The position numbers were made by a program, and so were the translations under genes. The notes under the pieces are model-generated. The model was not told the DNA's origin, ran no database searches, and saw only the letters and a list, made by a program, of their open reading frames with translations. From a virus (taxonomy: Duplodnaviria > Caudoviricetes), in the IMG/VR virus record IMGVR_UViG_3300042935_000374, positions 1 to 33,014 of that record: a stretch of 33,014 bases of DNA. The stretch is one strand, 5' to 3'. This document shows positions 1-33,014 of this stretch, piece by piece; positions within the stretch are counted from its first letter, which is position 1, and each line of letters begins with the position of its first letter.

Positions 1-118
1 CCGTACTATTATTGTACACTTCGCCAGTAGGCTCAGTGTACCTATTTATCCTACCCCCCTCCGTAGGTTCCCCCCATCCTTGTTCCCTGCGTTCCCTAGA
101 CAAGTTGAATACAAGTTA

Positions 119-138
119 GGAACATTCCACCTAATGGC
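119..138 (+). promoter_or_regulatory. Late-gene motif GGAACA-N7-TAATGGC directly before the terS ATG
   Basis: GGAACA at 119-124, then a 14-nt spacer, then ATG at 139. The same geometry recurs at several other late genes. Confidence 0.65.
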
Positions 139-561
139 ATGGACAACATCTTAGACCCACGGCAAGAAAAGTTTTTGAACTGGCTGATGGTCCCACCACC
201 AAACCGTGTGCCATCCTCACAAGAAAAATATGCCATCCTAGAAGGCGTGGACGAAACCACTTTACGCCGTTGGAAAAAGAAACCAGCGTTCAAAATGGAA
301 TGGGAAAAACGAGTATCCGAACTCCAACAATCCCCAGAACGAACCCAAAAACTATTGGATAATCTTTATGAGCGTGCCTTGGCTGGCGACAACAACTCAG
401 CCAAACTGTATTTGCAAGCCACCAACCGCTTAGCCCCAACGCAAGTCCATGTAGAACACTCCAGCAAACCCTCAGAAATCTCTGATGCCGAACTAGACAG
501 CCTCATAGCGTCAGTCGCTCAATCTGAGGTTGAGTCCCGTAAGGAACTAAAAACACAATAG
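139..561 (+). CDS. terS: Terminase small subunit (HTH, phBC6A51-like)
   Basis: HTH-like segment SQEKYAILEGVDETTLRRWKKKPAF, and LYERALAGDNNSAKLYLQ typical of TerS-like proteins. It is the first gene of the late arm. Confidence 0.7.
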   Translation: MDNILDPRQEKFLNWLMVPPPNRVPSSQEKYAILEGVDETTLRRWKKKPAFKMEWEKRVSELQQSPERTQKLLDNLYERALAGDNNSAKLYLQATNRLAPTQVHVEHSSKPSEISDAELDSLIASVAQSEVESRKELKTQ

Positions 562-701
562 TGGGTTCAACGATAGAATGTCCGACTTGTGGGTGTGAGT
601 ATCCTCCTGTTGCGACCAGATGGCGTTGCCCTGAGTGTGGCTTTAAGGATTCATGCTGTGAGGGTGAACCTAGGAAGATGAGAGATTATGACAACAACTA
701 A
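561..701 (+). CDS. 46-aa Cys-rich zinc-ribbon microprotein (not in ORF track)
   Basis: GTG overlaps the terS TAG. Translation MGSTIECPTCGCEYPPVATRWRCPECGFKDSCCEGEPRKMRDYDNN has two CPxCG knuckles. It fills the gap and overlaps the next start. Confidence 0.7.
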   Translation: MGSTIECPTCGCEYPPVATRWRCPECGFKDSCCEGEPRKMRDYDNN

Positions 702-999
702 TGATGCGATGTTTGAGGCTCTTTCAAAGTCGTATCCGTCAGCAGGGCAAACCCTTGGTGACTTGTTGTACGCTTTCTGGTCTGACAAAGGTTTGCAGTA
801 TCGGGGGACCCTTCAAACCCAGTTTTTTGTTTCGGAGGGTACAACTGGAACAACTCTAGGAGATTTAACAAACAACTATTTTGTTGATGTTTACGATTTT
901 GTGACATTTGATGTCGGTGACGCTGACGAATGGTTGGAATTACGGGTTTTTGACCGTTACGATACGGTTGAACAAGAATTATTTACTTTAATTTGGTAA
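688..999 (+). CDS. Hypothetical protein, possibly virion-associated
   Basis: 103-aa ORF in the operon, with an internal repeat TLGDL..F occurring twice. Confidence 0.6.
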   Translation: MTTTNDAMFEALSKSYPSAGQTLGDLLYAFWSDKGLQYRGTLQTQFFVSEGTTGTTLGDLTNNYFVDVYDFVTFDVGDADEWLELRVFDRYDTVEQELFTLIW

Positions 1000-1000
1000 A

Positions 1001-1020
1001 GGAACAAAAGGAATACTATT
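1001..1020 (+). promoter_or_regulatory. Late-gene motif GGAACA-N7-TACTATT before ATG 1021
   Basis: GGAACA at 1001-1006, 14-nt spacer, ATG at 1021. Confidence 0.65.
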
Positions 1021-1395
1021 ATGGCAACAACATTTAGCAAAATACCTCTAAGCGGCACAGGCAACGGTCTTGGACTTCTGATTAACTCAGGTTCGTCTGG
1101 TGTGGCAGGTCCAACAATTCACACTGGCTCATCCAGCACATCAGTTATTGATGAAGTTTGGTTGTATGCAGTAAACTATGATACCACTGACCGCAAACTC
1201 ACCATTCAATATGGTGGTGTAACTGCTGGAACAAACGAAATTGAATACACAGTTAAGGCTGAAAACGGTTTGTACCTTATTGTTGCTGGTTTGTTGCTTT
1301 CGGGTAACGCTACACCTAAGTTGATTACGGCTTATGCCGCAACCAACACCAGTATCGTTGTTTATGGGTATGTTAACCGTATAACAACAGTTTAA
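1021..1395 (+). CDS. Small beta-rich virion/tail-associated protein
   Basis: G/T/S-rich with a beta-strand pattern (DEVWLYAVN, IVVYGYVNRIT). It lies next to the Gly-rich gene. Confidence 0.55.
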   Translation: MATTFSKIPLSGTGNGLGLLINSGSSGVAGPTIHTGSSSTSVIDEVWLYAVNYDTTDRKLTIQYGGVTAGTNEIEYTVKAENGLYLIVAGLLLSGNATPKLITAYAATNTSIVVYGYVNRITTV

Positions 1396-1406
1396 GGTCA
1401 TCGTAG

Positions 1407-2366
1407 ATGCCTTCCTTTGTTAGAAACACATCAGGTGGTAAAGCCATAAGCGGTGGAGCGTTGTCTCCACGCAATCGCCGTGGTAACACCAATCAAGTAG
1501 CGTCTTATTGGTCTGGTGGTGCATTAAATCCAACAGAACTTGAATATCTTGTTATTGCTGGAGGCGGTACAGGTGGTGGTGCGCTTGCTGGTGGTGGCGG
1601 TGGTGCAGGTGGATATCGTTCATCTGTTGTTGGTGCATCATCTGGTGGTGGTGCTTCCGCTGAAGCAAAACTGTCAGTGTCTGGTGGAACTTCATACACC
1701 GTAACAGTCGGTGGTGGCGGAAGTGATTCTGTTTTGGGTTCAATAACTTCAACTAAGGGTGGTAACTCGGTTGGAGAATTTGCTGGTGTAGCACCATCAG
1801 TTGGTGGTTCAGGTGGTGGTGGTTGTGGTGGTGAATGGTTTGGAACCAATCCTGGTCGTCCTGGTGCAGCAGGCACAGCGAACCAAGGTTATGCTGGAGC
1901 AAATGGATATGTTCAAACTGGTGACGCTGGTGTGGGCGGCGGCGGTGGTGGTGCTGGTGGTGCGGGTTCTGGTAAAACAGGCGGTGCTGGTGTTTCGTCA
2001 AGCATTACGGGTTCCGCAGTCTTGCGTGGTGGTGGAGGCGGAGGTGGAGCCGACTATCGTGCTGGACAAAATGGTGGTTCTGGTGGTTCAGGTGGTGGTG
2101 GAAATGGTAGTCGTGGAACAAACGATGGTGGTTCTGGACAAACCTACGGAACTGATGGTTCTGTTAATACTGGTGGTGGTGGTGGCGGTTATGGTTATTG
2201 GGGTACTAACGCACAATCTGGTGGTTCTGGTGTAGTTATTATTCGTTATCCTGATAGTTTTGACAATCTAAGTTCTATTGCTGCTGGTTTGACATACACA
2301 CTTACAACTACTGGTGGATTTAAGATTTATCAATTCACTGCTGGCACGGGATTGATTACAATATAA
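1407..2366 (+). CDS. Glycine-rich domain protein (tail fibre / receptor-binding-like)
   Basis: Motifs EYLVIAGGG..GGGGGAGG, NTGGGGGG, GGSGVVIIRY and IYQFT are characteristic of Gly-rich phage tail-associated domains. Confidence 0.75.
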   Translation: MPSFVRNTSGGKAISGGALSPRNRRGNTNQVASYWSGGALNPTELEYLVIAGGGTGGGALAGGGGGAGGYRSSVVGASSGGGASAEAKLSVSGGTSYTVTVGGGGSDSVLGSITSTKGGNSVGEFAGVAPSVGGSGGGGCGGEWFGTNPGRPGAAGTANQGYAGANGYVQTGDAGVGGGGGGAGGAGSGKTGGAGVSSSITGSAVLRGGGGGGGADYRAGQNGGSGGSGGGGNGSRGTNDGGSGQTYGTDGSVNTGGGGGGYGYWGTNAQSGGSGVVIIRYPDSFDNLSSIAAGLTYTLTTTGGFKIYQFTAGTGLITI

Positions 2367-2710
2367 TGGCACACTACGCATTTCTTGACTCAAATAATGT
2401 TGTTACTGAAGTAATAACTGGTAAAGATGAAACCGAAGTACTTGATGGTTTAACCCCTGAAGAATGGTATGGAAACTTCCGTGGGCAGCGTTGTGTTCGC
2501 ACTAGTTATAACAATAACATTCGTAAACAATATGCTGTTATTGGTGGATTTTACAATGAAGAAGCAGATGTGTTTGTTCGCCCACAGCCTTATCCATCTT
2601 GGTCTTTAGATGGCAATTATGATTGGCAACCACCAACTCCAAAACCAGATGGTTATTTTTACTGGGATGAAAGTTCGTTGTCATGGCTTACAGTCCCAGA
2701 CGCTGGATAA
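2366..2710 (+). CDS. Small protein accompanying the Gly-rich gene (tail fibre assembly-like)
   Basis: TAATG coupling to the upstream gene. Motifs MAHYAFLD..TSYNNNIRKQYA..PQPYPSW..W.PP.PKP..Y.WDE. Confidence 0.6.
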   Translation: MAHYAFLDSNNVVTEVITGKDETEVLDGLTPEEWYGNFRGQRCVRTSYNNNIRKQYAVIGGFYNEEADVFVRPQPYPSWSLDGNYDWQPPTPKPDGYFYWDESSLSWLTVPDAG

Positions 2711-4068
2711 TCTTTGTTCCAGTAGCCATACTGGCGTTATGGTCAACAGTTGCTAAAGCGGATGCTTTGGGTGACTGGACTTTCAGCCAGTCACAAAACT
2801 GTGGTGGTTCAATAGAAGTAATTGATAACACTATAACTTTATATGGTCCTGATAATGGGACACAAGAGTTTGGTATGTGCGGTGGACAACCGCATTGGGT
2901 TAAGATTGAAACCACAATACCTGAAGATGTCTTTAGCGTTTCGTTTGATTGGTCTTATCAAACTAGGGATGGTTGGATTTACGACCCACCACAATATGGT
3001 GTAAATGGTGTTTATACTTTGTTAACACAACAAAATCAGGCTTCGGGAACAAAAACAGTTACTGTTACTGCTGGTGATATATTTACCTTTAGACAATATT
3101 CAACTGATACCTGCTGTCAGGCTGGTAATCTTACTATAGGTAATCTTTCATTATGGGAATTTACAACAACATCCACGACTTTAACACTGATGACAACTAC
3201 TACTATTGTCCCCGAAACGACTGTCCTTGCCACCAGCACGACTTCTACGACAGTTCCAGAAACCTCAACATCAAGTACGAGTACAACGACCAGTACGACA
3301 TCTACTTCAACTACGACAACCACATCAACAACAACGACAACGACTGAACCACCACAGGTTCCTACACCTGTTACACAGCCTCAAATAGTTCAGCCAGAAC
3401 CCGTTGATACTTCTGTTCCTGTAGAGCCTGAAGAAACTGTGCCAGACACCACAGAGCCACCAGTAGAGGAAACCATTCCAGAGGAGATGCTTCCCGAAGA
3501 AACAACCACGACAGTTGAAGAAGAAACCACAACAACTGAACCAGAGACAATAACAACTGAAGCACCCGAAGATACTACCACAACCTTAGAGCCAAATTTG
3601 GAGCCAAATTTAGAGCCATTGGCTGAGGAAGAAGTTCAGGCTTTGGTTGCTGAAGCAACCACTATTGAGGAGTTACAAGAAATTTTTGAGGAGTTAACAC
3701 CTGAACAAGTTGAACAGGTTGTTGATGAGATTCTGTCACAAGAAGAACCTAGTCAGGAGCAGGCTGTGGCTTTAGCCACAAGCCCAGAAGTTTTGTCTGT
3801 TATTAGCGTGGACAATGCTGAGAAGGTGTTTGAGGCGTTGCAGGTTGATGAGTTGACTGTTGAGCAGGTTTCTGAATTGATTGAGGCTGTTCAATCTGCC
3901 CCTGAGGATATTCGTACACAGTTTGAAACCAGTATTGACATCTTTGCCTCGGACCTTGGTGATTATGTTCCTGTGGGGTCTAATATTCCTGTTGATACTC
4001 GTAGAACCCTTATTGCTGTTGCTGCTGGTGCAGCAATGGCTGCTGTTGGTTCTAGGAAGTTCCCGTAG
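2683..4068 (+). CDS. Secreted/membrane-anchored protein with Thr-rich linker and acidic helical region
   Basis: Signal peptide (RRWIIFVPVAILALWSTVAKA), Cys-containing beta domain, poly-Thr tract, P/E/T-rich stalk, and a hydrophobic C-terminal segment (TLIAVAAGAAMAAVG) followed by SRK. Confidence 0.7.
   Translation: MAYSPRRWIIFVPVAILALWSTVAKADALGDWTFSQSQNCGGSIEVIDNTITLYGPDNGTQEFGMCGGQPHWVKIETTIPEDVFSVSFDWSYQTRDGWIYDPPQYGVNGVYTLLTQQNQASGTKTVTVTAGDIFTFRQYSTDTCCQAGNLTIGNLSLWEFTTTSTTLTLMTTTTIVPETTVLATSTTSTTVPETSTSSTSTTTSTTSTSTTTTTSTTTTTTEPPQVPTPVTQPQIVQPEPVDTSVPVEPEETVPDTTEPPVEETIPEEMLPEETTTTVEEETTTTEPETITTEAPEDTTTTLEPNLEPNLEPLAEEEVQALVAEATTIEELQEIFEELTPEQVEQVVDEILSQEEPSQEQAVALATSPEVLSVISVDNAEKVFEALQVDELTVEQVSELIEAVQSAPEDIRTQFETSIDIFASDLGDYVPVGSNIPVDTRRTLIAVAAGAAMAAVGSRKFP
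3586..3618 (+). repeat. 12-bp tandem repeat (about 2.75 copies) encoding LEPNLEPNLEP
   Basis: ttagagccaaat ttggagccaaat ttagagcca. Confidence 0.8.
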
Positions 4069-4086
4069 AACAATTAGCCTATTAGG
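4067..4086 (+). promoter_or_regulatory. Late-gene motif variant AGAACA-N7-TATTAGG before GTG 4087
   Basis: 14-nt spacer to a GTG that opens an unannotated membrane ORF. Confidence 0.55.
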
Positions 4087-4254
4087 GTGAAAAGGTTTTT
4101 TTCTGAGATTCATGGTCTTACTTGGACTTTGGCTGGAACAGGCATGGTTTTAATTACCTTGTCTGGCAATACCCGTTCTTTGGGTTGGCAAATTACCTTA
4201 GTAGCATTAACTGTACACCTTGTTGGTGTATTTATTAAGGAGAAAAATGAATAA
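4087..4254 (+). CDS. 55-aa two-TM membrane protein (not in ORF track)
   Basis: MKRFFSEIHGLTWTLAGTGMVLITLSGNTRSLGWQITLVALTVHLVGVFIKEKNE has two hydrophobic segments. Its end overlaps the holin start. Confidence 0.7.
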   Translation: MKRFFSEIHGLTWTLAGTGMVLITLSGNTRSLGWQITLVALTVHLVGVFIKEKNE

Positions 4255-4519
4255 GGCAAAAGACATTGCGGCAAGAATTGTTGCACTTTTTCTCACCAAC
4301 GCCCTTGGCGTGGTGACTGGTGCTGCTGTTATTGCTCCAGACCTAGAAGTATGGAAGTCGGCTCTTATCGCTGGCGCAGTATCCATTTTCAAGGTTGCGG
4401 AAGGTCTTGCAAAGGCAAGCATTGATGGTGTCCTGACAAGGGATGAAATTGATGCTGCGTTTGGTGCAAGCCCTAAGAAGATTGCAGCAAAGAAAGTTTC
4501 TAAGGCTGTAGCAAAGTAA
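4247..4519 (+). CDS. Putative holin
   Basis: AAGGAG SD before ATG 4247, two hydrophobic helices, basic C-terminal tail, and directly upstream of the endolysin. Confidence 0.65.
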   Translation: MNKAKDIAARIVALFLTNALGVVTGAAVIAPDLEVWKSALIAGAVSIFKVAEGLAKASIDGVLTRDEIDAAFGASPKKIAAKKVSKAVAK

Positions 4520-5064
4520 TGAAATTGTTTATCACCCCCGTTAAATCTTGCCAGCATCTAAAAGGTAAAAAACCGTCTGAGGTTCTCCCTAGCATGCTTC
4601 GTAAGGTTTCGGGTGGTGGTAAATTAGAGTTGTGTGCGGCTGATGCGTGGGAAGCGATGGTTGCTGCTGCTAAGGTTGATAACATAAAGTTATCTCCCAG
4701 TAGCGCAGGTGACATGTTCCGCAGTATTGCACAGCAGACCGCAGGTTTTGTTCAAAGATATCAGAAGGAACCTATTGAGGGTGCGGTGACACGCACTTGG
4801 AATGGTGTTAAATGGTATCTTAAAAAAGGTTTTGCACCTTTAGCGGCTCCTAATGATGACCCAAAGAATTGTTCTAAACATATGTTGGGTATTGCGGTGG
4901 ATGTCGCTGGTGCTAATGGTAAGATTTTGGAATGGATGTTTAATAACATTGCTAAGTTTGGTTTTAGTTGGGAAGTAGTTCCCGCCGAACCTTGGCATAT
5001 TCGTTATGTTGCAGGTGATGCTACACCTGAAGCCGTTGTGGCTTGGAAGGAATCTAGCAAGTAA
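4519..5064 (+). CDS. Endolysin, peptidase M15 (VanY/M15B-like) zinc peptidase
   Basis: SxHxxGxAxD (SKHMLGIAVD), ExWH (EPWH) and the conserved Arg in FRS..QQ. Confidence 0.85.
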   Translation: MKLFITPVKSCQHLKGKKPSEVLPSMLRKVSGGGKLELCAADAWEAMVAAAKVDNIKLSPSSAGDMFRSIAQQTAGFVQRYQKEPIEGAVTRTWNGVKWYLKKGFAPLAAPNDDPKNCSKHMLGIAVDVAGANGKILEWMFNNIAKFGFSWEVVPAEPWHIRYVAGDATPEAVVAWKESSK

Positions 5065-5073
5065 TATCCCCGA

Positions 5074-5091
5074 TGTGCAATTGTTTGCACA
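5074..5091. promoter_or_regulatory. Perfect inverted repeat TGTGCAA-N4-TTGCACA, operator-like
   Basis: 7-bp arms in the intergenic gap, 11 nt before ATG 5103. Confidence 0.35.
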
Positions 5092-5102
5092 GATAGGAAA
5101 TT

Positions 5103-5534
5103 ATGAGGAAATTTTTTGTTATCTCATTAATTATTGGCATGTTTTTTTCACCGACCAGTGTTTCTGCAAAGAAACCACTGAACCTCAGGTGTCCAGAAAT
5201 GGAGGGCATTACTCGCATTATTGCAGATAGCGATAAAATGATTCTTCAAGTGGACTATATTATGTGGCGTGAATCAAGATGCGAACCTAAGAACATTAAC
5301 CGTGCCGACCCTAATGGTGGTTCAGTTGGGTTGTTTCAAATCAACAAGTTTTGGTGTAAACCAAACAGATACACCAAACAGGGTTTCCTTCAGGATGCTG
5401 GTGTGTTAAGCAAATGCCATCAACTTTATAATCCTGTTGTCTCTGCTAAAGCCTTTATGGCTATTTATGATTATGCTCATAATCGTTATGGTGATGGTTT
5501 CGGTCCATGGGGTGGTGAACCTAAGTGGATTTAA
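5103..5534 (+). CDS. Secreted lysozyme-like / SLT transglycosylase domain protein
   Basis: Signal peptide, catalytic Glu motif IMWRESRC, GLFQIN, L.NP, and C-terminal GFGPW. Confidence 0.8.
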   Translation: MRKFFVISLIIGMFFSPTSVSAKKPLNLRCPEMEGITRIIADSDKMILQVDYIMWRESRCEPKNINRADPNGGSVGLFQINKFWCKPNRYTKQGFLQDAGVLSKCHQLYNPVVSAKAFMAIYDYAHNRYGDGFGPWGGEPKWI

Positions 5535-7123
5535 ACGCACTCATAAATGAAAAAGAGTGGAGGAAATGTCGTGGTCCTGAGAAAGCAACACTTGAAGAAC
5601 AACTTCAGGCTTTCACATATTTTTGTGAAACTTTTTGGTGTATTAAACATCCTGAGAAGGGTCGTATAAAGTTTAATTTGCGTGACTCGCAAATTGACAC
5701 AGTTAAAACTTGGATGTCAGAGCGTTACACAATTGTGTTGAAAGCCCGTCAGATTGGGTTCTCTACTTTGGCTGCCGCATACGCTTTCTGGTTGGTGTTC
5801 TTTGCTCCTGACCGTTTTGTTGTTATGTTATCCCGTACCGAGCGTGAATCTGTAAAGTTGCTTGCCAAGAGCAAGTATGGTTACCGTTTTATTCCACAGT
5901 GGATGAAAGAGCGTGGACCTAGGCAAACCACTGACCATCAACTTAAAATGATGTTTGATAACGAGTCTGCTATTGAGTCGCTACCATCGGGCAGCGACCC
6001 TGCTCGTGGTGAGTCGGTGTATTTGGTTATTGTGGACGAGTGGGCGTTTTTGCCTAACCCTGAAGAAGCGTGGGCTTCTATTGAACCTATTACCGATGTC
6101 GGTGGTCGTGTTGTTGGTTTGTCCACTGCTAATGGTTCGGGAAACTTTTTTCATCAACTGTGGGTTGGTTCGCAAACAGGGTCTAACAAGTTTAAAGGAA
6201 TTTTTTATCCTTGGGATGCTGATGGTGAGCGTAACGAAGATTGGTATGAGGCTAAAAGCCGTAACATGCAATCTTGGCAGATGCACCAAGAGTATCCACG
6301 CTTCCCTGAGGAAGCGTTCATCAAATCAGGTAACCCTGTTTTTGATATTGACATGCTGAACAGCATGGAACCAGAGGATGGTCATGTTGGTTACTATCAT
6401 TTATATTCTGATGGTAATGGTGAGTTCCGTTTTCAAGAAAACGGTGAACTGGAAGTTTGGTCCCATCCTGAGACTGGTGGAACATATGTGATTGGAGCCG
6501 ATGTCGCTGAAGGACTTAGTTATGGTGACTACAGTTCCGCCCATGTGGTTGACGCAGCCACAGGTCTTGTGGTTGCCCATTGGCATGGACACATTGAGCC
6601 TGACTTGTTTGGTGAACTGTTGGCTGAAATTGGTTGGTGGTATAACACAGCGTTGTTGGGTATTGAAAGCAACAACCACGGTCTGACAACCTTAAAGGCT
6701 GCACAGAAGCATGGTTATAAGAATCTTTATAAACAACGCCGCCTTAATGCTGTCCGTGCTGACCCTAGTGATGTGTTGGGTTGGCGAACCACATCCTCTA
6801 GTAAGCCGTTGGCTATTGACGAACTTAGTGCCGCTATCCGTGATGAGGGTGTAATCATATTGTGTGCTAAGACTTTGGGCGAGTTGCGAACATTTGTTCG
6901 CAAGGAGAATGGTCGTATGTCTGGTAGCCCACATGACGACAGAATTATAAGTTTGGCTATCGCTAACCAGATGTTGAAGTATGTGTGGTTGCCCGAATAT
7001 CGTGGTGATGTTTCTTTGCCAAAAAATAGTTTAATGTGGTGGGAGCAACACCTTTTTAGTGGGCAAGGTGAGAATCGGATGTTTCTTGGTTCCCATAATG
7101 TGAGAAAACGAACACCTTTTTAA
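5525..7123 (+). CDS. terL: Terminase large subunit
   Basis: Walker A-like LKARQIGFST, Walker B LVIVDE, motif III STANG, nuclease YVIGADVAEG..D.S, and HDDRIISLAIA. Confidence 0.95.
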   Translation: MDLNALINEKEWRKCRGPEKATLEEQLQAFTYFCETFWCIKHPEKGRIKFNLRDSQIDTVKTWMSERYTIVLKARQIGFSTLAAAYAFWLVFFAPDRFVVMLSRTERESVKLLAKSKYGYRFIPQWMKERGPRQTTDHQLKMMFDNESAIESLPSGSDPARGESVYLVIVDEWAFLPNPEEAWASIEPITDVGGRVVGLSTANGSGNFFHQLWVGSQTGSNKFKGIFYPWDADGERNEDWYEAKSRNMQSWQMHQEYPRFPEEAFIKSGNPVFDIDMLNSMEPEDGHVGYYHLYSDGNGEFRFQENGELEVWSHPETGGTYVIGADVAEGLSYGDYSSAHVVDAATGLVVAHWHGHIEPDLFGELLAEIGWWYNTALLGIESNNHGLTTLKAAQKHGYKNLYKQRRLNAVRADPSDVLGWRTTSSSKPLAIDELSAAIRDEGVIILCAKTLGELRTFVRKENGRMSGSPHDDRIISLAIANQMLKYVWLPEYRGDVSLPKNSLMWWEQHLFSGQGENRMFLGSHNVRKRTPF

Positions 7124-7128
7124 CCTTA

Positions 7129-7148
7129 GGAACAGATTCAGTACTATT
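7129..7148 (+). promoter_or_regulatory. Late-gene motif GGAACA-N7-TACTATT before ATG 7149
   Basis: GGAACA at 7129-7134, 14-nt spacer, ATG at 7149. No SD is visible. Confidence 0.65.
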
Positions 7149-7370
7149 ATGATGTTCAAATGCACAAATTGTGACAAAACTTTTGCCTCAGACGAACTTC
7201 CCCGCAGGGGCGAGGTTTGTTTTGCATGTCATATTAAAACCGTCAGATTGGGATTCACTTATGGTAAAGAAGATTTTCATGGTCCTACTGTCGCTGAGCG
7301 TCAGCGTCAAACTGTGGAACAGGCTAAAATCAACGGGTACAACGCCGAGCCAGTTACGAACTGGATGTAA
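7149..7370 (+). CDS. Small zinc-ribbon protein
   Basis: CTNC..CFAC; located between terL and the portal. Confidence 0.65.
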   Translation: MMFKCTNCDKTFASDELPRRGEVCFACHIKTVRLGFTYGKEDFHGPTVAERQRQTVEQAKINGYNAEPVTNWM

Positions 7371-7376
7371 TGAATC

Positions 7377-7583
7377 ATGCTTTCATCCGTATGGGTCCCA
7401 ATCATCGTTGCCGTCATCATGGGACCAGTCGTGGTGGTCTTACAAAAACTTCGTAAAGAAAACACCGACCAACACGCACAAGGGCAAGTCCTTCTTCGGG
7501 TTATCGGGTCTAAGGTTGACAAAATAGGTAGCAAACTGGATAACCATATTGGTTGGCATGAAGGACAAAAAAATGGCGAGTAA
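7377..7583 (+). CDS. Single-TM protein with coiled coil (resembles actinophage DUF2746-like membrane proteins)
   Basis: N-terminal hydrophobic helix, then LRKENTDQH..VDKIGSKLDNHIGWH. Confidence 0.6.
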   Translation: MLSSVWVPIIVAVIMGPVVVVLQKLRKENTDQHAQGQVLLRVIGSKVDKIGSKLDNHIGWHEGQKNGE

Positions 7584-7839
7584 AAAACGAGGAATAGATG
7601 ACATCATCAAACCTATTAAAGGTGAGTTGCGTCTATATGTAAACAAATCTTTGAAATCCGCATATAAGGCTGGTAACACAAAGAAGGCTAGAGATAATGC
7701 TGTTTGGTGGGCTAAAGATGCTTACAAGGCTCATTATGGAACTACAAAAGGTTTTAGTCAGGCGTTTGAAAAGGCTGAGCGTGAACTCGCTGCCAAGCGT
7801 GTTGCCTCAAAGGCTAAGAATGTTAGAAGGACAAAATAA
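7573..7839 (+). CDS. Small basic protein with N-terminal KKRGIDDI motif
   Basis: The ATG at 7573 follows AAGGA. Lys/Arg-rich, with TAATG coupling to the portal. Confidence 0.7.
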   Translation: MASKKRGIDDIIKPIKGELRLYVNKSLKSAYKAGNTKKARDNAVWWAKDAYKAHYGTTKGFSQAFEKAERELAAKRVASKAKNVRRTK

Positions 7840-9602
7840 TGGCTAAGAAATCAGCAGCAGACCAACTTAAAGCATATAAGCAACGCTTAGAAGCATCTAA
7901 GCGTTGGCGTAAAGACGAAGGTTATGATGCTGTTTGGCGTAGGCTCACAGACCTATATAAAGGTCATCAATATGAGGACTATCGTGACGAGGACAGACTG
8001 CTAGTTAATATTGCTTTTGCAACTGTTAATATTATTGCCCCAAACATTTCGGTTAACTTCCCTAAGATTGCTGTTAACGCTGTTAAACCAGAAAACGCAG
8101 CCAACGCTGTTATTGCTGAAGCGGTTGTCAACTATTGGTGGAAGCATCGTGATATCCGTACCGAGTTCCGCCGTGCAGTAAAAGACTCTTTGATTTGCGG
8201 TCATGGTTGGATTAAGAGTGGATACCGTTTCGTTGAAGAAGAAGCAGTTGGACAAGAAACAGAAGTATCCGACCCTGTAGAGGGTGGAGAAATGACATCC
8301 ACAACCATAATCCTAGAGGACAGCCCTTTCGCAGAGCGTGTAAGCCCTATGGATGTGTTCGTGGACCCTGATGCAACCAGCATGCGTGACATCAAATGGA
8401 TTGCTCAGCGTATCCGCCGCCCTATTGCTGATGTTAAAAACGATAAGCGTTATACCAAAGTTGCTAGGGATGAAGTGCAGATTATGGCTGTTAGCCGTTA
8501 TGCCGATGACCCAAGCCGAAAAAAGATTAACGACAAAAATGAAGGCTACGCCGAAATTTTTGAGTTCTATGATGTTGCCGCAAAATCAATGAGCGTGTTC
8601 TGTGAAGGTGCAGAAAACTTCTTAGTAAAGCCAACCCCAATGCCATACTCGTTTGGTCAGCCGTTTGTTATGTTGCGTAACTATGATGTCCCCGACCATT
8701 TTTACCCTATTGGCGATTTGGAATCTATTGAACCTTTGCAAAAAGAGTTGAATGAAACCCGAACCCAAATGATGAATCACCGTAAAAAGTATTCACGCAA
8801 ATACCTGTATAAGGAATCGGCGTTTGACAATATGGGTCGCCAAGCATTGGAGTCTGATGACGACAATGTGATGGTCCCAGTAATCAGTGACGAAGCCCTG
8901 AGTGGTGTTGTAGCAAACTTCCCTGCTGTGATTAACCCACCAGATTTCTATGACCAAACCTCTACCATCATTGCTGACATTGACCGTGTATCAGGTGTGT
9001 CAGAAATCCAGCGTGGCGGAACCAGCGAAATTCGCCGTACCGCAACCGAGTCCGCTTTGGTGCAAGATGCGAGCAACGCCCGTACTGCTGACAAGTTGGC
9101 TATGGTTGAGCAAGCCATCAGCGAAGTGGGTCGCCGCATGGTTGCCCTAGCAAGACAATACATGTCAGGCGAACAAGTAGCCCGTATCACAGGTAAAGAT
9201 GGTGAGCCTGTTTGGGTTCAGTTTGACCGTGACTATTTGGAAGGTGACTTTGACTTTGAAGTAGTTGCTGGCTCAACACAGCCAAACAACGAATCTTTCC
9301 GCCGACAGATGGCACTACAGATGGTTGACGCTATGGCTCCGTTCGCTGGAGCAGGAATCATAGATATGGGCAAACTTGCCGCCTATGTGTTGCAACAGGG
9401 CTTCGGTGTTAAGAACCCTGACGAGTTCATAATGCAACAGCAACCTCCTATGGCTCCTCAGATGGGTGGTGCTGGCGCACCACCAATGCCACCAGAACCC
9501 CCTCCTGTCCCTGCTGAACAAGGTGCTGGTCCCTTAACTGGTGACCCTGCCATGTTGCAAGCAATGCTTGCACAGCAAGGACAGATGCCGCCAATGGCAT
9601 AA
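7839..9602 (+). CDS. Portal protein (podovirus/P22-like)
   Basis: 587 aa after terL and before the scaffold. Contains VSPMDVFVDPDA, RRTATE, and a Q/P/M-rich C-terminal tail. Confidence 0.88.
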   Translation: MAKKSAADQLKAYKQRLEASKRWRKDEGYDAVWRRLTDLYKGHQYEDYRDEDRLLVNIAFATVNIIAPNISVNFPKIAVNAVKPENAANAVIAEAVVNYWWKHRDIRTEFRRAVKDSLICGHGWIKSGYRFVEEEAVGQETEVSDPVEGGEMTSTTIILEDSPFAERVSPMDVFVDPDATSMRDIKWIAQRIRRPIADVKNDKRYTKVARDEVQIMAVSRYADDPSRKKINDKNEGYAEIFEFYDVAAKSMSVFCEGAENFLVKPTPMPYSFGQPFVMLRNYDVPDHFYPIGDLESIEPLQKELNETRTQMMNHRKKYSRKYLYKESAFDNMGRQALESDDDNVMVPVISDEALSGVVANFPAVINPPDFYDQTSTIIADIDRVSGVSEIQRGGTSEIRRTATESALVQDASNARTADKLAMVEQAISEVGRRMVALARQYMSGEQVARITGKDGEPVWVQFDRDYLEGDFDFEVVAGSTQPNNESFRRQMALQMVDAMAPFAGAGIIDMGKLAAYVLQQGFGVKNPDEFIMQQQPPMAPQMGGAGAPPMPPEPPPVPAEQGAGPLTGDPAMLQAMLAQQGQMPPMA

Positions 9603-9603
9603 A

Positions 9604-9623
9604 GGAACAGCAATTTCATATGT
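9604..9623 (+). promoter_or_regulatory. Late-gene motif GGAACA upstream of scaffold/capsid (leadered variant)
   Basis: GGAACA at 9604-9609 just after the portal stop. It is followed by a leader with an AGGAG SD to ATG 9660. Confidence 0.5.
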
Positions 9624-9659
9624 AGAGCAACCAACTAGGACTCTAGGAGAAATAACATA

Positions 9660-10445
9660 ATGAGTGATGAACTCGTAACAACACCGTCTGTGGAACCCGA
9701 AGGGTCACCCGTTACAGAAAGTGTTTCAGAAAGCCCGAATACACCAATTTTATCTGTTGAGGAATATTCTAATTATAGAGTTCCAATCAAATTAGATGGT
9801 GAGGATTTGGAAGTACCTCTAAGTGAGGCACTCGCTGGTTATCAACGCCAAGCAGATTATACTCGTAAGACGCAAGAACTTGCACAGCAAAAAGAACAGT
9901 TTCAATTTGCTACTGCACTTCAATCGGCTTTAGATAATGACCCTGCCGCCACGATTGACCTGTTGAGCAAACATTATGGTATCAGCCGTCAGGCTGTTAG
10001 CGAAATGATTGCTGATGGTGAAGATTTTGATTCTTTGGACCCTACGGAACAAAAGTATCGGGAACTTGACAAGCGTCTTGCATCGTTTGAGGATTATCAA
10101 TCCAAACAAGAAATTGAGCGTGAAGTTCAACGACTAAAGTCCAAATATGAGGATTTCAATATCAATGAAGTTGTTACAACCGCTTTGCGGATGAACTCAA
10201 CGGATTTGGAAGGCACATACAAGCAGATGGCGTTTGATAAAATGATGGCAAAAGCAGAACTAGAACGGCAAGCCCGTGAAGTCCAACAGCAGAAAGAAAA
10301 CTCTTTGTTGGAATCCAAAAGGCAAGCCAGTGTGGTATCGGGTGGTTCGTCCGCTACGGCTAACACAACTAGTGAAAGTTTTGAACCCATTACATCAGTC
10401 GCTGAGGCTTGGGCAGCAGCCAAGCGTTCTATGGGCGCAAATTAA
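9660..10445 (+). CDS. Capsid scaffolding protein
   Basis: Signature IKLDGEDLEVPLSE..GYQRQADYTRKTQELA. Acidic coiled coil located between portal and MCP. Confidence 0.85.
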   Translation: MSDELVTTPSVEPEGSPVTESVSESPNTPILSVEEYSNYRVPIKLDGEDLEVPLSEALAGYQRQADYTRKTQELAQQKEQFQFATALQSALDNDPAATIDLLSKHYGISRQAVSEMIADGEDFDSLDPTEQKYRELDKRLASFEDYQSKQEIEREVQRLKSKYEDFNINEVVTTALRMNSTDLEGTYKQMAFDKMMAKAELERQAREVQQQKENSLLESKRQASVVSGGSSATANTTSESFEPITSVAEAWAAAKRSMGAN

Positions 10446-10474
10446 AAACTACTACATTCTTTTAGGAGAACATA

Positions 10475-11413
10475 ATGTCTAATGCAAACTTTGATGCGTT
10501 GCTCAGTACAACGCTCGCAAACTATCGTGACCAACTCACGGACAACATCTTTACGGCACGCCCGTTGACCTACTTCCTTCAGGATAAGGGTCGCATCCGC
10601 ATGCTTAACGGTGGAACCAAGATTGTTGAGCCACTCATCTACGGTGAAAGTTCAACTGTTAAGTCGTACAGTGGTTATGACTCAATCTCGTTGACCGCAC
10701 AAACTGGCATCACGGCTGCTGAATACGATTGGAAGCAGTACGCTGCATCAATCGCAATTAGCGGTATTGAAGAAGCCAAGAACAACGGTGAACAAGAAAT
10801 CATCAACTTGTTGGAAGCCAAAATCATGCAGGCTGAAGAATCAATGCGTGAAGGTTTCAACCGCATGTTCTACGCCGATGGAACTGGCAACAGCAGCAAG
10901 GACTGGAACGGTCTTGGAAACCTCGTTGAGGCTTCAGGAACCGTTGGCGGTATCAACCGTGCAACAGCAGGTAACGAGTACTGGCGTTCATACGAGGAAA
11001 ACACCGCAACAGCGTTGACCCTCGCACAAATGTCAACTGCTTACAACAGCGTTTCTGTTGGTAACGACCACCCAGACATGGTTCTCACAACCCAGACTTT
11101 GTTTGAAAAGTATGAGGCTCTATTGCAGCCACAACTTCGTTACACCGACACCAAGACCGCAGATGCTGGATTCCAGAACCTGTTGTTCAAGGCTGCTCCT
11201 GTTGTTTACGATGAGCATTGCACCGCAGGTATTGTGTACTTCTTGAACAGCAAGTACCTAACCTTGGTTGGTCACTCAGGCAAGTGGTTCTCACAAACCG
11301 AGTTTGTTCGTCCTGAGGACTTGGATGCCCGTTATGCACTCATCATGTGCTACGGAAACCTCACCTGCCGTAACGCTGCAAAGCAAGGCAAGTTGACGGC
11401 TAAGACAGCCTAG
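10475..11413 (+). CDS. Major capsid protein (HK97 fold)
   Basis: 312 aa with a strong AGGAG SD. Motif YDWKQYAASIAISG..IINLLEAKI..FYADGTG..GL; follows the scaffold gene. Confidence 0.9.
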   Translation: MSNANFDALLSTTLANYRDQLTDNIFTARPLTYFLQDKGRIRMLNGGTKIVEPLIYGESSTVKSYSGYDSISLTAQTGITAAEYDWKQYAASIAISGIEEAKNNGEQEIINLLEAKIMQAEESMREGFNRMFYADGTGNSSKDWNGLGNLVEASGTVGGINRATAGNEYWRSYEENTATALTLAQMSTAYNSVSVGNDHPDMVLTTQTLFEKYEALLQPQLRYTDTKTADAGFQNLLFKAAPVVYDEHCTAGIVYFLNSKYLTLVGHSGKWFSQTEFVRPEDLDARYALIMCYGNLTCRNAAKQGKLTAKTA

Positions 11414-11424
11414 TTAAGTAATCC

Positions 11425-11452
11425 GATGGTGGGGGCGCAAGCCCCCATTATC
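11425..11452 (+). terminator. GC-rich hairpin with GCAA tetraloop after MCP
   Basis: GATGGTGGGGGC-GCAA-GCCCCCATTATC with two G.U pairs. It is followed by an A-rich rather than U-rich tract. Confidence 0.5.
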
Positions 11453-11494
11453 ATAATAAAAAAAACACAAAATTCAAAAATTTAGGAGAATGAT

Positions 11495-11914
11495 ATGCCA
11501 CTTATTTCAAACACTAGCGGTGCAATTGACCGTACCCGTCTTGCAGACTGGGCAACCAAAGAAGAAAAAGTAACCGTAGTAGCAGCAACAGACGCAGCAA
11601 CCGTACAGGTAGCAGCAACTCTTGCTGGTGCAGCACGCACACTATACACGATGACCCCAACAGCGTCCCGTACTTTGACCACACCAACTGGTGCGGAACT
11701 TGGTGCAGCGTTTGGTGACGAAGCAGTTGGTTCAAGTTTCCAATTCACCGTAGTCAATGTTGCCGCAGCAACCCACCCAATCGTGGTAACTGCTGGAGCA
11801 TCGGGTGTAACACTTGTTGGTGTAGCAGCAACCTTTTCGGTTGCAGCAGCATCGTCAGCAACTTATGTTGCAGTGTTTACTGCCGCAGACACGGTTTCAA
11901 TCTACCGAGCATAA
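11495..11914 (+). CDS. Putative capsid decoration/cement protein
   Basis: A/T/V-rich beta protein immediately after MCP, with a strong SD and an A-rich leader. Confidence 0.6.
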   Translation: MPLISNTSGAIDRTRLADWATKEEKVTVVAATDAATVQVAATLAGAARTLYTMTPTASRTLTTPTGAELGAAFGDEAVGSSFQFTVVNVAAATHPIVVTAGASGVTLVGVAATFSVAAASSATYVAVFTAADTVSIYRA

Positions 11915-11925
11915 TCCCCCACTAG

Positions 11926-11945
11926 GGAACAAATTGGTAATGGTG
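11926..11945 (+). promoter_or_regulatory. Late-gene motif GGAACA-N6-TAATGGT overlapping a hairpin
   Basis: GGAACA at 11926-11931 in the intergenic gap before the basic-protein block. Confidence 0.45.
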
Positions 11946-11970
11946 GGGAGCAGAAACTCCCCACCATTAC
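11937..11970 (+). terminator. Perfect 14-bp hairpin
   Basis: GTAATGGTGGGGAG-CAGAAA-CTCCCCACCATTAC. Confidence 0.55.
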
Positions 11971-11987
11971 TCTATCTAGGAGCATTT

Positions 11988-12125
11988 ATGCCTGTAAAAT
12001 ATTCAATTCTGTCCAGTCATGCTGACGCTAAACCTAAGGCGGGGACAAAAACATCAAACTATCCTAAGGGCAAGAAGTCTAAGGGTGCTAAAGCATCTAA
12101 GATGTCTAAGAAGGCAATGTACTAA
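11988..12125 (+). CDS. 45-aa very basic protein
   Basis: AGGAG SD then ATG 11988; 12 Lys in 45 aa. Confidence 0.65.
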   Translation: MPVKYSILSSHADAKPKAGTKTSNYPKGKKSKGAKASKMSKKAMY

Positions 12126-12358
12126 TGCGTAAACCTGCTATTGAATCCCGTGTCGGACATGTCCGTGGTATTGACGACATCGTTGAACCTTTGTTGAAGA
12201 AAGCCGTTTCTGGTGCAAAGAAGGGCAAGAAAGTTGTCAAGAAGGCTAAGAATGATATTCCTGACCCTAAGTACAAGAAGAATCCTTACAACAAAAAGGG
12301 TGGTTTGACTACCGATTATAAGGATTATGTTTTGCGTAACAGCCGAGGAGATTACTAA
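12125..12358 (+). CDS. Small basic protein with AIESRVGH..GIDDI motif
   Basis: TAATG coupling; Lys-rich. Confidence 0.75.
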   Translation: MRKPAIESRVGHVRGIDDIVEPLLKKAVSGAKKGKKVVKKAKNDIPDPKYKKNPYNKKGGLTTDYKDYVLRNSRGDY

Positions 12359-12360
12359 TT

Positions 12361-12660
12361 ATGGCATCTAAGAAACGAGCAATTGAAAGTCGTGTAGGTC
12401 ACGCTCAGGGAATTGATGATATCGGTAAAGGTATTATAAAGTTTGCTGAAAAAACTGCTAATAAGGTTCATCGTGGAAAAGTTTATATGAAGGTTCGCAA
12501 AGAACTAAAGCGTGAACCTGACAAAGTAATTCGTGAAATCCGCAAGGACATGTATTTGCCAGCAAAGAAGGGTACTTACGCTAATCCTTATAGTAGCAAA
12601 TCGCTTCCTAAAAGTGTTAAAAAAAGTGTAATGAAGGAAATGAAAAAGGGAGCAAAGTAA
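12361..12660 (+). CDS. Small basic protein with AIESRVGH..GIDDI motif
   Basis: GAGGAG SD; Lys-rich; N-terminus shared with the preceding gene. Confidence 0.75.
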   Translation: MASKKRAIESRVGHAQGIDDIGKGIIKFAEKTANKVHRGKVYMKVRKELKREPDKVIREIRKDMYLPAKKGTYANPYSSKSLPKSVKKSVMKEMKKGAK

Positions 12661-13148
12661 TGGCATCTAGCAAGAAACCAAAAGGCATTGAGGACGACCT
12701 AGCAAAAAAGATTTTGGCGTTGCTCCGCAAGGGTACACCAAAAGCGATGAAAGAGGCTGACCGCCTTAAAGGTATTCAGCGCACCTACCGTGATGATGCT
12801 TCAAAAATGCGTTCAGGCAAAGAAGCACTTGGCAAAGAATGGAACCGTAAACTTGGTGCAGAATATTATGCAACAAAGCGGGCTAGTGAGGCTAAGAGTG
12901 TTTCTCAGCGTTTGCGTGAGGAATCCCGTTTGCGTGGTATGGACAGTAAGTTTAAGAAGGTTGCTAAAAGAGAGCGTGCTGATGAAATGAAAGCAGCAAC
13001 TGCCGCAGGTATGCGTGCTGAACGCCGTAAAGCAACTAAAGAGGCTGGTGGGCGTAATGCTCCTGACCGTATTGATGCCCGTAAGCGTGCCGCAGCAAAC
13101 CGTGCTAAGAACGCTAAGCCTAAGAAGCCACGCAATCCAAAGAAGTAA
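12660..13148 (+). CDS. Basic helical protein with KKPKGIEDDL motif variant
   Basis: TAATG coupling; K/R/A-rich. Confidence 0.75.
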   Translation: MASSKKPKGIEDDLAKKILALLRKGTPKAMKEADRLKGIQRTYRDDASKMRSGKEALGKEWNRKLGAEYYATKRASEAKSVSQRLREESRLRGMDSKFKKVAKRERADEMKAATAAGMRAERRKATKEAGGRNAPDRIDARKRAAANRAKNAKPKKPRNPKK

Positions 13149-13150
13149 TC

Positions 13151-13651
13151 ATGGCTAAGCCCAAGAAACAGAAACCTAGTTTTGATATCGGTGACCTATT
13201 GGGGTTTCTGAATCAACCTAAGGTTAAGGCTGCTACTAATTTGTCGCAAGGCAAATTAACCAGTCAGGATGTTATGGGTGTGATGGGTAACAACCAGTCT
13301 AAGGCTGCGCCTTATTCTGGTGTTGTTGCTGATGCGTATAATACTAAGGTTAAACAGGATTATGAAACCGCCAAGTTTTTGGCGGATTTCTTTACTCCAG
13401 CCAGCGAAGCACAAAGACTGGTTCAAGGTAAGTCCGAGAAACTGGACCCTATGTGGGCTGCAATAAACTTTCTACCTTTTGGCAAGGCTGCCAAAAAGTT
13501 AAAAAACATTGATAAAGAAACCAAAATGATGCTGGATATGCTCAGGTCATCTAAGCCGTTGCGTAGTCAGGTTGCTGGCTCTAACAGTGGTTCAACGGAT
13601 TATACTTATTCTCCGCTTGAAGTGTTATTGTTACAATTACAGGGCGGTTGA
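13151..13651 (+). CDS. Hypothetical protein with basic N-terminus, possibly internal virion protein
   Basis: MAKPKKQKPSFDIGDLL; lies in the same operon. Confidence 0.65.
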   Translation: MAKPKKQKPSFDIGDLLGFLNQPKVKAATNLSQGKLTSQDVMGVMGNNQSKAAPYSGVVADAYNTKVKQDYETAKFLADFFTPASEAQRLVQGKSEKLDPMWAAINFLPFGKAAKKLKNIDKETKMMLDMLRSSKPLRSQVAGSNSGSTDYTYSPLEVLLLQLQGG

Positions 13652-13660
13652 TGCTTTTGG

Positions 13661-13680
13661 GGAACAATTCCCCTATGAGT
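13661..13680 (+). promoter_or_regulatory. Late-gene motif GGAACA-N7-TATGAGT
   Basis: GGAACA at 13661-13666; ATG at 13682 (15-nt spacer). Confidence 0.6.
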
Positions 13681-13681
13681 G

Positions 13682-13906
13682 ATGAACAATAACGCTGTCC
13701 CTGCTCACGCCTATTATGGAACCCCTCAGACTGGCTACCGCCTTGCGGCGGTTGCTGGTTCCCGTATCGCTGCCCCTAGTGGACCTTATATTGGTCGGGG
13801 TGACAAATGCACTGGAAACGATGACACTTGTGGTGCAAACAAGGTGCGTGGACAGCAGTTTTGTGCAGGTCATTTAAAGAAAATCAAATCTGAACAGGAG
13901 GCATAA
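13682..13906 (+). CDS. Small C3H zinc-finger protein
   Basis: C-x6-C-x10-C-x2-H (CTGNDDTCGANKVRGQQFCAGH). Confidence 0.65.
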   Translation: MNNNAVPAHAYYGTPQTGYRLAAVAGSRIAAPSGPYIGRGDKCTGNDDTCGANKVRGQQFCAGHLKKIKSEQEA

Positions 13907-14622
13907 TGGCTTATGCCCAGATGACCGCAACATCGTTGCGTCAAACAGTACGAGACATAACGGACCTTGACTCTGAGGACCTACCCGATTCGTTGCTAAA
14001 CCTTTATATCCGTGACGGCTACTACCGTATATTGGACATTGAGAAGCGTTGGACTTTCCTAGAGAAGTCGTTTACTTTTAATACTGTTGCCGAGCAACGG
14101 GCTTACCCTATTAGTGCTTTTACTGCTGACCCTATGTCGCAGATTGTGTCTATTGTGGATAACACGGGTATTGGTTTGCGTTTGGACATGGTTTCACATG
14201 ATGAGGCTGAAAGCACCTATATTGGTGCGTATGACACGAGTGGTGACCCATTGTTTTATTCTATTTGGAATGGCAACATCCATCTGTTTCCAAAACCAAA
14301 CAATGCTCGTACTTTGACTGTCCGTGGTTATCGTGAACCTATTGATTGGGTTACCGAAGGCGGCTATGTTGACGCTAGTGCTAACTTGCATTTTGCTTTA
14401 GTTTATTATGCTTGTAGCCGTGTGTATCAGCGTTTAGAGGATGTCGCTATGGCTGATGTTTATAAACGGTCTTTTGATGAGGGTGTTATGTTGGCTGTTA
14501 AGTCTGTGATGACACCAAACAGTCACGCTAACTTGGTGTTGTCTGCTGGTCGTACCACTGGTCGTCCAACCTTTAATGGTTGGATGACACGCATGGGGCA
14601 AGGTTTGAAAGATAACCAATAA
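13906..14622 (+). CDS. Head-tail adaptor / tail tubular protein A-like
   Basis: N-terminal helices (LRQTVRD..LLNLYIRD), W.FLE, and IHLFPKP..LTVRGY. Size and position before the nozzle-like gene fit. Confidence 0.7.
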   Translation: MAYAQMTATSLRQTVRDITDLDSEDLPDSLLNLYIRDGYYRILDIEKRWTFLEKSFTFNTVAEQRAYPISAFTADPMSQIVSIVDNTGIGLRLDMVSHDEAESTYIGAYDTSGDPLFYSIWNGNIHLFPKPNNARTLTVRGYREPIDWVTEGGYVDASANLHFALVYYACSRVYQRLEDVAMADVYKRSFDEGVMLAVKSVMTPNSHANLVLSAGRTTGRPTFNGWMTRMGQGLKDNQ

Positions 14623-16232
14623 TGGCTGGATTAAACATTACCGAGGTAAGTGATTTTACTGGTGGACTGAACTTCCGTGCAGACCAATTCCAGTTGTCAA
14701 CTTTTGAGTCACCTGACATGTTAAATGTTGAAATTGACCCACGAGGTGGTGTTTTCAGTCGTGGTGGTTACCAAAGGTTGAACACGACAGCAGTTTCTGG
14801 TACTTGGAGTCCGCAAAAGTTGTATCCGTTTAGTGGTGCAACGCCAACAATCCTGTTGGCTAACAGTACCAAGGTTTATAAATCAACTGGCGGTAACTTT
14901 ACAACTTTACAGGCTAGTGCTGGCGTGGACATCACTAGTGCTAGTCCTCATGGTTTTTGTATGGCACAGTGGGCTGACAGCATGTATCTTGCTACTGGTC
15001 GTAGCGGTAGTGGTGGTTATGTGTGGAAAACAACAGACACTTATCCCACAGCGTTAACAGCATCGGGTACTGCACCTCATGCTTGGCAAACAACACCAAC
15101 CACTTCTGAACGCAAAATGCCAACAGCAGAACATTTGATTGTCCATGCTAATAAAATGTGGACTGCGAACACAACTGAGGCTGGAACATATTATCCGAAC
15201 CGTTTGCGTTGGTCATTGGAAAATGCTCCTGAGAACTGGGATAGCGATGATTATTTTGATATCGTTGGCGGAGGCAACGGTATCACAGGTATGGCTGTTG
15301 TATCAGGACAACTAGTTGTTTTCAAACCTAACGCTATATATGTTATTTTTGGTTACGCTAGCGACAACTTTCAAGTTGTTGAATTAACGAACCGTTTGGG
15401 TTGTTTGAATCACCATGCTATTGCACAGGCAGATGATGGTGTTTACTGGTTTAGTCACAACCAAGGATTATATTATTATAATGGTGCATCCATTAGAGAC
15501 ATGTTTGACAACCTTCGTACTGCTATTGACTTGAACTATATTAACCCTGCCGACCATGAATCAATCAGCGTTTCTTGGGTTGGTCGCCGTGTGTGGGTTT
15601 CTGCACCATACTCTAAGGAAACAACTGTTACGACACCAACTGTTAACTTTGTTTTGGACCCAACTATTCGTGGTGGTGTTTACACAATGTTTTCCAGCCA
15701 TGATGGTTATGGTTTGGTTGGCGGATGTAATTGGACTGATTCAACTGAAGCGGATTATCGTTTGATGTGTCATCCAACGCAAGCATATGTTTTGAAGGTT
15801 GACATGTTCAACGATGAATCAGATAACATTTCTGGAACCAGCACCGCTTTTGAATCATATTATAAGACACGCTGGTTTGATGGTGGGTCTTATATGCAAA
15901 AGAAAATGTTTCGCCGCCCAGACTTTGTTGTTAAAGAAGCCGACATCGCTCAGAGCATTGCGGTAAAAGTTTATCATGACTTCACCGAGGGTGAAGGTAA
16001 TGAAAGAAAGATTTTTAGCATTACACAAACACCACCAACAACATCGTTGCTTTGGGGTTCTGGTTTGTGGGGTGAGGATTGGGCTAGTGGTGCTGCTAGT
16101 TCCAAGGTTATTGCTGGACGGAACCTTGGTTTAGCACGGTCTATTCAGTTGGAATTTGTTGGTCCAGAAAGCAAAAAGTGGGGCGTAAACAGTATTGGTT
16201 ACAAGTATCAGGCACGAAGGATTAAAGGTTAA
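14622..16232 (+). CDS. Tail tubular protein B / nozzle (P22 gp10 / T7 gp12-like beta-propeller)
   Basis: N-terminal DFTGGLN..ESPDMLNV, RLRWS, ITGMAV..LVVFK and Y.T.WFD; all-beta pattern. Confidence 0.75.
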   Translation: MAGLNITEVSDFTGGLNFRADQFQLSTFESPDMLNVEIDPRGGVFSRGGYQRLNTTAVSGTWSPQKLYPFSGATPTILLANSTKVYKSTGGNFTTLQASAGVDITSASPHGFCMAQWADSMYLATGRSGSGGYVWKTTDTYPTALTASGTAPHAWQTTPTTSERKMPTAEHLIVHANKMWTANTTEAGTYYPNRLRWSLENAPENWDSDDYFDIVGGGNGITGMAVVSGQLVVFKPNAIYVIFGYASDNFQVVELTNRLGCLNHHAIAQADDGVYWFSHNQGLYYYNGASIRDMFDNLRTAIDLNYINPADHESISVSWVGRRVWVSAPYSKETTVTTPTVNFVLDPTIRGGVYTMFSSHDGYGLVGGCNWTDSTEADYRLMCHPTQAYVLKVDMFNDESDNISGTSTAFESYYKTRWFDGGSYMQKKMFRRPDFVVKEADIAQSIAVKVYHDFTEGEGNERKIFSITQTPPTTSLLWGSGLWGEDWASGAASSKVIAGRNLGLARSIQLEFVGPESKKWGVNSIGYKYQARRIKG

Positions 16233-16235
16233 TTT

Positions 16236-16466
16236 ATGGCAACTCTCAGTATCACAAACAATTTCACCAACGGCACACCTGCCGTTGCCACAGAAGTTAA
16301 CACAAACTTTAATGATGTTAAAACTTTTGTTGAAGCATTGGCAGCAGGGACAAACCTTGATGATGGGTCAATTGTTTATAGCAAACTGGCGGCAGCCACC
16401 GTGTCGGCGTTGACTGCTTCTGGTGACAGCGACCAAATCATTTTGGGTTCACAGGTTTTTGGCTGA
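16236..16466 (+). CDS. Short tail needle/fibre-attachment-like protein
   Basis: NNFTNGT.A.ATEVNTNF resembles tail-fibre N-terminal segments. Confidence 0.55.
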   Translation: MATLSITNNFTNGTPAVATEVNTNFNDVKTFVEALAAGTNLDDGSIVYSKLAAATVSALTASGDSDQIILGSQVFG

Positions 16467-16636
16467 TGAAAGTCGGCTGGCAAACACCATTCTTGTCCGT
16501 GCTGGTAGGGACCGATAAAGATGCGCTTCAACGCATCTTTTCGTCACTTCAGGCTGAACTTAGTCGGATGCAAAACGAGATAGATGTTTTGAAAGATAGA
16601 AACACCTTGGGTTATAAGGAACAAACGAGGTATTAA
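16466..16636 (+). CDS. 56-aa coiled-coil protein (not in ORF track)
   Basis: TGATG coupling. MKVGWQTPFLSVLVGTDKDALQRIFSSLQAELSRMQNEIDVLKDRNTLGYKEQTRY fills the gap exactly. Confidence 0.65.
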   Translation: MKVGWQTPFLSVLVGTDKDALQRIFSSLQAELSRMQNEIDVLKDRNTLGYKEQTRY

Positions 16637-16637
16637 T
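16618..16637 (+). promoter_or_regulatory. Late-gene motif GGAACA-N7-TATTAAT before GTG 16638
   Basis: 14-nt spacer to GTG; embedded in the upstream coding sequence. Confidence 0.6.
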
Positions 16638-17075
16638 GTGAGCATGACAGACGCATATAATCAGGATTTTGGGCTGAGCGAGGCTGCTCAGATTGCTAGG
16701 AGACAGAAGCGTTCTATTGCCAATCAGCAGGCTGCCATGTTGGGTCAGCAGCGTGGCTCACGAAACATCGCTGACATCACGAAGGCTGGCATAAAGGGGT
16801 TTAATCCTCAGGTTAGTGCTTATGGTCGCCGTGGTTTGGCTGGACCTAATGTGCAGTCTGGTATCGCTCGTAAGGGTTTAGAGGATTATGCGGCTGGTAT
16901 TCAAGCCCGTTTGGGTGCTGAACAGATGTCCATGCAAGATGAGTTGAATAAGATTGCTATGGATGAGTCCATGCAGCAGGATGATTTAAATGCTTATTTG
17001 GCTGAACAGCGTTTGCAGAAGCAGCGTGACATTATAAATGCCGCAACACAGTTGCGTGCTTTCAGTAGTTACTAG
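16638..17075 (+). CDS. Putative internal virion (ejection) protein, small
   Basis: Q/A-rich helical protein with YGRRGL..SGI. First of three genes of increasing size after the tail genes. Confidence 0.6.
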   Translation: MSMTDAYNQDFGLSEAAQIARRQKRSIANQQAAMLGQQRGSRNIADITKAGIKGFNPQVSAYGRRGLAGPNVQSGIARKGLEDYAAGIQARLGAEQMSMQDELNKIAMDESMQQDDLNAYLAEQRLQKQRDIINAATQLRAFSSY

Positions 17076-17082
17076 GAGCGTT

Positions 17083-18171
17083 ATGGGTATTATTTATGTG
17101 AATGGTCGTTTGGTTCGGGAATCGGATGAGCAGATAGCAGCCCGTATGTTGGCTGGCGCACAGCGTGGTGGCACAGAAGCCGCTAACCCGCAGTTTGACC
17201 GTCAGCGTATGATGGGTGCTAGCGAAATAAAGAACATGAAGAACGCTGGTTTGATTGGTTCTGAACCAACTCAGCGTATTGGTGCTACTGGTGCTAGAAC
17301 TTCTCTTAGGACTGGTAATACTGTTTCTGCACCTAAAACAGGTGGTGGAGGTGGTGGGGGAGCAGGTTCTGATGCTAAAGCAAAAGCGGATGCAGACAAG
17401 ACTTTGAAAGAGGCTCAGGACCGTGCGCTTGCTTATGCCTCTGGCATGCAAGCAATTGCAGATTATAAAGCAAGTGCTGAGGCTGCTAAAACTGCTGCTG
17501 AGGGTCGTATCGCTGATGTTTATGACCCACAGAAAACAAACATTGATGATGAACGAGCAAGACAGTTGGCTTTGCTTGAAACATTGATTGGGCAAGGACA
17601 AACCGATATTACTAAGGCTGAACAGGATTTCTTGTCAAGTGTTCAACCAACAAGCGCATACGCTAATACACAGTTTGTTAACATGCAGGCTTTGCAGAAT
17701 CCTTTGTTGGAGGCTTTGCGTCAGCAGGGTGCTGGTGAGGGTGCTGTGCAACAGCAGTCTGCTATGGACCAGTCGTTGAATAACTTTATGACGCAACTGC
17801 AACAGCAGTCTGCTAGTCGTTATGGTGATGTTCAAACAAACTTGTTGGAAAGTTTGCGTAACTCTGGTCGTGGTTCGGCTATGGCTGGTCGCCAATATTT
17901 GGGTCAGCGTCAACCTGAAATTTCTAGTGGTATTGAGTCTGCGTTTGGTAAGCAGTTGTCTGAGTTGGCAACTAATCGTGCTAATACTGAGGGTGACATT
18001 ATGGGTCAGTATGCTGATGCGTTGGCAAAGATTACCGAGATGCAGGCTGAAACTACAGCGAAGTATGCGCCACCACCTGAGAAGCCTGCTAAACCTAGCA
18101 CACCTGCTGGTCAAGGTATGCACTGGGAGTGGAGTGGTACTCAATGGGTAGCAACAAAGAATAAGAAATAA
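17083..18171 (+). CDS. Putative internal virion (ejection) protein, medium
   Basis: AGGAG SD before ATG 17083; A/Q/G-rich coiled coil. Confidence 0.6.
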   Translation: MGIIYVNGRLVRESDEQIAARMLAGAQRGGTEAANPQFDRQRMMGASEIKNMKNAGLIGSEPTQRIGATGARTSLRTGNTVSAPKTGGGGGGGAGSDAKAKADADKTLKEAQDRALAYASGMQAIADYKASAEAAKTAAEGRIADVYDPQKTNIDDERARQLALLETLIGQGQTDITKAEQDFLSSVQPTSAYANTQFVNMQALQNPLLEALRQQGAGEGAVQQQSAMDQSLNNFMTQLQQQSASRYGDVQTNLLESLRNSGRGSAMAGRQYLGQRQPEISSGIESAFGKQLSELATNRANTEGDIMGQYADALAKITEMQAETTAKYAPPPEKPAKPSTPAGQGMHWEWSGTQWVATKNKK

Positions 18172-18179
18172 AGGAAGTT

Positions 18180-21100
18180 ATGGCTGTAACCAGAGGTCCT
18201 TTATCCAATTTGCCTCCTGCTGTGCAGGGGAAAATTAATATTGGTAAAGCAATAGTTCCTTCTGCTCGTATTACTGCTGAACCAACACCTACGCCAAACA
18301 GGGATGACTTGGACAAGGCGTTGCAGTCGTCTTTGGAAAAGATTGCTTTAGATACAAAGATGACTCCTGAACAAAAGCAGGAGGCTGCTACTAAGGCTTA
18401 TCAGATTGCTAAGAAGGGTGAAAGCAAACCTAGTTTGTGGGGAAACATTAGTGGTGTTATTGGTACTGCTGCTAAGAAGGCTGTTATTGGTCCTGTTGCT
18501 GGTTTGGCTAATCAATATGCTGGTTTGATTAAACCTTTAACCAATACCTCTATGGCTATTGCTTCTGAGTTGAGTGGTTTACCTGATGCTTATGCTACTT
18601 TGCGTACAGAAGAAAAGCGTCTTGGTAAAAAAACTGGTGGTGTTGCTGTAACTATTGCAGATTTCCTTGGGTTGGATTATGGTTCTAAAGTTGACCCAGA
18701 GAAACAGGCTTACATTATAAGTCATCCAGAGGAGTTCATTCCTAGTTGGGAACGATTTAAAAAAAATGCTGCCTCTAAAGAACATTATAATCCGTTTTTC
18801 ACTGAAGGAAAATTTCAGTTTGATTCCACTGTTGACAAACTTATTAAAACGGTTTACTTTCAGGCTGTTGCTGACCCGTTAACTTATGCTGGTGTTGGTG
18901 CAATTGGTGCATCAGGTCGTGCGGGTCGCATGGCTTTAGCGGTTCGCTTGGTTGAAAAATATGGTGACGATGCTGTTGATGCTGGACGAATCATTCGTTA
19001 TGGTGCGTCAGGTGTACCTAAGGCTATTCGTGAAGCCGAAGGTATTGCTACTGGTATTCGTTATGCGGGGAAAATTGTTCCATACACAGGTGGTGTTGAA
19101 AAAGGTTTTGCTGGTAGTCGTGCGTTTCTTGGTGACATCGTTTTTGCTGGTAAAGGTATAGAAAACACTGCTGGTCGTATTGCAGCGAACCCTATTGGTC
19201 GTGCTTTGGAAACAATGATTCCTAGGTCGGTTAAAGGTGTTGAGGGTTTGCGTAGTGGCTTTGGTCGCACTATCACAGATAGTGCTTTGCTTAAACGGGA
19301 ACTTGTTCAGTTTGCGATGACAAAAAGTTATAAAGGTACTGTAAACAGTGCCGAGTTTTTGGCTAAACAATCGTTGATGGCTTTTGCTGACCGTCAAAAA
19401 GAACTACTTGGTCGTGGAACCGTAAACAGGGTTAAAGGTGTTGCTGGTGCTGTCCGAGATAAAGAAGCAGTAAACATTTACAAGTACCTTGAAATGCCTA
19501 AAGCAACTGTTGATGGTTTGACAACTATTACCCCTGAGTTAAAACAACTTGTTAGCGACATTCGTGATTGGCAGTCAACTTTGCGCCTCAGCGCAAACGC
19601 TGACATTGTTAAATTTGGTAATGACTTTGGAACAAACATTAAAGAAATTGGTTTTATTGATGATTATGTTCACCACAAACTTAGCAAGAAGGCTATTGAA
19701 TGGTTGAAGTCTGAGGCTGGTCGTAAAGGCGAAGGAAAACTTTATAAGTCCAGCGACATGTCTGCACGAGACTTAACAGAGTCAACTGGTGCAATTATGT
19801 TCCGTAAGTTGCGTGGAGAATATGTTGACCCCGACACTGGTCTTGTCCTTGCTGAGGAATTTTTTGGTGTACCAGTTCGCACTGGAAGTGTTGATGAAAT
19901 CAACCAAATATTTGCTAAGGCTGTTGGTGACCCTGATGCTAAATGGTTTGAAACCGACATGGTTTCAATCATGGACAGTTACTCGTATTCAATTAACAAG
20001 GTGCGTGGACGAGTAGCCGCTACCCGCAGGGCAATGGATTTTGGTGACGCTGATATTATCCAACCTTTGATTAAGAAGGTCATTCCTGATTCAGAGTTGG
20101 TTACTAAACTGGAGTTTGTGTATTCAAAGGTTTTGAAAACACAAACATTTTTGCGTAACCGTATTCAACAAAACAAAATTATGGCTACCGATTATGCTCG
20201 TTCTGGTGCTAATTATGCTAAACGATTTTTGTCTGGTCAGTTGAAAACTAAGGCTTTAACAACACAAGAAATCACTACTCTTAGTCGCCGTTTGGATGAA
20301 GCAATTGCACGGTTAACTCAGGCTAATGTTTCGGCTGCGACCAAGACTGTTGCTAAGCGTGGAGAGTTTACAACGATTCATTCTGTCCTTGTTGACGAGA
20401 TTGCCAACCTTCGTGCTGCCATAAACAATCCTGAGCGTTATGCCGCAACTATTGAGTTGCGGAACATTTACCTAGAAATTTTTCCTAATCATAATCCTGC
20501 TGCTTTGACTGGTAAAACTCCTGAGTGGTTGGCTGAAAAGATTATGAACTCTAAGGGTATGCCTGCTACCCGTGAGTTGCGTGTTGTCAATACTAAGATT
20601 CGTGAGTTGCGTGCAGAAATTGACGCTATACCTGATGGTCCTGAGTATGCAATACTTCGTGCGGAAAAGGCTGACGAATATTATCAACTTGAAAACATTG
20701 AGCAAGGTTTCACGACTATTGCCGAAACAAAAGCGAACGCCACATACGCAAACGATGGTTTGCTTTATGGCGATGCTGGTGATTTGATTGAACTTCCAGA
20801 GGAAGCGGGTTATAAAGTATTCCGCACTAAACCACGAGATGAAGGTTTTAATAACTTTGAATCATCTGTGGCAATGGACGCTGTTCCTGATACTGAACTT
20901 GTTGACTTGCGTAACCCTATTCAAGCACAAGAGTATTTTAGTCCTGACAGTTTTGGCGAGGACATGGGGTTTGCTTTAGCACAAAAAGGTTTGATGGTTG
21001 AGGGTGAGGAGTTCAGTGTTGCTTATCGTCAACTTGTTGAAACTGGTGAATATGACCCACAACTTGTAGAGTTTTATCCTGAGGTTGCAAATTTGGTTGA

Positions 21101-23579
21101 CACAGTATATTTCCACGCTAGGGCTATTAACCCTGCCGAGGCTGTTTCTGAGGAGGAAATCAAAGCAATCTTTAATGCTATTGATGAGCGTATTCGTTTG
21201 ATTCCTGAACTTGCTGACCCTGAAGATGTTGACATTTTTGCTAGGGAAGTTATGGAGGAACTTTGGGGTGCGAGTGCGTTTCGTCAAAGCACTAACCCAA
21301 ACAATAGTCGTAGAGGTTTGTTGGTTCCACGGGAACTTGTTGATGATATTGAAACTGTTGATGAGTGGGCTGTTATATTTCCTCATAATGAAACTTTTCC
21401 GCAGCCAAGCATGGGTCCGAGTGCGCCTGTAAAAACTGTTAAAGATAATGTGTTTGTTCAACGCATCCTTAGCGGTGAATATGAGGAGGCTTCTTTGGAG
21501 GTTTCGCTTGCGAAAGCCGCCAAGGAGGAGGAACTCATTGCGTTGGAAAGCGCACAAATGGGTTCTGCTACTGCACGGGCTGAACTCAAATCACTTAGTG
21601 GACGCAAAGGTGGGTTAACAGCCAGTGCCAATAGGCGTTTAAAGAAAACTGAAGCCGCTATGGAACAGTTGCGCCGAACAGATTCTATTGAAATCAATAT
21701 TGGTGGTGTGAAAACTACTTTGACTCGTGAAAATGCTCAGCGTGAACTGGTTCGTATGGAAAAGAAATATGAAACCGCTTTAACACAGTTAGATAAAGAG
21801 ATTGAATCTGTTTATGTTTCTGAGGGTGTTCCACGAATTGGTTCCAAGGGTGGGGCAAAGGTTGATGCGATTGGTGATTATAAAGAACGCATCGCCATGT
21901 TGATGAATCAGGCTAAGGTTTTGAAAAACTGGTCCAATACAACTGGTACTGTCCTTGCTAAAGATATTCAGGATTTGCATATTCTGTTGTCAGCCCGCCC
22001 ACCTAAAGGTGCGGCGGCTGGTGCATCGGCTGCTTGGGTGCGTAAAGTTGACCGTGTTCTTGCCAGCGTTGGCGGTATTCAGGACCCTGCGTTGCGTAAC
22101 GCTTATGACCGTGTAACAACATTGTTGTTGGCGGATGAAGCAAAACTTGCTGTGCATGAGGCTGTGACGATTCCACGAATTGAAGCAACTCTTGACATGA
22201 TGCGTAGTGGTTTGGTTGGTCGGATGATTGACGACACTCTTGAAGGGTGGGAGGAAATCGCCAACCTTGGTGTGATGATGCCTGAGGAAGTTCTTAAAGT
22301 TTGGAAACCAAACCTAGAGAAGTTGCGTAGCAACATCACAAAAAATCAATTCATTAAAGCATATGACTACAGCGTTGTGTTCTTTAAAACTTATGCAACT
22401 AGCACCGTTGGTTTCTTTATGCGTAACGGCATGTCAGCAACCTTTATGAATCATGTCGCTGGCGTTCCACTGAGCGACATTGAACTTGGGTTCCGTGCGG
22501 CTTATCGTTTGGGTCAAGGTGAGGAAGCATGGTTGAAGTTCTTGTCCAAGTATCCTCCTAGAGAACGAGCCATTATGGAGGAAGCATGGAAAGCAACCGC
22601 AGCAACTGGTCGTGGACAGTCAGATGACATTGCTAGTCCTGCTATTCGTGGGACTTTGGGGGAAAAAGTTTTGAACAACAAGGCAACAAAGTTTATTCGT
22701 TCAAAGAACGACTTTGTTGAACGGGCTGTGCGATACCCAATGGCTTTGGATTCCCTCAGGCGTGGACAAACTTTTGATGAGGCTGTGGTTCGTATTAACC
22801 GCTACCACTTTGACTATAGCGACCTGAGTGGTTTTGATGAGGGCGCACGCAAAGTTATCCCGTTTTGGATTTGGACTAGTCGGAATGTGCCGTTGCAGAT
22901 GGTTGAGCGTGTGGTTCATCCATCGGCGTACAGCATTTATGACAAAGTTACAGAGAACTCACCTGTTGGTGACAACATTATAATGCCGAAGTGGATTGCG
23001 GACTATAATCCGATTGCTATTGCTGGTCCGAACGGTGAGGGTGGGCAGTGGGTTTTGACACCTGATTTGCCGATGGTTCGTTTGGAACAACAGTTGCAAC
23101 AACTTACAAACCCTGAACGGTTGGTTGGTCAGATGGCTCCTGTTATAAAGTTGCCGTTTGAACTTATTGCTGGCAGGCAGTTGGGTATTGATGTTGGTCC
23201 GTTCAAGGAGAAGCAGTCCCCTGCTACTGGTGTGCTTGACAAAACGGTGTTACGCACAATTGCTAACGCAATTGGTAAGGACGCTCTTGTTGGTGTTGAC
23301 CCTAAGACGGGTGAACTGTTGTTGGATGAGCGTGTACCGTATGTTGCACAGAACTTGCTACCTGTGTTGGGACAGTTGAACCGTGTTACTGGTGGTGCTA
23401 CGGGCGGTAAAGGTTCATACAAGGAACGCCAGTTGGGTAACATTCTTAACTGGCTTGGTGTTCCTGCTCGTTATATTGGTCCACAGCAACAGGAATCCGA
23501 ATCGTATGGGCGCACAATAGAGTTGGCGCAATACTTGAAAGACCTTGTTAAAACAAACAAAATGAACCCTAAGAAGTAG
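18180..23579 (+). CDS. Large internal virion (ejection / polyvalent) protein, 1799 aa
   Basis: Last late gene. Contains DPLTY.G.G near the N-terminus and FDYSDL..PFW.W..N..P..K.P.E near the C-terminus, as in podovirus DNA-transfer proteins. Confidence 0.7.
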   Translation: MAVTRGPLSNLPPAVQGKINIGKAIVPSARITAEPTPTPNRDDLDKALQSSLEKIALDTKMTPEQKQEAATKAYQIAKKGESKPSLWGNISGVIGTAAKKAVIGPVAGLANQYAGLIKPLTNTSMAIASELSGLPDAYATLRTEEKRLGKKTGGVAVTIADFLGLDYGSKVDPEKQAYIISHPEEFIPSWERFKKNAASKEHYNPFFTEGKFQFDSTVDKLIKTVYFQAVADPLTYAGVGAIGASGRAGRMALAVRLVEKYGDDAVDAGRIIRYGASGVPKAIREAEGIATGIRYAGKIVPYTGGVEKGFAGSRAFLGDIVFAGKGIENTAGRIAANPIGRALETMIPRSVKGVEGLRSGFGRTITDSALLKRELVQFAMTKSYKGTVNSAEFLAKQSLMAFADRQKELLGRGTVNRVKGVAGAVRDKEAVNIYKYLEMPKATVDGLTTITPELKQLVSDIRDWQSTLRLSANADIVKFGNDFGTNIKEIGFIDDYVHHKLSKKAIEWLKSEAGRKGEGKLYKSSDMSARDLTESTGAIMFRKLRGEYVDPDTGLVLAEEFFGVPVRTGSVDEINQIFAKAVGDPDAKWFETDMVSIMDSYSYSINKVRGRVAATRRAMDFGDADIIQPLIKKVIPDSELVTKLEFVYSKVLKTQTFLRNRIQQNKIMATDYARSGANYAKRFLSGQLKTKALTTQEITTLSRRLDEAIARLTQANVSAATKTVAKRGEFTTIHSVLVDEIANLRAAINNPERYAATIELRNIYLEIFPNHNPAALTGKTPEWLAEKIMNSKGMPATRELRVVNTKIRELRAEIDAIPDGPEYAILRAEKADEYYQLENIEQGFTTIAETKANATYANDGLLYGDAGDLIELPEEAGYKVFRTKPRDEGFNNFESSVAMDAVPDTELVDLRNPIQAQEYFSPDSFGEDMGFALAQKGLMVEGEEFSVAYRQLVETGEYDPQLVEFYPEVANLVDTVYFHARAINPAEAVSEEEIKAIFNAIDERIRLIPELADPEDVDIFAREVMEELWGASAFRQSTNPNNSRRGLLVPRELVDDIETVDEWAVIFPHNETFPQPSMGPSAPVKTVKDNVFVQRILSGEYEEASLEVSLAKAAKEEELIALESAQMGSATARAELKSLSGRKGGLTASANRRLKKTEAAMEQLRRTDSIEINIGGVKTTLTRENAQRELVRMEKKYETALTQLDKEIESVYVSEGVPRIGSKGGAKVDAIGDYKERIAMLMNQAKVLKNWSNTTGTVLAKDIQDLHILLSARPPKGAAAGASAAWVRKVDRVLASVGGIQDPALRNAYDRVTTLLLADEAKLAVHEAVTIPRIEATLDMMRSGLVGRMIDDTLEGWEEIANLGVMMPEEVLKVWKPNLEKLRSNITKNQFIKAYDYSVVFFKTYATSTVGFFMRNGMSATFMNHVAGVPLSDIELGFRAAYRLGQGEEAWLKFLSKYPPRERAIMEEAWKATAATGRGQSDDIASPAIRGTLGEKVLNNKATKFIRSKNDFVERAVRYPMALDSLRRGQTFDEAVVRINRYHFDYSDLSGFDEGARKVIPFWIWTSRNVPLQMVERVVHPSAYSIYDKVTENSPVGDNIIMPKWIADYNPIAIAGPNGEGGQWVLTPDLPMVRLEQQLQQLTNPERLVGQMAPVIKLPFELIAGRQLGIDVGPFKEKQSPATGVLDKTVLRTIANAIGKDALVGVDPKTGELLLDERVPYVAQNLLPVLGQLNRVTGGATGGKGSYKERQLGNILNWLGVPARYIGPQQQESESYGRTIELAQYLKDLVKTNKMNPKK

Positions 23580-23823
23580 GGTCGTCTAAAGCCTGAGCGA
23601 GTTCGGTAATGATTTTACCGTACTCTTGCCATGACAATGCGAGTGCGGAAGGGTTTCCATACTTCGCTTCTGTCCATGCTTCAACTAGTTCTTTGGCAGC
23701 GAGTTTGCTGATTATAAATTCCATAACGAAACCTGTTTCGTTATCCTCTATCATCTGAGCAAATATACCTTCAAGTTCAGACATGTCATCTGGGTTGAAG
23801 TCTGGGTTATGATTTTTTGGCAT
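23569..23823 (-). CDS. Hypothetical acidic protein
   Basis: Starts MPKNHNPDF; its stop overlaps the convergent large gene. Confidence 0.55.
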   Translation of the reverse strand: MPKNHNPDFNPDDMSELEGIFAQMIEDNETGFVMEFIISKLAAKELVEAWTEAKYGNPSALALSWQEYGKIITELAQALDDPTS

Positions 23824-23950
23824 GTTTAACCAGCCATGCAACAGACACAGAGATATCCTCTACTCGCCTTATTGCTGTTTTAGGTGCGCCAGCCTGTTTT
23901 AGTTCCTCATGCAGGAGTGTCAGTTGTTCGTTCAGTGTCGTCAGATTCAA
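23807..23950 (-). CDS. 47-aa hypothetical protein (TTG start; not in ORF track)
   Basis: MNLTTLNEQLTLLHEELKQAGAPKTAIRRVEDISVSVAWLVKHAKKS fills an otherwise empty gap and overlaps both neighbours. Confidence 0.45.
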   Translation of the reverse strand: MNLTTLNEQLTLLHEELKQAGAPKTAIRRVEDISVSVAWLVKHAKKS

Positions 23951-24134
23951 CTTCTTTGATTTCGTCATATAATTTCCCTGCTAGGTATTCAATTTTTTCG
24001 GCTTCGGTCTTGTTGGTTTCAGAAGTAACATATATTAATGCCATGAGTGTTGAGATAATAAATTTTTCGTCAACAAAAATTTCTCCCCCACCAATCTCGT
24101 ATCTTGTTCCTGTTTCACCATATTTAGATGTCAT
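23907..24134 (-). CDS. Hypothetical protein
   Basis: GGAG SD before MTSKYGETG. Confidence 0.55.
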   Translation of the reverse strand: MTSKYGETGTRYEIGGGEIFVDEKFIISTLMALIYVTSETNKTEAEKIEYLAGKLYDEIKEVESDDTERTTDTPA

Positions 24135-24447
24135 ATTTTTCTCCCATTTTTTCAACGAATTTTTCGTTTTCCAATAATGCTTTCTGTAAATTTTTTAACG
24201 CTGAATCAACTTTTCTCCACGCATGCGACTTGGCTTTAATGCCAAGGTCGCTTGCAAGTTCTTGATATGTTTGTCGCAAATAGTATATGCCATGTAATGC
24301 GTCTTGGTCTGCTTCGCTTAGCGTGGACAGTGACTCTTGTATCAGTTCAATCAGTTCCCAATCGGTTTCATCATGTGTAACCGAAAACGGTTGCATCAAT
24401 AATTCTATTTCGGTTTTACCAGTTTTACTCGTTGGTTCGTACTTCAT
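24124..24447 (-). CDS. Stand-alone sigma-70 region-4-like HTH protein
   Basis: IQESLSTLSEADQDAL..Y....TYQELASDLGI...AWRKVDSALKNL matches the sigma4 pattern. At 107 aa there is no room for region 2. Confidence 0.7.
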   Translation of the reverse strand: MKYEPTSKTGKTEIELLMQPFSVTHDETDWELIELIQESLSTLSEADQDALHGIYYLRQTYQELASDLGIKAKSHAWRKVDSALKNLQKALLENEKFVEKMGEKYDI

Positions 24448-24904
24448 CGTATTCCGTGTTAATCATCATGTCCATAACATCCTCAGGTTCCAGCAAATAT
24501 CCTTTTGACGGGTTGCTGGAGGACCATGCGAAAGAGTGGTATTTCTTTGGATTAAATCTCTCCTTGTTGGCTTTTAGGTATCGTTTGATTCTGTCCGTGC
24601 TAACTATCACAAAGGAGCCATCCAAGGTATAAACATATACCCACCATTTTGCTTTTGTTATGGCAAGCCCCGAAGGGGTCCATAACGGTTTACCCTCATC
24701 ATCCAGTTTCTTGCGTGGATTATGAGTCATCTCTAGGACCATACGCCCGTTGCGGTATCGGTCTGTTTTAACTTCAAAGGAACCATCAGACATGGCATCA
24801 AGGAAATCCTCTACAAGTTTTTCACCTTTTTTACCGAACTTTAGGTCGGTATGGAAGTCAAACTTGCGGGCTGGAATATCATAATCTGATTGGTTTTTGC
24901 TCAT
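24425..24904 (-). CDS. PD-(D/E)XK / restriction-endonuclease-like fold protein
   Basis: G..GE.LV..F, FEVKTD, and PSGL..T.A.WW.Y. Confidence 0.55.
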   Translation of the reverse strand: MSKNQSDYDIPARKFDFHTDLKFGKKGEKLVEDFLDAMSDGSFEVKTDRYRNGRMVLEMTHNPRKKLDDEGKPLWTPSGLAITKAKWWVYVYTLDGSFVIVSTDRIKRYLKANKERFNPKKYHSFAWSSSNPSKGYLLEPEDVMDMMINTEYDEVRTNE

Positions 24905-25398
24905 CGCTTTTCTGCTCTGACTACAATTACTTGTTTGTCATCCAGCCATGCCACACCATTAAGACCGTCCATCAATAGTTTGACATAGTTATCTATGTCG
25001 CCACGCAATTTTGATTGCGTTCCTTCTACTGGTGTAACGATTACTGTTGTTCCTTCGGGTGTAAAAACACAGTCAACCTCTACTAAACCTTCATACTTTG
25101 GTCCGTTCCACGCTTGTGCTATGATTGCTTCTGCTTGCAATGTGGTTGCTGGAGTGAACACACGACCATAACGGGTCATCCGTGGACGACCTTTTGGTGT
25201 TGGCTTGGAGTCAACTTTAAGTTTGTGCGCTTTGTTCTGACCTTTCTTAATGGTCTTGCGTACAGCCTTGGGGTCAACGGTTTGTATTTCTACGGTTCCG
25301 TCAGCCTTCGTTACTTTAATTGGTCCAGCCTTCGGTATGATGGCGGCTTTCTTTTTTTGTACTTGTTTATAACGCTTCTTAGAGTATTCTATTCCCAT
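24901..25398 (-). CDS. rusA: RusA-family Holliday junction resolvase with basic N-terminal extension
   Basis: P.PK.RPR, DIDNYVKLLMDGLNG.AW.DD.QV. Confidence 0.85.
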   Translation of the reverse strand: MGIEYSKKRYKQVQKKKAAIIPKAGPIKVTKADGTVEIQTVDPKAVRKTIKKGQNKAHKLKVDSKPTPKGRPRMTRYGRVFTPATTLQAEAIIAQAWNGPKYEGLVEVDCVFTPEGTTVIVTPVEGTQSKLRGDIDNYVKLLMDGLNGVAWLDDKQVIVVRAEKR

Positions 25399-25982
25399 TA
25401 TGGTTTCGCAGTCTGTATGAAAGTGTGGAATGGTGCGCCTGAACCGCTATCAAACTTTGTGGAAACTGTTAACGATTTAAGCAACAACTGTTTAGCATTT
25501 GCTTGTACGACACGCTTCCCGTTTGTGTAAGCCTGCAATGCACCTAAACCAAAGTGTCCACCTGAACCGATTGCATACAGGTTGCATGTGTCTGTTTCTG
25601 TTCCATAATCCTCATCAATTTGAAACACTGTGCCATTAGCGCAAACGAGTATCTCGTTTGCTGATTGCGCTGGCTGGTCATCGTATTGTGGTCTGCCTGC
25701 ACCATGTGCTTCTAAACATTCTTTATAGGCGGGGACAAAGTGTGACACCATAAACTTCACGAGTTTTGCGCCAACAAGTTTGGGTGGGAGTACTGGTGGG
25801 TTGAACGCATGTTGAATCACATTCGCACCACGGGTGTCTCCTGCTACGCCAATCAGATATTTGCCTACGGCAACTACTTTGGGTTGGTTCATGCGTCCGA
25901 CACGGTTGTAGTCATCTGTCCATTGTGAGTCGGAACCGATTGCACAGTAGTCCTCACCTTGGATTGCAAGTATTGTTGTCAT
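25398..25982 (-). CDS. HslV/proteasome beta-like Ntn threonine peptidase
   Basis: N-terminal MTTI, GSDSQ, conserved Lys (QPKVV), IGVAG, and YAIGSG..GLGAL. Confidence 0.85.
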   Translation of the reverse strand: MTTILAIQGEDYCAIGSDSQWTDDYNRVGRMNQPKVVAVGKYLIGVAGDTRGANVIQHAFNPPVLPPKLVGAKLVKFMVSHFVPAYKECLEAHGAGRPQYDDQPAQSANEILVCANGTVFQIDEDYGTETDTCNLYAIGSGGHFGLGALQAYTNGKRVVQANAKQLLLKSLTVSTKFDSGSGAPFHTFIQTAKP

Positions 25983-26905
25983 TATGAATGGACCCTCACT
26001 ACGAGTTTGTCTATTTCTAGTTCACCATCGTGGCGCAAATGATATTTGCCCCACCGTTTATCTGCTGTCATCAACACAATCTTAGTCTGACTAGGGTTCA
26101 GTCCACTGCGAACAGTTTCGTGACCCAACTTCGCCAGTGTGGATGAACGGTCTTTGCCTGCTAGTGGTCCGTCACGCCAAATGACCTTGCCCAACGGGCT
26201 AAGTATCTGCATAGCCTCACTGAGAGTTGCATCATAAACATAATCATTTACGACAACTGGTTCTTGCTTGGGTGGTTGATACATGGATGCGATGCGCTGG
26301 ATGGTTTCCTTCGGGGTGCGAAGCGACATAGCCGATTCAATAAAGTCACTGAACACCATCGGATTGTCAAAGGAACCCGATTCAACATCTTTCTTGTGAA
26401 AGATGCGTTGCTTGTCAGTTTGTCGGTCATCCAAATTCGGATACGGTAACCTAACATAGTTGCCATATTGTCCTGCTTTCAATGTAATTTGTTTTGGATT
26501 TACTTCTGTGGTTGGTGTTTCTGCAACATGGGATGCAACAACTAGCATGTTACGCATATCCTCAGCAAGGACAGCCTGTTCAGCGAATACCCAAACATGG
26601 AATCCTTTGGAACGGGATTTCTCTATCCATGACACGATGCCTGCTTCCATTAGTGCATCATGTAGTTTGACTGCGTTTTGGTCTGCGTCTGCTGTGTCAA
26701 AGTCAACGCAACCCCATGCAACATAAAACTGTTCAAAGTGTGGGACCATCGGATAAATACCGATTGGTGCTTCACCTGAGAAATGTTTTTGGAACACATC
26801 GTTTGTCAACTGCTCTTTTACACAGCGACCCTCATTATGACCATAAACATCACCTCTGCCACGGAACAGCGTTATGTATGGCTGCGTTAGATGGTCAGGT
26901 ATCAC
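25982..26905 (-). CDS. Archaeo-eukaryotic primase (AEP / TOTE-primase-like) with helical C-terminal domain
   Basis: DxD (VDFD), SRSKGFHVWVF and GNYVRLPY; adjacent to the helicase. Confidence 0.85.
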   Translation of the reverse strand: MIPDHLTQPYITLFRGRGDVYGHNEGRCVKEQLTNDVFQKHFSGEAPIGIYPMVPHFEQFYVAWGCVDFDTADADQNAVKLHDALMEAGIVSWIEKSRSKGFHVWVFAEQAVLAEDMRNMLVVASHVAETPTTEVNPKQITLKAGQYGNYVRLPYPNLDDRQTDKQRIFHKKDVESGSFDNPMVFSDFIESAMSLRTPKETIQRIASMYQPPKQEPVVVNDYVYDATLSEAMQILSPLGKVIWRDGPLAGKDRSSTLAKLGHETVRSGLNPSQTKIVLMTADKRWGKYHLRHDGELEIDKLVVRVHS

Positions 26906-27984
26906 CAGTCCTCCAAGGTTTCTGCGAGTGTTAACTGTTCTAGTGGATTGTCCACGCTAGGTCGTGTTTCTTTCCAAGGTAGCACACCTGTGTCAAGCCG
27001 ATGTAAACGACCTGTGCCGTATTCAATTGTGAAATCCATATCGTCAAGCAACTGCGAAGCAGGACGCTTGCACTTCACCAAGTTGAGTGTGACGGTATCC
27101 ATGTGGATACGCAACTCGTACTGTAGTGATTCAATCTTTTCCATAATCTTTTCGGTATTAGCGGAACGCTCCAGTTTGCCTTGCAGGTCACGAATGTAAC
27201 CTTCAATTTCAAACCGTTTACGGCGCACACCAATAATGTGTGTCGCTTGTTGTTCACCACCATAAGCACCTGAACTGATAGTCATTTTCTTTCCATCAGC
27301 ACCCGATGAGCGTGACGACTGGTGCAACACAAGTAACGGTTTATTATGGCGTTTACCGAACGCTTTAATTGCGTTGGCTTTGGATGGAACATCCTCGCCA
27401 GCACCCGTCAACAGTTCCAAGTAATCCACAACGATAAGTTGTGGGTCACCAATCGCATCGGACACTTCCGCTAATGAGCGTTCCATGTCCAACAGTGAAA
27501 CTGTTTGGTCAAACACGGCTAGGTTCGGGAAATGTTCCCGTGCTGTGTCCTTTAATAGGTTTATGGCTTGACGGTCATTGTTGGCAATTTGTTGTTCCAA
27601 CATGTTCGCATCCACACCATGAACAACACACGCCAACTTAATCAGCGTTAATGTTCGTGGCTCGTCAGGACAGAAATACACAACACGCTTGTCCTTGTTC
27701 GCTACAAGTATCTGCAACAACGCTAATGTTTTACCGCTATGTGAGTATCCGTTTACCAAACATAATTCGGCTGGTGCTATTCCTCGCATCTCGGAATCAA
27801 TGTCTGCGAAACCTGTATAAACTCGTTCGTGTGGTGTTTGCGCCCAATGGACATAGTCATCAGCCGCTTTTTCAAGTGGCGTAAAGTAGTTAAACTTTGG
27901 CGTTATAGACAAATCGGACGGGGCGATGTTCTCGCCCCGTCCAATCTTTGCCCAACGCTCCGTGTAATCAGGAGCAGGTGTCAT
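26902..27984 (-). CDS. DnaB-like (SF4) replicative helicase
   Basis: TGF..ID, Walker A GYSHSGKT, Walker B IVVDYLEL, LHQSSR and EQQA..I. Confidence 0.88.
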   Translation of the reverse strand: MTPAPDYTERWAKIGRGENIAPSDLSITPKFNYFTPLEKAADDYVHWAQTPHERVYTGFADIDSEMRGIAPAELCLVNGYSHSGKTLALLQILVANKDKRVVYFCPDEPRTLTLIKLACVVHGVDANMLEQQIANNDRQAINLLKDTAREHFPNLAVFDQTVSLLDMERSLAEVSDAIGDPQLIVVDYLELLTGAGEDVPSKANAIKAFGKRHNKPLLVLHQSSRSSGADGKKMTISSGAYGGEQQATHIIGVRRKRFEIEGYIRDLQGKLERSANTEKIMEKIESLQYELRIHMDTVTLNLVKCKRPASQLLDDMDFTIEYGTGRLHRLDTGVLPWKETRPSVDNPLEQLTLAETLEDW

Positions 27985-27990
27985 GTTTGT

Positions 27991-28443
27991 TTAACGCTTT
28001 GCTCGTGGTTCCCAAAACGCTTTGTCGCCTGAGACTGCCTTGAACCAAGGTCGCTTAGGGTTTGCTTGCAAACCGTCACGGTTGTCCCACACTTCGGTTA
28101 CGCCAACCTTGGCACATTCTGCATGTAGCCATGCTGGAATTGGACCATGTTGTGTACCCTTGACACGGACCTGAAAGCCTCCTGAGGAAGCCTGTGGGGC
28201 TGGTGCAGGGGTTTCTACTGGTGTAGCACCAAAGGTTGAAATAACAGCCTGTGCTACTTCTTGTTCGGTCATACCGCCGTTGGTCATGCCATGCTTTTGC
28301 AACAGGGCATCGGTTGTGGCATCAAACGCCATCGCCCAATTAGCGATGTTAAGCATAATGTCATCTGTCTTGGGTGTCAGGTCGGCAGCAATTTTTGCAG
28401 CCACCTGTGTGATTATGGATTGGTCTTTGCTGATGGTATTCAT
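27991..28443 (-). CDS. Replication/recombination-associated protein, possibly ssDNA-binding
   Basis: Strong AGGAGG SD; lies between the exonuclease and helicase; aromatic C-terminal domain (VWDNR..KRPWFK..AFW). Function inferred from position only. Confidence 0.45.
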   Translation of the reverse strand: MNTISKDQSIITQVAAKIAADLTPKTDDIMLNIANWAMAFDATTDALLQKHGMTNGGMTEQEVAQAVISTFGATPVETPAPAPQASSGGFQVRVKGTQHGPIPAWLHAECAKVGVTEVWDNRDGLQANPKRPWFKAVSGDKAFWEPRAKR

Positions 28444-28481
28444 TTCAAGCCTCCTGCTTGTTTGTTTGGTATTACATTAGT

Positions 28482-28523
28482 GAACGACACGACCTGACTG
28501 GAGGTGACCGAGTCGTGCCGTTC
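28482..28523 (-). promoter_or_regulatory. 12-bp leader hairpin with CCUCC in an 18-nt loop
   Basis: Minus strand GAACGGCACGAC-ucggucaCCUCCagucag-GUCGUGUCGUUC. The single non-WC pair is G.U only on the minus strand. Confidence 0.6.
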
Positions 28524-28541
28524 GTGAACTAGGGATGAGCA

Positions 28542-28552
28542 TAGCATGGACA
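28542..28552 (-). repeat. TGTCCATGCTA motif, copy 1 (includes extended -10-like TGcTATGCT)
   Basis: Exact 11-mer also found at 29409-29419; both copies are intergenic. Confidence 0.55.
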
Positions 28553-28554
28553 TG

Positions 28555-29391
28555 TCAGACATCCAACTGCTCAGGGAAAGAATCATCTGCGTTGCGAACA
28601 AACGCACCTTTACAGATGCTCCAGTAACTGCACCATGACTCCGAGCATAGTGCTGAAGAATCGTTCATAATCCAGTTGTTTTCGTAACCGTTGTTCATCG
28701 CTGTGTTAACTGCGCCACGAATGTATTGACGCAACCATTGTCCATGCGCTTCGGTACGAACGATGGAAACGATTTGTGATTTAGGTTTCTCTTGACGAAC
28801 CATAACACCGAAACGGAAATCAACAGGATAGTTGGGCGATAGCCCCAACGAAACACAAGCGTCAGCATAAACGCTGGCTTGGATGTTGGACTTCTGCTTT
28901 TCCTTAATGTTGTATTGGCGGCTGGCTGTTTTCCAGTCCCAAATAACACCGCTAGGTGAAACATAATCCATTGTTCCTTCCACATAAACGGCGTAGCCGT
29001 TAATGGTGAAACCGAGACTGGATGAGAACTTGTGTTCTACTTTGCCACCTTGCTCCACATGGGGCAGGATGCCGTCATAAAACGCAAGCGACATAGATTC
29101 CAGATAGGCGGGGATTTTGTCTGGGTCAATGTTGGTCTTTTTATAATTGGTGTGTTCCAGCGTTTCATATTCGTTGTTCACAACTTCCAACATGTCAGCA
29201 ACTTCGGATGAGCGACCATCCAAAACGGATTCAATGCCAGCATGCAAAGCGGTCCCGATGATTGTTGCATCGGAACCTGTACGAAACTCAGGACGAATTT
29301 GCCCAAGCCTTGCACGCTCAGGGCAGATAGTCATGTCACCTAACCATGATTGCCTAATATAAATCTTTTGATTGACTTTATCTATTCTCAT
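28555..29391 (-). CDS. PD-(D/E)XK exonuclease, Cas4/RecB-like with Fe-S cluster Cys pattern
   Basis: N-terminal CPER, GTALH, EGTMD, DWKT, Q...Y, and C-terminal C....C.....C. Confidence 0.85.
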   Translation of the reverse strand: MRIDKVNQKIYIRQSWLGDMTICPERARLGQIRPEFRTGSDATIIGTALHAGIESVLDGRSSEVADMLEVVNNEYETLEHTNYKKTNIDPDKIPAYLESMSLAFYDGILPHVEQGGKVEHKFSSSLGFTINGYAVYVEGTMDYVSPSGVIWDWKTASRQYNIKEKQKSNIQASVYADACVSLGLSPNYPVDFRFGVMVRQEKPKSQIVSIVRTEAHGQWLRQYIRGAVNTAMNNGYENNWIMNDSSALCSESWCSYWSICKGAFVRNADDSFPEQLDV

Positions 29392-29408
29392 TTATGACCT
29401 CCAATAAT

Positions 29409-29419
29409 TAGCATGGACA
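29409..29419 (-). repeat. TGTCCATGCTA motif, copy 2
   Basis: Located upstream of the GGAGG SD of the exonuclease gene. Confidence 0.55.
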
Positions 29420-29436
29420 AATAGTAACACATATAG

Positions 29437-30144
29437 TTACACATCCTTCTTTTTCATTTGTCGCTTGTGCCAGCGAACTGTGTCAGGAACATAACTGGTC
29501 CCGTATTTCTCGTTAATTATTCTAACGATTTCTTTGTTCGGTAATGTCCCCGCCATAATCATTTCATGGAACTCTTTTTTAACTAGTCCCATGTTATTAC
29601 CACGACCATATGTGCGAACCACTATTGGTTCGTACAGTTGTTGGAAACTTTTCACCATGTTGCGATTTAGCCCGTATTTACGCACTATTTTCATGTAATT
29701 TGGGCGTTCCTGAAGCATGTCTGCCTCAAACTCTAGGAAAGTTTCCCTAGAGACATACATGTAAAACTTGTTGGTGCTGAAAGCAATCATATAATCATTC
29801 AACTCCACACCCAACTTGTCAATCACCTGAAGGACACTCGTGACATTATGAAACTGTTTCACAGCATTTGCCACAGAGTCACGAATGATTTTCCAGCGTT
29901 GCAAAGGATTCGTGGGCAGTTCTAACGGTTGCAAATCGTCAAACGAACTACCCATGAACTCGGAAACAAACTGGTCATGTATCTCTACGACAGACTCCAA
30001 CCACGACAGAATATCGTCACGGTTCGTCAAGTCATAACCTTTCAGGTATGCGATACGGTCACCCATCCACATACCGTTTATGGCATCGGAGGATATGTTA
30101 ACACCAATAGGTGTAACATCATCCAAATTATGGTCATCACACAT
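29437..30144 (-). CDS. Hypothetical protein with probable C-terminal HTH
   Basis: NKEIVRIINEKYGTSYVPDTVRWHK. Confidence 0.55.
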   Translation of the reverse strand: MCDDHNLDDVTPIGVNISSDAINGMWMGDRIAYLKGYDLTNRDDILSWLESVVEIHDQFVSEFMGSSFDDLQPLELPTNPLQRWKIIRDSVANAVKQFHNVTSVLQVIDKLGVELNDYMIAFSTNKFYMYVSRETFLEFEADMLQERPNYMKIVRKYGLNRNMVKSFQQLYEPIVVRTYGRGNNMGLVKKEFHEMIMAGTLPNKEIVRIINEKYGTSYVPDTVRWHKRQMKKKDV

Positions 30145-30307
30145 TTGCTAATCTCCGTGCTTGTAGCGTTGTCTCTACTAGGTTTTGCCACTGCTCGTCA
30201 GTGGTCAAATCATAAATCATTTTCACACACAAACCTAGGGCTAGGTTCTCTCCGAAAACTTCTTTCATGTTGTTTTCAACATCAAAAATTTGGTCATGTG
30301 CTTTCAT
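30137..30307 (-). CDS. 56-aa hypothetical protein (not in ORF track)
   Basis: ATGA overlap with the upstream stop. MKAHDQIFDVENNMKEVFGENLALGLCVKMIYDLTTDEQWQNLVETTLQARRLANV; its end overlaps the next start. Confidence 0.6.
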   Translation of the reverse strand: MKAHDQIFDVENNMKEVFGENLALGLCVKMIYDLTTDEQWQNLVETTLQARRLANV

Positions 30308-30546
30308 ACTTCCTCTGCCTCCAGTTCAAACCAATCAGCCCATACCGCCGAAGGATGCAAACCCAAACGAATCGCATACTTGTCGGCAAACCATTGGTTT
30401 ATTTGTGTGTTTTTATATTTCCATTTACGAACAATTTGGGGATGAATCCCCAATGTTTGTGCGATAATCGTGTCCTCGGTTTCAGGACGAAACATTCGCA
30501 ACAACTCCGTTGCAGGAAATTGTCGTTGCTTAAATTCACGCTTCAT
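30304..30546 (-). CDS. Cro/Ner-like HTH DNA-binding protein
   Basis: IIAQTLGIHPQIVRKWK..ADKYAIRLGLHPSAVW. Confidence 0.75.
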   Translation of the reverse strand: MKREFKQRQFPATELLRMFRPETEDTIIAQTLGIHPQIVRKWKYKNTQINQWFADKYAIRLGLHPSAVWADWFELEAEEV

Positions 30547-30746
30547 TCCCAAGTCACCCAACCCTCAGGTGTCACATAAGTTGGAGGTTCAACAATCGTT
30601 GACCTACGGTTATAATCCTCAACCGCTTCCATAACACCACACGATGAACAAATTTCGGTTTTGTTATCTCTCCGAGATAACGCACCCGAATACTGACCCT
30701 CATATTCCGCATTAGGAATTGGACCGTTACAAATTGGACATGACAT
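30543..30746 (-). CDS. Small zinc-finger protein
   Basis: CPIC..ALSRRDNKTEICSSCG; GAGGGG SD. Confidence 0.7.
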   Translation of the reverse strand: MSCPICNGPIPNAEYEGQYSGALSRRDNKTEICSSCGVMEAVEDYNRRSTIVEPPTYVTPEGWVTWE

Positions 30747-30747
30747 A

Positions 30748-30936
30748 TTACTTACCCCTCTTTCGTAGAAAACCATTTTTCTTAATCCCATTTGGATATT
30801 TATTCCAAACAGAAAACCCTAGCAGTATTGCACAGTCAACACAGAAATATCCTGCCCAACCATTAGCGGATTTATCACCAGCATAAACAACCGCATGATT
30901 ACCGCAACTTTGCTCGCATTTCACAAGCCCCATCAC
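30748..30936 (-). CDS. Small zinc-finger protein
   Basis: CEQSC..FCVDC. Confidence 0.55.
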   Translation of the reverse strand: MMGLVKCEQSCGNHAVVYAGDKSANGWAGYFCVDCAILLGFSVWNKYPNGIKKNGFLRKRGK

Positions 30937-31121
30937 TTACCCACTTTCTGCATTTGCACTCTAGTTACATGATTGCAACATAACGGAAGTTCACTAAGGC
31001 GAACGAACACTTCAATAGTGTTATCGCAACTAGGACATTTATATTTTCCTTGCGCCACCAAGGAACCAGTGGTCGCCCCTCTCCGAGGGGCAACCACCTT
31101 TGCTACTGGGTTATCTGACAT
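30933..31121 (-). CDS. Small zinc-ribbon protein
   Basis: YKCPSC..P.CCNH...M. Confidence 0.6.
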   Translation of the reverse strand: MSDNPVAKVVAPRRGATTGSLVAQGKYKCPSCDNTIEVFVRLSELPLCCNHVTRVQMQKVGK

Positions 31122-31729
31122 TATGAATTTCCCTTTAGGAAATCCTCAATTTCATTAACCAAAGAAGCACCTTGTGCTTCGCTAGCCATTGCAACCAACT
31201 TCTCGTTCACCTTGTGTGTGAGGTCAGTCAACATTTGCATCGCCACGCCATTGTGGGAGTTCGTGTTAATTTCCTCCGCCATAGTGCTTACAAGCAATTC
31301 CAATTCCTCTTTGGTTGCCAAACCGAACGACTCTGCAAGCCCCAACACAATCGTGGCTGTCGTAGCCTCGTTGTATGTTTCTGCAACATGTTCAGTGAAC
31401 TTCGTTGTGAGGAACTGAAAGAAACTTTCAGGCAAATCATAATTCTCACCGTCATACTCACCATCAGGTGATTCGCCAGCAACAACTACGCAAGGACCAA
31501 CAAGGTTCTTACCGAACAATGCACTAGCGAACCAGTTTTGTTCCAAACCAATTAGCAAACCCTCATCGTGAACATAACCAACGATGACATGACCACCAAC
31601 CTTGGTGGTAACACAATCAAATGCGCCACCAACCATAGTTTGAATGTCGGTATATTCACCGACCATAACGGGTTCAATCTCAACCCCTATACCACAGGGC
31701 ATAAATGCCCCTGCCACTTGCTTACTCAT
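31121..31729 (-). CDS. DUF3846-like protein with helical C-terminal extension
   Basis: IQTMVGG.FD.V..YVHDEGLL..L..N..AS....LVGPCVV; GGAGG SD before ATG 31729. Confidence 0.65.
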   Translation of the reverse strand: MSKQVAGAFMPCGIGVEIEPVMVGEYTDIQTMVGGAFDCVTTKVGGHVIVGYVHDEGLLIGLEQNWFASALFGKNLVGPCVVVAGESPDGEYDGENYDLPESFFQFLTTKFTEHVAETYNEATTATIVLGLAESFGLATKEELELLVSTMAEEINTNSHNGVAMQMLTDLTHKVNEKLVAMASEAQGASLVNEIEDFLKGNS

Positions 31730-31755
31730 ACATACCTCCAAAGGTACAGACTCGG

Positions 31756-31821
31756 ACTGGAATCATCAGCACGGAAAAGTATCCGTGTTTACCCCCGAAG
31801 GGGTAATTCATCCTTACCAGT
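31756..31821 (-). ncRNA. Type II hammerhead-ribozyme-like RNA with variant core
   Basis: GAA, then stem III UUACCCC-UUCG-GGGGUAA, a single A, stem I CACGGA-UACUUU-UCCGUG, then CUGAUGA, closed by flanking GGA/UCC or ACUGG/CCAGU. Confidence 0.6.
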
Positions 31822-31835
31822 TGTGTTGTGTTTAT

Positions 31836-31865
31836 ATCTTATGCACACCTCCTAGAACTTGTCAA
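31836..31865 (-). promoter_or_regulatory. Host sigma70-type early promoter TTGACA-N18-TAAGAT
   Basis: -35 at 31865-31860, -10 at 31841-31836. Confidence 0.75.
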
Positions 31866-32304
31866 GCACCTTGCTAGTAGCAAGATACCAGTCAAATGCT
31901 TCGCTATGAGTTACGAACACTTCACGGTCACAAACCGCAACGGGGACAACTGTCATGTCCCACAGTTCCACTTGCCACATGTTAATCGCCTCGTTCCAAA
32001 ACAATTCAAACTGGAACCCATTATCCGTAGGCAATGACAAACCTGAACTTGTTGTCCAAAACGGGGACAAAAACTCTCGCAGGTCCGCTTCCTGTTCCGC
32101 ATACTTTGCATCCTTGCGAAGGTCATTCAATCCAAACAGGATGAATGTTTCCCATAATGCGAACCCAAGGAACACTGAAGTTCCAAGGAAGTTCATAAAC
32201 ATTGGCATAAAGCCAGTCGGTAAACCGAACCAGCCGAAACCAACCCACAATGTGAGGGCATACAACCCCCACATCAACAATGTCCGTGCTATTTGCTTTT
32301 TCAT
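31852..32304 (-). CDS. Membrane protein with two N-terminal TM helices
   Basis: GGAGG SD; hydrophobic residues about 8-60 followed by a soluble aromatic domain. Confidence 0.65.
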   Translation of the reverse strand: MKKQIARTLLMWGLYALTLWVGFGWFGLPTGFMPMFMNFLGTSVFLGFALWETFILFGLNDLRKDAKYAEQEADLREFLSPFWTTSSGLSLPTDNGFQFELFWNEAINMWQVELWDMTVVPVAVCDREVFVTHSEAFDWYLATSKVLDKF

Positions 32305-32346
32305 TTCTCAACCTCCAAGGTTGTTGTTGTTGTTTATAATTACATC

Positions 32347-32410
32347 TTACACCAAAGGTGTAACAAGGTAGCGGAGGATAACATCACTACCCTGTTACAC
32401 CGAAGGTGAC
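32347..32410 (-). promoter_or_regulatory. 15-bp hairpin with CCUCC loop, flanked by two CACC-N3-GGTG palindromes
   Basis: Arms 32357-32371 and 32387-32401; perfect palindrome TTACACC-AAA-GGTGTAA at 32347-32363. Confidence 0.6.
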
Positions 32411-32413
32411 CCA

Positions 32414-33013
32414 CTAGATTAGGTTCAAACCAGTAATGGTTTGCATAACCCATTCCACAGGATTTTCCATGCACTGTGTGGCACGGGATTCCAAACGCTC
32501 CATCCGAATGTCGGCGTTCACAGTCGGAGCATAAACCGTGTGAATCGTTCTGCCATAAGAACCGTTAGGTACAGCATTGATTTGAGTCCGACAAGTTGAC
32601 ATCTCACGGACAGCGAACGCCATACGCCTTAGCATCGCAGGATGAGCCAAAGTGAACATAAGTTCGTCAATGTCCAACCTATCGGTTGGGTCATGCAACT
32701 TCGTCACCGTGGTGTGTGTCGTGTTACCGCTAGAGGTAATCGCAGTCTCACCATAAATTTCTACAGAAACACCAAGTTTCTGTAGAGTGTCCACCAAGGC
32801 AAGCAACACCACACCACGCTTCATAATGAAGTCGCCACTGAAAGATGCCGATGCACCATAATCAATGAAAAGTTTAACAACTTTTCCCATCCGTTCGGCA
32901 GGCTCCATAGGGAAATCCAACATGCACATCGGTTCGTTACCACAGTAACGACCAACATCCACAACACCACCAGCGACATTCCAAGTCATACTTGGGGCAA
33001 TTTCCAGACGGTC
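32414..33013 (-). CDS. vWA/CobT-like domain protein, 5' end outside window
   Basis: The frame is open to the window edge. V.G..VDVGRY..NEP.CM is followed by a MIDAS-like ID..AS.S and F..AHPAMLRR..F. Confidence 0.55.
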   Translation of the reverse strand, partial: DRLEIAPSMTWNVAGGVVDVGRYCGNEPMCMLDFPMEPAERMGKVVKLFIDYGASASFSGDFIMKRGVVLLALVDTLQKLGVSVEIYGETAITSSGNTTHTTVTKLHDPTDRLDIDELMFTLAHPAMLRRMAFAVREMSTCRTQINAVPNGSYGRTIHTVYAPTVNADIRMERLESRATQCMENPVEWVMQTITGLNLI

Positions 33014-33014
33014 C

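Follow-up and report, generated by a model that had tools for sequence, protein, structure and literature searches.

Type II hammerhead ribozymes occur around phage genes, and the paper that described them proposes mRNA processing as their role (Perreault 2011, PMC3088659). The same paper documents changes to the core: a natural hammerhead with a U15.1-A16.1 pair self-cleaves less efficiently, mutants at 15.1/16.1 lose activity at least 10-fold, the flipped pair abolishes the contact between A15.1 and G5, a natural U10.1.U11.1 variant was published in 2011, and deviants at multiple positions stand among the inactive candidates (Fig. S7 legend). A nitrogen of G10.1 is part of the A9/G10.1 metal site, and a natural A6C phage variant prefers Mn2+ (PMC7151607, in part); a U at 10.1 would lack this nitrogen. 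AUA was the slowest of four triplets tested after purification, and a viroid hammerhead whose CUGAU is paired cleaves with a delay (PMC1636495, in part). For the haloviruses HF1/HF2 a transcript end has been placed within 3 nt of the cut site (Perreault 2011, PMC3088659, in part). In the literature outside subscription papers we found no published report of both core changes in one hammerhead, and a string search of 11 PMC3088659 supplements gave no match to the U.U clade described below, where gapped alignments could hide one.

We analysed a 33,014-base contig of a tailed phage, called the window throughout, with terminase, portal, scaffold, major head and tail genes on the plus strand and primase, DnaB-like helicase and PD-(D/E)XK nuclease on the minus strand. 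Its best capsid match among annotated phages is 41.8%, and it has no close cultured relative; the contig stops at 33014, within the early region. The ribozyme lies on the minus strand amid small genes, upstream of the replication genes and flanked by a 150-aa ORF, whose homologues occupy the same position in relatives, and a DUF3846-like gene. The features of the locus are as follows.

31852-32304, minus strand: upstream 150-aa ORF, with no Pfam or PHROG match; its last codons contain the -35 hexamer.
31836-31865, minus strand: sigma-70-type promoter TTGACA-18-TAAGAT, 10/12, with a probable start near 31829.
31810-31814, minus strand: conserved A (in 129 of the 133 canonical relatives listed) and stem II 5' strand (11.4-11.1 = GGAU at 31813-31810).
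31807-31809, minus strand: G12 A13 A14, from sequence.
31789-31806, minus strand: stem III, 7 bp with a UUCG loop, closed by the flipped U15.1-A16.1 (AU 14, UA 3 in 17 aligned rows).
31787-31788, minus strand: predicted cleavage site A17/C1.1, triplet AAA, from hammerhead numbering.
31770-31787, minus strand: stem I, 6 bp, of which 3 change on both sides.
31781, minus strand: U1.7 (in 129 of the 133 relatives listed), with a predicted tertiary contact to A at 31814.
31763-31769, minus strand: catalytic core C3-A9, CUGAUGA, from sequence.
31759-31762, minus strand: stem II 3' strand (10.1-10.4 = UUCC), giving the U10.1.U11.1 mismatch and 3 pairs, from sequence and alignment.
31749-31764, minus strand: alternative 5-bp hairpin (31764-31760 with 31753-31749), -3.7 kcal/mol, from folding and alignment.
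31732-31747, minus strand: hairpin overlapping the SD GGAGG (31739-31735), from folding.
31121-31729, minus strand: DUF3846-like gene, 202 aa (Pfam PF12957, E 4.7e-7; phrog_3777).

At 31813-31759 (minus strand) lies a type II hammerhead that carries U15.1-A16.1, U10.1.U11.1 and A17. Stems I and III are loop-closed and stem II is open, completing the three-way junction; C3-U4-G5-A6-N7-G8-A9 and G12-A13-A14 are correctly spaced, and position 17 is a single unpaired non-G base, A17 at 31788. Where the consensus has A15.1-U16.1 the window has U-A, and where it has an R10.1-Y11.1 pair the window has U.U. A parse restoring A15.1-U16.1 is impossible, as the 3' side reads AAAC and holds no U. An earlier note on this DNA had anticipated much of this: its minus-strand reading matches the sequence, the type II topology and spacing are borne out by the core, the stems and the family model score given below, both core deviations are present, and the cut that it predicted between 31788 and 31787 agrees with hammerhead numbering. 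Its choice of ACUGG/CCAGU as the stem II that sets the ends of the element has to be replaced, the conserved stem II being GGAU/UUCC. The two helices compete for the same CC, and the outer ACUGG/CCAGU helix is without covariation support (76.5% paired, with 66 of 500 shuffles as high). A pseudoknot between loop I and the 3' tail, scored in one register, fared no better (65.7% paired, 205 of 500 shuffles as high). The geometry of a Hoogsteen contact between U1.7 and A is described in PMC11875169 (in part); the window has both bases, neither of which was fixed by our search pattern, and their conservation predicts this tertiary contact here.

The element shares with the RF02276 type II hammerheads (PMC3088659, in part) its topology, the CUGANGA and GAA core, the single base 17 and an intergenic position in phages. 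It differs from them in having the bases of a predicted U1.7-A contact instead of the pseudoknot between loop I and the 3' tail, in a stem II of 3 pairs plus U.U, and in scoring below Rfam detection. Its substitutions are those of the natural U15.1-A16.1 and U10.1.U11.1 variants (Perreault 2011, Fig. 5 and S6, in part), here together and with A17. In the marine flipped variant, by contrast, stem II has C-G as its basal pair and position 17 is C (Fig. S6, layout uncertain). The window, for its part, has near-identical A-U sister alleles. The HF1/HF2 HHphage elements (Perreault 2011, in part) and Bcep176 A6C (PMC7151607, in part) are slow core variants in phages, as the window element probably is, and likewise lie just upstream of an early gene, but their core changes differ. 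The minimal hammerheads of O'Rourke et al. (PMC11875169, in part) have the same 6-bp stem I followed by an unpaired U, and the same 4-position stem II flanked by A; those constructs are engineered and trans-acting with a GNRA loop, whereas stem II of the window is open and its contact is deduced from conservation.

Several tests speak to the reality of the motif. An equally strict descriptor had no match in 300 first-order Markov resamples of the window, and the fold has a z-score of -2.74, with 3 of 200 shuffles as good. A covariance model was trained on 25 canonical relatives, all of which lack U.U and the flip; it gives the element 45.7 bits (E 2e-10 by a rough calibration), and the next match within the window reaches 11 bits. 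This second match, at 2853-2771 on the minus strand (E 0.4), lies antisense within a gene, lacks GAA and is likely due to chance; no second hammerhead was found in the genome of the window. The comparison with Rfam that the earlier note had proposed came out divided: neither the window nor a 301-nt piece of it matched any hammerhead model at E<=10, while the canonical homologue L036 reaches 32.4 bits (E 0.011) with RF02276, whose gathering score is 37. Lacking two features of the consensus core and missing the RF02276 threshold (37 bits), the element is a variant and not a consensus member, and the comparison shows that Rfam misses this hammerhead family.

A search by the downstream protein alone returned 43 viral loci. 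In 13 of them, including all 11 top-ranked, the gene is immediately preceded by a hammerhead, and in 3 more a hammerhead lies about 500 nt upstream. CUGAUGA and GAA are intact in 12/12 of the closest kin (L001-L011 and the window), with N7 allowed to vary. Searching with a family pattern yielded 47 matches at 43 loci. Counting the window as well, 39 are canonical (G10.1-C11.1, A15.1-U16.1, C17), 5 have U.U, A-U and A17, and 4 have U.U, U-A and A17. This pattern fixed the core, stem II and 3 stem I pairs, so invariance there is by construction, and stem II, being invariant, is uninformative for covariation. Across 25 aligned canonical sequences, 7 of 15 pairs change on both sides with 100% of cells paired (0 of 500 shuffles), and in a 17-row alignment of close kin 4 of 11 pairs covary, the 15.1-16.1 column being AU in 14 rows and UA in 3. 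The alignment of homologous leaders that the earlier note had called for thus came out as it expected, with covarying stems and with GAA and CUGAUGA conserved in the closest kin. With a looser canonical pattern, 15 of the 64 parts of the collection gave at least 141 loci, for an estimated total of about 520; 131 loci were parsed into 150 hammerheads, 133 of them non-redundant by tail (L166-L306). An SD and start codon lie within 56 nt in 110 of the 133 relatives listed, as against 23 of 132 controls. The ribozyme motif belongs to a widespread phage type II family positioned just ahead of ribosome-binding sites. In genome contigs, matches to the family pattern and relatives of the downstream protein were both 0.

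L031, L036, L047, L071 and L078 have 2 or 3 hammerhead copies before successive small genes, where the window has 1. In L012-L014, at about 2365-2460, two long hairpins precede the same DUF3846-like gene family; the first may resemble a twister-sister ribozyme, and those of L012 had no Rfam match at E<=5. In L020-L029 and L032-L038, again with this gene family, TAGATAA(G/C)TC is repeated many times on both strands, and GTCTGTAC sits in the spacer of promoter-like sites; these are likely an operator and a promoter motif. The same 9-10 letters recur a single time in the window, at 31752 within the ribozyme tail, maybe by chance.

The U.U clade comprises 14 haplotypes, 3 with U15.1-A16.1 (the window, identical to L001; L002, identical to L135; and L055) and 11 that keep A-U. 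A metagenome scan gave 75 stretches, of which 16 were parsed, 11 in the U.U clade (one with the flip) and 5 as weak chance parses. The flip occurs in 5 records and 3 haplotypes, and L055 has one additional, compensated C-G pair in stem III, so it is not a sequencing error. Over 480 nt downstream the window is 97% identical to L159, which has A-U, and L055 shares 68% identity with the window and 94% with L125, an A-U allele that has the same stem I and tail as L055. Judged from these comparisons, the flipped pair is a minority allele on two backgrounds, and the nearest sisters keep A-U. It either moves by recombination or arose twice; because stem I and tail are identical, recombination would fit its spread better. 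The flip was not found on a G-C background with the patterns tried, which covered some stem II sequences. Three matches and L162, considered as flips on other backgrounds, do not fold, and 68 further matches to the flip pattern yielded 2 weak chance parses. Two unrelated U.U hammerheads, L324 and L343, both keep A-U and have A17, placing A17 in all 3 of the U.U lineages found (these two and the clade of the window) compared with 14 of the 133 G-C relatives listed. The steps seen in the clade are GUC with G-C, AUA with U.U and AAA with U.U. The flipped haplotypes, at n = 3, are too few to show continued core selection within them.

We next consider the layout. A promoter scan found 10 promoter-like sites in 5 kb where 9.1 are expected by chance, so the promoter match alone means little. 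It gains support from conservation: of the 13 haplotypes that could be assessed (L159, without upstream DNA, was left out), 9 have a site scoring at least 10/12 at the same spot, made up of TTGACA where the 150-aa ORF ends and a consensus-like -10 (TAAAAT, TAAAGT or TAAGAT), while neighbouring codons and spacer vary; the TTGACA-N18-TAAGAT promoter that the earlier note had called is present and conserved to this extent. In L006, L007, L111 and L137 another conserved block (GGAGGATGTCTGAC...TCTATATAGT or similar) replaces the TTGACA promoter at the end of the 150-aa ORF and may be a promoter of another type. In 11 of 13 haplotypes, promoter and ribozyme are separated by a gene of about 53 codons, which only the window type and L125 lack; the promoter is within 100 nt of the ribozyme in 2 of 14. 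Among the 132 canonical phage relatives listed, none has a promoter scoring at least 10/12 in the 80 nt upstream, and the scan listed no terminator-like site between the 150-aa ORF and the ribozyme. The intervening gene and the lack of a near promoter in canonical relatives point to cutting between genes as the role of the family, and they speak against removal of the 5'-triphosphate end, which the earlier note had proposed as the purpose of the element. The flip occurs with the small gene (L002, L055) and without it (the window), and L125 lacks the gene yet has A-U; in these sequences, the flip does not go hand in hand with the promoter-proximal layout. RiboJ-type synthetic insulators consist of promoter, hammerhead, hairpin and ribosome site, and cutting standardises the 5' end. 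The window has the same order of elements, but it is natural and likely slow, and the layout is promoter-proximal in only 2 of 13 haplotypes.

The 3' tail can fold back on the core. The alternative hairpin masks G8, A9 and 10.1-10.3 and excludes stem II. In the lineage of the window the tail and position 10.1 changed in step, the latter from G to U, and 90.6% of cells pair (reached by 5 of 500 shuffles, a weak test because the rows are related). Of the 133 relatives listed, 56 have tails at -3 kcal/mol or better; eight genomic control windows give 22-40, 40 shuffles give 20 +/- 4.5, and swapping N7 gives 36. A looser pair-count threshold narrows the gap (56 versus 32-43 among the 133 listed). 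RUCAG is present in 26 of the 133 tails listed and in 0-4 of the controls, and covaries with N7 (19 U/AUCAG, 6 C/GUCAG, 1 C/AUCAG) over 23 distinct stem I sequences. Among L166-L306 the core-masking registers pair CUGAN with NUCAG or UGAGUC with GACUY. The tail is common to canonical alleles too and so does not explain the flip; a search judged by title or abstract found no literature on natural inactive conformations in phage hammerheads. In secondary-structure energies only, the active structure lies 3.0 kcal/mol above the ensemble in the window, 2.6-5.7 in the U.U clade and 0.6-7.1 in canonical relatives, and stem II has a probability of 0.02 in the window fold, which omits tertiary energy. 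Two ideas about the ribosome site did not hold: that cleavage frees the SD, since opening the ribosome site costs 5.6 kcal/mol before the cut and 6.0 after; and that stem III pairs with the SD, as a 101-nt fold had suggested, since with more context stem III forms with a probability of 0.89. In the 3' product predicted by folding, stem I begins at the first base and is followed in turn by the core-masking hairpin and the SD hairpin.

On balance we lean towards the window copy being a weakened, probably partly active allele, whose slow and partial cut at 31788/31787 would give a message with a protected 5'-OH. The slow variant that the earlier note had offered as an alternative is supported as the likely state by the low activity of the published flipped hammerhead (Perreault 2011, in part), and by analogy the two weakening changes, flip and U.U, would add up, counting against strong cleavage activity. 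Standard hammerhead chemistry would leave a downstream message with a 5'-hydroxyl end that begins in paired stem I; stem I, the hairpin over the spent core and the hairpin at the ribosome site would shield this end from nucleases, and the cut would be one-way. In most relatives the cut would fall between a small first gene and the DUF3846-like gene; in the window, where the small gene is absent, it would trim about 40-42 non-coding nt from promoter transcripts and would also split read-through transcripts from upstream. Two metatranscriptome contig sets (share 0.04) match only parts of the downstream gene. Most simply, the stepwise departure from the optimum would reflect weak selection for speed at this site.

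It is possible, if doubtful, that the allele is instead catalytically dead in the cell and drifts in a recombining population, its stems kept as a structured leader or inherited. Three successive departures from the optimum, with AUA the slowest of four triplets (PMC1636495, in part), would suit such a loss, as would the multi-position deviants among inactive candidates (Perreault 2011, Fig. S7 legend, in part), the competing hairpin that covers the core, and the 30 of 43 loci of the gene family without a hammerhead directly upstream. Set against this, all changes in stems I and III retain pairing, also among flipped alleles, the core is intact, the flip sits on two divergent backgrounds (68% downstream identity), and each change is singly known as tolerated. 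We consider it unlikely that the element is a regulated switch, in which the tail hairpin would be the off state, a ribosome at the SD, a protein or a metal (Mn2+) would turn it on, and the slow core would widen the range of control. A post-cleavage lock explains the tail equally well, canonical alleles have the tail too, so that it is independent of the flip, nothing points to a ligand or factor, and with an opening cost that goes from 5.6 to 6.0 kcal/mol cutting does not turn translation on in the model; this holds even though a core-masking tail is selected family-wide (56/133 listed versus 22-40 in controls, with N7 covarying), the tail changed along with G10.1 to U in the lineage of the window, CUGAU pairing delays viroid hammerhead cleavage (PMC1636495, in part) and the natural A6C phage variant favours Mn2+ (PMC7151607, in part).

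The presence of A17 in all three U.U lineages found, as against 14 of the 133 G-C relatives listed, and of the flip only on a U.U background could mean that U.U, A17 and the flipped pair compensate one another in a fully fast alternative core. We regard this as very improbable, given that 11 of 14 U.U haplotypes keep A15.1-U16.1, that the flip abolishes the A15.1-G5 contact (PMC3088659, in part) and that one lineage amounts to one event. Hardly credible is a chance fold, or a stretch kept for the overlapping 29-codon ORF that the earlier note had raised: the window has no Rfam match, but the 0/300 resamples, the 45.7-bit model score and the covariation of the stems oppose chance, and the ORF, checked across the 14 haplotypes, is not conserved, running from 5 to 45 codons with frameshifts and no SD.

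Alleles at this one gene form a natural series, from canonical (L008-L011) through U.U alone (11 haplotypes) to U.U with the flip (3 haplotypes). L055 and L125 form a near-matched pair of alleles sharing stem I and tail, and the natural A-U relatives are a ready comparison for the double variant, both of whose changes have already been published singly in the sources cited. Such a series could show how much loss of speed a phage hammerhead tolerates, and whether the tail acts before or after the cut. We think it improbable, as a bolder extension, that U.U, A17 and the flip form a recurrent coupled core with its own metal dependence, which with the tail would make a conditional cutter, the fast and slow alleles serving as interchangeable cassettes that set the splitting of early transcripts.

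The surroundings of the ribozyme hold further conserved structures. An SD in or on a hairpin, with a stem covarying around GGAGG, occurs three times on the minus strand of the window (31747-31732, 32324-32310 and 28460-28446); SD hairpins with a covarying stem are also present in L006, L008, L047, L066 and L077, and possibly represent phage-wide translation control. A 22-bp imperfect inverted repeat at 32408-32350 (minus strand), upstream of the 150-aa ORF, is kept in L002-L007, L010 and L011; the hairpin has no Rfam match. Between 32989-32414 (minus strand) of the window and 1244-1813 of L001 a DUF7192 protein is 88% identical, with identical surroundings of the ribozyme, and this divergence may be a further sign of mosaic exchange in the region.
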